Positions 1 through 64,000 are shown, numbered from the stretch's first letter. The stretch: DNA of 64,000 nucleotides from Planctomycetota bacterium (GCA_965228735.1 OZ245838.1:2400001-2464000); one strand, 5' to 3'. Made by a program: numbers and translations. The notes: a model not told the origin generated them from the sequence alone.

Positions 1-53
1 CGGTGCGCCACCTCCCGATCACCCCGGACAAGGTCCTCGCGGCCCTCAGCTGA
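1..53 (+). CDS. C-terminal end of a xanthine dehydrogenase/aldehyde oxidoreductase molybdopterin-binding subunit (partial)
   Basis: Frame from position 3 reads VRHLPITPDKVLAALS*, the typical C-terminus of this subunit; lies directly upstream of the FAD subunit. Confidence 0.75.
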   Translation, partial: VRHLPITPDKVLAALS

Positions 54-69
54 ACCAGGAGCCTCACAG

Positions 70-1053
70 ATGAAACCGTTCACCTACGTGGTTCCGAAGT
101 CGCTCGCCGAGGCCGGCGAGGCCGCGGGCCAGCCCGACACGATCGTGAAGGGCGCCGGCCTCGACATCGTCGACCGGATGAAGGAACGCCTCGTGACGCC
201 CGCGAAGGTCGTCAACCTGCTGCCGCTCAAGCGCGAGATGGCCGGCGTCGGCAAACAGGACGACGGCTCGGTCACGATCGGGGCGCTCACGACGCTGACG
301 CAGCTCGAGCAGCACCCGGCACTCCAGGACAGGGCGCTCGCCGGCCTGCGCGAATCGGCCGCGATCACGGCGACACCGCTCGTGCGCAACCGCGCGACCG
401 TCGCCGGCAACATCCTGCAGTTCACGCGCTGCTGGTACGTGCGCAGCGAGGCGCACAAGTGTCTGCACGGCAAGCGCGGCCCGACGTGCCTCGCGATGTT
501 CGGCGACAACCGCTACCACTCCGTCATGGGGTTCGCCAACTGCGTGCGCGTACACCCGAGCAACCTCGCGCCGCCACTGCTCGCGCTCGGCGCCGAGTAC
601 ACGACCGTGAAGGACGGCGAGACGAAGCGTCGGCCGATGGCCGAACTGTTCCCCACGGTGCCGCTCGCGGAGAAGAACGAGCACACGCTCGAGGACGACG
701 AGATCGTCACGGCGATCCACGTGCCGAAACAGCCGGCCGGGGCGCGTTCGTGGTATTCGGAGAGCCGCGAGAAGCTCAGCTTCGACTGGGCGACGACCGC
801 GTGCGCCGTGCGCGTCGTCCTCGACGGCGGCGTGATCCGCGCGGCCGATCTCGTGCTCGGCGCGGTCTCGCCCGTGCCGCGCGCGCGACCCGACGCCGCG
901 AAGCTGCTCGTCGGCGAGAAGCCGAGCGACGCGTTGTTCCGAAAGGTCGCGGAGAAGGCGTTCGAGGGCGCCGTGCCGCTGACGCACAACGCCTACAAGA
1001 TCCCCGTCGGCAAGGCGATCGTGCGCGACGCGCTTCACAGGGTGACCGGGTAA
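70..1053 (+). CDS. Molybdo-flavoenzyme FAD-binding subunit (PaoB/YagS-like) with Cys-rich [4Fe-4S] insert
   Basis: IGALTTL and RNRATVAGN motifs; insert RCWY..KC..TC..NCVRVHPSN; AGGAG RBS upstream. Confidence 0.9.
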   Translation: MKPFTYVVPKSLAEAGEAAGQPDTIVKGAGLDIVDRMKERLVTPAKVVNLLPLKREMAGVGKQDDGSVTIGALTTLTQLEQHPALQDRALAGLRESAAITATPLVRNRATVAGNILQFTRCWYVRSEAHKCLHGKRGPTCLAMFGDNRYHSVMGFANCVRVHPSNLAPPLLALGAEYTTVKDGETKRRPMAELFPTVPLAEKNEHTLEDDEIVTAIHVPKQPAGARSWYSESREKLSFDWATTACAVRVVLDGGVIRAADLVLGAVSPVPRARPDAAKLLVGEKPSDALFRKVAEKAFEGAVPLTHNAYKIPVGKAIVRDALHRVTG

Positions 1054-1069
1054 CTGGAGGGAGCGAACG

Positions 1070-1315
1070 ATGACGACGAATCGAAACGTGACGACGCACC
1101 GGGACCTGCTGCCGCGGGATCTCTGCCCGGCGATGCTGCTCAAGCACCTGCTCACGCACGGCATGGACGAGGCGGTGTTCGACGACCGCGAGTGGCCGGG
1201 CGACGGCTACTACTGGTGCGCCAACACCTGCAACTGCGTCGGCCCCGATGACGAGCTCGTGCACCCGGAATCGTGCCGACCGGGTCGCGGCTGCTACGAC
1301 GGCCCGCGCGCCTGA
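1070..1315 (+). CDS. Small Cys-rich hypothetical protein
   Basis: GGAGG RBS; 81 aa with 6 Cys, including YYWCANTCNCVGPDD..SC..GC. Confidence 0.75.
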   Translation: MTTNRNVTTHRDLLPRDLCPAMLLKHLLTHGMDEAVFDDREWPGDGYYWCANTCNCVGPDDELVHPESCRPGRGCYDGPRA

Positions 1316-1343
1316 CCGTCCGTCCCGTGAAGCTGACCGGACC

Positions 1344-1829
1344 GTGAAACTGAGCGGCACGTGGCGGGGCGAGTACACCTACGGCGACGGCTACGTCGAA
1401 GACGGTGTCGCGGGCAGGAGCGTGCCGTTCACGATGAGCCTGACCGAGTCATGGCTGCGCCGGTTCGCGGGCTACGTGCGCGACGACGCGTCGCGCGGTG
1501 GCCAGCCCGAACGTGGTCGCGTTCTCGGGAAGCGCCGAGCGCAGCGCGTGGAGTTCGTGAAGACGATGCCGAAGGGCTACGTCAACGTCGACGGCGAGCT
1601 CGTCGAAGCCCGCCAGGTCCTCGAAGAAGAGCTCGGGACCGAGATCGACGAACGCGACCTGCCCGACCACCGCATCGCCTACGTCGGCGAACTCGACGAC
1701 AGCGGCGAGGCCATGCGCGGCACCTGGCAGATCGTCACCGCGGGCCGCAGGGGCCTCAATGTCGTCCTCGGCGGCGGCGACGGCACCTGGACCGCCCGCC
1801 GCGCGAGCGACCAACCCACCGAGGTCTGA
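1344..1829 (+). CDS. Hypothetical protein (beta-rich)
   Basis: GTG start inferred; LSGTWRGEYTY...MRGTWQI...GTWTARR; GC3-rich codon pattern. Confidence 0.7.
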   Translation: MKLSGTWRGEYTYGDGYVEDGVAGRSVPFTMSLTESWLRRFAGYVRDDASRGGQPERGRVLGKRRAQRVEFVKTMPKGYVNVDGELVEARQVLEEELGTEIDERDLPDHRIAYVGELDDSGEAMRGTWQIVTAGRRGLNVVLGGGDGTWTARRASDQPTEV

Positions 1830-1836
1830 AGAGGTC

Positions 1837-1972
1837 GGGTACGGTGCCTGGCGTACGGAACCTTGGCGTACGGAACCTGGTTCATGCTGCCGGCCGCGAG
1901 CCAGTTGCCGCGCGCGTAGCGCCTAGGGGGTCGGCAGCATGAACCTGGTTCCGTACGCCAGGCACCGTACCC
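1837..1972. repeat. Long inverted repeat (REP/MITE-like) between convergent genes
   Basis: The right arm (1932-1972) reverse-complements to GGGTACGGTGCCTGGCGTACGGAACCAGGTTCATGCTGCCG. This matches the left arm (1837-1892), which also carries a 15-bp internal duplication. Confidence 0.85.
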
Positions 1973-1979
1973 AACCCTC

Positions 1980-3284
1980 TCAGAGTTCGCGGAGGCGGAG
2001 GTTGCGCCAGCGGACCTCGAACGGGCCGCGGCCCTTGCCGATGCCGTGGACCTGCAGGCCGATGAAGCCCTGGGGGTGCGATGCGAACATCTTGTCGTGC
2101 GTGAGGTCGCTCACCCGCTTGCCGTTGACCCAGACCTGGATGCGCGGGCCCTTCGCGACGACGCGGTAGGCGTTCCACTCGCCATCCCGGAAATGCTTGT
2201 GCGGCTGACGCACGTCCGTCGGCGTCATCCAACCGCCCGCGGCCTCGGCGTAGAGGTAGCCGGCCTCGGCGCCGTTCTTGCCGCTCGCCTCGATCTCGAC
2301 CTGCGGGCCGTTCACGCGGCCGTTGCCCGGCTTCTCGCGGGACCGGATCTGCACACCCGAGTTGAGGGGGTCGTCGACCTTGACCTCGAAGCGCAACTCG
2401 AAGTCGCCGTAGTCGCGTTCCGTGCAGAGGAACGAGTTGGGTGAGCCCTCCGCCGTTTTGCCGACGATCGCACCATCCTCGACCCGGTAGGTCGCCGTGC
2501 CGTTCTTCTGCGTCCAGCCCTTCAAGGTGTCGCCATCGAACAACGGCTCGAACTTCGTCGTGATCGGTTCGAGCTCGACCTTCCGGAACTCGCAACGCGC
2601 GCCCTCGGCCTGCAGCGCGATCTGCCCCGAGCTCGCGGTGCAGTCGAACCCGTTGTTCACGAAGTCGCCGTTGACCCAGATCTCGATCTCGCGGTCACGA
2701 CACTCGATCACCATCTCGTTCCACTCGCCGAGCGGCCGCTCGCTGCCGTCGGTCAGGTTCTGGATGCGGCGCCGGTCGCCCTCGTCGCCGCCCCACTTCG
2801 CCTTCGGCCCGTCCGGCCCGCGGCGCACGACCATGTCCGGCACCTTGATGTCCTCGCCGATGCACCAGAAGTCGCCGGCGTTGCCATGGTGCAGCTGACA
2901 CTCGATCGACTGCGGGAACATCTTGTAGAGCCGGCGCGGCGTCGAGCTGTGCACGAGCACACCGCAGTTGCCCGGCTTGCCGGGCCAGCGCCACTCGACC
3001 GTCAGGCGGTAGTTCGAGTACCTGCCGTTCGTGATCAGATGACCCAGCGGCTTGCCCGCGCTCACGAGCAGACCGTTCTCGACGAGGAACGACGGCGGCA
3101 GTTCCGCGCCGTCGTCGGCCGCCGGAACGTCGGCGTGCCAGTTGCTCAGGTCCGAGCCGTTGAACAGCTGGACCGACGCCGGGCCCTGCGGCGATAACGG
3201 CGACTGGGGCTGCTGCGCGCCCGCGACGGATACCGGCGCGAGAACGAGCAGCGCGAGAAGAACGAGACGCGATGCCTTGGGCAT
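1980..3284 (-). CDS. Secreted protein with two DUF1080 (3-keto-disaccharide hydrolase-like) domains
   Basis: Signal peptide; two modules LFNGSDLSNW..GEWN..GQIALQAEG and LFDGDTLKGW..NSGVQIRS..GEWN..GFIGLQVH. Confidence 0.9.
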   Translation of the reverse strand: MPKASRLVLLALLVLAPVSVAGAQQPQSPLSPQGPASVQLFNGSDLSNWHADVPAADDGAELPPSFLVENGLLVSAGKPLGHLITNGRYSNYRLTVEWRWPGKPGNCGVLVHSSTPRRLYKMFPQSIECQLHHGNAGDFWCIGEDIKVPDMVVRRGPDGPKAKWGGDEGDRRRIQNLTDGSERPLGEWNEMVIECRDREIEIWVNGDFVNNGFDCTASSGQIALQAEGARCEFRKVELEPITTKFEPLFDGDTLKGWTQKNGTATYRVEDGAIVGKTAEGSPNSFLCTERDYGDFELRFEVKVDDPLNSGVQIRSREKPGNGRVNGPQVEIEASGKNGAEAGYLYAEAAGGWMTPTDVRQPHKHFRDGEWNAYRVVAKGPRIQVWVNGKRVSDLTHDKMFASHPQGFIGLQVHGIGKGRGPFEVRWRNLRLREL

Positions 3285-3293
3285 CGCGGCAGC

Positions 3294-4136
3294 CTACCGG
3301 GTCCGCAGGATGATGTGCCAGCCGTAGGGGCTGTCCGTCTTGTGGTACGGCGTCACCCCGACCTCGCCGACCTCGAGGCTCCACGCGACCTTGTTGAAGC
3401 CCGGCACCATCTCCTTCGGCCCCATCTCGTAGACGCCGGGGCCCGAGTCGCTGGAGTAGCGCTGGCGCAGGGTCTCGAACTTGGTGCCCTCCAACGCCTG
3501 CTTGTAGACCTTGGCCGCGAGCTTCTCCGCGACCTCCTTGCTGCGCTTCACCTCCGCGCGCTGCGCGCCGGCGAACGCCACGAGAACGTGCTCGACCTTG
3601 ATCTTGTCGCCCTGCTTGCGCGGCGCGTCATCGAAGTGCGCGATCGCTTCCTGCATCGCGGCCATCGCGTCGGTCTCGAGGTCGGCCGTCGGCCGGAACC
3701 CACCGGTCACGGTCTTCGGCTCGGGCGGCAGGTCGCTCGGCGGCGGCGGCGCATCACTCGCGATCGGCGCCTTGGACAGCTCCCCGTCCTTGTTCGGTCC
3801 CGGCACCGGCGCCGCATCGGCATCGAGTTTCGGGGTGCCATCCGTGGCATCCGGAGTCGTGGCGTCCGGGGTCGTGGCATCCGGGGTCGTGGCATCCGTA
3901 GCCTCGGCATCCGGATCCTTGGCGTTCGGGGCCTTGGCGTCCGGGGCCTTGGCGTCCGGGGCATTCGCATCGGGAGCGCCATCCGGGGCGTTCGCCCCCG
4001 CGTTCTGCTCCGGCGCCGCCGCTGCGCCGCCGCTGTCGTCGCCGCCGCTGGAGTCGGTGTCGGCCGCGCCACCGCCGCAGGCCGCGAGTAGGAGAGTCAA
4101 CCAGATCGTCTTCTGCATCATGTTCGTGCGGTTCAC
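3294..4136 (-). CDS. Parvulin-type peptidyl-prolyl isomerase lipoprotein with low-complexity linker
   Basis: Lipobox LAAC; HVLVAF, YSSD, MVPGF and SPYGWHII rotamase motifs. The start may be one of the later Met codons (MMQKT). Confidence 0.88.
   Translation of the reverse strand: MNRTNMMQKTIWLTLLLAACGGGAADTDSSGGDDSGGAAAAPEQNAGANAPDGAPDANAPDAKAPDAKAPNAKDPDAEATDATTPDATTPDATTPDATDGTPKLDADAAPVPGPNKDGELSKAPIASDAPPPPSDLPPEPKTVTGGFRPTADLETDAMAAMQEAIAHFDDAPRKQGDKIKVEHVLVAFAGAQRAEVKRSKEVAEKLAAKVYKQALEGTKFETLRQRYSSDSGPGVYEMGPKEMVPGFNKVAWSLEVGEVGVTPYHKTDSPYGWHIILRTR
3836..3995 (-). repeat. Coding 15-bp tandem repeat (PDATT/PDAKA pentapeptides)
   Basis: Units such as gtcgtggcatccggg and gccttggcgtccggg, about ten degenerate copies. 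Confidence 0.8.
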
Positions 4137-4160
4137 CCGCGAGTAAGTGGCCCGCAGGAT

Positions 4161-6389
4161 TCAGTCCCCCGCCCGCGGCGTCAACAGGTCCTTGAGCCGC
4201 AGCCACTGGAACTTCCGACTGTGCGCCGAAACGGCACGGTTCAAGCCGTGCCGGGAACGCGGGTAGACCATGAGCTCGAAGTTCTGCTTGCCGGCCTTCT
4301 GCAGCTCCCAGACGAGCTGCATCGAGTTCTGCATGTGCACGTTGTCGTCCATCGTGCCGTGCAGGATCACGAGGTGACCGTGCAGGTCCTTCGCGGCCTT
4401 GATCACCGACGTCGCGTCGTAGCCGCTCTTGTTCTCCTGCGGCGTGCGCATGTAGCGCTCGGTGTAGATCGTGTCGTAGAGCCGCCAGTCGTAGACCCCC
4501 GCCCCGGCGAGGCCGAGCGCGAACTTCTTGCTGTGCGTCAGCGCGAACGCGCTCATGAAGCCGCCGTAACTCCAGCCACTGATCGCGACGCGGGCGGGAT
4601 CACCGCCGAACTCGCTGCACACGTGATCGACCGCGTCCTCGAGGTCGCGCAGCTCGACGATGCCGAGCTTCTGATACGCCATGCCGGTGTGGTGCTGACC
4701 GCGACCGCTCGCCGACCGGACGTTGACCTGCAGCACGATGAACCCCTGCTGCGCGAGGAACTGGTGGTAGGTCGAGTGGCGCCAGCTGTCGCGCACCGTC
4801 GGCGCATCCGGACCCGAGTAGGTCGGCAGGAACACCGGGTAGCGCTTCCCCTCCTCCATCGCCGTCGGCAGCATCACGCAGGCGTCGAGCTGATAGCCGT
4901 CGCGCGCGGTCACGGTCACGCGCTGCCGCTCGCTGAACGCATACTTCGTCTCGCCGTCACCGCGACTGGCCTGACCGAGATCCTTGACGATCTTGCCGGT
5001 CACGCCGTCGCGCACGACGACCCGCGTCGGCATGTCCATCGCCGACCACTGGTCGATGAGGAACGAGCGATCCGGGTTGAACGACGGCGAGTGGCTGCCG
5101 ACGCCCGGCGTGAGGCAGACGAGCCCCTCACCGTTGAGACCGACGCGGTAGTAGTGCCGCCCGGTCGCGCCGTCCTTCGTGCCCTCGAACCAGAGCAGCC
5201 CGCGCTCTTCGTCGACCGCGACGATGCTGCGCACCTGCCAGTCGCCGCTCGTGACCGCGCGGATGAGCTTGCCCTTCGGCGCGTAGTGGTAGACGTGCTG
5301 GTAGCCCGTGCGTTCGGAGTACCACAGGAACGAACCGTCCGCGAGGAAGCGCGGCGGACTCGGCCGGTTGACCCACGTCGGGCTCTCGTCGCGGATCCAA
5401 CGCGAGAGCTTGCCCGTCGCCGGATCACAGGCACAGAGCTCGGCCCACGTCTGGATCCGATCCTGCAGCGTCAGCAGCAGGGTGCCGCCGTCCGGCGTCC
5501 AACCGACGCGCACGACGAGCACGTCCGCGGGAAAATCCGACAGGTCGACCTCGACGATGCGATGACCGTCGACGTGGGCGACGGACATGCGCGCGGTCGG
5601 GTTCGGATCCCCGGCCTTGGGGTAGTTGGTGACCTCCGACTCGACGGCGCGCTCCCGGTCGAGGAAGTCCTCCGGCACGTGATCGACCACGGTGAACTCG
5701 CGCACCTTCGACTCGTCGAGCGACAGGAACGCGACCATGTCGGACCGCGGCGACCACCAGTGCCCCTGGAAGCGCCCGCGGCCGTAGAGCTCCTCCTGGT
5801 AGACCCAGTCGAGCGCGCCGTGGAACATCTCGTCGCCACCGTCCTTCGTCACGGCCCACTCCGTCAGCTTCGCCACGTCGAGCAGGACGAGGTCGTTGTC
5901 GCGCACGAACGAGGCCCGCTTGCCGTCGGGGCTCAGGTGCGCCTCCTGCTTGCGACCGGTCGCGCTGCCATCGGACGTGAGCCGCAGTGCGTCCTTGCCC
6001 GGCTTTCTGCCGCGCCCCCGCGGACCGCGCGCCGAACGCCCGACGGGAGTCTCCTCGAGCCAGAGGTCGCCTTCGAAGACGCGCACGCGCTTCCGGGTCT
6101 CGGGTTTCGCGGGCGGTTGCGCCGGCCGCCTCGGCCCCGTTCGCGGCTTGGCCTTCTGCGGGGTCATCGCGCCGGTCGCGGGGTCGAGCAGCTGACTGCG
6201 CTTGCCCTGCTGAACGACCACGTGCTTGCCGTCCTCCGACCAGCTGGCCGGCGGCACCCGGCCCTGCCAGCTCACCCGCTTGCGCGTGTCCTCGAACGTG
6301 AGGCGCTGGCGCTCCTGGGCACCGAGCGCGGCGGTCGAAGCGAGACCCAGGGAGAACGTGAGAACGAGGAGGTGCGAAGTGAGCTTCAT
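4161..6389 (-). CDS. S9B family dipeptidyl peptidase IV-like protein
   Basis: Signal peptide; DWVYQEE; nucleophile motif GWSYGG; HGTMDDNVH; His in YPRSRHG. Confidence 0.95.
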   Translation of the reverse strand: MKLTSHLLVLTFSLGLASTAALGAQERQRLTFEDTRKRVSWQGRVPPASWSEDGKHVVVQQGKRSQLLDPATGAMTPQKAKPRTGPRRPAQPPAKPETRKRVRVFEGDLWLEETPVGRSARGPRGRGRKPGKDALRLTSDGSATGRKQEAHLSPDGKRASFVRDNDLVLLDVAKLTEWAVTKDGGDEMFHGALDWVYQEELYGRGRFQGHWWSPRSDMVAFLSLDESKVREFTVVDHVPEDFLDRERAVESEVTNYPKAGDPNPTARMSVAHVDGHRIVEVDLSDFPADVLVVRVGWTPDGGTLLLTLQDRIQTWAELCACDPATGKLSRWIRDESPTWVNRPSPPRFLADGSFLWYSERTGYQHVYHYAPKGKLIRAVTSGDWQVRSIVAVDEERGLLWFEGTKDGATGRHYYRVGLNGEGLVCLTPGVGSHSPSFNPDRSFLIDQWSAMDMPTRVVVRDGVTGKIVKDLGQASRGDGETKYAFSERQRVTVTARDGYQLDACVMLPTAMEEGKRYPVFLPTYSGPDAPTVRDSWRHSTYHQFLAQQGFIVLQVNVRSASGRGQHHTGMAYQKLGIVELRDLEDAVDHVCSEFGGDPARVAISGWSYGGFMSAFALTHSKKFALGLAGAGVYDWRLYDTIYTERYMRTPQENKSGYDATSVIKAAKDLHGHLVILHGTMDDNVHMQNSMQLVWELQKAGKQNFELMVYPRSRHGLNRAVSAHSRKFQWLRLKDLLTPRAGD

Positions 6390-6502
6390 CGTGGCGAACC
6401 GGGAACCGGCGAGAGATCCCGGATGCTACGGCTCACCCGACGCCACGCCGCCGCGTTCGGGGTAAGAAAAGTGTGGCCGCGGCGACTCGCCCGGGCGGCG
6501 CC

Positions 6503-8479
6503 TCAACCACCCGCGGGCGTGCCCCCGACGGGAGGCGCTCCGCCGCCCCCGATCGCCGCCTCGATCCGCTGCAGCCAGTCGAGGTAGGCCTGGTCCTGGG
6601 CGTTGGCCTGGCGGATCTCCTCGCGCCGCGCCTGCCACTGGGCCTCGAGCCCAACGGCGCGCAGCGGCAGGATGCCGAGGCGGGCGAACGGCGAGTTCGG
6701 CGGCGACTGCCGGAAGATCTCCGCGACGATGCGTGCGTGCTCCTTCGGGATGTCGGAGCCGAGCTGCTGCAGCACGCAGAGCGCGGACGCCAGCGTCCAG
6801 AAACCGGGCTGCCAGCGCGGCTCCTGCAGCGCCGTCGTCTGCAGCCAGTGCACGATGTAGCGCTCGCCGTAGAGCCGCTCCTTCGGCATCGCGCCCGCGG
6901 CAGTCGCGACGAGCGCGGCGTGCTGACCGAGGCCGTCCGCGTAGCGCTGCCAGAACGCCGCATCACCGACCGGTGGCTTGTGATCGGCCGGGCCGCCGAG
7001 CAGCGGCCACAGCTTCTGCTGCGCGTCGAGCAGCATCTGGCCGATGTCGTTGCTGCCGCCCTCGACGGTGACGTCGCCGGTCCGAGCCTTGGTCGCCGAG
7101 TCGAAGACCGTGAGTTCGATGCGGCGGCGATCGCCCTCGACACGCAACGCGCCCGTGACGAGCAGCGTCGAACTGCGCTCCTGATCCGGCAACTGCGCCG
7201 TGATCTGCTCCGCCGACCACGGCCGACCGAGCAACGCCCACCCGCCGTTCTCGGCGACCGGCAGCGCCGCGGTGCCGCGATGCGGCGTCGCGAGCCACAC
7301 CTGCTCCGCGAGATGCAGCGGCACGGCGCGCGTCAACCGCGCGATGTCCTCGGGCGGCTGCTGGTTCGGGTTCTTGGCGATGTCGCCGTCGAGCGCGAGC
7401 GCGACGACGAGGACCTGCTTGTGACCCGGTTGCTTCTGCGGCAGCAGCCACTGCGGCTCGCCGAGCGCCGAACAGAACGCCGGCAGCTCGAAGCGGAACA
7501 TCCCGACCCGCGGCTGTGCCGGCGGCGCGACCTGCGGCAGGGCCGCGAGGCGTTGGCGATCGAACTCGCCGGTGAACGGGTGCAGCTGCTCCGCGATCGC
7601 GTGGCCGTAGTGCACGTACATGCGGTGCAGCAGCGCCGCCCCGTCCGCGTGCCGACCGGTCGCTGCGAGGTGGTTGAGCAGCGCGAGGCCGACGTTGGGA
7701 TGGTCCCGACCCGGCGTGAAGCGCGGCTCGACGAGCTCCTGCACGAGGTCGTGCTGACGCGCGTTGACGAGGTCCGTCGCGGCCATCAGCAACACGTCGG
7801 AGATCGCGGGCGAATCCGCGTTGGCCGCCAGCTGCGCGCGATACCGCTCGGCGGCGACTGCCGCCTTCTCCTCCTGGAGATCGAGCCGCGCGAGCCAGAG
7901 CTGCGCGCGCCAGGCGTTCGGCAACTCCGCGAGCTTGTCGAGCTCCGCGCGCGTCCCGGCCTCGCCGACCTCCTTGAGTCGCACCTGCAGCCAGCCGTGC
8001 ACCGCGTCCGGATTGTTGGGGTCGAGCCCCAGCGCCTCGAAGAGCAGGGTCTCCGCGGTGGCGGTGTCCCCGGCGCGGTCGGCGAGCATCGCCTTGCCAA
8101 CGCGCGCGCCGACCGAGTCGGGCCGCTTGTTCTGCAGTTCATCGAGCGAGAACCGCGCCGCCTCGAGGTCGCCCGCGTCGCGCTGCACGACGGAGAGCAG
8201 ACTCAGCGCGCGCTCGGGCTCGGAGTCGATCGCCGCGAGTCGGTTGGCGGCCTGCACGAGATCCTTGGCGAAGCCATGCTGCAGCCCCTGGACGATCACC
8301 TGGCTCAGCTGCGCTGGATCGTTGCCGTGCGTCTTCAGCATCTCGGGCAGCACCCGCGAACGATACTCGTCGCGGGACAACCGCACGCGGCGGCCGAAGT
8401 TGTCGGTGGCATCGATGAACTCGCCATCGCCGGGTGAGCCGGCCGACTGGCCGGCTCGAGTGTTCGTCGGATCGGACAT
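6503..8479 (-). CDS. Tetratricopeptide-repeat-containing protein
   Basis: Helical repeats such as AETLLFEALGLDPNNPDA; 658-aa ORF with GC3-rich codons. Confidence 0.75.
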   Translation of the reverse strand: MSDPTNTRAGQSAGSPGDGEFIDATDNFGRRVRLSRDEYRSRVLPEMLKTHGNDPAQLSQVIVQGLQHGFAKDLVQAANRLAAIDSEPERALSLLSVVQRDAGDLEAARFSLDELQNKRPDSVGARVGKAMLADRAGDTATAETLLFEALGLDPNNPDAVHGWLQVRLKEVGEAGTRAELDKLAELPNAWRAQLWLARLDLQEEKAAVAAERYRAQLAANADSPAISDVLLMAATDLVNARQHDLVQELVEPRFTPGRDHPNVGLALLNHLAATGRHADGAALLHRMYVHYGHAIAEQLHPFTGEFDRQRLAALPQVAPPAQPRVGMFRFELPAFCSALGEPQWLLPQKQPGHKQVLVVALALDGDIAKNPNQQPPEDIARLTRAVPLHLAEQVWLATPHRGTAALPVAENGGWALLGRPWSAEQITAQLPDQERSSTLLVTGALRVEGDRRRIELTVFDSATKARTGDVTVEGGSNDIGQMLLDAQQKLWPLLGGPADHKPPVGDAAFWQRYADGLGQHAALVATAAGAMPKERLYGERYIVHWLQTTALQEPRWQPGFWTLASALCVLQQLGSDIPKEHARIVAEIFRQSPPNSPFARLGILPLRAVGLEAQWQARREEIRQANAQDQAYLDWLQRIEAAIGGGGAPPVGGTPAGG

Positions 8480-8540
8480 CAGGGCGAGCAGGGTAGTCGC
8501 TGGGGTCGGCCGCGCAACGCCGCGCTGCGCCGCGGCGGCC

Positions 8541-8580
8541 GGGACGGCCGGTGACGGCCGGTGAAGGCCGGTGACAGCCG
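8541..8580. repeat. Four tandem 10-bp direct repeats in a divergent intergenic region
   Basis: gggacggccg gtgacggccg gtgaaggccg gtgacagccg. Confidence 0.7.
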
Positions 8581-8670
8581 CGACGGGGGCGACGTCGCGG
8601 CGATGTGACCTCGACCGACGGCGCCCGTGGTTCCCTCGCGGTCGCGTAGCTCGCGGGGTAGCGTGCCGGC

Positions 8671-9930
8671 ATGAGCCACCGCGCCCTCGATGTCAGAACG
8701 GTCCGCCGCCGGTTCCCGGGTCTGCTGCGCCAGGACGGCGACCGCCCCGCGATCTTCTTCGACGGGCCCGCCGGCAGTCAGGTGCCGCGCTCGGTCGCCG
8801 AGGCCGTGAGCAACTACCTGCTCTACGACAACGCCAACCACGGCGGCGACTTCGCGACGTCCCATGCGACGGACTTCATGACCCGGTCGGCGCGCACGGC
8901 GATGGCGAACTTCTTCCGCACCGCGAGCGGGGATCGGGAGGAGATCGTGTTCGGACCGAACATGACGACGCTGACGTTCCACCTGTCGCGCGCGCTCGCG
9001 CGGACCTGGCAGCCGGGCGACGAAGTCGTCGTCACGGCGAGCGACCACGACGCCAACGTCATGCCGTGGGTGCTCGCCGCGCGCGACGCCGGCTGCGAGG
9101 TCCGGGAACTCGGAGTGACGCCGGAGGGCGCGCTCGATCTCGACGCGCTGCCCGGCCTGCTCGGCCCTCGCACGCGCCTCGTCGCGGTCGGCGCTGCTAG
9201 CAACCTCAGCGGCACGATCCACGACGTCGCTGCCGTCGTGCGGCTGGCCAAGGCGCACGACGCGCTGACGTTCGTCGACGCGGTGCACTACGCCGCGCAC
9301 TGCCGCCTCGACGTCGCCGCGTGGGATGCGGACTTCGTCGCCTGCTCGGCGTACAAGTTCTTCGGCCCGCACGCGGGCATCCTCTGGGGCCGGCGAGCGC
9401 TGCTCGAGGAGCTCGAGGCCTACAAGGTCCGCCCGGCCGACGACACGGGCGCCGAGAAGTGGCAGACCGGCACCGCCAACTTCGAGGCCATCGCGGGCAC
9501 GCTCGCGGCCGTCCAGTACCTGGAGGAGCTCGGGGTGGAGCACGCCACCGGCATGCCGGAGGACGAACGCGCCGCCCTCGACCTCGCGTTCGCCGTGATC
9601 GGCGAGCACGAACGCGAACTCTGCGCCCACCTGCTCCGCGGGCTCGCCGAGATCCCGGGCACGCGCGTGGTCGGCATCGCCGACCCCGAACGCGTGACCG
9701 AACGCTGCGCTACGGTGTCGTTCACCCACACGGCGAAGAAGCCGGCCGCGATCGCGAAGGAACTGGCCCAGCGGCAGATCCATTGCTGGGCCGGCAACAG
9801 CTACGCCCTCGCGCTGTCCCAGGCGCTCGGGCTCGAGCCGGACGGCGTCGTGCGCCTCGGCCTGTTGCACTATGCGACCAGGGCAGAAGTGGACACCGTT
9901 CTCGCCAACTTGCGGGAACTCCTCGCCTGA
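8671..9930 (+). CDS. Cysteine desulfurase-like protein (class V PLP aminotransferase)
   Basis: FFDGPAGSQVP, DHDAN, VDAVHYA; PLP lysine in SAYKFFGPH. Confidence 0.92.
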   Translation: MSHRALDVRTVRRRFPGLLRQDGDRPAIFFDGPAGSQVPRSVAEAVSNYLLYDNANHGGDFATSHATDFMTRSARTAMANFFRTASGDREEIVFGPNMTTLTFHLSRALARTWQPGDEVVVTASDHDANVMPWVLAARDAGCEVRELGVTPEGALDLDALPGLLGPRTRLVAVGAASNLSGTIHDVAAVVRLAKAHDALTFVDAVHYAAHCRLDVAAWDADFVACSAYKFFGPHAGILWGRRALLEELEAYKVRPADDTGAEKWQTGTANFEAIAGTLAAVQYLEELGVEHATGMPEDERAALDLAFAVIGEHERELCAHLLRGLAEIPGTRVVGIADPERVTERCATVSFTHTAKKPAAIAKELAQRQIHCWAGNSYALALSQALGLEPDGVVRLGLLHYATRAEVDTVLANLRELLA

Positions 9931-10015
9931 CTCGCGTAGCAGCCCGGTCCATACCTCCGTACTCACTACCCCATGGCCGCGACCCGCGGCCGATTCGTCA
10001 GGAGACAGTCCAGTC

Positions 10016-10618
10016 ATGCGATTCCCACTCTTCGCCGGTGTCGTTGCCGCGTTCGTCCTCGCCCTCCCCACCGCCGCCCAGGTCCGGGTCTTCGGCGGTG
10101 ACAGTGAGCGCGCCGCGACCTCCCAGATCGTGTTCGGCAGCGACCTCGCCGCCGGCATCTCGATCGAGCACGGCCAGCCCGTCTGGAAGGACGAGTACGA
10201 CGGCATGCTCGACTCGCTCAAGGGCAAGCTGCTGCGCCTCGGTTCCAACTGGTGGACCACGATGACGACGAGCGTCGACCTCGAGATCAGCGGCCAGAAG
10301 GTCCCGGCCGGCGCCTACCTGCTCGGCCTGCACTGCAGCGAGAAGGGCGTGTTCTCGCTCACGTTCCTCGAGGCCACGAAGGGCCTGAAGGCCGGCGCGC
10401 TGCCGTTCATGATGCAGGGCAAGATGAACTGGAAGCCCGACTTCACCGCGGAGCTGAAGCTGAACAAGGGCGCCGCCGAGAAGGTCCAGAAGACGATGAA
10501 GATGCGCGTCAAGGTCGACGGCGACGACTTCGACAACGGCTCGTTCACGCTTGCGTGGGGCAAGCACACCCTCACCGCCAAGCTCGCCTTGAAGCCGGCG
10601 ATGCCGAAGAAGCAGTAG
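10016..10618 (+). CDS. Secreted DUF2911-like protein
   Basis: AGGAG RBS; signal peptide; HGQP..LRLGSNWWT..DLEISGQKVPAGAY..LAWG pattern. Confidence 0.75.
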   Translation: MRFPLFAGVVAAFVLALPTAAQVRVFGGDSERAATSQIVFGSDLAAGISIEHGQPVWKDEYDGMLDSLKGKLLRLGSNWWTTMTTSVDLEISGQKVPAGAYLLGLHCSEKGVFSLTFLEATKGLKAGALPFMMQGKMNWKPDFTAELKLNKGAAEKVQKTMKMRVKVDGDDFDNGSFTLAWGKHTLTAKLALKPAMPKKQ

Positions 10619-10671
10619 GCCCGCAGCCACCCTCATGGCCCGCGCCCACCTCGGCGCGCGCCAGCCGATCG

Positions 10672-10698
10672 ACCCCGCCGTCACCGGCGGGGTTTTTT
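10672..10698 (+). terminator. Rho-independent terminator
   Basis: ACCCCGCCG-TCAC-CGGCGGGGT followed by a T run. Confidence 0.85.
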
Positions 10699-10751
10699 CG
10701 TGGCCGGCGGGCCCGGATCGGAGTCCGGCTCCCGAAATTCGAGGTCGGGGA

Positions 10752-10809
10752 TTGCGGAGCGCTGATCTCCCGAGCATAATCATGCGCTTCGACCGCATAA
10801 TTATGCCAC
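10752..10809 (+). promoter_or_regulatory. arg operon sigma70 promoter with tandem ARG boxes
   Basis: -35 TTGCGG (10752), 17-bp spacer, -10 CATAAT (10775). Palindromic cores GCATAATCATGC (10774) and GCATAATTATGC (10795) are 21 bp apart; the second overlaps the argR ATG. Confidence 0.85.
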
Positions 10810-11318
10810 GCCTCACCAAACCCCGGAAGACGCCGCCGACTCGCGTCGACCGCCGCCGCGCGATCGTGACCGTGCTCGGCAGCCGGACCGTGCGCAGCCA
10901 GGCGGAACTGCAGGCCGCGCTCGAGAGCCGCGGAATCGCAGCCAACCAGGCCACGCTGTCGCGCGACCTGCGCGAACTCGGCGTCCTCAAGGGCCAGCAC
11001 GGCTACGAGCTGCCGCACGGCGAGCGCACGCAAGGCGGCGCAGCGATCTCGGCCAACGGCAACGGCGCGAGTTCCGGCACGGCCGACTACCGCCTCGCGG
11101 CCCGGAGCTGGCTGCTGACCGCGACGGCGGCGGAGAACCTCGTCGTGCTGCACACGCCGACCGGCGGCGCGCAGCCGCTCGCGCTCGCGCTCGACAATGC
11201 CGCGGTCCCCGGGCTCATCGGCACGATCGCGGGGGACGACACCGTGCTGGCGATCTGCCGCACCAAGGCCAAGGCCCAGGCGTTCGCGCGCCGGCTCAAC
11301 GCGGAGGTCACGCGATGA
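10803..11318 (+). CDS. argR: Arginine repressor
   Basis: SQAEL, QATLSRDLRELG and GTIAGDDT motifs. Confidence 0.95.
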   Translation: MPRLTKPRKTPPTRVDRRRAIVTVLGSRTVRSQAELQAALESRGIAANQATLSRDLRELGVLKGQHGYELPHGERTQGGAAISANGNGASSGTADYRLAARSWLLTATAAENLVVLHTPTGGAQPLALALDNAAVPGLIGTIAGDDTVLAICRTKAKAQAFARRLNAEVTR

Positions 11319-12286
11319 CCACGGCCACCGCGACGGAAAAGAAGCGTTGCGCGATCATCGGCGCGTCCGGCTACACGGGCCGCGAACTGCTGCGGCTCCT
11401 GCGGTCCCACCCCGGCCTCGAGGCGACCGCGGTGATGACGGCGCGGCCCGACACCGTGCCGGAGCCGCCGCAGTTCCCGCACGAGCCGACGATCGCAGCG
11501 CTCGAGCTCGACCGCCTCGACGAGGTCGACGGCGTGTTCTTGTGCACCCCGCACGGCGCCGCTGCGGCGATCGCCAGGGAAGCCGTCGGTCGCGGCAAGC
11601 CGACGGTCGACCTGTCCGCCGACTTCCGGCTCAGCAGCGAGGCGGTCTACGGCCTCACGGAGCACCGCCGCGACGCGATCGGGAACGCACGGTTCGTGGC
11701 CAACCCGGGTTGCTACCCGACCTCGATCCTGCTGCCGCTGCTACCGCTGCTGGCCGACAACGACGGTGACAGACCGGCGCCTCTGCTCGACGCTGCCGCT
11801 CCGATCATCGCGGACAGCAAGAGCGGCGTGTCCGGTGCCGGCAAGTCGCCGAGCGCGCGCACGCACTTCGGCAACGTCCACGACAACTTCCTGGCCTACG
11901 GCGTCGGCACGCACCGCCACGTGCCCGAGATCCATGCCCACGCGGGCACGGATCGCATCGTCTTCACGCCGCACCTGCTGCCCGCGTTCCGCGGCATCCT
12001 GTCGACGATCTACCTGACGCCGGCAGTCGGCGTGGACGCGGCCACGATCCGCGGGCTCCTGGCCGAACGCTACGCGGGCGAGCCGTTCGTCACCGTCTAC
12101 GAGACCGGGCAGCCCGAGCTCTCGTTCGTGCAGGAGACCAACCAGTGCCACATCGCGGTCGCGTCGAGCGGGTTGCTGATCGTGATCACGTCGGTGATCG
12201 ACAACCTCGTGAAGGGCGCCTCCGGACAGGCGCTGCAGAACATGAACCTGATGCTCGGCCTGCCGGAGACGGCCGGGCTCCTCTGA
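11315..12286 (+). CDS. argC: N-acetyl-gamma-glutamyl-phosphate reductase
   Basis: GASGYTG, ANPGCYPT, SGVSGAG, DNLVKGASGQA. Confidence 0.95.
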   Translation: MTTATATEKKRCAIIGASGYTGRELLRLLRSHPGLEATAVMTARPDTVPEPPQFPHEPTIAALELDRLDEVDGVFLCTPHGAAAAIAREAVGRGKPTVDLSADFRLSSEAVYGLTEHRRDAIGNARFVANPGCYPTSILLPLLPLLADNDGDRPAPLLDAAAPIIADSKSGVSGAGKSPSARTHFGNVHDNFLAYGVGTHRHVPEIHAHAGTDRIVFTPHLLPAFRGILSTIYLTPAVGVDAATIRGLLAERYAGEPFVTVYETGQPELSFVQETNQCHIAVASSGLLIVITSVIDNLVKGASGQALQNMNLMLGLPETAGLL

Positions 12287-12296
12287 GACGACACCC

Positions 12297-13124
12297 GTGA
12301 GATTGCTACTGAAGATCGGCGGCGCGCAGCTCGAAGAACCCGAGCCCCGCGCCCGTCTCTGCGACTCGATCGCGGCCGCGCGCAAGGCCGGCCACGAGAT
12401 CCTCATCGTCCACGGCGGCGGCAACCAGATCCGCACGGTCGGCAGGCAACTGGGCCTGACCGATCGGTATCACGAGGGGCTGCGCATCACCGACGAGGCC
12501 ACGGCCGACGTCGCGCTCATGGTGCTCGCGGGCAAGGTCAACCGCACGTTGACGGCGTCGCTGCAGCGCGCCGGCGTGCCCGCGGTCGGCATTTGCGGCG
12601 CGGACGGCGACTCGTTCCTCGCGAGCCGACTCGAGCACGACACCGTCGACCTCGGCTACGTCGGCAAGGTCGCGGGCACGAGCAGCCGGCTCGTACGCAC
12701 GTTGCTCAGCAACGACTTCGTGCCCGTGATCGCGACCGTCGCCCCGGGCGTCGACCGCACGGACGGCCCGTTCTACAACCTCAACGCGGACACCGCCGCA
12801 TCGCCGTTGTGCCGCTCGTTCGCCTGCGAGGCGATGATCTTCCTCACCGACGTCGACGGCGTGATGAACGGCGACGGCGAGGTCCAACGCGAGCTCACGC
12901 TCGCGGACTGCGATCAGCTCATGCGCACGGGCGCGGTGCGCGACGGCATGGTGCCGAAGCTCGAGGCCGCGATGCTCGCGCTGCGCCACCGGGTGGCGCA
13001 CCTGATCACGATCGCGCCGGCCGGCGCCGACGACTGCGTCCTCGCCGCGCTGCGGCCGGGCCACGGCACGCGGTTCGTCATGACGGGGTCCGACGCGAAC
13101 ACGTCCGGCGGGGGCGAATCATGA
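12297..13124 (+). CDS. argB: Acetylglutamate kinase
   Basis: KIGG, VHGGG, GLRITD, NLNAD, LTDVDGV, GMVPKL. Confidence 0.95.
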   Translation: MRLLLKIGGAQLEEPEPRARLCDSIAAARKAGHEILIVHGGGNQIRTVGRQLGLTDRYHEGLRITDEATADVALMVLAGKVNRTLTASLQRAGVPAVGICGADGDSFLASRLEHDTVDLGYVGKVAGTSSRLVRTLLSNDFVPVIATVAPGVDRTDGPFYNLNADTAASPLCRSFACEAMIFLTDVDGVMNGDGEVQRELTLADCDQLMRTGAVRDGMVPKLEAAMLALRHRVAHLITIAPAGADDCVLAALRPGHGTRFVMTGSDANTSGGGES

Positions 13125-14305
13125 CGGACGCCTTGATGACCACGTATCTGCCGGCCCCCGAGCTGTTCGTGCGCGGCGACGGCGCCCGCGTCTACGACGC
13201 GGACGGCAACGAGTACCTCGACTTCCTCGCCGGCATCGCGGTGAGCGCGCTGGGCCACAATCACAAAGGCCTCGTCGCCGCGGTGCGCGACCAGATCGGT
13301 CAGGTCGCGCACGTCAGCAACCTGTTCCGGCACCCGTACGGCGAGCGCGTTGCGGCGCGACTGTGCGAACACGCCGGCATGGATCGCGCGTTCTTCACCA
13401 ACTCGGGCACCGAGAGCGTCGAGTGTGCGCTCAAGATCGCGCGCAAGGCCGCCCACCGGCGCGGCGAGACCGAACGACGCGGCTTCGTCGCCGTCGCCGG
13501 CGGCTTCCACGGCCGATCGCTCGGCGCGTTGTCGCTGACCCACGGCGAGAAGTACCGGGCGCCGTTCGCGCCACTGCTCGACACCCGCTGGGTCCCCGAG
13601 AACGACGTCGACGCGCTCGCGACTGCGCTCCGCGACCGACCCGCGGCCGCGTTCGTCGTCGAGCCGATCCAGGGCGAGGGCGGCATCCGCGAGCTCGACG
13701 GGGACTACCTGCGCGCCGCGCGCGCGCTCTGCGACGAGACCGGCACCCTGCTGATCCACGACGAGATCCAGAGCGGCTGCGGCCGCACGGGGCGCTTCCT
13801 CGCGGGGCAGCACCACGACGTGACACCCGACATCGTCACCCTCGCCAAACCGCTCGCGGCCGGCCTGCCGATGGGCGCGTGCCTCGCGCGCGGTGACGCG
13901 GCGACCGCGCTCGAGCCCGGCGACCACGGCTCGACGTTCGCCGGCGGCCCGCTCGTCTGTCGCGCGGCGCTCGTGTTCCTCGACGCGCTCGACGACGGCC
14001 TGCTGCAGAACGTCGGGGACCGCGCCGCGGAGCTGCGCGCCGGCCTCGAAGCGCTGGCCGCCGATCTGCCCGACGTCGTCGCCGAGGTCCGCGGTCGCGG
14101 CCTCATGCTCGGCCTGCGCCTGCACCACTCGGCAGCGCTGGCGCACCGGCAACTGCACGAACGCCGCCTCATCGTGAACTGCACCGCCGGCGACGTGCTG
14201 CGGCTGCTGCCGCCGTTCGTGATCACGACTGCCGACGTCGAGGACTGCCTCGACCGCCTCCGGGCCGTGCTGCAAGCGCTGCCGCAACCACAGCAGGAGA
14301 CCTGA
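13121..14305 (+). CDS. argD: Acetylornithine aminotransferase
   Basis: YLDFLAGIAV, NSGTES, FHGRS, EPIQGEGG, DEIQSG, TLAK, HGSTFAG; ATGA overlap with argB. Confidence 0.95.
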   Translation: MTDALMTTYLPAPELFVRGDGARVYDADGNEYLDFLAGIAVSALGHNHKGLVAAVRDQIGQVAHVSNLFRHPYGERVAARLCEHAGMDRAFFTNSGTESVECALKIARKAAHRRGETERRGFVAVAGGFHGRSLGALSLTHGEKYRAPFAPLLDTRWVPENDVDALATALRDRPAAAFVVEPIQGEGGIRELDGDYLRAARALCDETGTLLIHDEIQSGCGRTGRFLAGQHHDVTPDIVTLAKPLAAGLPMGACLARGDAATALEPGDHGSTFAGGPLVCRAALVFLDALDDGLLQNVGDRAAELRAGLEALAADLPDVVAEVRGRGLMLGLRLHHSAALAHRQLHERRLIVNCTAGDVLRLLPPFVITTADVEDCLDRLRAVLQALPQPQQET

Positions 14306-15255
14306 TGACCACCGCCCCCACCACCGACTTCGGCAACCTCTCCGTCCCCGATCTGCTCTGCACGTCGGAGCTCACCCGCAGCGACATCGACTGCATCTTC
14401 CGGACGGCGAGCACGCTCAAGGCGGGCCGCGAGACGCACACCGACGTGCTGCGGAACAAGCGGCTCGTGATGATCTTCGAGAAGGACTCGCTGCGCACGC
14501 GCTTCACGTTCGACATCGGCATGCAGGACCTCGGCGGCAGCGCGACGTTCATGGACCACCGCGATGCGCGCCTCGGCTCGCGCGAGTCGGTCAAGGACAT
14601 GGCCAAGAACCTCGAACGGTGGGCGCACGGCATCGTCGCGCGCACCTACAAGCACAAGGTCCTCGAGGAACTCGCCGCGAACGCGAACGTGCCCGTCATC
14701 AACGGCCTGTCGGATTTCGTGCACCCGTGCCAGGCGCTCGCCGACTTCTTCACGCTGACCGAGCGCTGGGGCGACCTCACGGGCAAGACCCTGACGTTCA
14801 TCGGCGACGGCAACAACACGTGCCACGCGCTGATCCACACGGCCGTCAAGCTCGGGGTGCACATCCGCGTGTGCTCACCGGAGGGCTACGAGCCCAACAG
14901 CCGGGTCGTCAACGCGGCGATGCACGCGGCCAAGGACAGCGGCAGCGAGGTCACGATCCTCAACGATCCGCACGCTGCCGCCGACGGCGCGGATGCGATC
15001 TACACCGACGTCTGGGCCAGCATGGGTCAGGAGGACGAGATCGAGGAGCGGAACGGCCTGTTCGCGGAATACCAGGTCAACGCCGGCCTCATGGCGCGCG
15101 CGCAGCCGGACGCCGCGTTCATGCACTGCCTGCCCGCGCACCGCGGCTGGGAGGTCGCGCAGGACGTCATGGACGGCCCGCAGAGCGTCGTCTACGACAT
15201 CGCCGAGAACCGCCTGCACGTCCAGAAGGCCGTGCTGGTCCTGCTGATGCGCTGA
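14305..15255 (+). CDS. argF: Ornithine carbamoyltransferase
   Basis: SLRTR, HPCQ, GDGNN, DVWASMG, HCLPAHRG. Confidence 0.95.
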   Translation: MTTAPTTDFGNLSVPDLLCTSELTRSDIDCIFRTASTLKAGRETHTDVLRNKRLVMIFEKDSLRTRFTFDIGMQDLGGSATFMDHRDARLGSRESVKDMAKNLERWAHGIVARTYKHKVLEELAANANVPVINGLSDFVHPCQALADFFTLTERWGDLTGKTLTFIGDGNNTCHALIHTAVKLGVHIRVCSPEGYEPNSRVVNAAMHAAKDSGSEVTILNDPHAAADGADAIYTDVWASMGQEDEIEERNGLFAEYQVNAGLMARAQPDAAFMHCLPAHRGWEVAQDVMDGPQSVVYDIAENRLHVQKAVLVLLMR

Positions 15256-15322
15256 GGCCCAGCGTCGAGCCCCTGCGCTGAGAAGGGCATCCCCCGGGCA
15301 CCCCACGGAACTGCAAGAGAAC

Positions 15323-16534
15323 ATGAGCAATCCCAAGAAGATCGTCCTCGCCTACTCGGGCGGCCTCGACACTTCGGTCATCGTGCACTGGCTCAAGGCC
15401 AGGTACGACTGCGAGGTCTACGCCTACTGCGGCGACGTCGGCCAGGGCCAGAGCGAACTCGAGGGCCTCGAGGAGAAGGCCAGCAAGCACGGCGCGGCGG
15501 GCTGCCGGGTCGACGACCTGCGCCGCGAGTTCCTCACCGACTACGTGTGGCCGTGCCTGCGGGCGATGACCGTCTACGAGGGCCGCTACCTGCTCGGCAC
15601 GTCGATGGCGCGCCCGATCCTCGCGAAGGGTCAGGTCGAGTACGCGCTCGAGGTCGGCGCCGACGCGGTCGCCCACGGCTGCACCGGGAAGGGCAATGAC
15701 CAGGTCCGTTTCGAGCTCGCCTACCAGGCGCTCGCGCCCGAACTGCAGATCGTGGCGCCGTGGCGCGACTGGGACATCCACAGCCGCGAGGACGCGCTCG
15801 ACTACTGCGACCGCCACGGCATCGAGGTCACGGCATCGCGCACCAAGATCTACTCCCGCGACCGCAATCTCTGGCACATCAGTCATGAGGGCGGCGAGCT
15901 GGAGTCGCCCGCCAACGCGCCGCCCGACGACGCGTGGATGCTGACCGTCGACCCGCAGGCCGCGCCGGACGTTCCGCTCGAGCTCGAGCTCGGCTTCGAG
16001 GCCGGCGTCCCGACGACGATCGACGGCCAGGCGCTGCCGCCGGAAGAGCTGCTCGGCAAGCTCAACGAGCTCGGCTCGGCCCACGGCGTCGGCCGCGTCG
16101 ACATCTGCGAGAACCGCCTGGTCGGCATGAAGTCGCGCGGCATCTACGAGACGCCCGGCGGCACGATCCTGTTCGAGGCCGCGCGCAGCCTGCGCGCGCT
16201 CACGATGGAGCGCGACACGATGCGCCTCTGCGAACGGCTCATGCCCGAGTACACCGACCTCGTCTACACGGGTCGCTGGTTCCATCCGCAGCGCGAGGCG
16301 ATGGACGCGCTCTTCCTGGAAGCGACGAAGCGCGTGACCGGCACGGTCCGGGTGCGGCTCTTCAAGGGCCAGGCCACCGCGGTCGCGGCCGAGTCGCCGC
16401 ACTCGCTCTACAGCGAGGATCTCGCGACGTTCGGCGCCAGCGCGTCGTTCGACCAGGCCGACAGCCGCGGGTTCGTGCGGCTCTACGGGTTGCCCGGAGC
16501 CGTCGCCGCCCGCGTCGGCAGGAGCGGACGATGA
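15323..16534 (+). CDS. argG: Argininosuccinate synthase
   Basis: LAYSGGLDTS, HGCTGKGNDQVRFE, ENRLVGMKSRGIYETPG. Confidence 0.97.
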   Translation: MSNPKKIVLAYSGGLDTSVIVHWLKARYDCEVYAYCGDVGQGQSELEGLEEKASKHGAAGCRVDDLRREFLTDYVWPCLRAMTVYEGRYLLGTSMARPILAKGQVEYALEVGADAVAHGCTGKGNDQVRFELAYQALAPELQIVAPWRDWDIHSREDALDYCDRHGIEVTASRTKIYSRDRNLWHISHEGGELESPANAPPDDAWMLTVDPQAAPDVPLELELGFEAGVPTTIDGQALPPEELLGKLNELGSAHGVGRVDICENRLVGMKSRGIYETPGGTILFEAARSLRALTMERDTMRLCERLMPEYTDLVYTGRWFHPQREAMDALFLEATKRVTGTVRVRLFKGQATAVAAESPHSLYSEDLATFGASASFDQADSRGFVRLYGLPGAVAARVGRSGR

Positions 16535-18039
16535 GCAAGAAGGGACACGACGGCCCCGGCCGGAAAGCCGGCCAGAAAGATCAGGCCCAGGCTGCGCAGG
16601 GACCGAGCACGCAGATGTGGGGCGGTCGCTTCTCCGGCGGGCTCGCGCCCGAGTTCGAAGCGTTCCAGAAGAGCCTGCCGGTCGACCGCGCGCTCGCGCT
16701 GGCGGACCTCGAGACCAACCTCGCGTGGAGCGAGGCGCTCGTGACCGCGGGCATCTTCGATCGCGCCGAGGCCACGACGGTCCAGAACGCGATCCGCGAG
16801 CTGGCGCAACTCTGGACGACGCGCGGCATCGCGACCGACGATCCGGCCGAGGACATCCACAGCCTCGTCGAACGTGAGCTCGTCGAACGCTGCGGCGATC
16901 TCGGCAAACGCATCCACACCGGCCGCTCCCGCAACGACCAGGTCGCGACCGACCTCCGGCTCCACCTGCGCGACCGCGGGTTCGCACTCGTCCTCGCGAT
17001 CGAGTCGGTCTGTCGCGCGCTCGTCGACCTCGCGAGCAAGTACTCCGACGCGCCGATCCCGGGCTACACCCACCTGCAGCGGGCGCAGCCCATCACGATC
17101 GGGCACCACGCGCTCGCCCACGCCGAAGCGCTCGGCCGGGACCGTCAGCGCCTCGTCGAGGCGATCATCAAGATGGACAGCTGTCCGCTCGGCAGCGCCG
17201 CGCTGGCCGGCACCACGCTGCCGATCGATCGCGAGGAGCTCGCCCTCCGCCTCGACTTCACGGGCGGCGCGACGCGCAACAGTCTCGATGCGACGTCCGC
17301 GCGCGATCACGTGTGCGATTACCTCTACGTCTGCGCGATGGCGATGACGCACCTGTCGCGGCTGTGCGAGGACTACGTGTTCTTCGCCTCGCACGAGACC
17401 GGCTTCCTGCGCTTCGGCGACGCCGTTTCGACGGGCTCGAGCCTGATGCCGCAGAAGCGCAACCCCGACGCGATGGAGCTCGTGCGCGGCAAGACCGGTC
17501 AGGTGCAGGGTGCGCTCATGGCGATGCTGACGACGGTGAAGGGCCTGCCGATGGCCTACAGCCGCGACCTGCAGACCGACAAGGAAGTGCTGTTCCCCGC
17601 GCTGCAGACGACCGCGGACTGCCTCGAGGTCACGGCGATCGCGCTGCAGAACGTCACGTTCGATCGCGAACGCTGCCGCGCGGAGGCCGACCGCGGCTAC
17701 CTCAACGCGACCGACCTCGCCGACCTGCTCGTAGCCGAGGGCGTCCCGTTCCGCGATGCGCACGACGTGGTCGGCCACGCGGTCGATCGCGCGGTCGACC
17801 GGGGCGTCGAGCTGCACGAACTCGGCGACGACGACTGGCGCGAGCTGCTGCCGGAGCTCGCGCCCGAACGCCGCGAGACGCTCGGCGTCGACGCGATCCT
17901 CGCGCGCCGCGCGGCGATCGGCGGCACGGCCCCCACCGCGGTGAAGCACGAGATCCAGCGCTGGCAGGAGCGCCTCGCGGATTGGCACGACGAGCTCATG
18001 GACGACGAGGACGAGGACTACGAGGACGAATCGGTATGA
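16531..18039 (+). CDS. argH: Argininosuccinate lyase
   Basis: MWGGRF, HTGRSRNDQV, PGYTHLQRAQP, GSSLMPQKRNPD. Confidence 0.97.
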   Translation: MSKKGHDGPGRKAGQKDQAQAAQGPSTQMWGGRFSGGLAPEFEAFQKSLPVDRALALADLETNLAWSEALVTAGIFDRAEATTVQNAIRELAQLWTTRGIATDDPAEDIHSLVERELVERCGDLGKRIHTGRSRNDQVATDLRLHLRDRGFALVLAIESVCRALVDLASKYSDAPIPGYTHLQRAQPITIGHHALAHAEALGRDRQRLVEAIIKMDSCPLGSAALAGTTLPIDREELALRLDFTGGATRNSLDATSARDHVCDYLYVCAMAMTHLSRLCEDYVFFASHETGFLRFGDAVSTGSSLMPQKRNPDAMELVRGKTGQVQGALMAMLTTVKGLPMAYSRDLQTDKEVLFPALQTTADCLEVTAIALQNVTFDRERCRAEADRGYLNATDLADLLVAEGVPFRDAHDVVGHAVDRAVDRGVELHELGDDDWRELLPELAPERRETLGVDAILARRAAIGGTAPTAVKHEIQRWQERLADWHDELMDDEDEDYEDESV

Positions 18040-18665
18040 GCGGCAAGACCGTGACCGTGCGACCGGCGCGCATCACCGATACGACGCCGATCCTGACGCT
18101 CGTCAATGAGCTCGCGTTGCGCCAGATCATGCTGCCGCGCTCGCCGGCGTCGGTGATCGAGAACATCCGCGACTTCCTGGTCGCGGAGGTCGACGGCAAA
18201 CTCGCCGGCTGCGGGGCGCTCGCGGTCACCTGGACCGATCTCGGCGAGATCCGCTCGCTCGCGGTGCACCCCGATCACCAAAAAGATGGCATCGGGCGGG
18301 CGCTCGTCGATGCGCTCGTCGCCGACGCGGAGCGGCTCGGCCTGCCGCAGCTGTTCGCGTTCACCTACGTCCCCGGCTTCTTCACCAAGGTCGGGTTCGA
18401 AGAATGCGAGCACGAAGACCTGCCGCACAAAGTCTTCAACGACTGCATGCACTGCCCCAAGTTCATGGCCTGCGACGAGATCGCGATGACGCGGGTGCTC
18501 GCGCCCGAGGCCGGGGCCGGTGCCGCGAAAGTATTCGGCAAGCCGCAACGTGCGATTCCGCTCCCCCAACGGACCCCGGGCTTCCAGGGCGGACTCGGTT
18601 TCGCACGCCCCGTTCGCGCCGGGGAAGCGGCGTCGGAGGGCCCCGATCCGGCACCCGAAAGTTGA
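18036..18665 (+). CDS. argA: Short GNAT-type N-acetylglutamate synthase
   Basis: MLPRS, GEIRSLAV, GIGRALV, LPHKVFNDCMHCPK..CDEIAM; ATGA overlap with argH. Confidence 0.8.
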   Translation: MSGKTVTVRPARITDTTPILTLVNELALRQIMLPRSPASVIENIRDFLVAEVDGKLAGCGALAVTWTDLGEIRSLAVHPDHQKDGIGRALVDALVADAERLGLPQLFAFTYVPGFFTKVGFEECEHEDLPHKVFNDCMHCPKFMACDEIAMTRVLAPEAGAGAAKVFGKPQRAIPLPQRTPGFQGGLGFARPVRAGEAASEGPDPAPES

Positions 18666-18872
18666 CGGAACCGCTTGCCTCGTCGGGTTTTCCACATCCC
18701 GAGACGAGCAGAACGGCTTGACCCTGGGCCATCTGGCTGCACAATTCCCTACGCCCCTCCCGATCCGCGGCTTCTCCCCTTTGTGCGGAATCGGTTACGG
18801 CCCACGACTGTGGGGCTATGCCCCCCGACCTCATCCCCTGTCCCGCAGTCCCAGGGTAAGTTTGCATTGGTA

Positions 18873-21800
18873 ATGGCCATGACTCCAGTTGGATCCAACC
18901 GTCGGTTCTCCTCCGTCGCACTCACTGCGACGGGCCTCGCCCTCCTCGCTGGCTGCTCCGGCTCCAGTGATGCGACCACGGGCGAACTCAGCCCGACCAA
19001 CAAGTTCCTGGTCGTTCGCACGGAGCCGGTCAACAACGGCATCGTCTTCCTCAACGATCCGATCCAGGTCGACTTCTCGCGGCCGATCGATCTCAACTCG
19101 GCCAACCTGAACACCGTCACGTTCCAGGTGCTCGACCAGCAGGGTCAGCCCACGGCCGAACTGGTATCGGGTTCGTTCTCGGTCGTCGCGAGTCCTGGGG
19201 ACGAAGGCACGATCGGCCGTCGTCTGCGCTTCACGCCGACGTTCGCGTCGAACAACGAATACGACACCGGTGGCTTCCGCGCCGGGCGCACCTACCTGGT
19301 CCAGCTCGTCGGCGGCAACCGACTCAACGGCACGGTGCTGCGCGACACGGGCGGGCGCGCGCTCGAAAACCCGGTGACGTTCCAGTTCTCGACGGTCGAG
19401 GGCACGTCGCCGGCCCAGCTCTTCCGCAACCCCGGCGCCGGTGGTCCGCGCCGCACGGTGCAGAACGGCCTGACGATCTCCAACACGACGGATCTGAACG
19501 CGGTGCCGCTGAATCTCTTCGGCGCCCCGCCCGTCGAGGTCCGACTGAACTTCGATCAGGCGCTCAACCCGAACGACGGCAACGTGCCGGTCGCGCTCGA
19601 TACGAATCCGCTGGTTCGGGACATCGGCAACCGCGGCCGCATCTACCTCGAGTACGACGATCCGGAGTTCGGCCTCAACACCTGGATCCCGGCCGACGTC
19701 GCCCTCGAGCGCAACGATCTGACCGGCGCGACGGTCGTGCTGCGGCCAGTCGGCGTGCTGCCGAACAACGCCGAGATCCGCGTCATCGTGTCGGCGGAGC
19801 TCGAGGACATCTCGGGCGAGTCGAACGCGGGCAACCTGGCCTACAACCGCGTCTTCGGCACCTTCCGGACCGACGATTCCTACGCCCAGCAGTTCAACGG
19901 CATCGCCGACTCGTTCACGACGTCGGACAACATCGACTTCGCGGCGCCGTTCGCCGAGCCGCAGGCCGAGGTCGGCCCGGGCTACATCAAGGCGGGCTTC
20001 GAGTTCGAAGGCAGCAACACCGTGCTCGAGTACGAGCCGAACGTGCTCGAGGTCGTGCTCAACACCTCGTTCACGCAGATCGTGCCGAAGACGGGCCTGC
20101 CCTTCAACGTCGCGGGCGGCGTGTTCAACTTCGCCAACGTGACGATCCCGCAGGGCGTCCAGGTCAAGGGCCAGGGCCCCAACCCGATGGTCTGGCTCGT
20201 GAGCGGCAACTTCAAGGTCGCCGGCCACCTGTCGGTCGACGGCGGTGAGGGCGCGCGTGTCGACACGCTCAACTCGGCCAACTTCGCGAAGGCCGGTGGC
20301 GTCGGCGTGTGCGGCGGCGGCAACGGCGGCCCCGGCACTCCGAGCGGTCAGTCGCGCGACGCGCGCGGCGGCACGGGCAACGGCCCGCTGCAGGTTCCAG
20401 GCCTCGGCGGCGGCGGTGGCTACCTCGCGTGCCTCGCGGGTTGCTACACGGGCACCGGCTACAACGGTTCGGGCGGTGGCTCGGGCGGCGGTGGCGGCAC
20501 GCTCGCGACCCAGGGTGACCCGTGGTACGACGACGACACCTACGCGCCGGGCACGTTCGACCAGAAGCTCGGCATCGGCGGCCGCGGCTGCAGCGGCGGC
20601 TCCGGCACGCGCACGGCGTTCCTCGAAGGTGGCGAGGCCGGCCAGGCCGTCTTCACCGACGCCCGCGAAGACAACGACTTCTGGGGCGCTGGCGTGAGCC
20701 TGCGTCCGGGCCGCACCGTGCGCATCACGGGCGAGCTGACCGTCCCGATGGGCGGCGGCGGCGGCGGTGGCGGTGGCGATACCGCGCACAACCAGAACTG
20801 CAGTCTCACCGACACGACCTTCGCCAACGACTACAGCGGTGGCGGCGGCGGCGGCGGCGGCGGCGTCCTCATCGTCAAGGCGCTCGGTGAGATCGAGATC
20901 ACCGAGACCGGCAAGATCACGGCCAACGGCGGCAACGGCGGCGGCGGCGAACAGGTCGGCGCGTGCGGTGAAGCCGGCGGCGGCGGCTCCGGCTCGGGTG
21001 GCCTCATCGTCCTGATGTCGGCGACCGGCATCAAGATCCACGCCCACCAGACGAACGGCCGCTACACCTACTCCGGCGACCCGACACTGCCGAACAACTC
21101 GCAGACCAGCCGCAACTACGACTTCGCCATCTCGGCGGACGGCGGCGTCTGCCGCACGGGTCAGTTCGGCGCGCCGGTCGTGCGCACGAAGTATCCGGCG
21201 AGCGGCCAGGCGGTGATGCCCGGCACGACCTACGACGGCAACCCGCTCGGCGCGCTCGGCGGCATGGGCATCGTCCAGCTGATGACGCCCCCGGGCGATA
21301 ACCAGGACAACACCAACACCTACCTCGACGACAACATCGAGTTCATCCTGCCGGTCAACCCGCCGGCGGGCATCGACAAGCGCGTGATGCTCGGCTGGCG
21401 CGGCATCCCGGACGATACCGGCACGTTCTACGACGACTTCGACAACGTCATCCCGGACTCGTTCGGCGCGGGCGACATCCGGCCGCAGCCGATCCTGCTG
21501 CCGGTGCCGTTCAACGCCAAGTCGCGCATCCGCAGCAAGTGGCTCGACACCGGCGCGAGCCGGCGCCGCCTCGTCGCGACCGAAACCGGCGCGCGCGGCC
21601 TGCTGAACAACGGCACGAACGAGCAGGGCCCGATCTTCGAGTTCGCGGGCATCGACAAGGGCTTCGGACCGAACGCCGGCTACGTCAACTACCAGCCGCT
21701 CGGCCAGGCCGGCGTGCGCATCGAGCAGCCGCTCGTCAACACGATCGGCACCGTCCCGATCGTCGCTCTCTCGGCGGACGCGACCTACCTCGGCCAGCCG

Positions 21801-22367
21801 GCCTACCAGCTCACGGCCGCGGCCAACTCGTTCGGCACGGTCGCCGACCGCTACGTGCAACACGAAGCCGAGCTGCTCGATACCAACGGCAACCCGGTCG
21901 GCAGCCTCCGCATCCTGTCGCACGACGACGACTCGCTGCTGCTCTCGACCGAAGCCGGCCTGCTGCCCACGGGCAGCACGCAGGTGCGGATCCGCAAGAA
22001 GTTCTTCCGCATCGCGACGAACGGCAGCGAGGGCCTCGGCCCCGTCTACGTCGACCAGCAGAGCGCGAGCCCGACCCCAATCCCGAACGCCAACGTCCGC
22101 ATCGGCTTCGCGTTCCACCAGGATCCGGCCGGCAACCCGAGTGGCCGCTTCCCCGACCCGGCGACGTCGAACGGTGAGCTCTTCATCTACGACCTCGAGC
22201 GGGCCGACTTCCTCAGCTGGATCGCCGCGAACGGCGCCCCGAGCTACGTCCAGTACGACGTCACGTTCGACATCGTCTACGAGCCGACGGCCCTGAGCGC
22301 CCCGAGCCTGAACCCGAACTCGCCGCGCCCGCAGCTCGACTACCTGCGGCTACCGTTCCGGTTCTAG
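18873..22367 (+). CDS. Large surface lipoprotein with Ig-like N-terminal domains and a glycine-rich region
   Basis: Lipobox LAGC; PIQVDFSRPIDLNS Ig-like start; poly-Gly blocks (GGGGGGGGGVLIV, ITANGGNGG). Confidence 0.8.
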   Translation: MAMTPVGSNRRFSSVALTATGLALLAGCSGSSDATTGELSPTNKFLVVRTEPVNNGIVFLNDPIQVDFSRPIDLNSANLNTVTFQVLDQQGQPTAELVSGSFSVVASPGDEGTIGRRLRFTPTFASNNEYDTGGFRAGRTYLVQLVGGNRLNGTVLRDTGGRALENPVTFQFSTVEGTSPAQLFRNPGAGGPRRTVQNGLTISNTTDLNAVPLNLFGAPPVEVRLNFDQALNPNDGNVPVALDTNPLVRDIGNRGRIYLEYDDPEFGLNTWIPADVALERNDLTGATVVLRPVGVLPNNAEIRVIVSAELEDISGESNAGNLAYNRVFGTFRTDDSYAQQFNGIADSFTTSDNIDFAAPFAEPQAEVGPGYIKAGFEFEGSNTVLEYEPNVLEVVLNTSFTQIVPKTGLPFNVAGGVFNFANVTIPQGVQVKGQGPNPMVWLVSGNFKVAGHLSVDGGEGARVDTLNSANFAKAGGVGVCGGGNGGPGTPSGQSRDARGGTGNGPLQVPGLGGGGGYLACLAGCYTGTGYNGSGGGSGGGGGTLATQGDPWYDDDTYAPGTFDQKLGIGGRGCSGGSGTRTAFLEGGEAGQAVFTDAREDNDFWGAGVSLRPGRTVRITGELTVPMGGGGGGGGGDTAHNQNCSLTDTTFANDYSGGGGGGGGGVLIVKALGEIEITETGKITANGGNGGGGEQVGACGEAGGGGSGSGGLIVLMSATGIKIHAHQTNGRYTYSGDPTLPNNSQTSRNYDFAISADGGVCRTGQFGAPVVRTKYPASGQAVMPGTTYDGNPLGALGGMGIVQLMTPPGDNQDNTNTYLDDNIEFILPVNPPAGIDKRVMLGWRGIPDDTGTFYDDFDNVIPDSFGAGDIRPQPILLPVPFNAKSRIRSKWLDTGASRRRLVATETGARGLLNNGTNEQGPIFEFAGIDKGFGPNAGYVNYQPLGQAGVRIEQPLVNTIGTVPIVALSADATYLGQPAYQLTAAANSFGTVADRYVQHEAELLDTNGNPVGSLRILSHDDDSLLLSTEAGLLPTGSTQVRIRKKFFRIATNGSEGLGPVYVDQQSASPTPIPNANVRIGFAFHQDPAGNPSGRFPDPATSNGELFIYDLERADFLSWIAANGAPSYVQYDVTFDIVYEPTALSAPSLNPNSPRPQLDYLRLPFRF

Positions 22368-22411
22368 CTCGCGAGTCGACGACCGCCGGCGCTCGAACGC
22401 CGGCGCCGATC

Positions 22412-22437
22412 CCGGCCACCTGACGGTGGCCGGTTTC
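22412..22437 (+). terminator. Probable terminator hairpin
   Basis: CCGGCCACC-TGAC-GGTGGCCGG-TTTC. Confidence 0.6.
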
Positions 22438-22477
22438 ATGTACGGAGCGAAACGGCCAGGCCGCGTACGATGACGGT

Positions 22478-23665
22478 ATGCCGCTCGCTCCCATCACGGA
22501 CGATGTCCCGCTGCCGGCCGGCCTGCGCGCGGCGGGACTGCACTGCGGACTCAAGCGCGCGGGCGAGCTCGACCTCGGCCTGCTCGTCGCCGACCGGCCG
22601 CTCGCCGCCGCCGCGGTCTTCACGCAGAACCGCCTCCTGGGCGCGCACGTGCCGGTCTGTCGCGACCATCTCGATCGCAGCGGCGGCCGCGTGCGCGCGG
22701 TGCTCGTGAACTCGCGCAACGCCAACTGCGCGACCGGGCAACAGGGGATCGAGGACGCGCGCCACTGCTGCGCCGAGCTCGCGCGCCGCCTCGACTGTCC
22801 GACGGAGCAGGTGCTCATGGTCAGCACGGGCGTCATCGGCGCGATGCTCCCCACCGCCAGGATCACGGAGCATCTCGACGACCTGCTCGCTGCCGCCACG
22901 CCGACCGGCGGCGCGGCCTTCGCCCGCGCCATCATGACGACGGACACGTATCCGAAGGCGCTCGGCCGCAGCACCGGCAACGATGGCCGCGTCACCGGCT
23001 TTGCCAAGGGCTCGGGGATGATCCACCCCGACATGGCGACCATGCTCGGCTTCCTGACCACGGACCGCGGCTTCGAAGACCCCGCGGCCGGAGCGACGGC
23101 ACTGCGCCGCATCAACCAACGCACGATGCAGCGCGTGACCGTCGACGGCGACACCTCGCCGAACGACACCCTGCTGCTGCTGCACGACCCGGCCACCCCG
23201 ACCGACCCCACGACTCTCGAGGCCGATCTGACCGCGATCGGCCAGGACCTCGCCCGCCACATCGCTGCGGACGGCGAAGGCGCCACGCGGTTCATCACCG
23301 TCGAGGTCCGCGGCGCTGCCGACGAGGCCCAGGCCACCGACGTCGGCCGTGTCATCGCCACGAGCCCGCTCGTGAAGACCGCCATCGCGGGCCGCGACCC
23401 CAACTGGGGCCGCATCCTTTCCGCCGCCGGCCGCGCCGGCATCGCGTTCGACCCCGAACGTGCGCGGGTCTGGGTCGGCGACGCCGAGGTCTACCGCCAC
23501 GGCCGCCCCCACCCGGAAGCCGAGGGCCCGGGCAGCCGCCACCTGCAGGACAACGAACACATCACGATCGGCGTCGACCTCGGCCTTGCCACTGCTGGCG
23601 CCGACGTGTGGACCTGCGACCTCACGAAGGACTACGTGCAGATCAACGCCGACTATCGCACCTGA
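22478..23665 (+). CDS. argJ: Ornithine acetyltransferase / N-acetylglutamate synthase
   Basis: STGVIG, IMTTDT, AKGSGMIHPDMATML (autocleavage Thr), DGEGAT, DPNWGR, INADYRT. Confidence 0.96.
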   Translation: MPLAPITDDVPLPAGLRAAGLHCGLKRAGELDLGLLVADRPLAAAAVFTQNRLLGAHVPVCRDHLDRSGGRVRAVLVNSRNANCATGQQGIEDARHCCAELARRLDCPTEQVLMVSTGVIGAMLPTARITEHLDDLLAAATPTGGAAFARAIMTTDTYPKALGRSTGNDGRVTGFAKGSGMIHPDMATMLGFLTTDRGFEDPAAGATALRRINQRTMQRVTVDGDTSPNDTLLLLHDPATPTDPTTLEADLTAIGQDLARHIAADGEGATRFITVEVRGAADEAQATDVGRVIATSPLVKTAIAGRDPNWGRILSAAGRAGIAFDPERARVWVGDAEVYRHGRPHPEAEGPGSRHLQDNEHITIGVDLGLATAGADVWTCDLTKDYVQINADYRT

Positions 23666-23670
23666 CCGTG

Positions 23671-23739
23671 GCCGATGGGTTGAGTGTGGACGAGGAGAGC
23701 GGCCCCCCACCCGCCGGAATCCACACCCAAACCATCAGC
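23671..23739. repeat. GCTGATGG..GTGTGGA repeat family, inverted pair
   Basis: GCCGATGGGTTGAGTGTGGA at 23671 (+); GCTGATGGTTTGGGTGTGGATTCC at 23716-23739 (-). Confidence 0.8.
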
Positions 23740-23782
23740 GCCGCAACGCGACGAGATCGGCGCGGGGGATCGGCGCGGGGGG

Positions 23783-24430
23783 TCAGCGCGGGGGGATCTT
23801 CACGAGCGTTCCGATCCGCAAGCGCCGCGCTTCCGCTTCGGTCCAGCCGTTGAGCTCGAGGATCTCATGCGACCGACGCATGGTCCCGAGATGCTGGCTG
23901 GCCAGATGCGAAATCGTCTGTCCGGATTGCAGTTCCACCTCGCGATACGTCGGCGCATCGACGTCCGGGGCGGGCCCGGGAGGAGCCGACGCCGTGCCGT
24001 CGTCCCGATCGAAACCCGAATCGCGTTCTCGGTCGTCCCCACCGTTGAGACTTCGATCACGACTTTCCCCGGGGCCCGAGCCCTCCAGCGCCTGCTCACG
24101 CCCGCGACCAGCACCGGATCCGGAACCGTCACGGCGCGGGGCGAGCCGTTCCCGACCGAGCAGGCTACCGATACTCCCCGCACCTGCCCCGCGCGCGCCG
24201 ACCGCTCGTCGCGGAGTGATCACCACGCCCGCGGACTGCAGCGCCGAACGCAGCGAGCCATGATTACCGCCGAGCTCGAGCACGAGCGTGCTATCGCCCG
24301 GCACGACCCGGTCCACGCCGCACGACGCCGCTGTGAACGCGATCACCAGGCCCGTCACGAACGTCGGCAACGTCGCAGCCCCCCGGCCACGACGCCCTAC
24401 CGACCCGACCCGATCGAATACCGCCCGCAT
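23783..24430 (-). CDS. LysM domain-containing protein
   Basis: C-terminal VELQSGQTISHLASQHLG..EILELNG..LRIGTLVKIP; start codon uncertain. Confidence 0.75.
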   Translation of the reverse strand: MRAVFDRVGSVGRRGRGAATLPTFVTGLVIAFTAASCGVDRVVPGDSTLVLELGGNHGSLRSALQSAGVVITPRRAVGARGAGAGSIGSLLGRERLAPRRDGSGSGAGRGREQALEGSGPGESRDRSLNGGDDRERDSGFDRDDGTASAPPGPAPDVDAPTYREVELQSGQTISHLASQHLGTMRRSHEILELNGWTEAEARRLRIGTLVKIPPR

Positions 24431-24537
24431 GGCACCGCAGTATCGCAGATCCCGTCGCCGTTTTCGCCCCGTTGCCGGCAGGGCCACGACGGAACGACTG
24501 CTTGCACCGCACCGGCGACTGCCGGACAACTGCGCCA

Positions 24538-25317
24538 ATGTCCGCCCTTCGGGCCACCCTGCTCACCCTGCTGCCCAAGGTCCTGCTCTCCCGATTGACG
24601 GGTCTCGTCACGTCGATCCCACTGCCGCCCCCGTGCCGGGCCCCGCTGTACCGCTGGTTCGCCCGCCGGTATGGCGCCGAACTCGACGACATCGCGGGTG
24701 ACCTCCGCCGCTTCCGCAGCCTGCAGCAGTTCTTCCGCCGTCCCCTCCGCGCGGGCGCTCGTCCGGTCGCCGACGCCCGCCTCGTGTGGCCCTGCGATGG
24801 CCGCATCGTGACGACCGGCCCGATCCAGGACGGGCGCATCGAACAGGTGAAGGGCCGGGACTATGCACTCGCCGACCTCGTCGGCGATCGCGAGCTGGCT
24901 GCCGCTCTGTCCGGCGGCCGCCAGGCCACGATCTACCTCGCACCGGGCGACTACCACCGGGTCCACTCGCCGTTCGCCGGGCAGGTGACCCAGGTGACCG
25001 CGCTTCCCGGCACTCTCTTCCCCGTCAACCCACCGGCCGTCCGCAGTATCCGCGACCTGTTCGCTCGCAACGCACGTCACGTGTTCGCGTGTACCCTGGC
25101 CGAATCCATCCCGGCCGCCGTCGTCATGGTCGGGGCCTACAACGTCGGCGGCACGCTCGTGACGGTCGACGGGGGCCCCGTCGGCGCCGGTGACGAACTC
25201 GGCCAGTTCGGGTTCGGGTCGACGGCGATCGTCCTCATCGGGTCCGGAGGCCCCGAGATTCCGGATGTTCCGCCCGAGACCAAAACGCGCATGGGTGCCG
25301 CGATGCTGATGGGTTGA
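24538..25317 (+). CDS. psd: Phosphatidylserine decarboxylase proenzyme
   Basis: FFRRPLR, PCDG, QVKG..Y, IYLAPGDYHRVHSP; FGST self-cleavage site. Confidence 0.93.
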   Translation: MSALRATLLTLLPKVLLSRLTGLVTSIPLPPPCRAPLYRWFARRYGAELDDIAGDLRRFRSLQQFFRRPLRAGARPVADARLVWPCDGRIVTTGPIQDGRIEQVKGRDYALADLVGDRELAAALSGGRQATIYLAPGDYHRVHSPFAGQVTQVTALPGTLFPVNPPAVRSIRDLFARNARHVFACTLAESIPAAVVMVGAYNVGGTLVTVDGGPVGAGDELGQFGFGSTAIVLIGSGGPEIPDVPPETKTRMGAAMLMG

Positions 25318-25397
25318 GTGTGGATTCCCGCCCTCGAGCGCTGATGGCTCGAGTGTGGTTCTCGCGCACGCCCGCTGATGGCTCGAATGTGGATCCG
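25305..25397 (+). repeat. GCTGATGG..GTGTGGA repeat family, three direct copies
   Basis: Copies start at 25305, 25340 and 25374; the first contains the psd stop codon. Confidence 0.85.
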
Positions 25398-25458
25398 GGG
25401 CGGCTGCCAATCCGGCCTGGAAGCCCCGCCGAAGAAGGGGCCATCCAGCGGGCTAGTT

Positions 25459-27054
25459 CTAGGCGCCGACCGAGCGCAGCGCGTAGCGGGCTTCTTCGCC
25501 CGCCCGACCTTTGTTGCGCGTCGCGAGGTGCTTGAGCATCGCGGTGCCGAACCGTCGCTCCTCACCAACGCCCTGCGCGAAGTGTCGCGCGATGAACAGC
25601 AGCGCCTCGGGCGTGACGGACGACTCGCGCCGCAGCCGCTCCAGCAGCGGGAAACCGTTGCGCACCAGGGTGGTGAAGAACCCCATCGTCGCGTTGCCGG
25701 GTGACTGATCCTCGGCCTCGTGGTTCTGCGCATCCACGAGCAGGCGAGCGAGCGCCAACTGGTAACGCGCCTCGTCCGTGCCGTGCGGCGACGCCATGAC
25801 CTTCGCGAGGATGTGCAGCGCCTCGGCGAACCGGCGCGCCCGACGCAGGCGCACGGCCTTCTCGACGAACGTCGGCACGATCTTCGCCCCACCGACCGTG
25901 AGGACGACCTCGAACAGCAGTTCGCCCGCCGTCGTGTCCTTCGACATCAGGCGCACGGCCTTCTCGGCAAACGTCTTCTGCGCCTTCGGGCCGATCGCGG
26001 AATCCAGCCGGATCAGGATGTCGGCGGCGACGCGCTGCAGGCGCTCGGTCTTGCCCGACTGCACCACGCGCGCGAGCGGCTCGATCGCCTGCTTGTTGTT
26101 CGCCAGCGCCTCGGCGGCAGCTTCGCGGAACCTGTCGTCGTCGTGATCGAGGAGCTTGATGGTCGCCTTTGCCATCTCCGCCCCACCCGTCGTGCGCAGC
26201 ATGCGGAGCGCGAACAAGCGCTGCTCCTGATTCCGCGACGAGAGCAGGCGCTTGCAGACGGGGAGCAGCCCCTTGGGCATCTCCGGCAGCTCGGCGAGGA
26301 CTTCGCGCACGGGCTCGTGCAGCTCGCGCTCGGCGCCGTCCTCGAGGAGGCCGATCAACGCCTTGACCTGCGCTGCCGGCACCTTGCTGCCACGCAGGGC
26401 CCGGAACGCCGCGGCTCGAACGATCTTGGAGTGCGCCGCGGCGGTGAACTTCAGGAAGGTCTGTCGCGAATGCTGGCGATCGACCTCGGCGAGCACGCCG
26501 ATGATCTGGGCCAGGCACGCGTCCGGAATCGGATCGCCGAGATGCTTGGCCAACCCTTCGCGCAGCTGCTTGCGTCGGGCCGTGTCCTCGAACTGATCCG
26601 CGGCGCCGGTCAGCAACTCCGCGGCGGTCTCGACCAGCTCGGGCGCCAACAGGGCCTGCACGAACACGCCGATGGCCTCCTTGCCGATCGAGTGGACGAG
26701 GATCGTGAGGATGCGAGTGCGCTGTTCGACCGGCGCGACGGCATAGGCTTTCGCCAACACGGGATGCGTCGACGTCCCGGCCTCGGACAGCAGGTGCGCC
26801 GCGTGATCCGCGAGCGCCTCGTGCTCGAGCATGCTGCGCACGATGGACTCCCACGCCTCCCGGTTGCCGATCCGCGCGAGCGCTTCGAGGGCAAAGCGCC
26901 CGAGCACCGGCGATCGCGACACCGCGCCACCGAGCGCGCGAACCGCCGTGGCATGCTTGACTTGCAGCTCGCCCAGGATCTGGGCGGCGGCCACCTGCAG
27001 CTCCGGCCGCCCGGTGTCGAGCAGTCCGACGATGGCTTTTTGCGTGTCGTTCAT
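25459..27054 (-). CDS. HEAT-repeat protein
   Basis: LQVAAAQILGEL, FALEALARIG, VRAAAFRAL and FREAAAEALA helical repeats. Confidence 0.8.
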   Translation of the reverse strand: MNDTQKAIVGLLDTGRPELQVAAAQILGELQVKHATAVRALGGAVSRSPVLGRFALEALARIGNREAWESIVRSMLEHEALADHAAHLLSEAGTSTHPVLAKAYAVAPVEQRTRILTILVHSIGKEAIGVFVQALLAPELVETAAELLTGAADQFEDTARRKQLREGLAKHLGDPIPDACLAQIIGVLAEVDRQHSRQTFLKFTAAAHSKIVRAAAFRALRGSKVPAAQVKALIGLLEDGAERELHEPVREVLAELPEMPKGLLPVCKRLLSSRNQEQRLFALRMLRTTGGAEMAKATIKLLDHDDDRFREAAAEALANNKQAIEPLARVVQSGKTERLQRVAADILIRLDSAIGPKAQKTFAEKAVRLMSKDTTAGELLFEVVLTVGGAKIVPTFVEKAVRLRRARRFAEALHILAKVMASPHGTDEARYQLALARLLVDAQNHEAEDQSPGNATMGFFTTLVRNGFPLLERLRRESSVTPEALLFIARHFAQGVGEERRFGTAMLKHLATRNKGRAGEEARYALRSVGA

Positions 27055-27294
27055 AACCAGAGGACGAGAGAACCTTCCCGACGCGCTCCTGCGGCCGAAT
27101 ACGGCGATGCGCACGGCGGGCGCCCGACCCCAGGATCAACCCAGGCCGGGCGGCCGGATTATGGCAAAAGAAGACGCACGCCGCTACCGGGTAGTGAGTT
27201 GCTGCTGTGGAGATTTCTCCAGGCTGGGGCCCAACCACATTGGACACCACAAGTTGCTGTGGCGTAAACTCCTAACGCGCCGGTCCGGCGACGC

Positions 27295-28494
27295 ATGCGG
27301 ATCCTGCTCGTAACCCCCTTCCCACCGCGCCCAGACGCCGATCATGGTGGCGGGGTCGCGCTCGGCAGCCTCGCGCTCGGCCTCGCACGCTACGCCGAAT
27401 TGGGGCTCGTGACATTCGCTCTACCGGAACATGAGGGCCGCGGCGACGCAGAATCGGTACCTTGGCGATCGATCCACACCGCGCCGCCCCCACCCCGACC
27501 GCGGACGCCGTTCGCCCGTGCCAACCACAAGATCCGGATGCTGTGGCGCTGGCGCTCGGACCCACTCGTTGCCGCCAAACTAGCCAAGACGGAGTTGCCT
27601 GCGGCGATCGCGCGCGCCCGCCGCGAGTTCGCCCCCGACGTGGCGTTCGTCGAGATGGCGCAACTCGCTCAGTTCCTGCCCGCGCTCGCCGGCGTCCCGA
27701 CCATCCTGACCGACCACGAGGCGGGTTGCCCGGCCAACACCCGCACCGGCCTCGGGCAGCGCGGCGATGCGCGTGACCGCCGCCTGTGGTGGCGCTATGT
27801 CGACCGCTGGTATCCACTCGCCGACCAGTTGCAGGCGCTGACCACCGAAGACGCCGCCGTGCTCTCGCAACGGCTCGGGCGCCCGGTCGCGGTGAGGCCG
27901 CCAACCTATCGATCCCCGGCCAACCCGAAGACACCGGCGGCGGCGCCGCCGCGCGCCCTGTTCCTCGGCGACTACAGCCACGGCCCGAATCCCGAAGCCG
28001 CCCGCCGGCTCGCCACGGAGGTCCTCCCCCTGATCCGGGCAGCCGTCCCCGATGCCGAACTATGGCTGGCGGGTCGGCACGCAGAACGGATCGCCGATCT
28101 CGCGAACGTGCCGGGGGTGCACGTCGCCGGGTTCGTCGACGAACTCGACGCGCTGCTGGCGAGCGTGAGAGTCGTTCTGGCGCCCGCCTACTCGGGCGGC
28201 GGCATCCGTACCAAGTGCTTCACCGGGCTCGCGCACGGGCTGCCGGTCGTCACCAACGCTCTGGGCGCGCGCGGCCTGCCGGTGCCCGAACCCGCCATGT
28301 TCCTCGGCGAGAGCCCCCAGGAACTATCGTCGCACACGGTCCGGCTGCTGACATCCGACGATCTCGTGACGACGGGCAGCGAAGTGGGCTTCGCCTGGGC
28401 CCGCGAGAACGCCAGCGCCGAATCCGTCGGGCGACAGCAAGCCGAGTTCGCACAACAGGTCGCGACGCGCGCCGCCGCCGCCACCGCGGACTGA
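27295..28494 (+). CDS. Glycosyltransferase family 4 protein
   Basis: MRILLVTPFPP..GG; FLGDYSHGPN; GGGIRTK..GLPVVT. Confidence 0.88.
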   Translation: MRILLVTPFPPRPDADHGGGVALGSLALGLARYAELGLVTFALPEHEGRGDAESVPWRSIHTAPPPPRPRTPFARANHKIRMLWRWRSDPLVAAKLAKTELPAAIARARREFAPDVAFVEMAQLAQFLPALAGVPTILTDHEAGCPANTRTGLGQRGDARDRRLWWRYVDRWYPLADQLQALTTEDAAVLSQRLGRPVAVRPPTYRSPANPKTPAAAPPRALFLGDYSHGPNPEAARRLATEVLPLIRAAVPDAELWLAGRHAERIADLANVPGVHVAGFVDELDALLASVRVVLAPAYSGGGIRTKCFTGLAHGLPVVTNALGARGLPVPEPAMFLGESPQELSSHTVRLLTSDDLVTTGSEVGFAWARENASAESVGRQQAEFAQQVATRAAAATAD

Positions 28495-28586
28495 TGGCTT
28501 GGGTGTGGATCCGGCTGCGGGCTCGCGCCCGGACCCGGGTGCTGGCTTGGGTGTGGATTCCGGGCTGATGGCTCGAGTGTGGATCA
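28490..28586 (+). repeat. GCTGATGG..GTGTGGA repeat family, three direct copies
   Basis: Copies start at 28490, 28538 and 28564; the first contains the glycosyltransferase stop codon. Confidence 0.85.
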
Positions 28587-28632
28587 CGCCGAGGCCGGCT
28601 GGCCTCCGGTCGCCGGGCGCGACTCGGCCAGA

Positions 28633-30213
28633 TCAGCTCTTTGCCGCGGCGGCCGGACGGTTCGGGTCGGCGTTCGTGCCGGTCGACCGCGGGGCCGCCT
28701 TCGGCTTCCGCTTGAGGCGGAGCTTGCGCATCGTCTCCTGGAGGAACGACTCCATCTTGGAGGTCTCGCGCCCGCGGAGGAAGTTCCAGCCGATGCGGAA
28801 CCACCGGGTCGGGCGCAGGAGCAGGCTGCGCACGTAGAATGCGCGCACGACGCGATACTTCCAGCGCGTCAGCTCCTTGGCGGTGAAGTTCTCGTTGTAC
28901 TTCCGGTCCTCGCTGAGGAACGTGTTGTGCACGTAGATCGGCAGCTTGAGGAACGCGTCGTCGTAGACGACCTTGCCTTCCTTCTCGAGCTGGCGGGTGA
29001 TCTCGGTGTTGGGCAGCGGGAAGAAGAAACCCGCGGAGACGTCGTCGATGCCGGCCTTGCCGAGGCGGGCGGCGAGCTCGACCGAGGCGCGCATGTCCTC
29101 CTCTTCATCCGTCGGGTAGGCGAGGACGAAGAACGCGCCGACGTTGAGCCCCGCCTTGACCGACGCGCGCACGGCACGGAAGAGCTTCTCGTCGGTCAGC
29201 ATCTTCTTCATGTGCTTGCGGGTGCGCTCGCTGCCCGACTCGGGCGCGAAGTTGAGCGAGCGGCAACCGCTGCGGACGAGCAGGCGCGCGACCTCCTCGT
29301 CGATCACTTCGCTGCGCGTGCCGGCCGGTAGCTGCCAGTTGATCTTCAGGCCGCGGTTCTCGACCTCCCTGCAGAACTCGACGACCCAGTCACGCTTGAG
29401 GATCGCCGTGAGATCCTGGAACGGGAAGTTGGTCGCGCCGTACTTGTCGTGGTAGTGCTGGATCTCGTCGAGCACATCCTTCGGCGTGCGCGCATACCAC
29501 CGCGTCGTCCACATGTTGGGCGAACTGCAGTAGGTGCACTGGTAGGGACAGCCGCGCGTCGCGAGGATCGGCACCGTCTTGCCGTAGTAGATGCCGCTGA
29601 CGAGACGGTTGCTCGAGTAGGCCTCGACGTCGAAGAACTCCCACGCCGGCCACGGGATCTCGTCGACGGTCTTGATGCGGTCGCGACGTGGGTTCTGCTG
29701 CAGCGTGCCGTCTTCGGCGCGATACATGATCCCGGGTATGACGGTGTGATCGAGGCCGAGCTCGAGCGCGCGGAACAACGCGACGGCGGTCTCCTCGCCT
29801 TCGCCGAGCACGAGGTAGTCGATCGGCGCCTGCTCCATCGAGAGCTCGGGCACGGCAGTGAAGTGTTCGCCACCGCAGACGATCGTGATGTCCGGCAACG
29901 CCCGGCGAATCGCCTGAATCAGCTCGCGAACGATCGGCCAGCTGTAGCTCCACATGCTGGTGATGCCGATGGCCTCGGTCTCGGCCGGGATGCGCTCGAT
30001 GATCTCTTCGGGCGTCAGCCCGAGGCGCCAGATGTCGCCGTCGGGGATCATCTTCTCCGGCGCCTCGCCGAGGGCATCGATGACGTGGATGTCGTGACCG
30101 TCGTCGCGCAGCACGGCCGCCACGTAGGCGAGGCCGAGCGGCAGACTCGGACGGAGCGCGGTCAGGCCATTCTTGTTGATGTAGACCGGCGGGTGAATCA
30201 GCGTGACGTTCAT
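28633..30213 (-). CDS. Cobalamin-binding radical SAM protein
   Basis: PLGLAYVAA, GGEHFT, GEGE; TRGCPYQCTYC (CxxxCxxC); ESGS. Confidence 0.92.
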   Translation of the reverse strand: MNVTLIHPPVYINKNGLTALRPSLPLGLAYVAAVLRDDGHDIHVIDALGEAPEKMIPDGDIWRLGLTPEEIIERIPAETEAIGITSMWSYSWPIVRELIQAIRRALPDITIVCGGEHFTAVPELSMEQAPIDYLVLGEGEETAVALFRALELGLDHTVIPGIMYRAEDGTLQQNPRRDRIKTVDEIPWPAWEFFDVEAYSSNRLVSGIYYGKTVPILATRGCPYQCTYCSSPNMWTTRWYARTPKDVLDEIQHYHDKYGATNFPFQDLTAILKRDWVVEFCREVENRGLKINWQLPAGTRSEVIDEEVARLLVRSGCRSLNFAPESGSERTRKHMKKMLTDEKLFRAVRASVKAGLNVGAFFVLAYPTDEEEDMRASVELAARLGKAGIDDVSAGFFFPLPNTEITRQLEKEGKVVYDDAFLKLPIYVHNTFLSEDRKYNENFTAKELTRWKYRVVRAFYVRSLLLRPTRWFRIGWNFLRGRETSKMESFLQETMRKLRLKRKPKAAPRSTGTNADPNRPAAAAKS

Positions 30214-30422
30214 GCGGCGAGGCGGGCTCCAGGTGCCCGGAGGACTATACCATCGGCAACTAGCCCCAAGACGGGGCGATTTCATTACCCACAACCTTCA
30301 CGGCCCGGACCGACAGGTTCTAAACTCGCGTGACTACGGAAGGTTGAAGGCGTCATCCCGGTCCGAGACCGAACCGGAAGCGGGAACCCCAGCCCGATCC
30401 CGACGTTCTCGCCATCAGCATC

Positions 30423-31463
30423 ATGCATCGAATCCCTCGCCATCTCCTCGCCGGCATCGCCGCGGTCACGACCCTGATCGTTTGCGCCTCGGCGCAACGC
30501 GGCCCCCAGCCCGGGCCGTGGTCCCGCAGCAAGATCCCGGACGGCTGGGTCGTCCACAAGACGAAGAACTACGAGATCCAGTCCCAGTGCGGCGAAGAGA
30601 AGGCCGAACGCCTCGGCGATCACATGGAGGCGTTGAACATGGTCTATCGCAAGCTGTTCCGGCCCTTCAAGGGCGGAACGAAGCAGCAGGTGATCAAGCT
30701 GTTCAAGAACGAGAAGGCCTACCGCGCCTACGGCGGGCCGGCCGGCTCGGGGGCGTATTACTACCGCGCCGAACGCGAGATGGTCTGCTTCGACAGCGGT
30801 ATCTGGATGGACGAGGAGAACACCTCGCCGACGACCGGACCGAAATCGGAAGTGCAGAAGCGCCTCGAAGCGCGCCGCAAGATCTTCGAGCTCGACACCC
30901 TCGGCTGCGCCGCGCACGAAGGCTGGCACCAGTACTTCTCCTGGCTCGTCGTGAGCATGGTCGAGTTGCCCTCGTGGCTCAACGAGGGCATGGGCGACTA
31001 CTTCTACGCCGCCCGACCACACGCGAAGCCGACGCGCCGCAACCCGGCGAAACTCGGCCTCGTGAACAAGATGCGCCTCGGGGTCATCCGCGCCGCGATT
31101 CGTCAGAACCGCTGGGTGCCGATTCCCGACCTGCTGTCCTACTCGCAGGCGCAGTACTACTCCAACCCGAGCGTGTGCTACGCCGAGGGCTGGCTGCTGT
31201 GCAACTTCCTGCTGCACTCCGGCAACAAGAAGTACGAAGAGGTCATCCCCACGTTCATCAAGCTCGTCAAGAACGACACCAACATGGACGACGTGACGGC
31301 GAAGGCGTTCGACGGCATCGATCTCGAGAAGCTGGACGCCGAAGTCCTCGAGTACGCCGCGACGCTGCGCCTGCCGGGCGACGAGCCCGAAGAGGAGAAG
31401 GACGGCGACGGCAAGAAGGACGGCAAGAAGGGCAGCAAGAAGGCGCAGGGCGACGGCAAGTAG
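30423..31463 (+). CDS. Secreted DUF1570-like zinc metallopeptidase-fold protein
   Basis: Signal peptide; HEGWHQ..PSWLNEGMGDYF; YAEGW. Confidence 0.8.
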   Translation: MHRIPRHLLAGIAAVTTLIVCASAQRGPQPGPWSRSKIPDGWVVHKTKNYEIQSQCGEEKAERLGDHMEALNMVYRKLFRPFKGGTKQQVIKLFKNEKAYRAYGGPAGSGAYYYRAEREMVCFDSGIWMDEENTSPTTGPKSEVQKRLEARRKIFELDTLGCAAHEGWHQYFSWLVVSMVELPSWLNEGMGDYFYAARPHAKPTRRNPAKLGLVNKMRLGVIRAAIRQNRWVPIPDLLSYSQAQYYSNPSVCYAEGWLLCNFLLHSGNKKYEEVIPTFIKLVKNDTNMDDVTAKAFDGIDLEKLDAEVLEYAATLRLPGDEPEEEKDGDGKKDGKKGSKKAQGDGK

Positions 31464-31481
31464 ACCCGCCGGCCGCGCCGT

Positions 31482-32942
31482 CTACTTCGGCGTCACGCGC
31501 CAGACACCGCCCGCCGTGCCGACGATATCGAACGCGGCGCGCAGCTTCTCGAGGATCACCGGGCCGACGAGTTCGTCGTTGGTCGGCACGTCGAGCGTGG
31601 CCTTCTCGGCGAGCATCGCGCCGCGTGGATCCTCGAGGTTCTGCATCGCGGACGGTGTCGCGAGCACCGCGAGGCCGTCGGCGTGCTGCTGCTTGAGGAA
31701 ATACTCGATGACGGCGATCTCGCGCGGCGCAACCTTGTCGCGACGGCGCGCCGCGAGCGTGCGAAGCCAGATGAAATCGTCGCTGTCGAGCGTCGCGTAG
31801 GCGCTGCCGAGCTCGCGGTGGCTGCCGATCAGCACGTACGGCTGCTGCTCACCTGCCGCCTGCGCGACGCCCGCCGCGAAGGCCTTGTCCTCCTCGCGCT
31901 GTTCGTGCAGGTGGGCGAGCGGCCCGCGATACCAGCCGACGAACGAGAACACGAGCATCAGGTACACGTACGGCTTCGTCCCGAGTCGCCGCGCGATGAG
32001 CATCGCCGCGGGCAGCGTCATCGGCAGCAGGTAAGCGCCGTACTCGGGTTCGAAGACGAGCTGCCGCACCGACACGTAGAGATACGGCACGAAGCCGATC
32101 GCGAACGCGACGAACTCACGCCGCAGCGGCCGGCGGAACGGCGCGAGGAACACCAGCAACGACAGCGGCAGCCACGGCAGGATCCACTCCTGCACGAGGA
32201 TGTCCCACGCGTAGTCGAGGCTCTGCGGTCGCCCGATGGAGCCTTCCTTCTGCAGCCCTTCGCCGAGTTCGGCCCAGTGCCCGTAGACGTGATCGAAGAG
32301 CTGCGGCAGCACGAGGATCAGCCCGGCGTGCACGACGCCCGCCGTCGCGGCGAGCAGCACGTTGCGCGTCGTGACTCCGCGCCGCATCACGAAGAACGCG
32401 AGCAGCCACGCGGGCAGCAGCGCCTGCTGACTGTGGATCAGGAACGGCAGGTGGCACATCGCGCCGAGCCGCGCCATACCGCCGAGCGACGGTGCCTTGA
32501 TCTGCACGGTGAGCCACCAGAAGCACAGCCCCATCGGCGCGAGCATCGGGCCGTGGAACTCGACGACGGTCGCGAACGTGAGCGTCATCGGGGACGTGGC
32601 GAACAGCGCGGTCGCGAACCGCGCGAGCCGCGGGTCCATGCCGAGCCGCCCCATGCCCGCACGCGCGCAGCCGACACCGATCGCCGCGCCGACCGCGGAG
32701 AACCACACGCCGAGCTGCAGCAGTCCGGGTTCGAGGCCGACGAGCGCGAGCAGCCAGCGGAACGCGGACAGCGCCGGCAGATAGCCCGGATGCCACGGGT
32801 GTGCGTCACCCTGGTCGAGCAGGCGCACGATGTCGATGCCGTCGACCTTGTAGAAGCTGTCGGCGCCGAGCAGCAGGTAGAGCACGAGCGCGCCCGCGGC
32901 GAACGCGAGCACCTCACCCCAGCCGCGCCCCGATCGGCTCAT
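31482..32942 (-). CDS. Polytopic membrane protein (possible GT-C-like glycosyltransferase)
   Basis: Many hydrophobic helices; VDG..HPWHPGY loop; ATVVE. The function is inferred. Confidence 0.7.
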   Translation of the reverse strand: MSRSGRGWGEVLAFAAGALVLYLLLGADSFYKVDGIDIVRLLDQGDAHPWHPGYLPALSAFRWLLALVGLEPGLLQLGVWFSAVGAAIGVGCARAGMGRLGMDPRLARFATALFATSPMTLTFATVVEFHGPMLAPMGLCFWWLTVQIKAPSLGGMARLGAMCHLPFLIHSQQALLPAWLLAFFVMRRGVTTRNVLLAATAGVVHAGLILVLPQLFDHVYGHWAELGEGLQKEGSIGRPQSLDYAWDILVQEWILPWLPLSLLVFLAPFRRPLRREFVAFAIGFVPYLYVSVRQLVFEPEYGAYLLPMTLPAAMLIARRLGTKPYVYLMLVFSFVGWYRGPLAHLHEQREEDKAFAAGVAQAAGEQQPYVLIGSHRELGSAYATLDSDDFIWLRTLAARRRDKVAPREIAVIEYFLKQQHADGLAVLATPSAMQNLEDPRGAMLAEKATLDVPTNDELVGPVILEKLRAAFDIVGTAGGVWRVTPK

Positions 32943-32970
32943 CGCCTATCTCGAATCCTCGAAGGGCCCG

Positions 32971-34302
32971 TCACCGCTCGTCGAGGATGACCTTGTCGCG
33001 CTTGCGGAACACGATGCGGATCGGTACCTCGGTCACGCCGAACGCGTCACGCAGCGTCTGCTCGAGATAGCGCGCGTACTGCCCCTTGAAGACCTTGGGC
33101 TCGTTCACGAACACGAGCACGGACAGCGGCCCGGTGCCGATCTGGGTCCCGTAGAACAGCTTGGGGAAGCCGCCGCTCGAAGGCACGAGCTTCTCGCGCG
33201 CCTTCTGCAGCACCTCGTTGAGCTTGGCCGTCGGGATCTTGATCTGCGACTGCTCCCGCAGCTCGAACATGAGCTCGAGCGTCTGCACGACGTTGATGCC
33301 GTCCTTCGCCGACATGAACGACACGGGCGCGTGGTCGAGCCCGGGCAGCTGCTGCTTGATGTAGGCGTCCCACTTCTCGAGGTCGACCTCGGGCGCGAGG
33401 TCGATCTTGTTGCCGACGAGGATGACCGGCTTGTTGTGCTGCACGCAGTAGGCCGACAGCGTCTTGTCGACCTGGCTGATCGGCTCGCGCACGTCGAACA
33501 TGTGGATGCACACCCCCGCGCGGCGAATGCTCTCGTTGCTGCGCGAGTGCGCGAAGATCTCGATCGCGTGTTCGACGCTCTTCTTCTTGCGCACGCCCGC
33601 GGTGTCGATCGCCAGGAGCGTGCGGCCGTCGAGGCTGAAGACGACATCGACGGCGTCGCGCGTCGTGCCCGCGATCTCGGAGACGATCACGCGTTCCTCG
33701 CCCGCGAGTTGGTTGATCAGCGTCGACTTGCCCGAGTTGCGCTTGCCGATGACCGCGAACTGCAGCGTGTCGGCCGGCAGGTCGATGTCGGCATGGATGT
33801 CCTCCTCGGGGAGCTCCGCGAGGATGCGCTGCAGCAGGTCCGTGCAGCCGAACCCCTCCTTGGCGCTGATCGCGAGCGGCTCGCCGAAGCCGAGGCGCTG
33901 CCAGACGTGGACCTCGAGCTCTTCGTTCCACGACTCGATCTTGTTGGCGATGAGCACGACCTTCTTGTCGAGCTTGCGCAGCCGCTGCGCGACCATGTCG
34001 TCGCCGGGCACGCGCCCCTCCTTGCCGTCGACGACGAACAGCACGAGGTCGGCCGTCTCGATCGCGACCGCGATCTGGGTCTCGACGTGCTCCTTGAGCT
34101 GGGCCTCGTCGACGAGTCCGAGTCCGCCGGTGTCCGTGAGCTCGAACGAGCGGCCCTCGTGCGTCACCGTGGCCGAGATCCGGTCGCGGGTGACGCCCGC
34201 GGTCGGCTCGACGATGGACACGCGGCGGCCGACGAGCCGGTTGAGCAGGCTGGATTTGCCGACGTTGGGGCGGCCGACGATGCTGACGCGGGGAATGGGC
34301 AC
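32971..34302 (-). CDS. der: Ribosome biogenesis GTPase Der (EngA)
   Basis: Two G domains: GRPNVGKS/GVTRD/DTGG/NKIE and GKRNSGKS/GTTRD/DTAG/NKID, plus a KH-like tail; GTG start inferred. Confidence 0.96.
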   Translation of the reverse strand: MPIPRVSIVGRPNVGKSSLLNRLVGRRVSIVEPTAGVTRDRISATVTHEGRSFELTDTGGLGLVDEAQLKEHVETQIAVAIETADLVLFVVDGKEGRVPGDDMVAQRLRKLDKKVVLIANKIESWNEELEVHVWQRLGFGEPLAISAKEGFGCTDLLQRILAELPEEDIHADIDLPADTLQFAVIGKRNSGKSTLINQLAGEERVIVSEIAGTTRDAVDVVFSLDGRTLLAIDTAGVRKKKSVEHAIEIFAHSRSNESIRRAGVCIHMFDVREPISQVDKTLSAYCVQHNKPVILVGNKIDLAPEVDLEKWDAYIKQQLPGLDHAPVSFMSAKDGINVVQTLELMFELREQSQIKIPTAKLNEVLQKAREKLVPSSGGFPKLFYGTQIGTGPLSVLVFVNEPKVFKGQYARYLEQTLRDAFGVTEVPIRIVFRKRDKVILDER

Positions 34303-34416
34303 GGGATTGGGGGCGAGCACGATACGGCGGGATCGCGGCGACCGCCAGTTGCCCGTTCTTTCCCGGGTGGGAACGTCGTCGCTAACGGTCGCGAGCGCCC
34401 GGACGTCAGACGCGCG

Positions 34417-35145
34417 ATGGACCCGATCCTCCGATCCGGCCGGTCGCTGCTCGCGGCCGGCGTCTGCGCTCTCGTCGTTCTCGCTCTCGTCGCTGCCACG
34501 GGCTGCACGAGCCACGCCGGCAGCGACCTCGACGCCCTGCTCGTGGCGCTCTCGACCGGGGAGACCTCCGCGACCGACCCGTGGTCCGACCCGCGCTGGG
34601 CCGCGCTGCGCGACGACCCCGAGATCAGGCCAATGCTGACGCGGTCGCTGCGGCAGCACGTCGAGGCCGTGGCCACGGAGTCCGACGGCGTGCACGAGGC
34701 CGTGATCACGACGGGGGACGAACCCGGCAAGCCGCTCGAGGTCATGGCCCGGGTGGTCGACGAAGGCGGCGACCCGGTCACCGGCGCGCTGCTGTTCGTC
34801 TACCACGCCGACCACGAGGGCCGCTACTCACCCGAAGCCACGGCTCCCGGCGACGGCGAACGCAACGCCCGCCTCTTCGCCTGGGTCACGACCGACGACC
34901 GCGGCGAATGCCGCATCCGCACGATCCTGCCCGGCCGCTACGGCGGCGCCCCGCCCCACTTCCACTTCGGCGTCCGCCGCGAACCCGGCGGCGAACGCCA
35001 GGGCGGCGGCCTCTACTTCGAGGGCGGCGACTGGCCGATCGACGCCGAGATCCGCAGCGACGCGCAGTCGGGCCCCGCGATCCTGGTCCCCGTCACCCGC
35101 ACGACGAGCGGCAAGTGGACGGCGACCGCAACGATCACACCGTGA
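34417..35145 (+). CDS. Exported intradiol ring-cleavage dioxygenase-like protein
   Basis: EPGKPLEV..RVVD, YHADHEGRY, TDDRG..RTILPGRY, PPHFHF; N-terminal hydrophobic signal ending ATGC. Confidence 0.8.
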   Translation: MDPILRSGRSLLAAGVCALVVLALVAATGCTSHAGSDLDALLVALSTGETSATDPWSDPRWAALRDDPEIRPMLTRSLRQHVEAVATESDGVHEAVITTGDEPGKPLEVMARVVDEGGDPVTGALLFVYHADHEGRYSPEATAPGDGERNARLFAWVTTDDRGECRIRTILPGRYGGAPPHFHFGVRREPGGERQGGGLYFEGGDWPIDAEIRSDAQSGPAILVPVTRTTSGKWTATATITP

Positions 35146-35150
35146 AGAAG

Positions 35151-35183
35151 GTGGCGGTACCGAACCCGTTTCGAATCCGCCAC
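35151..35183 (+). repeat. Intact 33-bp REP-like hairpin (sister copy of the intron target)
   Basis: GTGGCGG-TAC-CGAA-CCCGT-TTCG-AAT-CCGCCAC; 31/33 identical to the copy split by the intron (37259-37243 joined to 35250-35235). Confidence 0.9.
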
Positions 35184-35250
35184 CGCCAGCTCGGCGCCAA
35201 GGCCAATCGGAACGGCGATTGCGTGGGCGGCGCCGTGGCGGATTCGAAAC

Positions 35251-37242
35251 GCCGGGTGGCCCTGGGGGTCTCCCCCCAGGGCTCCCACAGATCCGGACGT
35301 GCGCGGCTAACGCATCCGGCTCGTCAGCGACAAGGGCTCGCTGCGTAGACCGACCGGGTCAGCCGGGGCGGAGGAAGCGGGTATGCACGCAGCAGTTGCT
35401 CGAAGCGGGCCCACGACATGTAGGCCGCCCGCGAGCGCCGGCTCAGCCACCGATGCCAGATGCGACGGGCCTCGTACCATACGCGACGTAACGCAGCAGA
35501 GTTGCCGGTCACGCCGAAGTAGAGGTAGTGCCCCCGTAGCTTCGAGCACAGGGTGGAGTACTGGACGCGGACCTTGTCGTGCCGATTGCGACGGCACCAA
35601 TCCCGTAGCCCAGTCAGGGTACGGGTCACGACGTGTCGTGTGGTGCGCCGCTGCACGGTCCATCGGCCGCGCCGGGAGCGTGACCAGTGATGGGTGAAGC
35701 CCAGGAAGTCGAAAGTGCCGCTCCCCGCCGCGCCGTCTTCGGGCGGTTGGAAGCGGACTAACCGGGTCTTGTCCGGATGCAGTGTGAGGCCGAAGCGCCC
35801 GAGCCTTTGGGCCAGGATCGACGACATCGCACGTGCATCGGCTTCGACGGCAAACAGGATCACGAAGTCGTCCGCATAGCGGACCAACTCCGCGCGACCG
35901 GCAAGCCTCGGCTTGACTTCCTCGACAAACCAACGGTCCAGCACTGCGTGCAAATAGATGTTCGCCAGCAGCGGCGAAATCACGCCTCCTTGTGGGGTGC
36001 CTTTGCGAGAGCGATGCAGCGCACCGTCCTCCTGCACCCCCGCCTTCAGCCACTTGTCGATCAGTCGACGGAACACTCCGTCGCGCACCCGCTGGTCGAG
36101 GATCGCTCGCAGATGGGTCGGCTCCAGGTTGTCGAAGAAACCTTGGATGTCGACTTCCAATAGCCAGCCGCCACCCATCGACATCGCATGCTTCCAAAGC
36201 GATTCCAGTGCCGTGTGCGGCGAGCGACCGGGACGGAAGCCGTGCGAGCAGTCCAAGAAGTCCTGCTCATATACCGCCTCCATCACTTGCGTCACCGCCC
36301 GCTGCAAGACCTTGTCCTCCAGCGTCGGCACTCCGATTGGACGCGTGCCACCCTTCCCTTTCGGGATGTGCACGCGCCGGACCGGTGGTGCGCGATAGCG
36401 CCCTGACTTCGCGCGTTCGTGCAGGTCCGCGAGGTTGCCCTCGAGATCCTGCTCGTAGTCGCGAGCCGTGACGCCGTCGACACCAGGAGCTTTGGACTTC
36501 TGCGTGCGGCGATACGCCTCCCGCAGAAGCGCGATGTCCATGTGGTGTGCCAGTGTGGTCAGGACCAGGTCTGGTCGCTGCCTCGCCAGCTCCGCTACCC
36601 GCCGGAGTTTCGTGGAGACCTGCTCGGAGCCCGTCGTCTCCGTGGTCGGTCCGTCCAGCGGTTCCTTGTCGCCGGTGACGCCCTTCCCTCCGCCGGGTCC
36701 CCGTGGGGCGGGTTCCCCGGACTCTTTGGTACTATGACGCACTCCGACTCCCTCGTTGGCGTCCCGCGTCGCTTCGTTTCCTTCGCTCGGCGGTACCGGC
36801 CGTGTGTCCGGATTCCTTGACGGCACCGACGCGGACACGACGTCGCGGCCCTGGAGAGTTGGTTTCCGGGCCCCAGCCGGAGTTGACGATCGGACCAATC
36901 GAGGGGATCCCAGGTTCCTGGGGAGTCCGATGGATGCGTGCGGTCGTTCTCAGGACCCCGGAGAGACTTCCGGGCCAAGCCGGTTGCGGCCCTTCCATGT
37001 TGCCTTCCGATGAACCCACCACGTCGGCTCTCTCGCTGTCGGTACTTTCGGGGCTCAGTCGCGCCGCCCACATCCTCGCTGTCTACGCTTCGCAGCGGCG
37101 GTTACCCGGTCGCCACGCAAGACTCGCTTCCGGCTGGTGGCTAGCCTTCGCCGGGCGGGTTTCGTCACCCGCGGGACTCCAATACGGGGTTCTCATTCCT
37201 GTCAGGTCATGATTTCTCCCGTCCAGGCTTCGCCTGGCGCAA
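35251..37242 (-). mobile_element. Complete group II intron (1992 nt)
   Basis: 5' end TTGCGCCAGG; EBS2 GTACCG (37040-37045) and EBS1 GGGTTC (37012-37017); domain V GAGCCGGATGCG..CACGTCCGGATC (about 35322-35289); domain VI hairpin with bulged A at 35257. Removing the intron restores the REP hairpin. Confidence 0.95.
35324..36658 (-). CDS. ltrA: Group II intron reverse transcriptase/maturase without an endonuclease domain
   Basis: APGVDG, RRVHIPK, RPIGVP..DK, GFRPGRS, GTPQGGVISPLLANIYL, RYADD, FDFLGF; ends after the X domain. Start uncertain (CTG at 36658 assumed). Confidence 0.93.
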   Translation of the reverse strand: MDGPTTETTGSEQVSTKLRRVAELARQRPDLVLTTLAHHMDIALLREAYRRTQKSKAPGVDGVTARDYEQDLEGNLADLHERAKSGRYRAPPVRRVHIPKGKGGTRPIGVPTLEDKVLQRAVTQVMEAVYEQDFLDCSHGFRPGRSPHTALESLWKHAMSMGGGWLLEVDIQGFFDNLEPTHLRAILDQRVRDGVFRRLIDKWLKAGVQEDGALHRSRKGTPQGGVISPLLANIYLHAVLDRWFVEEVKPRLAGRAELVRYADDFVILFAVEADARAMSSILAQRLGRFGLTLHPDKTRLVRFQPPEDGAAGSGTFDFLGFTHHWSRSRRGRWTVQRRTTRHVVTRTLTGLRDWCRRNRHDKVRVQYSTLCSKLRGHYLYFGVTGNSAALRRVWYEARRIWHRWLSRRSRAAYMSWARFEQLLRAYPLPPPRLTRSVYAASPCR

Positions 37243-37267
37243 GGGTTCCGTACCGCCATGCCCGCCA

Positions 37268-38209
37268 TCACGTTCGCCGGTGGCGCCAGCGGTCGAGGCC
37301 GACGGCGACGATGATGATCGCGCCGACGAGCATCTCCTGCTGGTAGGTCGCGATGCCCTCGACGGTGCAGCCGTCCTCGAGCAGCGTCATCCAGAGCGCG
37401 CCGAGCAGCGCGCCGAGCACGGTGCCTTCGCCGCCCGCGAGGCTGCCGCCGCCGATCACGACCGCGGCGATGACCTTGAGCTCGAGGCCGATGCCGCCCG
37501 ACGGGCTGCCGGACCGCACGCGCGCGAAGAAGAAGACGCCGGCGAGCGCGGCCATGAGGCCGCAGAGCGCGTAGATCCGCAGCTTGACCCAGCCGACGGG
37601 CACGCCGCAGAGCCGCGCGTTCTTCTCGTTGCTGCCCGTCGCGTAGGCGTGGACGCCGAACGGTGTGCGCGCGAGGACGACGCCGAGAACGAGCGCGAGC
37701 AGGAGCGTGAGCCAGACGGCCGGCGCGAGCAGCAGCCACTCGGGATCGGGGACACTCTGCAGCCAATCCGGCAGCCAACCGGGGTCGGCCTGCACTTCGC
37801 GATTGCCGGCGAACCACTTCGCCAGGCCGCGCGCGATGCCCATCGTCCCGAGCGTCACGAGGAACGGGCCGATGCCGAAGCGCACGACGAGAACGCCGTT
37901 GAGCAGGCCGAGCAGCGTGCCGACGAGCAGCCCGACCGCGCACGACGGCACCACGCCCCACTCCGCCTGTCGCATCACGGCGGTCGTCACGGCGGACAGC
38001 GCCGCGACCGAACCGACCGACAGGTCGATCCCGCCGGACACGACGACGAACGTCATCCCGATCGCAACGAGCGCCACGATCACGGTGTGCGATGCGGCCG
38101 TGAGCAGGAACTGGCTCGAGAAGAACACGCCCGGCTTGCTCAACGCAAACCACACGAAGACGAAGAAGAACCCGATCAGCGGGCCGAGAACGGCGGGCAG
38201 ACGCTTCAT
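37268..38209 (-). CDS. Sugar ABC transporter permease (RbsC-like)
   Basis: GGIDLSVGS, FLVTLGTM, GSNEKNARLCGV, IAAVVIGGGSLAGG. Confidence 0.93.
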   Translation of the reverse strand: MKRLPAVLGPLIGFFFVFVWFALSKPGVFFSSQFLLTAASHTVIVALVAIGMTFVVVSGGIDLSVGSVAALSAVTTAVMRQAEWGVVPSCAVGLLVGTLLGLLNGVLVVRFGIGPFLVTLGTMGIARGLAKWFAGNREVQADPGWLPDWLQSVPDPEWLLLAPAVWLTLLLALVLGVVLARTPFGVHAYATGSNEKNARLCGVPVGWVKLRIYALCGLMAALAGVFFFARVRSGSPSGGIGLELKVIAAVVIGGGSLAGGEGTVLGALLGALWMTLLEDGCTVEGIATYQQEMLVGAIIIVAVGLDRWRHRRT

Positions 38210-38219
38210 CCGAACGACC

Positions 38220-39758
38220 TCACGTGACTTCTCCTGTTGCGCTCGGGCCCGCGCTCGCCGCGACGCCGTCGCCGCCATCGCTGAGCATCGCCGCTTCGAG
38301 CAGCGCCTCCTGGGTCCAGTCCGTCGCGTTCCGGAACGCGCCGAGTCGGCCCTTCTGCATCACCGCGATCCGATCGCACAACCCGAGCAGCTCGGGCAGG
38401 TGCGAACTCACGACGAGGATCGCCGCACCATCGCGCGCGGCCTGATCGAGCAGGCCGTAGATCTCCTGCCGACTGCCGACGTCGATCCCGCGCGTCGGCT
38501 CGTCGAGCAGCAGCACGCGGCAACCGCTGTGCAGCAGCCGCCCGATCGCAACCTTCTGTTGGTTGCCACCGCTGAGCTCGCCGGCCGCCTGCTGCACCGA
38601 ATGGCACTTCAGGTTGACGCGCGCGCCGACCGCTTCCACCGCGCGACGCATCGCCGGCCGCTGCAGCATGCCGTTGCGACAGTGCGCGGCGAGCCGCGGC
38701 AGCGCGACGTTGGTGACGATCGGCAGGCTCGTCGCGAGCCCTTCCTGCTTGCGATCCTCGACGAGCAGGCCGACGCCGTGGCCCCACATCGCGGCCGGCG
38801 ATCCGACGAGCGGTTCGCCGGCGAGCTCCACCGCACCACCACGCCGATCGCGGGTGCCGAACACGGCCTCGAGCAGCTCCGTGCGGCCGGCACCCGCGAG
38901 CCCGGCGATGCCCGCGATCTCGCCGGCGCGCACCTCGAACGTCGCCGGCGCCGCCAGCGCATCGCTGTCGAGCTCGCGCACGGCGAGGACCGCGGCCCCG
39001 AACGTCACGCGCCGGTCGGGAAAGAGCTCGTCGAGCGGCCGCCCGGCCATGTGCTTCACGAGCAGACGGTCGTCCATCTCCCCGAGCACGCCGGTCGCGA
39101 CCTGGTTGCCGTCGCGCAGCACCGTGCAGCGATCGCAGACCGCGCGCACCTCGTCGAGCGCGTGGCTGATGTAGACGATGCCGAGCCCTTCGTCGCGCAG
39201 CTGCCGCACGACCGCGAACAGCCGTTCGACGTCGGCCGCGCCGAGCGAACTCGTCGGTTCGTCGAGCACGAGCAGCCGCGCGTCGGCGAGCACGGCCCGC
39301 GCGATCTCGACCATCTGACACGTGGCCGGCGACAGCTCGGCGACGCGCCGATCGGGCGCGAGGTCGCCGTGGCCGAGCCGCGCGAGCACGCGCTCGGCGT
39401 CCCTTCGCCTTGCCGCGCGATCCACGAACGGCCCGAGCGACCGCTCCCGCCCGAGCCAGAGGTTCTCCTCGACGGTCAGGTGCGGCAGCAGCGTGAGCTC
39501 CTGGAACACCATCGCGACGCCGCGCCCGAGCGCGTCGGCCGTCGAACTCGGCTCGTACGGGACCCCATCGAGCGTCATCGACCCGGCCTGCGGTCGCGTG
39601 GCACCCGCGAGCACCTGCATCAGCGAACTCTTCCCCGCGCCGTTCTCACCGAGGAGCGCGTGCACCTCGCCGGCCGCGACCTCGAGGTCGACACCGCCGA
39701 GCGCTTGGACCGGACCGTAGCGCAGCGCGATGTCGCGCATCTGGAGCAGGGCGGTCAC
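38220..39758 (-). CDS. Sugar ABC transporter ATP-binding protein (RbsA-like, two domains)
   Basis: GENGAGKS, LDEPT, ISH, LSGGNQQK, DEPTRGIDVG. Confidence 0.95.
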   Translation of the reverse strand: MTALLQMRDIALRYGPVQALGGVDLEVAAGEVHALLGENGAGKSSLMQVLAGATRPQAGSMTLDGVPYEPSSTADALGRGVAMVFQELTLLPHLTVEENLWLGRERSLGPFVDRAARRRDAERVLARLGHGDLAPDRRVAELSPATCQMVEIARAVLADARLLVLDEPTSSLGAADVERLFAVVRQLRDEGLGIVYISHALDEVRAVCDRCTVLRDGNQVATGVLGEMDDRLLVKHMAGRPLDELFPDRRVTFGAAVLAVRELDSDALAAPATFEVRAGEIAGIAGLAGAGRTELLEAVFGTRDRRGGAVELAGEPLVGSPAAMWGHGVGLLVEDRKQEGLATSLPIVTNVALPRLAAHCRNGMLQRPAMRRAVEAVGARVNLKCHSVQQAAGELSGGNQQKVAIGRLLHSGCRVLLLDEPTRGIDVGSRQEIYGLLDQAARDGAAILVVSSHLPELLGLCDRIAVMQKGRLGAFRNATDWTQEALLEAAMLSDGGDGVAASAGPSATGEVT

Positions 39759-39766
39759 GGCAGCGC

Positions 39767-40783
39767 TCAGCGCCCGAGGATCGACAGGTCCGGCTCGAGC
39801 AGCAACTTGATCTTCGGGTCGTTGCGGTTGTCGGGGGTCGCGATGACGAGCTCGGTGTTCTCGACCTTGGGCACGGTCGCGCCCTTGATGTGCGCGACGA
39901 TGAGCTCGACGCTCCGCCGCCCCATCCCGACCGGGTCCTGCAGCACGAGCGCGTGGATGTGACCCTTCTCGAGTCCGCTCAGCAGCTCGGGGTTGGCGTC
40001 GAAACCGACGAACTTGACCTTGCCCGCCTTGCCCGCCGCGCCGAGCGCCGCGAGGAAGCCGTGCACCGTCGACTCGTTGGGGCAGAACACGCCGTCGACG
40101 CCGGGGTGCGCGAGCAGCAGCGAGTCGGCGCGCGTGCGCGCGGCCTCGACGCTCGGCGCGTACTGGCTGCTGTCCTTCACCTGCACGTCCGGATAGTCCT
40201 CGGCGAGCGCCGCGAGGAAGCCCTCCTCACGCGCCATCGTGCTCGCCGAACCCTCGGTGAACCGCAGCATGATCACGTCGCCCTTGCCACCGAGCAGTTC
40301 GCCGAGCTTCCGGCCCGCGGCCTCACCGGCCGCACGGTTGTCGGTCGCGACGAACGACACGTGCGCGTCGCCGTCGAGCGCGCTGTCGAACACGACGGTC
40401 GGCACGCCGTTGCCCCTGGCCTGCTCGACGGGCGCGCGCAGCGAGTTGGCGTCGACCGGCGCGAGCGCGATGCCCTGCACGCCGGACATCGAGAACGTCT
40501 CGATGAGCTTGATCTGCTCGTTCCGGTCGCCTTCGGTCGACGGGCCGCGCCACTCGATGTCGACGTCGAGCGCCTCGGCCGCCTGCCTGGCGCCGGCGTG
40601 CACCGACTGCCAGAAGTCGTGCGCCGTGCCCTTCGGCACGACCGCGATGCGCAGCCGACCATCCGCCTCGCCCCCGCACCCAGCTGACAGAACGACGAGC
40701 AGGGCCAGCAGGAGCGCCGCCGCCCCTCGCCACATGCCAGTAAGGAAACTTCCTACCAGAAACGAGTTAAGAGCGCGGCGCAT
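39767..40783 (-). CDS. Sugar ABC transporter substrate-binding lipoprotein (RbsB-like)
   Basis: Lipobox SAGC; IAVVPKGTAHDFWQSV, FVATDN, VGFD, LQDPVGMG. Start at 40783 or 40735. Confidence 0.92.
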   Translation of the reverse strand: MRRALNSFLVGSFLTGMWRGAAALLLALLVVLSAGCGGEADGRLRIAVVPKGTAHDFWQSVHAGARQAAEALDVDIEWRGPSTEGDRNEQIKLIETFSMSGVQGIALAPVDANSLRAPVEQARGNGVPTVVFDSALDGDAHVSFVATDNRAAGEAAGRKLGELLGGKGDVIMLRFTEGSASTMAREEGFLAALAEDYPDVQVKDSSQYAPSVEAARTRADSLLLAHPGVDGVFCPNESTVHGFLAALGAAGKAGKVKFVGFDANPELLSGLEKGHIHALVLQDPVGMGRRSVELIVAHIKGATVPKVENTELVIATPDNRNDPKIKLLLEPDLSILGR

Positions 40784-40908
40784 GCCGAAGAGTCTGCCAC
40801 CGCACGATTTCTCGTCAACTATGCTCAAGTCCCGATAGGGATTGTCCGATGTCGGGACTGTGCCCGCCCAGGTAACCCCCCCCCCAGGGCACAGGAGAAC
40901 GACAACCC

Positions 40909-41571
40909 ATGTTGGTCCAGAACCCGCCAACGGGCCCCGCGAGTGCGAGTCGCGTGGACGCCCCGGCCGTCCCCCTCATCAACGTCGTCGAAGACGAGGC
41001 CGCCATCCAGGCGCTGTTCCGTAACATCGGCCGGATAGCCGGTTACGACGTCGCGACCTACAGCACGGTGGCCGAGTTCCAGAACTCGTTCGACAGCTCC
41101 CGCCTCGGCTGCATCGTCCTCGACCTCAACCTGCCGGACGGCTCGGGCATCGAGATCCTCGAGGGCCTGGCCGAGCAAGGCAACGACATGCCGGTCGTCT
41201 TCATGAGCGGCATCGCGCGGGTCTCCGAGGCCATCGCCGCGTTCCGCCTCGGCACGCTCGACTTCGTCGAGAAGCCGTTCGACCTCGACACCATGCTCGC
41301 CGCGCTGCAGCGCGCGATCGACACCGACAAGAAGCGCCGCGAGTCGGACGCGAGCCTCGAGACGGTCCGCACCCGCTTCGACCGCCTCAGCCCACGCGAA
41401 TGCCAGGTCATGGAGTTCGTCGTGCAGGGCTCGGCCAACAAGGAGATCGCAGCGCGGCTCGGACTCAGCCCGAAGACCATCGAGGTCCACCGCGCGAACG
41501 TGATGCGCAAGTCGGAGGCCAACTCGGTCGCCGAGCTCGTGCGCATGCACGTGCAGCTGACCAACAGCTGA
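40909..41571 (+). CDS. FixJ/LuxR-family response regulator
   Basis: AGGAG RBS; VVEDE, LDLNLPD, EKPF receiver domain; LSPRE..NKEIAARLGLSPKTIEVHRANVMRK HTH. Confidence 0.95.
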   Translation: MLVQNPPTGPASASRVDAPAVPLINVVEDEAAIQALFRNIGRIAGYDVATYSTVAEFQNSFDSSRLGCIVLDLNLPDGSGIEILEGLAEQGNDMPVVFMSGIARVSEAIAAFRLGTLDFVEKPFDLDTMLAALQRAIDTDKKRRESDASLETVRTRFDRLSPRECQVMEFVVQGSANKEIAARLGLSPKTIEVHRANVMRKSEANSVAELVRMHVQLTNS

Positions 41572-41673
41572 CCACTGTGCGCGCTCCACGGCGCCGCGTC
41601 GAGCGGTCGCGGCGCCGTGGACCGCGCTCGGCTTCCCCCGGTCGGTAGAGCAGCCGGCCAGTAAAGCAGCCGG

Positions 41674-42441
41674 TCAGTAGAGCAGCGTCGCGAGCCGACG
41701 ACGGTACGCGTCCAGCCGTTCGTCCTCTTCCCCGACGGCCGCGAAGCACAGCAGCATCGCCTTGCGCGCGAGGCCATCGCGGAACGTCTTGTCCGCGGTG
41801 ACCGACGCGAGGATGCGCTCCATCGCCGGCTCGTAGTCGCGCACGAGGTAGTGCTCGCGCGCCGCCGCGAGCGCGGCTTCCGCCTCGTCGCCGCTGTCGG
41901 ACAGCGTCGCCTCGAGCCATTCGACGCCGCTGACCAGACGCTGGGCCTGATCGAACTCGAGTTCTTCCTCCTCCGGGAAGCCGTCGATGCCCTCGCGAAC
42001 GGCCGCGGCCTGCCCCTCGCGCGCGGCCGCCAGCATGCGGGCCAGCCGCGCCTTGGCGCTGTCCGGATCGACCTCTTCTTCCTCAGGCTCGGCGGCACCC
42101 GCGGACGCGATGCCGTGCTTGGTCAGAAACTGCCGCACCTCGGCCTCGGGCAAGGCCCCCTGGAAGCCGTCGGCCGGTCGCCCGTCCTTGACGAGCACGC
42201 AGAACGGAATGCCCTGCACCCCGAACGCGTAGGCCAGGTCCTGCTCCGTGTCGGAGTTGACCTTCCCGAGCGTGAACGCGCCGCCGTACTCGGCCGCGAG
42301 CTTCTCGAGCACCGGGCCGAGCGTCTTGCACGGGCCGCACCACTCCGCCCAGAAGTCGAGGAGAACGGGCGTCGTCGTCGTGCCCTCCACCACTTGCTGG
42401 AAGTTGGCGGCGGTGACATCGATCACGTGGGGACCTGCCAT
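41674..42441 (-). CDS. Thioredoxin-TPR chaperedoxin (CnoX/YbbN-like)
   Basis: DFWAEWCGPCK, FGVQGIP; C-terminal YRRRLATLLY. Confidence 0.88.
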   Translation of the reverse strand: MAGPHVIDVTAANFQQVVEGTTTTPVLLDFWAEWCGPCKTLGPVLEKLAAEYGGAFTLGKVNSDTEQDLAYAFGVQGIPFCVLVKDGRPADGFQGALPEAEVRQFLTKHGIASAGAAEPEEEEVDPDSAKARLARMLAAAREGQAAAVREGIDGFPEEEELEFDQAQRLVSGVEWLEATLSDSGDEAEAALAAAREHYLVRDYEPAMERILASVTADKTFRDGLARKAMLLCFAAVGEEDERLDAYRRRLATLLY

Positions 42442-42538
42442 GACGCCGTTCGTAGGTCGCGGAGCCGGGCCGGTCAACGGCGATGTCGCGGCGGCGCGGT
42501 CGGAACCCGGCGCGGCCGCCGATCAGAACGCCCGACGG

Positions 42539-44038
42539 TCAGAACGAACCGACCGTGATGGCGAGCGCGTTGGACCCGCTCAGCGACGATAGCCCGCCGA
42601 GCGGACCGAGGTCGAGCTGCAAGAACTGGTGCACGAGCTGCTGCCCGGCGAGCGCGGGGTCGCGCGGGATCGCGAACCCGTGCCCGGCCGAGCCGTTGAC
42701 CGGCGCGACGAGCGCAACGGCGTCGGTGGTGGCCAGCAGATCACAGCCCGCGATCCCGCTCGGGTGCAGGGCCGACAACGGCGTCGCCTGCTGACCGAAC
42801 CCGACGACGAGCACTGCGAGCGCCGAGCCGGCGAATCCGCTCGCCTGCGAACGAAACTCCCCGCCGGCCCACGCCTGCCGCGTCACTGCCAGCGTGACCG
42901 GCCCGGCCGGCCCGACGCAACCGGTCGGGATCGTCGTCGCCGACGCCGGGCAGTTGGTCGTGATCAGCGCGACGCCGCGCGACGGCTGGCCGCCGACGAA
43001 GCTGAACTCGCCGGCCAGCGCGACCTCACCGTTCTCCGTCACCGTCGCCTCCCAGACCCGCGCGTTGACGCCCGTGCCGATCGCCCCCCACGCCGCGCCG
43101 TCGAAGCGCGCCACGCCGACGATCGAGACGCCACTGATCGAACTGAAGCTGCCGGCCGCGATGAGGTCACCGTTCGGCAGTTCGTCGAGCGAGCGGACGT
43201 CGGCGTTGAACGAACCCGGGTAGCCCGACCAGCTGCTGCCGTCCCAGCGCGCCACACCGCTCACCGCGACACCCCCGGCCGAGGAGAAGACCCCGCAAGC
43301 CACGATGTCGCCGGCCGCGGTCTCGATCACGTCGTAGCCCGTGCCGTTGAACCCGCCGCCGACGCCGCTCCACGCCGCGCCGTCCCAGCGCGCGATGTGC
43401 GCAGCGGGCACGCCGCCGACGTTCTGGAACTCGCCGACCGCATAGATGTCGCCGTTCTGCGCGGTCCGCATCGCGGTCACCCAGTCGTCGAACATGCCGC
43501 CGAGCTGATTCCAGGCAGTGCCGTCCCAGTGCATCACCGTGCACGTGCGAACGCCGCCCCCGCTCACGTTGCCGTCGACGACGAGGTCACCGTTCGGCAG
43601 CGTCGCCATCGCGCTGAAGTTGGGCATGTGACCAGGAACGGGCTCGGCCCCCGAACCGATCGGCGACCAGGACGTACCGTCCCAACGTGCGAAGTGGGTC
43701 GCGGTCGCGCCGCCCGCCGTCGTGAACAAGCCACCCGCCATGACGTCGCCGCCCGGCATGAGCAGCAGCGTGCCGACCGTGTTGTTCATGCCCGACCCGA
43801 GCGCGTTCCAGGAGCTGCCGTCCCACCGCGCGATGTAGCTGGCCGGCACGCCACCGGCGGCCGTGAACGCGCCACCGACGACGTGATCGCCGCCTGGCAG
43901 CGCGAGCGCGGAATAGCCGCGCATGCCGAAGAACAGCCCCCCGCCGGTCAGCCCGCCGAGCCCCTGGGTCGTGGTGGTGCATTGCGCACTGACGTGGGCG
44001 GCGAGGAGAACGAACGAAACGGCAGCGGTGCGAAGCAT
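42539..44038 (-). CDS. Secreted repeat (probable beta-propeller) protein with conserved C-terminal domain
   Basis: Signal peptide ending SAQC; about six repeats of LPxGDxxxGGxF..ARWDGxxWxxxG. Confidence 0.85.
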   Translation of the reverse strand: MLRTAAVSFVLLAAHVSAQCTTTTQGLGGLTGGGLFFGMRGYSALALPGGDHVVGGAFTAAGGVPASYIARWDGSSWNALGSGMNNTVGTLLLMPGGDVMAGGLFTTAGGATATHFARWDGTSWSPIGSGAEPVPGHMPNFSAMATLPNGDLVVDGNVSGGGVRTCTVMHWDGTAWNQLGGMFDDWVTAMRTAQNGDIYAVGEFQNVGGVPAAHIARWDGAAWSGVGGGFNGTGYDVIETAAGDIVACGVFSSAGGVAVSGVARWDGSSWSGYPGSFNADVRSLDELPNGDLIAAGSFSSISGVSIVGVARFDGAAWGAIGTGVNARVWEATVTENGEVALAGEFSFVGGQPSRGVALITTNCPASATTIPTGCVGPAGPVTLAVTRQAWAGGEFRSQASGFAGSALAVLVVGFGQQATPLSALHPSGIAGCDLLATTDAVALVAPVNGSAGHGFAIPRDPALAGQQLVHQFLQLDLGPLGGLSSLSGSNALAITVGSF

Positions 44039-44236
44039 TGATCGGCCTTGGGTCGTCGGGTCACGGACCAAAGGGCGGGTGCAAGCACCCGCTGGCGATC
44101 ACACGGTTTGTTCGGTTTCCGGCCGAGAACCGCCCGTTGTTGTTACGCCACCCACACGATCGGCCGAGATCGGAACGACTCTCCCCCCCTTTCAGGCCCC
44201 GAATCCCGGTTGGCACGGGAGTTGTTCTGTGTGGGT

Positions 44237-44318
44237 TGCCGGTCCGAGACCACCAAGTATTCCCAGGGATGGAATGCGTGAGAGAGGCGACCAAAGGTCT
44301 CGGGCCGGCACGTTTTTT
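44237..44318 (+). ncRNA. Candidate structured small RNA
   Basis: 15-bp end-to-end stem TGCCGGTCCGAGACC/GGTCTCGGGCCGGCA followed by CGTTTTTT on the strand opposite both neighbouring genes; sigma54-like TGGCAC-N5-TTGT at 44211-44225. Confidence 0.45.
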
Positions 44319-44462
44319 CGGCGCGTGCCGGTGCTCTCCACCGAGCCCGCCATCAGCGCCGTGCGACCCCGACTGCCGACTGTCAGGCGGGGACTGTCGC
44401 CCGAAGCAGAGGTGGCTCCGTTCTGCCGAACCATGGTGGGTCCGATCAGGTGCCCGCGAACA

Positions 44463-44939
44463 TCATTCTTCCCCGCAGGAACTGGGAGATGACGCAGCAC
44501 CGCCAGTTGCGAGCGCGCGGCGCTTGCGCGTCGTGTACCAGACCGCGCCGACCGCGGCGAACGCCGAGAGCAGCGGAATCGCGAGGATGCCGAGTTCCTC
44601 GTAGCGAAACGGTGCGGGCAGCGCACCCGCACTCACGACCAAGAACGCAAGCCAGGTTGTCCGGTCGCGGGCACGCCCTCGCAGAAACGGTGCGACAGCG
44701 ATCAGCAGTAGCGCTGCGTGGAAGATCACGAACCCAGGTGGACTCTTGTCCCACGCGTACTGAAGCGACCATTCGAACCGAAACGCCCAGACCAGAAACA
44801 CGTGCGGCACGATCAAGAGTACGGTGAGCACCCCGAGTACGGGCCAGCGACGCCCGGCGATGCGCAGAGCGGTGTCCTTTGCGAGGACGATGTAGCCAGC
44901 GATCGCAAGGCCGAACGTGATTGCGTTGTGGTCGAGCAC
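44463..44939 (-). CDS. Hypothetical membrane protein
   Basis: 158 aa, about five hydrophobic segments; GTG start. Confidence 0.65.
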   Translation of the reverse strand: MLDHNAITFGLAIAGYIVLAKDTALRIAGRRWPVLGVLTVLLIVPHVFLVWAFRFEWSLQYAWDKSPPGFVIFHAALLLIAVAPFLRGRARDRTTWLAFLVVSAGALPAPFRYEELGILAIPLLSAFAAVGAVWYTTRKRRALATGGAASSPSSCGEE

Positions 44940-45028
44940 GTGTCTTCAAGAGAGCCGTCGAAGGGTGCCAGGTCTGCACGGCATGACCGCAGCCACGCGG
45001 CCCCGAAACGACGGGTCGAAACGCGCAC

Positions 45029-45253
45029 TCAAGCGCGCCGTTGGTAGTCGGTGCAGTTTCTGATGTGGACCTCGTTCTTGAACGTCTCCGTCGATCCCCA
45101 CACGCAGAGGGAGCCGTCCGAGAAGAGCTTCTTGCAGTGATTGCACGTCGCGCACCGGGTGTCGGAACCGTCAGCGCTCGTCGTGCACCGGAACAGCAAC
45201 CAGAGCACGAGTCCTACCAGCGCCAGGCCAGCGATCTGCAGCAGGATGACCAT
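45029..45253 (-). CDS. Small membrane-anchored Cys-rich protein
   Basis: N-terminal TM helix followed by CATCNHC..C..HIRNC. Confidence 0.7.
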   Translation of the reverse strand: MVILLQIAGLALVGLVLWLLFRCTTSADGSDTRCATCNHCKKLFSDGSLCVWGSTETFKNEVHIRNCTDYQRRA

Positions 45254-45303
45254 GTGGCCCCCATCGTAACAGAGCACTGCTGGCAGTCGGGCGATCGGCC
45301 GTC

Positions 45304-46887
45304 CTACCTATCGCGTACGCGACCGTAGCTCGCCGGCGCGCCCGCGGCCGGCGTCGAGGCCTCGATGAACTCCCGGATGTGCTGATTCGACGTCGCGAGG
45401 TCCTCGGCGCGCAGATACATCATGTGGCCGCTCTCGTAGCCCTCGAAGCGCATCCTGTCCTTCAGCCGGCCGCTGCGATCCAGGTTCCAGAGCACGTACT
45501 TGCCGGTGAAGTAGTCGGTCGCACCGTCGTAGTAGCCCGACTGCACCATGACGTGCAGGTACGGGTTCTGGGCCATCGCGCGCCGCAGCTCCTCGGCGAC
45601 GTCGTGCTCGTTGCGGCCCTCCCACGGATGGACCGGGCCGAACAGGTAGTATTGGAGATCGGTGTCGAACCCGAGCTCCTCGCGCAGGTAGTGATTGATC
45701 GCCGGTGCGAACGCGTGGTTCCAGGAGGTGAGCTCCGCCGGGTAGTCGTAGCGCTCGCCGGCGTCCTTGTGATCCCGACCAAGGTAACGCGAGTCGAGCC
45801 GCCCGATGGTGAAGCCCTCGTCGCGCAGCAGCTCTTTCCAGAACGCAGACGCGGGCACCGCCAGGTTGTGGTCGTGCACGAAGTCGACGGCGAGTCCGGA
45901 GTACCGCGCGACCTTGCGGGCGATCTCGTCGCGCGTCGCGGCGTCCAGGAAGCCCCCCTTGGAGATCGCCGGCAGGTATTCGTCCAGCGTGAAGGCTTCG
46001 GCCGCAGCGAGCAGCTCGGCGAGCTCCAGACTCTGGAGATCGGCGGCCAGCTGGCCGTGGTAGTGCGCGGCCGCGGCGTAGTAGGGCAGCTTGAGCACCG
46101 GCGAGCGCGGTGCCGGGCCCTCGGCGACCATGCCGAGACCGGTCGGCGACACCAGGATCACCCCGTTCAGATACATCCAGTGCCGGTCCTGGAGCCGGGC
46201 GGCCAGACCCGAGACCCGGGTCGTGCCGTAGCTCTCGCCGATCAGATACTTGGGCGAGCGCCACCGACCCCGGCGCGAGATGAAGACATCGATCCAAGCG
46301 GCGAGATAGGTGATGTCGGCCTCGACGCCGAAGAAGGTCTTGCGGTCGACCTCGTCGTCGAGCACGCGCGAGAACCCGGTGTTCGCCGGGTTGACGTAGA
46401 CGATGTCCGCGACGTCGAGGATCGAGTGCGGGTTGTCACGCACGCCATACGGCTGCACCGGGTATCCCTCGTCGTCGATCACCAGCTGTTTGGGACTCGT
46501 GTATCCGAGGTGCATCCAGAGCGAACCCGAGCCCGGGCCGCCGTTGAACGACACGAAGATCGGTCGGCGCGTGTCGTCCTTGACGTCGGTGCGCTCGTAG
46601 TAGGTGTAGTGCAGCGCGGCGACCGTCTTGCCATCGTCGCCGTAGACCGGCTGGGCGCCGGTGGTCACCCGGTAGGGCACCCGCTGGCCGCGGATCGTGA
46701 CCTCGGCAGTCTTGCTGAGCTCGAAGTCGGCTTCGAGCTTGCGCGCGGGCAGGTCGGACGGCTTCGAGCCCGACTTCACCTCGCCCATGCTCGGTTCTTG
46801 CGCCACGCCGGGCGTCGGCGCGGCGAGTCCCAAGGTCGCCCAGAGGGTCGTGACGATCAGAGGGGATCGGTAGGGAAACTCGGCCAT
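45304..46887 (-). CDS. S10 family serine carboxypeptidase
   Basis: FNGGPGSGS, GESYG, GYYD, YESGHMMY; AGGAG RBS. Confidence 0.93.
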   Translation of the reverse strand: MAEFPYRSPLIVTTLWATLGLAAPTPGVAQEPSMGEVKSGSKPSDLPARKLEADFELSKTAEVTIRGQRVPYRVTTGAQPVYGDDGKTVAALHYTYYERTDVKDDTRRPIFVSFNGGPGSGSLWMHLGYTSPKQLVIDDEGYPVQPYGVRDNPHSILDVADIVYVNPANTGFSRVLDDEVDRKTFFGVEADITYLAAWIDVFISRRGRWRSPKYLIGESYGTTRVSGLAARLQDRHWMYLNGVILVSPTGLGMVAEGPAPRSPVLKLPYYAAAAHYHGQLAADLQSLELAELLAAAEAFTLDEYLPAISKGGFLDAATRDEIARKVARYSGLAVDFVHDHNLAVPASAFWKELLRDEGFTIGRLDSRYLGRDHKDAGERYDYPAELTSWNHAFAPAINHYLREELGFDTDLQYYLFGPVHPWEGRNEHDVAEELRRAMAQNPYLHVMVQSGYYDGATDYFTGKYVLWNLDRSGRLKDRMRFEGYESGHMMYLRAEDLATSNQHIREFIEASTPAAGAPASYGRVRDR

Positions 46888-47211
46888 GGCATGGACTCCT
46901 GCAGGTGGTCGACGACGCGGCGTGCGTCGCGGCGCCCGCAGAGGCTAGCAAACGAATGCGCCACCGGCGCCGTCTACTCCTCCAGCCTCTGTCGCAACAC
47001 GAGCACATCTTCATTCCCCCTGCCGTGCGCGAACTCTGCGCCGATTCGTCGCGTCGTTCTGATCAAGCCCCCACCACCCAAGAGGAACCTGCGGCGGCGG
47101 AACCACAACGGCTCGACGCTTCGGCGACTGCATGCCTCGATCGGTACGCTCAGCATGCAACTCACGCGATAGCTCGGACGGGCGCGAGCGCGGGCCCGGT
47201 TCCGTGATTCG

Positions 47212-48630
47212 CTACGGGAAGATCCCCCGCTCCGCGTAACTCTCCGCGATCTTACCGATCGCGACGGCCAGCGCCGCGGCGCGGTTGTCGGTGTTCCAAC
47301 GCTTGGCGCCTTCTCGCATCTGCTGGAATCCCGAGACCATCGTCTCCTCGAGGCCGGAGCGGACGAGGTCGCCCTCGGAAGCGCCGACCGACAGCTCGTT
47401 GACCAGTCCCGGGTCGAAGCTGTCGCCCGTGAGCTCTTCGACCGCCTTCAGCACGCCCCGGATCGACGAGCCGGCGAACCGCCGCTCCATCCGGCCGAAA
47501 CGGATGTGACTGAGGTTCTTGAGCCACTCGAAGTACGACACCGTGACGCCGCCGGCATTGAGGTAGAGATCGGGCAACACGAGGATGCCGCGCTCCTGCA
47601 GGATCGTGCCGGCCTCGGCCGTCGTCGGGCCATTGGCGGCCTCGGCGACGATGCGCGCCTGAATGCGCCGCGCGATGTCGGGCACGATCATGTTCTCGAG
47701 CGCCGCCGGCAGCAGGATGTCGCACGGCCAGGTCAGACCTTCGACGCCGTCCTTGCCACCCTCGATCTTGGTCTTGCCGTCGAACTCGAGCATCGAGCCG
47801 CCCTCGGCCCGCCGCGCGGCGATCGCCTCGAAGTCGAGCCCCTCCGGGTCGTAGAGCGCGCCCTCGAACTCGAGGATGCCGACGATCCGCGCGCCCTCGG
47901 CCGCGAGGCAGCGCGCGGCGTGCAGGCCGACGTTGCCGAGACCCTGGATCACGACGGTCTTGCCTTCGAGCCCCAGCGACAGACCGAGTTCCTGCATCGA
48001 TTCGGCCTCGGCGACCGTCTCCCGAATGCCGAAGTACACGCCGAGCCCGGTTGCCTCGACGCGGCCCCGCACGCCGCCCTGCGACACCGGCTTGCCCGTG
48101 ACGCAGCCCGCGGCGCCGAGCTCGCCGCGCGACATCGCGAAGTAGGTGTCCGCCATCCACGACAGCTCCCGGGCACCGACCCCCATGTCCGGTCCCGGCA
48201 CATCGACGCCGGGGCCGATGCAGTTGCGCAGCGTCAGCTCGTAGGTGAACCGGCGCATGATCCGCTCGAGCTCTTCGTCGCTGTAGCTCGACTTGTCGAT
48301 CTTGATCGCACCCTTCGCGCCGCCGTACGGAACGTCGACGAGCGCGCACTTGTAGCTCATCAGCGCGGCGAGCGCGGAGACCTCGTCCTCGGACGCCTGG
48401 GTGGTCAAGCGGATGCCGCCCTTCACGGGCTGCCGATGCAGCGAGTGGTGCGCGCGCCAGCCGTGGATCACTTCGATCCTGCCATCGTCCCGCTCGAGCG
48501 GGAAGGAGATGTGGTAGACGGCGTTGCAGGCCTTGATCTGCTCGGCGAGACCCGCCGGCAGATTGAGCAGCGCCGCGGCGCGGTCGAACTGCAGGTTGAC
48601 CTGCTCGAAGAACGGGATGTGGGCGGTCAT
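47212..48630 (-). CDS. gdhA: Glutamate dehydrogenase (Glu/Leu/Phe/Val family)
   Basis: PVKGGIR, PYGGAKG, VTGKP, QGLGNVG, EAANGP, NAGGVTVSYFEW. Confidence 0.93.
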   Translation of the reverse strand: MTAHIPFFEQVNLQFDRAAALLNLPAGLAEQIKACNAVYHISFPLERDDGRIEVIHGWRAHHSLHRQPVKGGIRLTTQASEDEVSALAALMSYKCALVDVPYGGAKGAIKIDKSSYSDEELERIMRRFTYELTLRNCIGPGVDVPGPDMGVGARELSWMADTYFAMSRGELGAAGCVTGKPVSQGGVRGRVEATGLGVYFGIRETVAEAESMQELGLSLGLEGKTVVIQGLGNVGLHAARCLAAEGARIVGILEFEGALYDPEGLDFEAIAARRAEGGSMLEFDGKTKIEGGKDGVEGLTWPCDILLPAALENMIVPDIARRIQARIVAEAANGPTTAEAGTILQERGILVLPDLYLNAGGVTVSYFEWLKNLSHIRFGRMERRFAGSSIRGVLKAVEELTGDSFDPGLVNELSVGASEGDLVRSGLEETMVSGFQQMREGAKRWNTDNRAAALAVAIGKIAESYAERGIFP

Positions 48631-48850
48631 GCGGTTGCCGGGCTTTCGGTGCCGAGAGGATGGTCGCCGCCGGATCATGGCACAAGTCGCGGGGCGCAAT
48701 TCCGGCCTCGCCGGCCACGGCCCGCGCCTCGCGTCGAACCCGAGCTCGCCAGCGCGGCGCAGTCCTCGGGCTCCGCCCACGTTACGCCGGGTTCGTCCGG
48801 CAGCCGATCTTGGGTGGTGCCGAGCCCGGCGACGGCTTATCCCTCGCCCC

Positions 48851-49459
48851 ATGAGCCCCCACGCCAAACCGGACACCGAAGCCCCGATCCACGACCTGAT
48901 CGCCGCCCGTTGGAGCCCGCGGGCGTTCGAGCAACGCGCCGTCGAGCCCGAGAAACTCCGCAGCATGGTCGAGGCGGCGCGCTGGGCGCCGTCGTGTTTC
49001 AACGAACAGCCGTGGTCGTTCCTGATCGCTCACGCTGACGATCGAGCCGGGTTCGACAAGCTCGCGCAGTGTCTCGCGGACGGCAACGCGTGGGCGAAGC
49101 AGGCCCCGGTGCTCGCGCTGACGGTCGCCCGGCTGAACTTCGACCGCAACGGCAAACCCAACCGGCACGCCTACCACGACGTCGGTCTGGCCGTCGAGAA
49201 TCTCGCCCTGCAGGCCGTCGACCTCGGACTGGCCGTGCACCAGATGGGCGGGTTCGACGCCGATCAGGCGCGCCGGACGCTTTCGATCCCCGATGACCAC
49301 GATCCGGTTGCGATGTTGGCGATCGGCTACGAGGGCAGCCCCGACGCGTTGAGCGACGACCTGCGCCAGAAGGAGGTCGCCGCCAGAAGCCGGAAGGACG
49401 CCGCGTCGTTCGTATTCGGCCCGGACTGGGGCAGCAGTCCGACGGCGCTCGGCCTGTGA
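48851..49459 (+). CDS. Nitroreductase family protein
   Basis: [28 protein letters not shown]. Confidence 0.93.
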
Positions 49460-49562
49460 CCGGCTGAGCCGTTTCGCCTGCGGCCGGGCGGCAGCGTGCG
49501 TCGCAGGCATCGCGGCATTCTCGCGGTCGACTTCCCGCGCGCGGCGTCCTATGGACCGCCCC

Positions 49563-49772
49563 ATGTCCGACCATGTCTACAAGAAGATCGAGCTCACGGG
49601 CTCGTCCGAGAACAGCATCGAAGAAGCCGTGCAGAACGCCCTGGCCCGCGCGCAGAAGACCGTTCGCAACATGCGCTGGTTCGAGGTCATCGACACGCGC
49701 GGTCACATCGATGGCGGCCAGGTCGCCCATTGGCAGGTGACCATCAAGATCGGCTTCACGCTCGACGAGTAA
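49563..49772 (+). CDS. Dodecin (flavin-binding)
   Basis: [32 protein letters not shown]. Confidence 0.95.
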
Positions 49773-49859
49773 CGCGCGTTCGCGGCGGTTGCCGGCGCAG
49801 CCCACAGCGAATCGACCGAGACGCTACACTTCGACGGTCGCCGCCCCGCGATCCCGCCC

Positions 49860-52544
49860 ATGCCGACCCGCTCGCTGCCGCCGTTCTGCCTGCTGTTGCT
49901 CGCCACTGCCTGTTCGCTGTCGCAGAGCGGGCGCGACCAGCCCCTGACGTTTCCCAACGAAGCGGCGAAGTGGCGCTACGAGCGCTACCTCGACGAGCAC
50001 GGCGCGATTCCGGCGCAGGCGTGGGAGCGGGCGGGCCGCGCGCGGGATCGAACTGTCACCGCGACCGCGATGTTGGATGACGGTCCGGGCATCAGCCCGC
50101 AAGCGTGGACGCAGCGCGGCCCGGACAACGTCGCCGGCCGCACGCGGTCGATCGCGATCGACCCGAGCAACCCGCAACGGATCTGGGTCGGCGCGGTCAG
50201 CGGCGGGCTCTGGAAGAGCGAGGACGGCGGTTCGACCTGGGCGCTCATCGACGACTGGTGGAGCAACCTGTCGGTCGGGTGCATCGCGCTGCATCCGAAC
50301 GACCCGGACCACATCCGGATCGGCACCGGCGAAGGGTTCTGGTCGCTCGCGCATCTGCAGCGCAGCTTCTCGCACTTCGTGCGCGGGGCTGGGATGTTCG
50401 AGAGCACGGATGGCGGGGCGACGTGGACGCAGGTGCCTGGCACCGCGACCTGGCAGCACATCACGCGTATCGCCATCTCCGAGGCCAACCCCAACGTGAT
50501 CCTCGCGTCGCGGCGACCCGGCGGCATCGCGCGGTCGACCGACGGCGGGCAGACCTGGACCGACGTCGCGACCGGTCTGGTCGCGAGTCCTTTCTCGTAT
50601 CAGGTGCTGTTCGATCCCAATGACGCCAGCAAGGCCGTGGCCCACCTCGCGCCCGCGTCGGTGGCGAGCCATCACGTGATCCGTTCGACGGACGGCGGCC
50701 TGACCTGGCAGTTCGCGAGCTCGGGCCTCGGCAGCGTGAGCGGCGAGTTCTCGCGCATCGAGCTCGCCTATGCGGCATCCGACCCTGGCATGGTCTACGC
50801 GTCGGTCGGCTCGAGCGGCAAGGTGTGGCGTTCGACCGATGACGGGCACACCTGGGTGCAGCGGACGGGCAGCACCAACACGGGAACGTCGTACTACTAC
50901 AACGCGCTGTGGGTCGATCCGACCGACAGCAGTCGGCTGCTCGTCGGCAGCACCCGCGTCCGCCGCTCCACCAACGGTGGACAGTCGTTCTCGACGATCG
51001 CCAACGGCTACATCATGACAACGGAACCGCACCCGGACGTGCACGCGTTCGTGCCGGCGCCGGGCTTCGACGGCTCGTCCAACCGGCGCGTCTACGTCGC
51101 GACCGACGGCGGCGTGCACGTCGCGGCCGACTACCTGACGGCGTCGACGAGCGGCGGCTGGACCGATCTCGACCGGACGATGCGCTCGACGCAGTTCTAT
51201 GCGGCGGCCGGCCATCACAGCGGTGACAAGATCATCGGCGGCACGCAGGACAACGGCACGCTGCGGGTCGCCGGTGCCAGCCCGACGGCCAACCTCGTGT
51301 TCGGCGGCGACGGCGGCCACGTGCAGATCGACCCGACCGACCCCAACTACAGCTACGGCGAGTACCAGTATCTCGGCGTGCATCGCTCGACCAACGGCGG
51401 CAACTCGGCGTCGACGATCACCGCCGGACTCGGCGATGTCGGCTCCGGCCGTTCGAACTTCATCGCGCCGCTCGAGCTCGACCCCAACGACCCTGATCGG
51501 CTGTATGCCGGCGGCCGCAGCCTCTGGCGCACGTCGAATGCACGCACGGGCGCCAACTGGTCCGCGATCAAGAGCAACGTCGGCAGCCTGATCGCGGCGA
51601 TCGCGATCACGCCCGGCGTGCCCGACCGCATCTTCGTCGGCCACAACGACGGCCGGCTCTACCGGACGACCAACGGCACGGCAGGTTCACCGACGTGGAC
51701 CGCGATCGATGACAACGCGGGCAACGACCCGTTGCCCGATCGCGTCATCACGCGGCTCGTCGTCGATCCCTCGAACCCGAACGTCGTCTACGCCTGCTTC
51801 GGTGGGTTCGCGACCGACAACGTCTGGCGTTCGAGCGACGCGGGACTGACGTGGACGGCGCGACCCGGCGCGAGTCCGTTCGCGCTGCCGGCTGCGCCGG
51901 TCTACGGACTCGCCGTGCACCCCGACGACGGCGATGTCCTGTATGCCGCGACCGAGGTCGGGCTGTTCGCGTCCGGCGATGGCGGCATGAACTGGTCGAC
52001 GACCAACGAAGGGCCGGCGAACGTCGTCTGCGAGGAGGTCACGTTCGCCCACGGCACGGGGCCGCGCCGGCTCGTGCTCGCGACGCTGGGCCGCGGGTTG
52101 TGGACCGCGGACGTGGTGCTGCCAACGGTCGCGACGTTCGGCACGGCTTGCGCGGGACACGGTTCGCCGCCCGTGCTCGGCGTCGACCCGCTGCATCCGG
52201 CGCGCGTCGGCCGCACGTTGACGTTGACGGCCACCGGTTTGCTGGCCGGTCAACCAGGAGCGTGGGTCGCGCTCGGCTTGTCCGACACCGCGTGGTCCGG
52301 CGGCGCCCTGCCCTACCCACTCGACGGCTTCGGCATGACCGGTTGCACGCTGCAGACCAGCGTCGAGGCCACCCTCATGGCGCCGGTCTCGGGCGCCGGC
52401 GAAGCGCAGTGGAGCCTGCCGATGCCGGCCGCGCCGAACCTGCTCGGGCTGCCGCTCTTCGCGCAGGCCTTCGGGGCCGAGCCGGGCGCCAACCCGGCCG
52501 GCTTCGTCACCTCGCGACCGCTGGCGATGACGTTGGGCTGGTAG
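49860..52544 (+). CDS. Secreted BNR/Asp-box repeat (VPS10/glycoside hydrolase-like) protein with conserved C-terminal domain
   Basis: Signal peptide (ATAC); many SxDGGxTW boxes; GGTQDNG, GGDGG, ATLGRGLW. Confidence 0.88.
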   Translation: MPTRSLPPFCLLLLATACSLSQSGRDQPLTFPNEAAKWRYERYLDEHGAIPAQAWERAGRARDRTVTATAMLDDGPGISPQAWTQRGPDNVAGRTRSIAIDPSNPQRIWVGAVSGGLWKSEDGGSTWALIDDWWSNLSVGCIALHPNDPDHIRIGTGEGFWSLAHLQRSFSHFVRGAGMFESTDGGATWTQVPGTATWQHITRIAISEANPNVILASRRPGGIARSTDGGQTWTDVATGLVASPFSYQVLFDPNDASKAVAHLAPASVASHHVIRSTDGGLTWQFASSGLGSVSGEFSRIELAYAASDPGMVYASVGSSGKVWRSTDDGHTWVQRTGSTNTGTSYYYNALWVDPTDSSRLLVGSTRVRRSTNGGQSFSTIANGYIMTTEPHPDVHAFVPAPGFDGSSNRRVYVATDGGVHVAADYLTASTSGGWTDLDRTMRSTQFYAAAGHHSGDKIIGGTQDNGTLRVAGASPTANLVFGGDGGHVQIDPTDPNYSYGEYQYLGVHRSTNGGNSASTITAGLGDVGSGRSNFIAPLELDPNDPDRLYAGGRSLWRTSNARTGANWSAIKSNVGSLIAAIAITPGVPDRIFVGHNDGRLYRTTNGTAGSPTWTAIDDNAGNDPLPDRVITRLVVDPSNPNVVYACFGGFATDNVWRSSDAGLTWTARPGASPFALPAAPVYGLAVHPDDGDVLYAATEVGLFASGDGGMNWSTTNEGPANVVCEEVTFAHGTGPRRLVLATLGRGLWTADVVLPTVATFGTACAGHGSPPVLGVDPLHPARVGRTLTLTATGLLAGQPGAWVALGLSDTAWSGGALPYPLDGFGMTGCTLQTSVEATLMAPVSGAGEAQWSLPMPAAPNLLGLPLFAQAFGAEPGANPAGFVTSRPLAMTLGW

Positions 52545-52559
52545 CCGGCCCGATTGCCG

Positions 52560-53621
52560 CTACCGCCGCTGCTTCAGCAGCCCGACCATCGCCTCGCCCA
52601 TCGCCAGCCCGACGTTCATGTAGGTCTTGGCGTTGCCGCCGTAGTGCGCGTTGGAGCTCGAGCCCATGCTGAGCGGGTTGGTGTAGACGGTCGCGACGCT
52701 GCCCTTCAGCTTGCGGTTCTCGGCCAGATCGAACATGCCCTTCAGGATCAGCTCCTCGTTGCCCTTGGCCGACTTCTTGTCGGTCTGGCCGAGCGTCGCG
52801 CACACGAACTTCGCCTTCGGCGCGTCGAACTCCGCGCGCAGTGCGTCGACGAGCCGCACGAGGTTCTCGCCGTACTTGCTCGCGAGACCTTCGTCGTAGC
52901 GGTCCTTGTCACCCTGCCACCACAGGAAGCCCGCAACCTCGTAGCGTTTGGCGCCGGGGTAGTACTTGCCGAGGTCCTGCAGCACGGCCTTCGCGCGCGC
53001 GACGTCGCCGGCGAACTGACAGCCTGCCGTCCATCCGATCGGCTTCGGCTCGGTGCCCTTCTCCCATTTCATCGGGGTCTGGCCGTAGCCCGCGTAAACG
53101 AACGTCTTGCCGCTCTTCTGGTCCACGAACTCGAACGACTCGGAGCCCGGCGGCAGCAGGTCCCAGCCGAGACTGCGGTTGCCGATCGCGCTCTTCAGGA
53201 TCAGGACCGGCGCATCGATCGCGTTCCCGAGCTGGTGGCCGATGCCTTGTTCGATCCCGATCTTCTTGCCCGAGACCGTCAGCCAGTCGTTGCGCTTGAC
53301 GCGGTTCTTGCCGGGTCCGCCGCTGCCCATGACGTGCACGTTGCGCACGTCCCGGCGGCTCGTCCAGTTCCCCAACTCGTCGACCATGAACGGGTAGAGC
53401 CCTTCTTCCTTCACCGCGTGCTCGAGCGAACCCTCGCCACCCTTCACCTTGCCCATCTCGAGCGTGTTGGACTGCCCCATGATGATGAAGACCTGCACGG
53501 GCTTCGTCATCTTCGCGGGCTTGCCGTCGGGGTCCGGCAGGTCCTGCGCCGCTGCCGCCAGCGCGAGGCTGGTCGCGGTGAACAGACGGATCAGGACGCT
53601 CGCGGGGCTGGTCTCTCGCAT
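52560..53621 (-). CDS. Sialate O-acetylesterase-like (SASA/DUF303) SGNH protein
   Basis: Signal peptide; FIIMGQSN, FLWWQGDKD, C-terminal AHY. Confidence 0.85.
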   Translation of the reverse strand: MRETSPASVLIRLFTATSLALAAAAQDLPDPDGKPAKMTKPVQVFIIMGQSNTLEMGKVKGGEGSLEHAVKEEGLYPFMVDELGNWTSRRDVRNVHVMGSGGPGKNRVKRNDWLTVSGKKIGIEQGIGHQLGNAIDAPVLILKSAIGNRSLGWDLLPPGSESFEFVDQKSGKTFVYAGYGQTPMKWEKGTEPKPIGWTAGCQFAGDVARAKAVLQDLGKYYPGAKRYEVAGFLWWQGDKDRYDEGLASKYGENLVRLVDALRAEFDAPKAKFVCATLGQTDKKSAKGNEELILKGMFDLAENRKLKGSVATVYTNPLSMGSSSNAHYGGNAKTYMNVGLAMGEAMVGLLKQRR

Positions 53622-53725
53622 GGGGGTTGGTCGCGCACTGTAGCACGCCCCCTCGGGCGAGGCTCGGCTGCCGCAACCCGCTGCGCGTGAGCCCCACCGA
53701 TCACGTTCGCGGCGAACGGACGCCC

Positions 53726-54931
53726 CTACTTCGGCGCCGCCTCGTACCGATCCCGCAAGTCCTGCGCGCGCCGCTCCGCGTCCTTGGCGGCACGTGCGCG
53801 GCCGAGGAACTTGTCGATGCGCTTCGCGAACCGATCGTGCGTGCGGTCCTTGTAGGCCGGGAACAACACGGGGCGCCTGGCCTGCACCGCGAGCCACTCG
53901 CGCTCGTCCTTGAGTCGCGCGAGATTGTGCCCCGCTTTCTCGAGCTGCTTCTCGTGCTCGCGCGCGGCCTTGCCGGCGGTGCGCGGGAACGCGGTCGCGA
54001 GCGCATCGACGTATCGCAGGAACGCGCCGAACTCGCGCCGGCGCTCCGACGCCTCGCGCATCGCGCGCAGCCACGTCAGTTCGGTCTCACGGATCTTGTC
54101 GCTCAGGTACTGCGCGTCTGAACGCAGCATCCCGTCACCCGCGCGCTCGGCATCGTCGTGAGCGCGGTGCGCCAAGGCCGCCGCTTTGGACAACTCGCCG
54201 GCGTAGTACTCCTCGAGCGCCGCGCCGAGGTCGGCCCCGAGATCGCGCTCGATGCGCGCGGCGCCGAGGCGGGCAAGGGCGTCGTCGACCGCTGCCAGGA
54301 ACGCGCGCTTGTCCGCGACGGCGTCGCCGCTCCAGACGAGCTCGCCGCTGCGCCCGATCACGAACACGGTGCGGTGCGCGGGCCTGGCCGCGACGACGTA
54401 GGGACTCGTGCTCTCGCCCAGCGCGGCGATCGCCACGGGCCAGTCGAGCCCGGAATCGCTCGCATGCTGCTCGGCCCGCTCACCCGGGTCCATGATGGAG
54501 ATCGGCTGCAGGTCGCGATCCGCGTTGGCGCGCGCGAGGTCGCGAACGAGTCCCAGCACGTCGAGCCGCGACTCGGAGTCGCGCCAATCGATCGCGTGGA
54601 TCAGCAACACCTTGCCGTGGTGCCTGGCGAGTCCCGCTGCCGACTTGCCGCCGAGCAGCTCGTCGAGTTCACCGAGACCCTCGATCGGGCGGACGCCGTT
54701 GCCGTCCAGGATCTTGCCGATGACGCGGCTCGGACGTTCGTCGGCCCCCCGCCAGGTGTCGATGCCGAGCTCCGGCGCGGGCCGGCCGACGGCGAGCGGC
54801 AGCGCAGCGGCGCGCTCGTCCGCATCGGGCCTGGCCCCCTCCTGTGAAACGGTTGGCGCGGACAACGCGGCGGCAGCGAGCGCGAAGGCCAACGGGATAG
54901 CTCGGATACGACGGCGGGTTCCGGAAGGCAT
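53726..54931 (-). CDS. Secreted hypothetical protein (thioredoxin-like fold plus helical domain)
   Basis: Signal peptide; VGRPAPEL, GKVLLIH and VFVIGRSGELVW redoxin-like motifs; no CxxC. Confidence 0.7.
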   Translation of the reverse strand: MPSGTRRRIRAIPLAFALAAAALSAPTVSQEGARPDADERAAALPLAVGRPAPELGIDTWRGADERPSRVIGKILDGNGVRPIEGLGELDELLGGKSAAGLARHHGKVLLIHAIDWRDSESRLDVLGLVRDLARANADRDLQPISIMDPGERAEQHASDSGLDWPVAIAALGESTSPYVVAARPAHRTVFVIGRSGELVWSGDAVADKRAFLAAVDDALARLGAARIERDLGADLGAALEEYYAGELSKAAALAHRAHDDAERAGDGMLRSDAQYLSDKIRETELTWLRAMREASERRREFGAFLRYVDALATAFPRTAGKAAREHEKQLEKAGHNLARLKDEREWLAVQARRPVLFPAYKDRTHDRFAKRIDKFLGRARAAKDAERRAQDLRDRYEAAPK

Positions 54932-55166
54932 GGACGACTCAGGCTCGAGGATTCGGTGCCGGCGCGGGGTATGGCCGGCAGAACGGGGAATTGTTGCAGA
55001 GCGGGCGCATGCTGTGGTTCGCGGGCAGGACAACCCGGCGGGATTCGACTCTCCGAGCAATTGACGTACCGACGGTGGTCCGACGCTGCACGAACGACCG
55101 CGGTGACAGGTCGGAAACCCGCGATCCCGACGCCCGCCGATCCTGCCCACTGCCTATCGTCGGGCG

Positions 55167-55781
55167 ATGCTCCTGACCCGACACTTCGTCTTCATCCACG
55201 TGATGAAGACCGGCGGCTCGACGGTGCGCAAGACCCTGGAGGACATCGCGCCGCCGGAATGGCGGCTGCAAAGCGTCGCATTGCACCCGACCCATGCCGA
55301 CATCCCCGCCAGCCACGCGGAGCTGCCGCGACTCGCGTTCGTTCGCAATCCGTACTCGTGGTACGTGTCGTGGTTCCACTATCAGCGCGAGAAGGTGCGG
55401 GACGACTACTGGCTCCAGATCACCGACAACGGGCGACTCGGCTTCGCCGACAGCATGCGTCGGGCGCTCACCGGCAGCCCGGCGCTGGCCCTCGGCGAAG
55501 GACCGTTCCTGCAATACCTGTGGACGGCGCTCGGGCGCGGACTCGAGGGTGTGCACGTCGGCAGGATGGAACACCTGGGGCCCGATCTGCTCAGGATGCT
55601 GCGCAAATGCTGTGACCTGGAGCCGGCCATGATCGAAGCGATCGAGCGCATCCCCGTGCGGAACGCGAGCACCCACGCGCACTACGCGAGCTACTACGAC
55701 GACGAGCTGCGGCAGTTGATCGCCGAGAAGGACGGGCCGATCTTCGACCACTTCGGCTACGCGTGGGAGGACCGCGATTAG
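55167..55781 (+). CDS. Sulfotransferase family 2 protein
   Basis: 5'-PSB FVFIHVMKTGGST; 3'-PB FVRNPYSWYVSWFHY; C-terminal D..FGY. Confidence 0.88.
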   Translation: MLLTRHFVFIHVMKTGGSTVRKTLEDIAPPEWRLQSVALHPTHADIPASHAELPRLAFVRNPYSWYVSWFHYQREKVRDDYWLQITDNGRLGFADSMRRALTGSPALALGEGPFLQYLWTALGRGLEGVHVGRMEHLGPDLLRMLRKCCDLEPAMIEAIERIPVRNASTHAHYASYYDDELRQLIAEKDGPIFDHFGYAWEDRD

Positions 55782-55797
55782 CCAGAATGGCTGGAGG

Positions 55798-56976
55798 TCA
55801 GGAGCCGCGCTGCGGCCGCCTGACCTTGGCGCGGTGGCTGAACGACGCCTTGACGTCGGGGCGCCCCATGTTGGCCACCGAGCAGTTCTCGCACACGTCG
55901 CGCAGCTGGAAGCCATACAGCTGGTTCCGCAGCTCCTGGTACTTCTCCCCGGTCCAGATCTGCTCGAACGTCTGGGTCTTGAAGTCACCGAACGTCGTGA
56001 ACTCGAACCAGCAGCCGCACGGGAACACCGTGCCGTCCGGGTTGACGTGGATGTAGAACCACGGGAAGTAACACGGCCGGTTGTGGTGCTCCTTCTCCTT
56101 GACCTTGAGCAGGAACTCGCGGTTCTTGTGATTCAAGTACTCGGCGACCTCGGGTGACATCGCGAGGTCGCCCGCATCGACGCCGGGGGCCAGCAGCGCA
56201 TTGCCACCACCCTCGTCGCTGCGCGCCTGGTCCGTGACCGGCTCGGCCGTGCGCATGTCATCGGCGATCGGGAACGGCAGCACGACGTTCATTCCGACCT
56301 CGTCCGCCACGCGGCGAGCCTCTTCGATCGTCTCGTTGCAGAGGCGCGGCTCGTTCATCAACGACTCGTCCTCGACGCCGAGGCCGCCGATGACCGCCAT
56401 GTGGACGAAGTTCATGTCGCGCACGCCGCGCTCCTTGAAGAAGCGGATCATCTGCGGCACCTCGCGGATGTTGCTGCGCATCAGCACGCAGGTGACCGAG
56501 ACGTGCGGCAGCTCGCTGCCGCGCGCCCGCTTGCGGTCAGCGATGATGTCGAAGCGACGCAGGAACGGCTCCCACTTCCCGGGCTTGCGGATCTTCTCGA
56601 ACGTCGCCTTCGTGGCGGCGTCGCAGCTGACCGTGAGGACGGGCATGCGACTGTCGATGATCGTGTCCATGATCGCATCGGTCATCGCCAGGCAGTTGGT
56701 GCTGAAGTGGAAGTTCGGCACCTCGTACTTGCGGCACAGTTCGAGCGCGCGCGGCAGCTCCGCAGCGAGCAGCGGCTCGGCGCTCGACGACAGCACCACG
56801 TCGTGAGCCCGCGGGAAGACCTCGCCGGCGACCTTCTCGAGCAGATCGCGCCCCATGGTGACCGGGCTCTCCTGGAACTCTGGATGCGCGAAGTGGCACA
56901 TCACGCAGCGCAGCTGGCAACGGGTCACCATGTCGATCTTGACACGGAGAAAGCGACCTTCTCTTAGCCTCGGCAT
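55798..56976 (-). CDS. Radical SAM protein with SPASM/twitch domain
   Basis: CQLRCVMC; EPLL; C-terminal CYFPW..DGTVFPCGC..CENC. Confidence 0.92.
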   Translation of the reverse strand: MPRLREGRFLRVKIDMVTRCQLRCVMCHFAHPEFQESPVTMGRDLLEKVAGEVFPRAHDVVLSSSAEPLLAAELPRALELCRKYEVPNFHFSTNCLAMTDAIMDTIIDSRMPVLTVSCDAATKATFEKIRKPGKWEPFLRRFDIIADRKRARGSELPHVSVTCVLMRSNIREVPQMIRFFKERGVRDMNFVHMAVIGGLGVEDESLMNEPRLCNETIEEARRVADEVGMNVVLPFPIADDMRTAEPVTDQARSDEGGGNALLAPGVDAGDLAMSPEVAEYLNHKNREFLLKVKEKEHHNRPCYFPWFYIHVNPDGTVFPCGCWFEFTTFGDFKTQTFEQIWTGEKYQELRNQLYGFQLRDVCENCSVANMGRPDVKASFSHRAKVRRPQRGS

Positions 56977-57064
56977 CCAGGCGCGGGATGGTAATCGATC
57001 GGACGGGCCTGTCGAATGCCTCCTTCCAATCGGACTGGGCGTAATCGAGGAAAGGAGCGGACCA

Positions 57065-57442
57065 ATGAAGACGGACGACCGTCAGTACCTAGCGAGTCAC
57101 GAATGGTGCCTGCTCAGCGACGGAATCGCGCAGATCGGCGTGACGAGCGTCGGGCTGGCTCAGATGGCCGTTCCCGTGTTCCTCGATCTCCCCGCGGCGG
57201 GGACCGCCGTCGCAGCCGGTCGACCGTTCGCCGAGTTCGAGACGGCGCGCGGGGTCTTCGACCTGATCTCGCCCGTCAGCGGCGAGATCCTCGAGGTCAA
57301 TCACACGCTCGTCGAACGACTCGATGAGCTCGCCGCCGATCCGCTCACTGCCGGTTGGATGATCCGGGTCAGGTTCGAGTCCGCGGCACCGGAGCTGCTC
57401 GATGCGGCCGCCTACCAGCGGCACTGCGACACGTCGCCTTAG
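57065..57442 (+). CDS. Glycine cleavage H-like protein lacking the lipoyl-lysine
   Basis: AAGGAG RBS; YxxSHEW, IGVT, SPVSGEILEVN, DPLTAGWM, LLDAAAY; ETAR in place of ESVK. Confidence 0.85.
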   Translation: MKTDDRQYLASHEWCLLSDGIAQIGVTSVGLAQMAVPVFLDLPAAGTAVAAGRPFAEFETARGVFDLISPVSGEILEVNHTLVERLDELAADPLTAGWMIRVRFESAAPELLDAAAYQRHCDTSP

Positions 57443-58395
57443 AGCCCACTTCGGGCTAGTGGATCCGGCCGCACGGGCACGGGCGGGATCTGCTCGGCAG
57501 GGAACTCGCCCTCGATCGAGAGGTCGAACAGCTTCGCATCGAACGGCCCCGCGCGACCGCTCGACCATATCTTGGACCCGAAGGTGACGTCTTCTGCGGG
57601 GTCGCCCCGGTGCTCGCCGAGCACCGTCCACGCCGCGTCGTCTCGGTGGAGCGATCGGACCAGGTCGCCGCGACGTTCGAGCCGGAACGCCCCCTCGCTT
57701 CCCGTCACCGGCACCGGGCTCCCGAACACCTCGTTGCTGAAGTTGGCCAGCAGTTCGTGCGGCGTGCCAAAAGAAGCCCGCCGTTGCGCGTAGTAGCGCA
57801 GGCGGGAAGGCAGGTCCTGCGCGAACAGCGCGAGGCAGACCGACGCCTCGCCGGGCTGCCAGTCGAGCAGCCGATAGCGCAGGGTCGCGACGAAGTCGCC
57901 GCGGACCAACGTCGGCACGTAGAAGCCGGACGAGGTGACCTCGCCGAGATCGCCGCGGTGCACCGTGATGCGCGCGTGATCCGCTCCGGCTATGACGTCG
58001 ACCCGGGCGCGCGCCGGAAAGCGGTACTTCGCGAGGCCGCGCTCGCGCAGGATGGGCGGCGCGCTGCCGAACGGCCACGTCAGCCCACCGCTGAGGTAGG
58101 AGTTGAACTCGATGAGCAACACGCGCATGCGCGCCACCGCGGTGCGGATCGAGTCCTCGGCGCGAGCCGTGGCGGCATCGTCCTCGACGCGACCGTCCGC
58201 CACCTCGTCCCAGGCCGTGCCCGCCTGCTGCAGCTCGGCCCGGAACGTCTTCAGCATGAGCGCCGCATCCGCGCCTTCCTGCGGTCGGAACGTCAGGTCC
58301 AGGCCCTCGGTTTCACCACCGACCTCACCCCGGATGTCGTGCTGTTCGCACGCTTCGAGGAAGGCGCGGCGCAGGCGTTCTGTGCGACTCGTCAT
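57439..58395 (-). CDS. Hypothetical two-domain protein
   Basis: 318-aa ORF with a helical N-terminal part and a beta-rich C-terminal part (GDFVATLRY..FRLERRGD..WTVLG). Confidence 0.7.
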   Translation of the reverse strand: MTSRTERLRRAFLEACEQHDIRGEVGGETEGLDLTFRPQEGADAALMLKTFRAELQQAGTAWDEVADGRVEDDAATARAEDSIRTAVARMRVLLIEFNSYLSGGLTWPFGSAPPILRERGLAKYRFPARARVDVIAGADHARITVHRGDLGEVTSSGFYVPTLVRGDFVATLRYRLLDWQPGEASVCLALFAQDLPSRLRYYAQRRASFGTPHELLANFSNEVFGSPVPVTGSEGAFRLERRGDLVRSLHRDDAAWTVLGEHRGDPAEDVTFGSKIWSSGRAGPFDAKLFDLSIEGEFPAEQIPPVPVRPDPLARSGL

Positions 58396-58608
58396 ATCGA
58401 GAATGGACCACGGCCCGACCACGCCTGGCACGAACCGGAGCGCGGCGCCAGGCGGCCGCCGAGGACGCACTCGATGAGCGCGATGTTCCTCGGCCCGGAA
58501 TGTAAGCGAACTCGGGGCACTCGCCAAACGGTGCACGTCACCGCGGGCAGCGTTCCTACGCGCGGACTTCCGGTGCGAACGCCGGCAACGCACCATTAGG
58601 CTGGCTGC

Positions 58609-59457
58609 ATGGTGGAATCAGGACAGGACCCATCGGGCGGCTTACGCGACAAGGTCGCCATCGTCACGGGTGGTGGCTGGAACATCGGGCGCGCGATCGC
58701 GCTGCGGCTCGCGTCTCGCGGCGCCAGGGTCGTCGTCGCATCTCGCCGAGCCGAACGGCTCGCCGCGGTGGTCGACGAGATCGAGCGCGCGGGCGGGAAC
58801 GCGCTCGCGGTAGCCTGCGACGTCACGCAGCTCGACTCGGTCGAGGACCTCGTCGCGCGGAGCGTCGAACGGTTCGGCACGGTCGACGCCATGGTCGCCT
58901 GCGCTGGCGGCAGCGGCGCGCACCTCCCGATCGATGAAGTCGATCCGAAGAGCTGGTGCCACGTGGTCGCGACGAACCTCTTCGGCACGTTCCACTGCGC
59001 GCGGGCCGTCCTGCCGACGTTCCGCAGGCAGGATCGCGGCGACATCGTGACGTTCACGGGTGGCGGCGCGTTCTTCCCCTGTCTGGGGCAGCACGCGACG
59101 GCATACGCGACCGCGAAGGCGGCGGTCTGCCGCTTCACCGATCAGCTCCAGGCCGAGCTGCTGGACACGGGCATTCGCGTGAACTGCATCGAGCCCGGCA
59201 TGGTCTGGAACCCGGACACCCTGGCGGCGATCGCCGCGGAGGAGGAGCGCACCGGTGTCCGCCACCCCGACCGGGACCGCAACCGATCGCCCGAGCTCGC
59301 GGCCGAGCTCGTCGAGTTCTTGCTGACCGACGCGGGCGCGACGGTCAGGGCGCGGATCCTGTCGGTCAACGACACGTGGTGGCGCGACCCGGCGCGAGTC
59401 GCGGCGATCGAACCGGACCTCGCGGCCTACCGCCTGCGGCGCAGCGAGCCATCGTGA
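58609..59457 (+). CDS. Short-chain dehydrogenase/reductase
   Basis: TGGGWNIG, CDVT, TNLFG, YATAK, IRVNCIEPG. Confidence 0.93.
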   Translation: MVESGQDPSGGLRDKVAIVTGGGWNIGRAIALRLASRGARVVVASRRAERLAAVVDEIERAGGNALAVACDVTQLDSVEDLVARSVERFGTVDAMVACAGGSGAHLPIDEVDPKSWCHVVATNLFGTFHCARAVLPTFRRQDRGDIVTFTGGGAFFPCLGQHATAYATAKAAVCRFTDQLQAELLDTGIRVNCIEPGMVWNPDTLAAIAAEEERTGVRHPDRDRNRSPELAAELVEFLLTDAGATVRARILSVNDTWWRDPARVAAIEPDLAAYRLRRSEPS

Positions 59458-59545
59458 AGCCCACGTCGACGCGGTTTGCGCCGCGCCGGCGCGACGCCTC
59501 GATTCCGCGGACCTCGGCGTGATGGCACCGTGCTACCATCGTCCC

Positions 59546-60778
59546 GTGCGATCCCTGCTGCTCGGCGCCTGGCTGACGACCGTCGTGACGGCGCAGGAAC
59601 CCGCAGTCGCGGCACCCGCTGCCACGGCCACGAGCGCGATGCTCACAGCGCTCGACGCGCTCGAACCACGGGATGGCTGGCTCGCGACGCCGCCCGGATT
59701 GCAGCCCGAACTGTGGCAGTACTACCGCGGCGCGTTCGGCATCGCGCCCGCCGGCAACGAACCCGACGAAGCCCGGGTCGCGCTCGGCCGGCTGCTCTTC
59801 TTCGACCAACGGCTGTCGCACGACCGCACGCTCGCGTGCGCGAGTTGCCACGACCCGCGGCACGCGTTCGCCGATCCGCGGCCGCGGTCGATCGGGATCC
59901 GCGGGCAGGTGCTCGCGCGCAACACGCCGACGATCATGAACGCCGCGCTGCAGAAGCGCTGGCTCTGGGACGGCCGCGCGAGTTCGCTCGAGGAGCAGGC
60001 CGCGGGCCCGCTCCTCAACCCGGCCGAGATGGGCATGCCCGACCGCGCCACGGTCGTCGAGCGGGTCTCCGAGGAGCCCGAGTACGTCGCGCTGTTCGAG
60101 CTCGCCTACGGCCGCGCGCCCGAGTTCGACGACGTCACGCGCGCGCTGGCCGCGTTCCAACGGACGCTCGTGTTCGTCGACGCGCCGTTCGACGCGTTCC
60201 GGGCCGGCGATGACGACGCGATCTCCGGAGCCGCGAAACAGGGATTCGAGCTGTTCGCCGAACACTGCCGCTCGTGTCACCCGGTCAGCCTGCGCGAGCC
60301 GCTGCTCGCGGACGGCAACTTCCACAACGTCGGCATCGGCTTCGACAGGGTCGACCACAAGGAACTGTCGCGGTCCGCATTCGCGCGCCTGCGCGCGGCC
60401 GGCACGGAGCCCGACGCGCCGGCCGGCGAGCTGCCGGCCGACGTCATCGGCGAGTTCGGCGAGCTCGGCCGCGCGCTCGTGTCCAAGCTCGAGTATCAGG
60501 TCGGCGCGTTCCGCACCGCGCAGCTGCGCAACGTCGCGTTGACCGCGCCCTACATGCACGACGGCTCGCTCACGACGCTCTGGCAGGTCGTCGATCACTA
60601 CCGGCAGGGCGGCAGCCCCAACACGTGGCAAGACCCGCGAATCGAGAAGCTGGACCTGACCGACGAACAGGTCGATCAGATCGTGGCGTTCCTGTTCACG
60701 TTGACGGACCGCCGCTTCGCCGCCGCGAACGCGCGCGCGTTTGCGGAACAGCAGCGGGGTCCGCGGCGGCGGCCGTAG
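59546..60778 (+). CDS. Di-heme cytochrome c peroxidase/MauG family protein
   Basis: LGRLLFFDQRLS, CASCH, RNTPT, WDGRA, CRSCH, LRNVALTAPYMHDG; signal peptide; GTG start inferred. Confidence 0.92.
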   Translation: MRSLLLGAWLTTVVTAQEPAVAAPAATATSAMLTALDALEPRDGWLATPPGLQPELWQYYRGAFGIAPAGNEPDEARVALGRLLFFDQRLSHDRTLACASCHDPRHAFADPRPRSIGIRGQVLARNTPTIMNAALQKRWLWDGRASSLEEQAAGPLLNPAEMGMPDRATVVERVSEEPEYVALFELAYGRAPEFDDVTRALAAFQRTLVFVDAPFDAFRAGDDDAISGAAKQGFELFAEHCRSCHPVSLREPLLADGNFHNVGIGFDRVDHKELSRSAFARLRAAGTEPDAPAGELPADVIGEFGELGRALVSKLEYQVGAFRTAQLRNVALTAPYMHDGSLTTLWQVVDHYRQGGSPNTWQDPRIEKLDLTDEQVDQIVAFLFTLTDRRFAAANARAFAEQQRGPRRRP

Positions 60779-60798
60779 GGTGCTGCTTCGGAAGCGCT

Positions 60799-63700
60799 CT
60801 ATCGACCACCACCAGAGCGCGACGCCCCCGCGGGCACCGCACCGCGCTGCAGCCGCTTGGCCGCCGCCGGCACGATGTCCGGACGGCCGCGCTGGCGCTC
60901 GGCCTCGACGTCCTCGGCCAGCGCCTTCACGGCACGCTGCAGCTGGGCGTCCGGGCCGTTGGGCTCGTTCCAGAGCGGCAGGTCGGGGAGGCAGCCGTTC
61001 AGCTCCATGTCCTCACCCGTGCTCACGAGATACCAGCCGCGCATCGGCATCCGCACGCGGCTGCCGTCGACGAGGCTGACCGAGCCCGTGCTGATCACGC
61101 CGCCGCCCGTGCGCATGCCGACCACGCGGCCGCGGCCGAGCTGCTTGACGGCGTGGCTCAGGATCTCGGCGTTGCTGAACGAGTGCTCGTTGCACATGAG
61201 CACGATCGGCTTGCCCCAGCTGGCGTAGACCTTGCGATCGACGGGGTAGCCCTCGCCGCTGCCGCGCGACTGCGTGATCGCGTGCACCGGCTGGGTCAGG
61301 ATCGTCATGACGCGATCGGCCGTGCTGCCGCCGCCGTTGAAGCGGACGTCGATGATCAGGCCGTCCTTGCCGTGGCCGGCCGCGTAGATGTCCTCCTCCA
61401 TCTGGCGGAGGCTGCCCATGTTCATGCCGCGGATGTGCAGGTAGCCGAGCTTGTTGCCCGACAGCTCATCGACCTTGGCACGCGTGTTGTCGACCCACTC
61501 GTCGTAGAGCAGCCCGGCGACCGAGCTGACCGGTCGCACGGCCACCTCGCGTTCGGTGCCGTCTGCGGCGGCGACCACGAGCTCGACGTCGCGCGCCTGA
61601 TCCATGGTCAACAACGCGTCCAGGTCCGAGGTCGCGGTCAGGCGCTCGCCGTCGACGGCGCGCAGGGTCTCGCCGGCCGCGACGAGGCTGCGGGCCTGCG
61701 ACGTCGGACCGCCCGGGATCACGCTCGTGACCGGGAAACCCCGATCGGTCGGCGTTCCGAACCGCAGCCCGAGATGGTAGGTCGTCGGCGACCATGCGCT
61801 GGCCTCCGACGGCCGCGGCAGCGGTTCGTCACCGCCGCTGTGGCCCATGTGCGACGCGTTGAGCTCGCCGAGCATCAGGTTCATCAGGTCGTTGAACTCC
61901 GCGCGGCCGAGACACGACGCGGCGGCCGGCCGGTACTTGGCGCGCACGGCGTTCCAGTCCCGGTTGTTCATCTCCGGGTCGTAGAAGCGGTCACGCATCG
62001 CGCGCCAGCCCTGATCGAACGCCAGCTGCCGCAGCTCGGTCCAGTCGCGCTCCTCGCGCACGGAGAATTCGAACTTCTCGATCTTGCCCGAGGCCGACAT
62101 CGAGGCCGGCGTGCCGCCCCCACCGCCACGGAAGAACCGCCGCCGACCGCCCGCGGCAGCCGAACTCGATGAGCCGCTCGCGAGACCGACCATCTGGTTG
62201 CCTTCCTCGAGCCAGACTGCGCGCGACAGACCGCTGTCGGCGACCTTCTTGGGTCGACCGACCTTCGGGAACTCGACCGCGTAGATCCCGCGCTTGTTGT
62301 CGACCGTGGCCGAGAACAGCAGCTTCTTGCCATCGGGCGAGAAGATCAGGCCACCCTCGCGCGAGTCGGGGATCGAGATGCGATGGATGCGATCGAGCAG
62401 CCCGTCGAACTCGATTGCGACCTCGACCTTGGCCTTCTTCTCGTCGTCGTTCTCGTCGGCTGCCGCTTCCGCGGCCTTGCCCGCGCCCTTCTCGGCGTCG
62501 GCATTGGCGACGGCATCGCCGCTAGTGTCGGGCTTGGCGCCGTCCTTGCCCGGCTTGCCCTTGCCCTTCCGGCCCTTGCCCGGCTTGCTCTTCTTCATCG
62601 CGGCGAGGGCCTCCTCGAGCTTGCGGTCGCGCTCGGTCTGCTCCTCGACCTCACGCTCCAGGTTGACGTAGTAGACGTCGGTCTCGTCGTCACCGCGCGT
62701 CCCGGTGAACGCGATGCGCTTGCCGTCGCCCGACCAGACCGGCTGACCGTCGCGCGCCGGGTGCCGCGAGATGTTGAACGGCGACCGGCTGCGGTCGACG
62801 GGCGCGACCCAGACGTCGCTGTTGTAGTCGTCGTCCTGCGTGCTGTAGCAGACCCACTTGCCGTCGGGCGAGATGTCGTAGCTCGGACCCGACCACGTCT
62901 CGAGCACGAGCGTCGGCGCACCACCCGCGGCCGGCATCGTGTAGAGGTCGTGATCGCGCGTGAGGAACAGCGTCTCACCGTCGGGGCTCAGCCGCAGCGC
63001 GCGCTCGACCTCGCGGTCGTCGGTCACCTGCGTCGGCTCGAACGCCTCGCCCAGCCACCAGATGCCGTCCTCGTGCGGGCAGGCGACGGACCACAGATCC
63101 ATCTCGCCGCCCGCGTCACTGATGAACCACAGCGTCTTGCCGTCCTTGCTGAACACGAGGTCGGTCTCACGGCTCGGCGTCGTCGTCACCCGCACAGGCT
63201 CCTTGAGCACGCGATCCATGACGTAGACGTCCTCGCCGGAAACGAACGCCATCTGCTTGCCGTCCTGCGTGAACGCGACCGTCGCCGCACTGCTCTCGGT
63301 GCGGCGTTCGCGCTCGTGCGCGAACCGGTCGCCGGCCGCGACCAGCTCGATCTTCGCGACCTTGTCGTTCCGCGGATCGATGCGCACCAGCTCGAACAAC
63401 CGCCGCGCGATCATCGCCGAGCCGTCCTGCGAGAGCGCCGGGAACGCGATGCCGTCGTCGCTGCCGTCGGCCGCGCTGACATTGGTGACGCGACGCGCCT
63501 GCCCGCCGGCCAGCGCCCGGTAGTAGATGTCGAACGTGCCGTCCGGGTCGCTGAGGAAGTAGTAGCCCTCGCCGTCGGGCGCCCACATCGGATCGGTCTC
63601 GGCGACGTTCTGGAAGCCCTCGCGGTCCTCGGAGATGCGCGTGAGCTTCGCGGGCGTCGTCGCGAGATCGGCGAGCCACAGCTGTTCGGCCGAGGCGCCG

Positions 63701-64000
63701 CGGAAGCCCTTGCGCCACCAGCTCGTTCGCCCGCGCGTGAACAGCACCTTGCTGCCGTCCGGCGACAGCGCGGCCTTGCTGCAGCCGCTGTCGAACAGGA
63801 GCCGCTTGCCGCGTTCCCCCGCGACGTCGATCAGGTAGACCCGCTGCGACTCGCTGTAGTGGAAGTGCTCGTCCGTGCGCATCGCGACGACCATGTCCTT
63901 GCCGTCGTTGGCGAAGCCGATCAACCGCTTGCCGAGCGAGCCGTGCGTGATCTGCTCCGGCGCCCCGTCAGGCAGGGTCACGAAGTAGATCTGCCGATTG
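60799..64000 (-). CDS. Tricorn-like S41 family peptidase (5' partial)
   Basis: PD40/TolB-like repeats (SPDG), GELNASH, PDZ domain, GYLHI, IDVRFNGGG, SFSNAE; frame is open to the window edge. Confidence 0.93.
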   Translation of the reverse strand, partial: NRQIYFVTLPDGAPEQITHGSLGKRLIGFANDGKDMVVAMRTDEHFHYSESQRVYLIDVAGERGKRLLFDSGCSKAALSPDGSKVLFTRGRTSWWRKGFRGASAEQLWLADLATTPAKLTRISEDREGFQNVAETDPMWAPDGEGYYFLSDPDGTFDIYYRALAGGQARRVTNVSAADGSDDGIAFPALSQDGSAMIARRLFELVRIDPRNDKVAKIELVAAGDRFAHERERRTESSAATVAFTQDGKQMAFVSGEDVYVMDRVLKEPVRVTTTPSRETDLVFSKDGKTLWFISDAGGEMDLWSVACPHEDGIWWLGEAFEPTQVTDDREVERALRLSPDGETLFLTRDHDLYTMPAAGGAPTLVLETWSGPSYDISPDGKWVCYSTQDDDYNSDVWVAPVDRSRSPFNISRHPARDGQPVWSGDGKRIAFTGTRGDDETDVYYVNLEREVEEQTERDRKLEEALAAMKKSKPGKGRKGKGKPGKDGAKPDTSGDAVANADAEKGAGKAAEAAADENDDEKKAKVEVAIEFDGLLDRIHRISIPDSREGGLIFSPDGKKLLFSATVDNKRGIYAVEFPKVGRPKKVADSGLSRAVWLEEGNQMVGLASGSSSSAAAGGRRRFFRGGGGGTPASMSASGKIEKFEFSVREERDWTELRQLAFDQGWRAMRDRFYDPEMNNRDWNAVRAKYRPAAASCLGRAEFNDLMNLMLGELNASHMGHSGGDEPLPRPSEASAWSPTTYHLGLRFGTPTDRGFPVTSVIPGGPTSQARSLVAAGETLRAVDGERLTATSDLDALLTMDQARDVELVVAAADGTEREVAVRPVSSVAGLLYDEWVDNTRAKVDELSGNKLGYLHIRGMNMGSLRQMEEDIYAAGHGKDGLIIDVRFNGGGSTADRVMTILTQPVHAITQSRGSGEGYPVDRKVYASWGKPIVLMCNEHSFSNAEILSHAVKQLGRGRVVGMRTGGGVISTGSVSLVDGSRVRMPMRGWYLVSTGEDMELNGCLPDLPLWNEPNGPDAQLQRAVKALAEDVEAERQRGRPDIVPAAAKRLQRGAVPAGASRSGGGR

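Follow-up and report, generated by a model that had tools for sequence, protein, structure and literature searches.

How does a group II intron come to lie at a precise position in one arm of a short intergenic repeat, with an empty copy of the same sequence next to it, and what does serving as a target do to such a repeat? The window, i.e. the 64,000-nt stretch of a Planctomycetota genome (GCA_965228735.1, OZ245838.1:2400001-2464000) analyzed here, raises this question. The account that we consider best, with a probability of about 0.68, is that EBS1, EBS2 and EBS3 direct retrohoming at the replication fork into a repeat composed of two inverted arms, and that selection acts against perfect exposed targets. 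The homing is a known mechanism with an unusual target; what is new is that this target decays in a strand-specific manner.

The intron and its insertion site

The intron, which is class E-like and one of 10 near-identical copies in the genome, occupies 35251..37242 on the minus strand (1,992 nt). Read on that strand from 37242 to 35251, its termini are UUGCG (5') and CCCGGC (3'), and these ends are fixed since a contig of sequencing run X7 skips precisely 1,992 nt. Thus, the canonical ends GUGYG ... AY are absent and the intron has UUGCG ... GC; relatives show both types. In an informal tally of these relatives, a UUGCG start usually went with a GC end and a GUGCG start with an AC end, L055 being among the exceptions; a UUGCG start is reported for UHB.I2 in passages of PMC7923331. 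The Rfam model group-II-D1D4-6 matched domain I at 123.5 bits, and the traits of IIB-type introns were present, including domain I with EBS1 and EBS2, a catalytic domain V (35289..35322, minus strand; AGC triad, 5-nt loop) and a domain VI (35251..35287, minus strand) with a bulged A, which folding predicts at 35257 (-7) and which would serve as the branch point. An AGCC/GGCU complementarity in the DId3 hairpin provides a candidate alpha-prime, for which the covariation parse yielded only this sequence; the folding z-score for domain Id alone (-0.41) was uninformative. The reverse transcriptase (RT)/maturase frame (35324..36898, minus strand) carries YADD at 35878-35867, and its product passed TIGR04416 (343.9 against a cut-off of 300). 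When an endonuclease domain was sought in this protein with Pfam, only RVT_1 was matched, in agreement with the preliminary description of an endonuclease-less intron. There is no ATG in 36640-36700 on the minus strand, though related proteins align from about 36640. At 36161, the window copy and one other carry a base different from that of six intact copies; all seven sequencing runs examined show the majority base, so that the minority base may reflect either an error in the consensus or strain variation.

EBS1 (GGGUUC, 37012..37017, minus strand) pairs with IBS1 (37248-37243) and EBS2 (GUACCG, 37040..37045, minus strand) with IBS2 (37255-37250), with a linker nucleotide at 37249 between the two exon sites; these positions agree with those proposed before. 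Besides, a C at 36953 (minus strand) is the predicted EBS3, and it matches the +1 G (IBS3, 35250), which is invariant across arms of the repeat. The 5' exon half of the invaded arm lies at 37243..37259 and its 3' half (+1..+16) at 35235..35250, both on the minus strand. Rejoining these flanks reproduced the identity of 31/33 with the sequence at 35151-35183. The preliminary description had missed EBS3, the doublet structure of the target, the rule by which insertions follow the replication strand, and the fact that IBS2 decays in a strand-specific way.

The element lies between a gene with a Dioxygenase_C-like domain (34273..35145, plus strand), whose stop is 5 bp before the element, and an ABC permease gene (37268..38278, minus strand), which is co-oriented with the intron and whose stop is 8 bp before the element. 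The permease gene is likely the source of read-through transcription into the element.

The target repeat and its sister family

The invaded arm is half of a 117-bp inverted doublet. Its partner, the distal empty arm (35151..35183, plus strand), keeps IBS1 and IBS2 intact, as previously described, and IBS3 as well; between the two arms is a 51-bp spacer (35184..35234) of unique sequence, with a weak CGCAA motif at each side. Thus, the empty target noted next door does exist, but it belongs to the same element, as its partner arm, and lies in an orientation rarely used by the intron. We searched the genome, with introns removed, with a weight matrix for the arm (threshold 18 bits) and found 133 arms in 73 entries (one arm was counted in two entries), which bears out the earlier suggestion of a multicopy repeat. 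The same matrix gave 0 scores above 10 bits on 3 Mb of shuffled sequence, so the arms do not arise by chance. Exact 117-bp inverted pairs (33 + 51 + 33) accounted for 53 of the 73 entries, and the spacers were unique between elements (median identity 22/51). No target-site duplication was detected at these elements (a 2-bp match in 4/53 and a match of at least 5 bp in 0), and on this ground the identity of a DDE-mobilised MITE was rejected. According to ORFs predicted with a simple custom gene finder, elements were intergenic in 71/73 entries, and the same gene finder placed 38/73 between convergent genes as compared with 219/2,069 gaps of similar size. Neither the arm nor the shared core was found in the 60 relatives and 2 congeners searched.

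Folding of the whole element gives a single long hairpin (-53 kcal/mol) in which the insertion site is base-paired, and a lone arm folds at -8 to -10 kcal/mol with the insertion point in the loop. The earlier placement of the intron in a hairpin loop therefore holds if the arm folds alone but not for the hairpin of the whole element.

The doublet has several of the features that define REPINs, i.e. two inverted arms, a preferred spacer length, unique spacers, extragenic location and restriction to a lineage. In passages of PMC3337134, PMC3733652 and PMC6006769, REPINs with their RAYT/TIRYT share with it the inverted arms, preferred spacer length, unique spacers, long hairpin, intergenic location, lineage restriction and a Y1 transposase gene bordered by related repeats; the differences are that the tag here is GTAC and that the targeted family borders the RAYT-like gene only as half an arm. 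The GT[AG]G tetranucleotide of the REPIN hairpin foot is absent. Because the tag is GTAC (-11..-8, inside IBS2) rather than GT[AG]G, we call the element REPIN-like and not a canonical REPIN; the word GTAC occurs 0 times in two REP survey papers.

A second inverted-doublet family, with the GTAC tag before a short hairpin as in the targeted family, has approximately 90-bp spacing and 80-109 arms by search. It is distributed genome-wide (e.g., near 756,000-761,000 of G000:C1, the chromosome of this genome), and none of its arms holds an intron. These sister arms resemble the intron target but have at -12 a C, which is the most frequent escape allele in the targeted family; hybrid elements combining the two families also occur. 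A RAYT/TIRYT-like gene, detected genome-wide through an NCBIfam model, was found at G000:C1 6,715,670-6,717,080 (1174-2580 of L192). Its 342-aa product is a Y1 transposase that has an HTH at the C terminus (Pfam Y1_Tnp 26.8 against a cut-off of 23; NF047646 51.4, below the cut-off of 80); the gene is bordered by sister-family arms in inverted orientation and by one half of a targeted-family arm.

Replication strand and decay of IBS2

All 10 intron copies were inserted at the same base of the 33-bp arm, a point that the preliminary description had proposed as a check, and EBS1, EBS2 and EBS3 matched at all 10 occupied sites. Thus, neither of the refuting conditions named there, a 33-mer confined to this site or other copies at unrelated sites, applied. 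Eight copies are intact and 99.9-100% identical; the other two are interrupted, one by IS3-type (rve) and IS256-type insertions (G000:C1 339,710-344,444) and one by an IS3-type (rve) insertion (6,550,593-6,553,893). IBS2 was intact in 10/10 occupied arms versus 76/123 empty arms (p=0.010). This, together with covariation in relatives (see below), supports the earlier idea that EBS1 and EBS2 pairing targets a multicopy intergenic repeat. An empty allele, which had been suggested as a check, was also present: a 37,054-bp contig of run X7 skips exactly 35251-37242, at single-copy depth (171.6 against about 181 in the flank). The window site was empty in one of the four sequencing runs examined, and depth, a rough measure of copy number, indicated about 4 intron copies in X7 versus about 9 in X1.

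Two intron-bearing elements, at 1,606,004 (G000:C1 1,603,913-1,606,021, L088) and 6,838,641 (about 6,838,600-6,840,750), have an identical 51-bp spacer and different outer flanks. The empty allele of the former in X7 appears to have another spacer, as judged from contig sizes, and in run X12 the contig joining spacer and intron was at about twice the single-copy depth. The shared spacer is likely the result of gene conversion between intron copies, or possibly an assembly error.

No element had both arms occupied. With the origin set by the skew minimum (4,570,541) and dnaA (4,568,607), 9/10 copies were oriented with the G-rich strand, whose sequence is that of the lagging-strand template (p=0.011), and one copy lay on the disfavoured strand; when the two insertions with the shared spacer were merged as possibly one event, the bias was 8/9 (p=0.02). 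Both rRNA operons, rpoB and rpoC are also on the G-rich strand. Use of the lagging template is a known route of endonuclease-less introns, according to passages of PMC5894124. Occupancy depended on both orientation and IBS2: introns were found in 9/26 invadable arms with intact IBS2, compared with 0/41 invadable arms with broken IBS2 (p=7e-5) and 1/60 intact arms in the other orientation (p=5e-5).

The 133 arms were then each assigned to one of the two replication orientations, with occupied arms scored as intact. A broken IBS2 was found in 41/67 arms in the invadable orientation versus 6/66 in the other (p=1.6e-10, with elements treated as independent in this and the other p-values). Among 60 paired elements, 31 were broken only in the invadable arm and one only in the other arm, and the effect was seen on both replichores (17 and 14). 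The ratio was 15:1 in the subset between convergent genes, which rules out transcription direction as the cause. Of the 33 arm positions, only -12 (17 vs 3) and -11 (20 vs 2) were asymmetric; the unpaired linker at -7 and the remaining positions showed no strand asymmetry. Accordingly, 20 of the 41 IBS2 changes strike the G of the GTAC tag (-11) and 17 fall at -12, outside the tag. Six alleles were observed at these two positions, with all three substitution types at both, and no arm had both changed (5.1 expected, P=8e-4). Mismatches outside IBS2 did not differ between strands (1.93 vs 2.02), and the untargeted sister family was symmetric (55 vs 54 arms). Element age was ruled out as the cause, as broken elements were no more diverged elsewhere. 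Also, there was no sign of escape alleles derived from a few founders, as elements with the same allele were not closer kin (spacer identity 19.65 vs 19.82 of 51). The decay amounts to a natural experiment that includes its own control, as each element presents the same target on either strand.

A similar trend was sought in a second genome, G301, in which a related intron is found in a different and unrelated 34-bp palindrome with 124 matches. The sample comprised 57 of about 710 contigs, with near-perfect palindrome matches among the matches listed, and strand was inferred from contig skew, a procedure whose calls in the genome of the window (G000) were right in 88% of cases at 3 kb and in 94% at 6 kb. 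All 129 palindromes in the sample were split 36:29, which is not significant (p=0.46); the split was 20:7 and 16:4 at skew thresholds of 0.03 and 0.04, both picked after the fact. A threshold-free Spearman correlation was -0.34 (p=0.0096), in the same direction as the decay in G000. The G301 trend is supportive but weak backing for strand-specific decay.

These observations may be explained as follows. The intron would splice and then reverse-splice into single-stranded DNA at the fork, with EBS1/2/3 pairing aiming retrohoming at the arm exposed on the lagging-strand template, and the nascent lagging strand would prime reverse transcription of the intron once it is inserted. As each element is an inverted pair, one arm would always be invadable. 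We regard homing along these lines, with its splicing and reverse-splicing steps, as very probable. Selection would then remove perfect exposed targets and leave IBS2 escape mutations in invadable arms, whether because invaded elements are lost, because perfect sites suffer damage at the fork, or because a 2-kb insert in a 3' UTR carries a cost. Intron escape would leave just such a trace, namely a single one-strand mismatch within the strongest pairs of the predicted EBS2 helix, and we think that the intron probably caused the decay, with less assurance than for the homing. Decay of this type requires long intron residence with turnover; the residence time is assumed, because the copies are 99.9-100% identical and look recent. 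The preliminary description had considered the repeats harmless landing sites; their intergenic location fits this view, but the decay pattern suggests a cost of being a target.

Competing explanations and the wider intron clade

The main rival concerns only the decay. It accepts homing as above and attributes the loss of IBS2 to a RAYT-like HUH nuclease acting on tagged hairpins of the lagging template, so that arms would escape cleavage or excision by losing the tag region, and the intron would use those still intact. Since IBS2 overlaps the GTAC tag common to both families, the action of a RAYT on that strand is confounded with that of the intron; moreover, -11 is the first base of the tag, the 342-aa transposase gene is present with its bordering arms, and Y1 enzymes need single-stranded DNA, with IS200/IS605 members using the lagging template (passages of PMC6006769). 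Several findings point the other way. The sister family, which flanks the RAYT-like gene, keeps GTAC invariant in both orientations (0/55 and 0/54 changed), the 17 changes at -12 lie outside the tag whose other bases T-10, A-9 and C-8 changed only 2, 2 and 0 times, and the G301 trend involves an unrelated palindrome. We therefore consider this explanation unlikely, though a serious one.

It is considerably less probable that the intron recognises the arm hairpin structurally, as group IIC introns do, with EBS pairing secondary. Such recognition would fit the position of the site in the loop of the single-arm fold, whose stem also pairs -12 and -11, and the occurrence of several relatives in palindromes or attC-like arrays. 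The stem partners of these two bases (+11 and +10) changed 0 and 6 times, as against 17 and 20 changes at -12 and -11, and the full 6+6+1 pairing covaries across relatives, some of which reside in IS-like coding sequence or another intron. Folding z-scores of joined exons were mostly weak (-1.5 at the window site), and in IIC introns the hairpin is upstream of a short IBS1, according to passages of PMC7923331.

Spread mainly at the DNA level, by gene conversion between arms or by the doublet moving with the intron as cargo, appears very improbable. The identical spacer at 1,606,004 and 6,838,641, together with the apparently different X7 empty allele, would be expected from it, yet the other eight copies have unique spacers, and the 1,606,004 site retains its own -1 T, also present in the X7 contig, so that its 5' junction is precise. 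Also, such spread would need neither intact IBS2 (10/10) nor one favoured replication strand. A strand-specific mutation bias on the single-stranded lagging template, acting without selection, is similarly improbable: the affected bases are exposed on that template and the spacers are slightly polar (0.32 nt, permutation p=0.03), but all three substitution types occur at both positions, nearby G's (-15, -14, -6, +1 and +12) are almost untouched, double mutants are absent and the sister family is symmetric.

Pairing with the exons was also examined in relatives of the window intron, whose proteins are 50-65% identical to its own. Covariation was assessed with 28 distinct EBS sets from the 35 parseable loci of 105, with some 3' ends mis-called. 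At least 5 of 6 EBS1 positions paired in 22/28 sets and at least 4 EBS2 positions in 24/28 (10% in an exon-swap control), and EBS3 paired in 14/17 relatives, some of whose ends were mis-called by the parser. The domain V loop was 5 nt in 54/58 parsed loops, a trait also found in IIF. In a quick tree that had no F or g references and a single class E reference, a disrupted pRmeGR4b intron identified by its place and broken state according to passages of PMC5894124, the query clade (97) joined the clade containing S.me.I4 (91), apart from class D and C references. The best match among S. meliloti proteins was this class E reference (45% vs 38-39%).

Targets of 11 relatives, chosen mostly by eye for repeat-like flanks, were counted in their own genomes. 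Six of them were multicopy (213, 124, 33, 20, 15 and 12 matches), and five were not multicopy in their own assemblies (L020, 5; L055 and L104, 2 each; L033 and L068, 1 each); control genomes, where searched in parallel, gave 0-2 matches. Since six targets are multicopy and the others are not, repeat targeting is recurrent in the clade but no rule. For example, the EBS of L045 (G312), L053 (G313), L027 (G306), L030 (G308) and L097 (G301) fit other genome-private repeats with 12 to 213 matches. Two class E-like relatives, L013 (G316) and L020 (G319), were found in attC-like sites with full EBS1/EBS2 pairing; the 33 matches of the L013 target have approximately 1.1-kb spacing on one strand, which resembles an integron array. 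By eye, other relatives appear inside IS-like coding sequence or another intron.

Among known systems, RmInt2 and ISRm17 of Sinorhizobium meliloti GR4 (passages of PMC4615759 and PMC5894124) are similar in that RmInt2 is an endonuclease-less IIB-type intron with EBS1/2/3 and uses both inverted repeats of a multicopy element, one of which is always on the lagging template (PMC4615759). However, RmInt2 belongs to class D, targets the ends of an autonomous IS and has relaxed EBS2 pairing, whereas the window intron is class E-like and has a non-coding REPIN-like target, strict IBS2 and target decay, the last being without mention in the RmInt2 passages. With class E (IIE) introns such as S.me.I4 and Cl.be.I2 (passages of PMC3753933 and PMC3552965), the window intron shares the lack of an endonuclease domain, the 5-nt domain V loop and, as a candidate feature, alpha-prime in the terminal loop of DId3, and its protein grouped with the disrupted pRmeGR4b intron in the quick tree; it differs in belonging to a sister subclade, with 45% identity to the reference, and in its UUGCG..GC ends. 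Group IIC and IIC-attC introns (passages of PMC7923331 and PMC8919778) likewise insert at numerous structured sites between genes, for the most part on the lagging template, but they use an EBS1 of 3-4 bp together with an upstream hairpin and lack EBS2, in contrast to the full EBS1, EBS2 and EBS3 pairing here. Membership in class C (IIC) is ruled out by the 6-bp EBS1 and the covarying EBS2. Mobile elements landing in REPs are likewise described in passages of PMC1525189, but these are IS with DNA transposases; the only intron listed there has 2/9 copies at REPs (P. putida KT2440), compared with 10/10 at the REPIN-like arm here. The introduction of a 2025 paper (PMC12584367) names IIC introns and a start/stop-codon lineage as specialised targeting types. 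No account of strand-specific target decay, or of an intron dedicated to REPs or REPINs, was found in the open literature searched, which included PMC7306698, PMC8632793 and PMC2936281; subscription papers and supplements were outside this scope and may hold precedent. The string 'palindrom' was absent from the main text of PMC7306698 and PMC8919778.

EBS2-IBS2 pairing is dispensable for splicing of IIE and IIF introns in vitro and its role in homing has only been proposed, according to passages of PMC3753933; the decay pattern bears on this proposed role. It also suggests that intergenic repeats do not offer a cost-free refuge, and that REP and REPIN sequences may evolve under the influence of introns. 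With odds only a little better than even, we favor a broader reading, that of an arms race in which a class E intron tuned EBS2 onto a conserved REPIN tag and the family answers with one-hit escape mutations only in lagging-template arms. If so, strand-polarised decay would be natural proof that class E homing needs EBS2, and a general, readable record of past intron pressure, because the clade repeatedly retargets to host-private repeats and attC arrays. The strand test can be repeated cheaply on any closed genome with a repeat-homing intron. Another group II intron in the genome of the window (G000:C1 about 7,171,800-7,173,800) is single-copy, belongs to a different class and has an unrelated target, and a distant RT (27%) lies at G000:C1 4,720,047-4,720,886.
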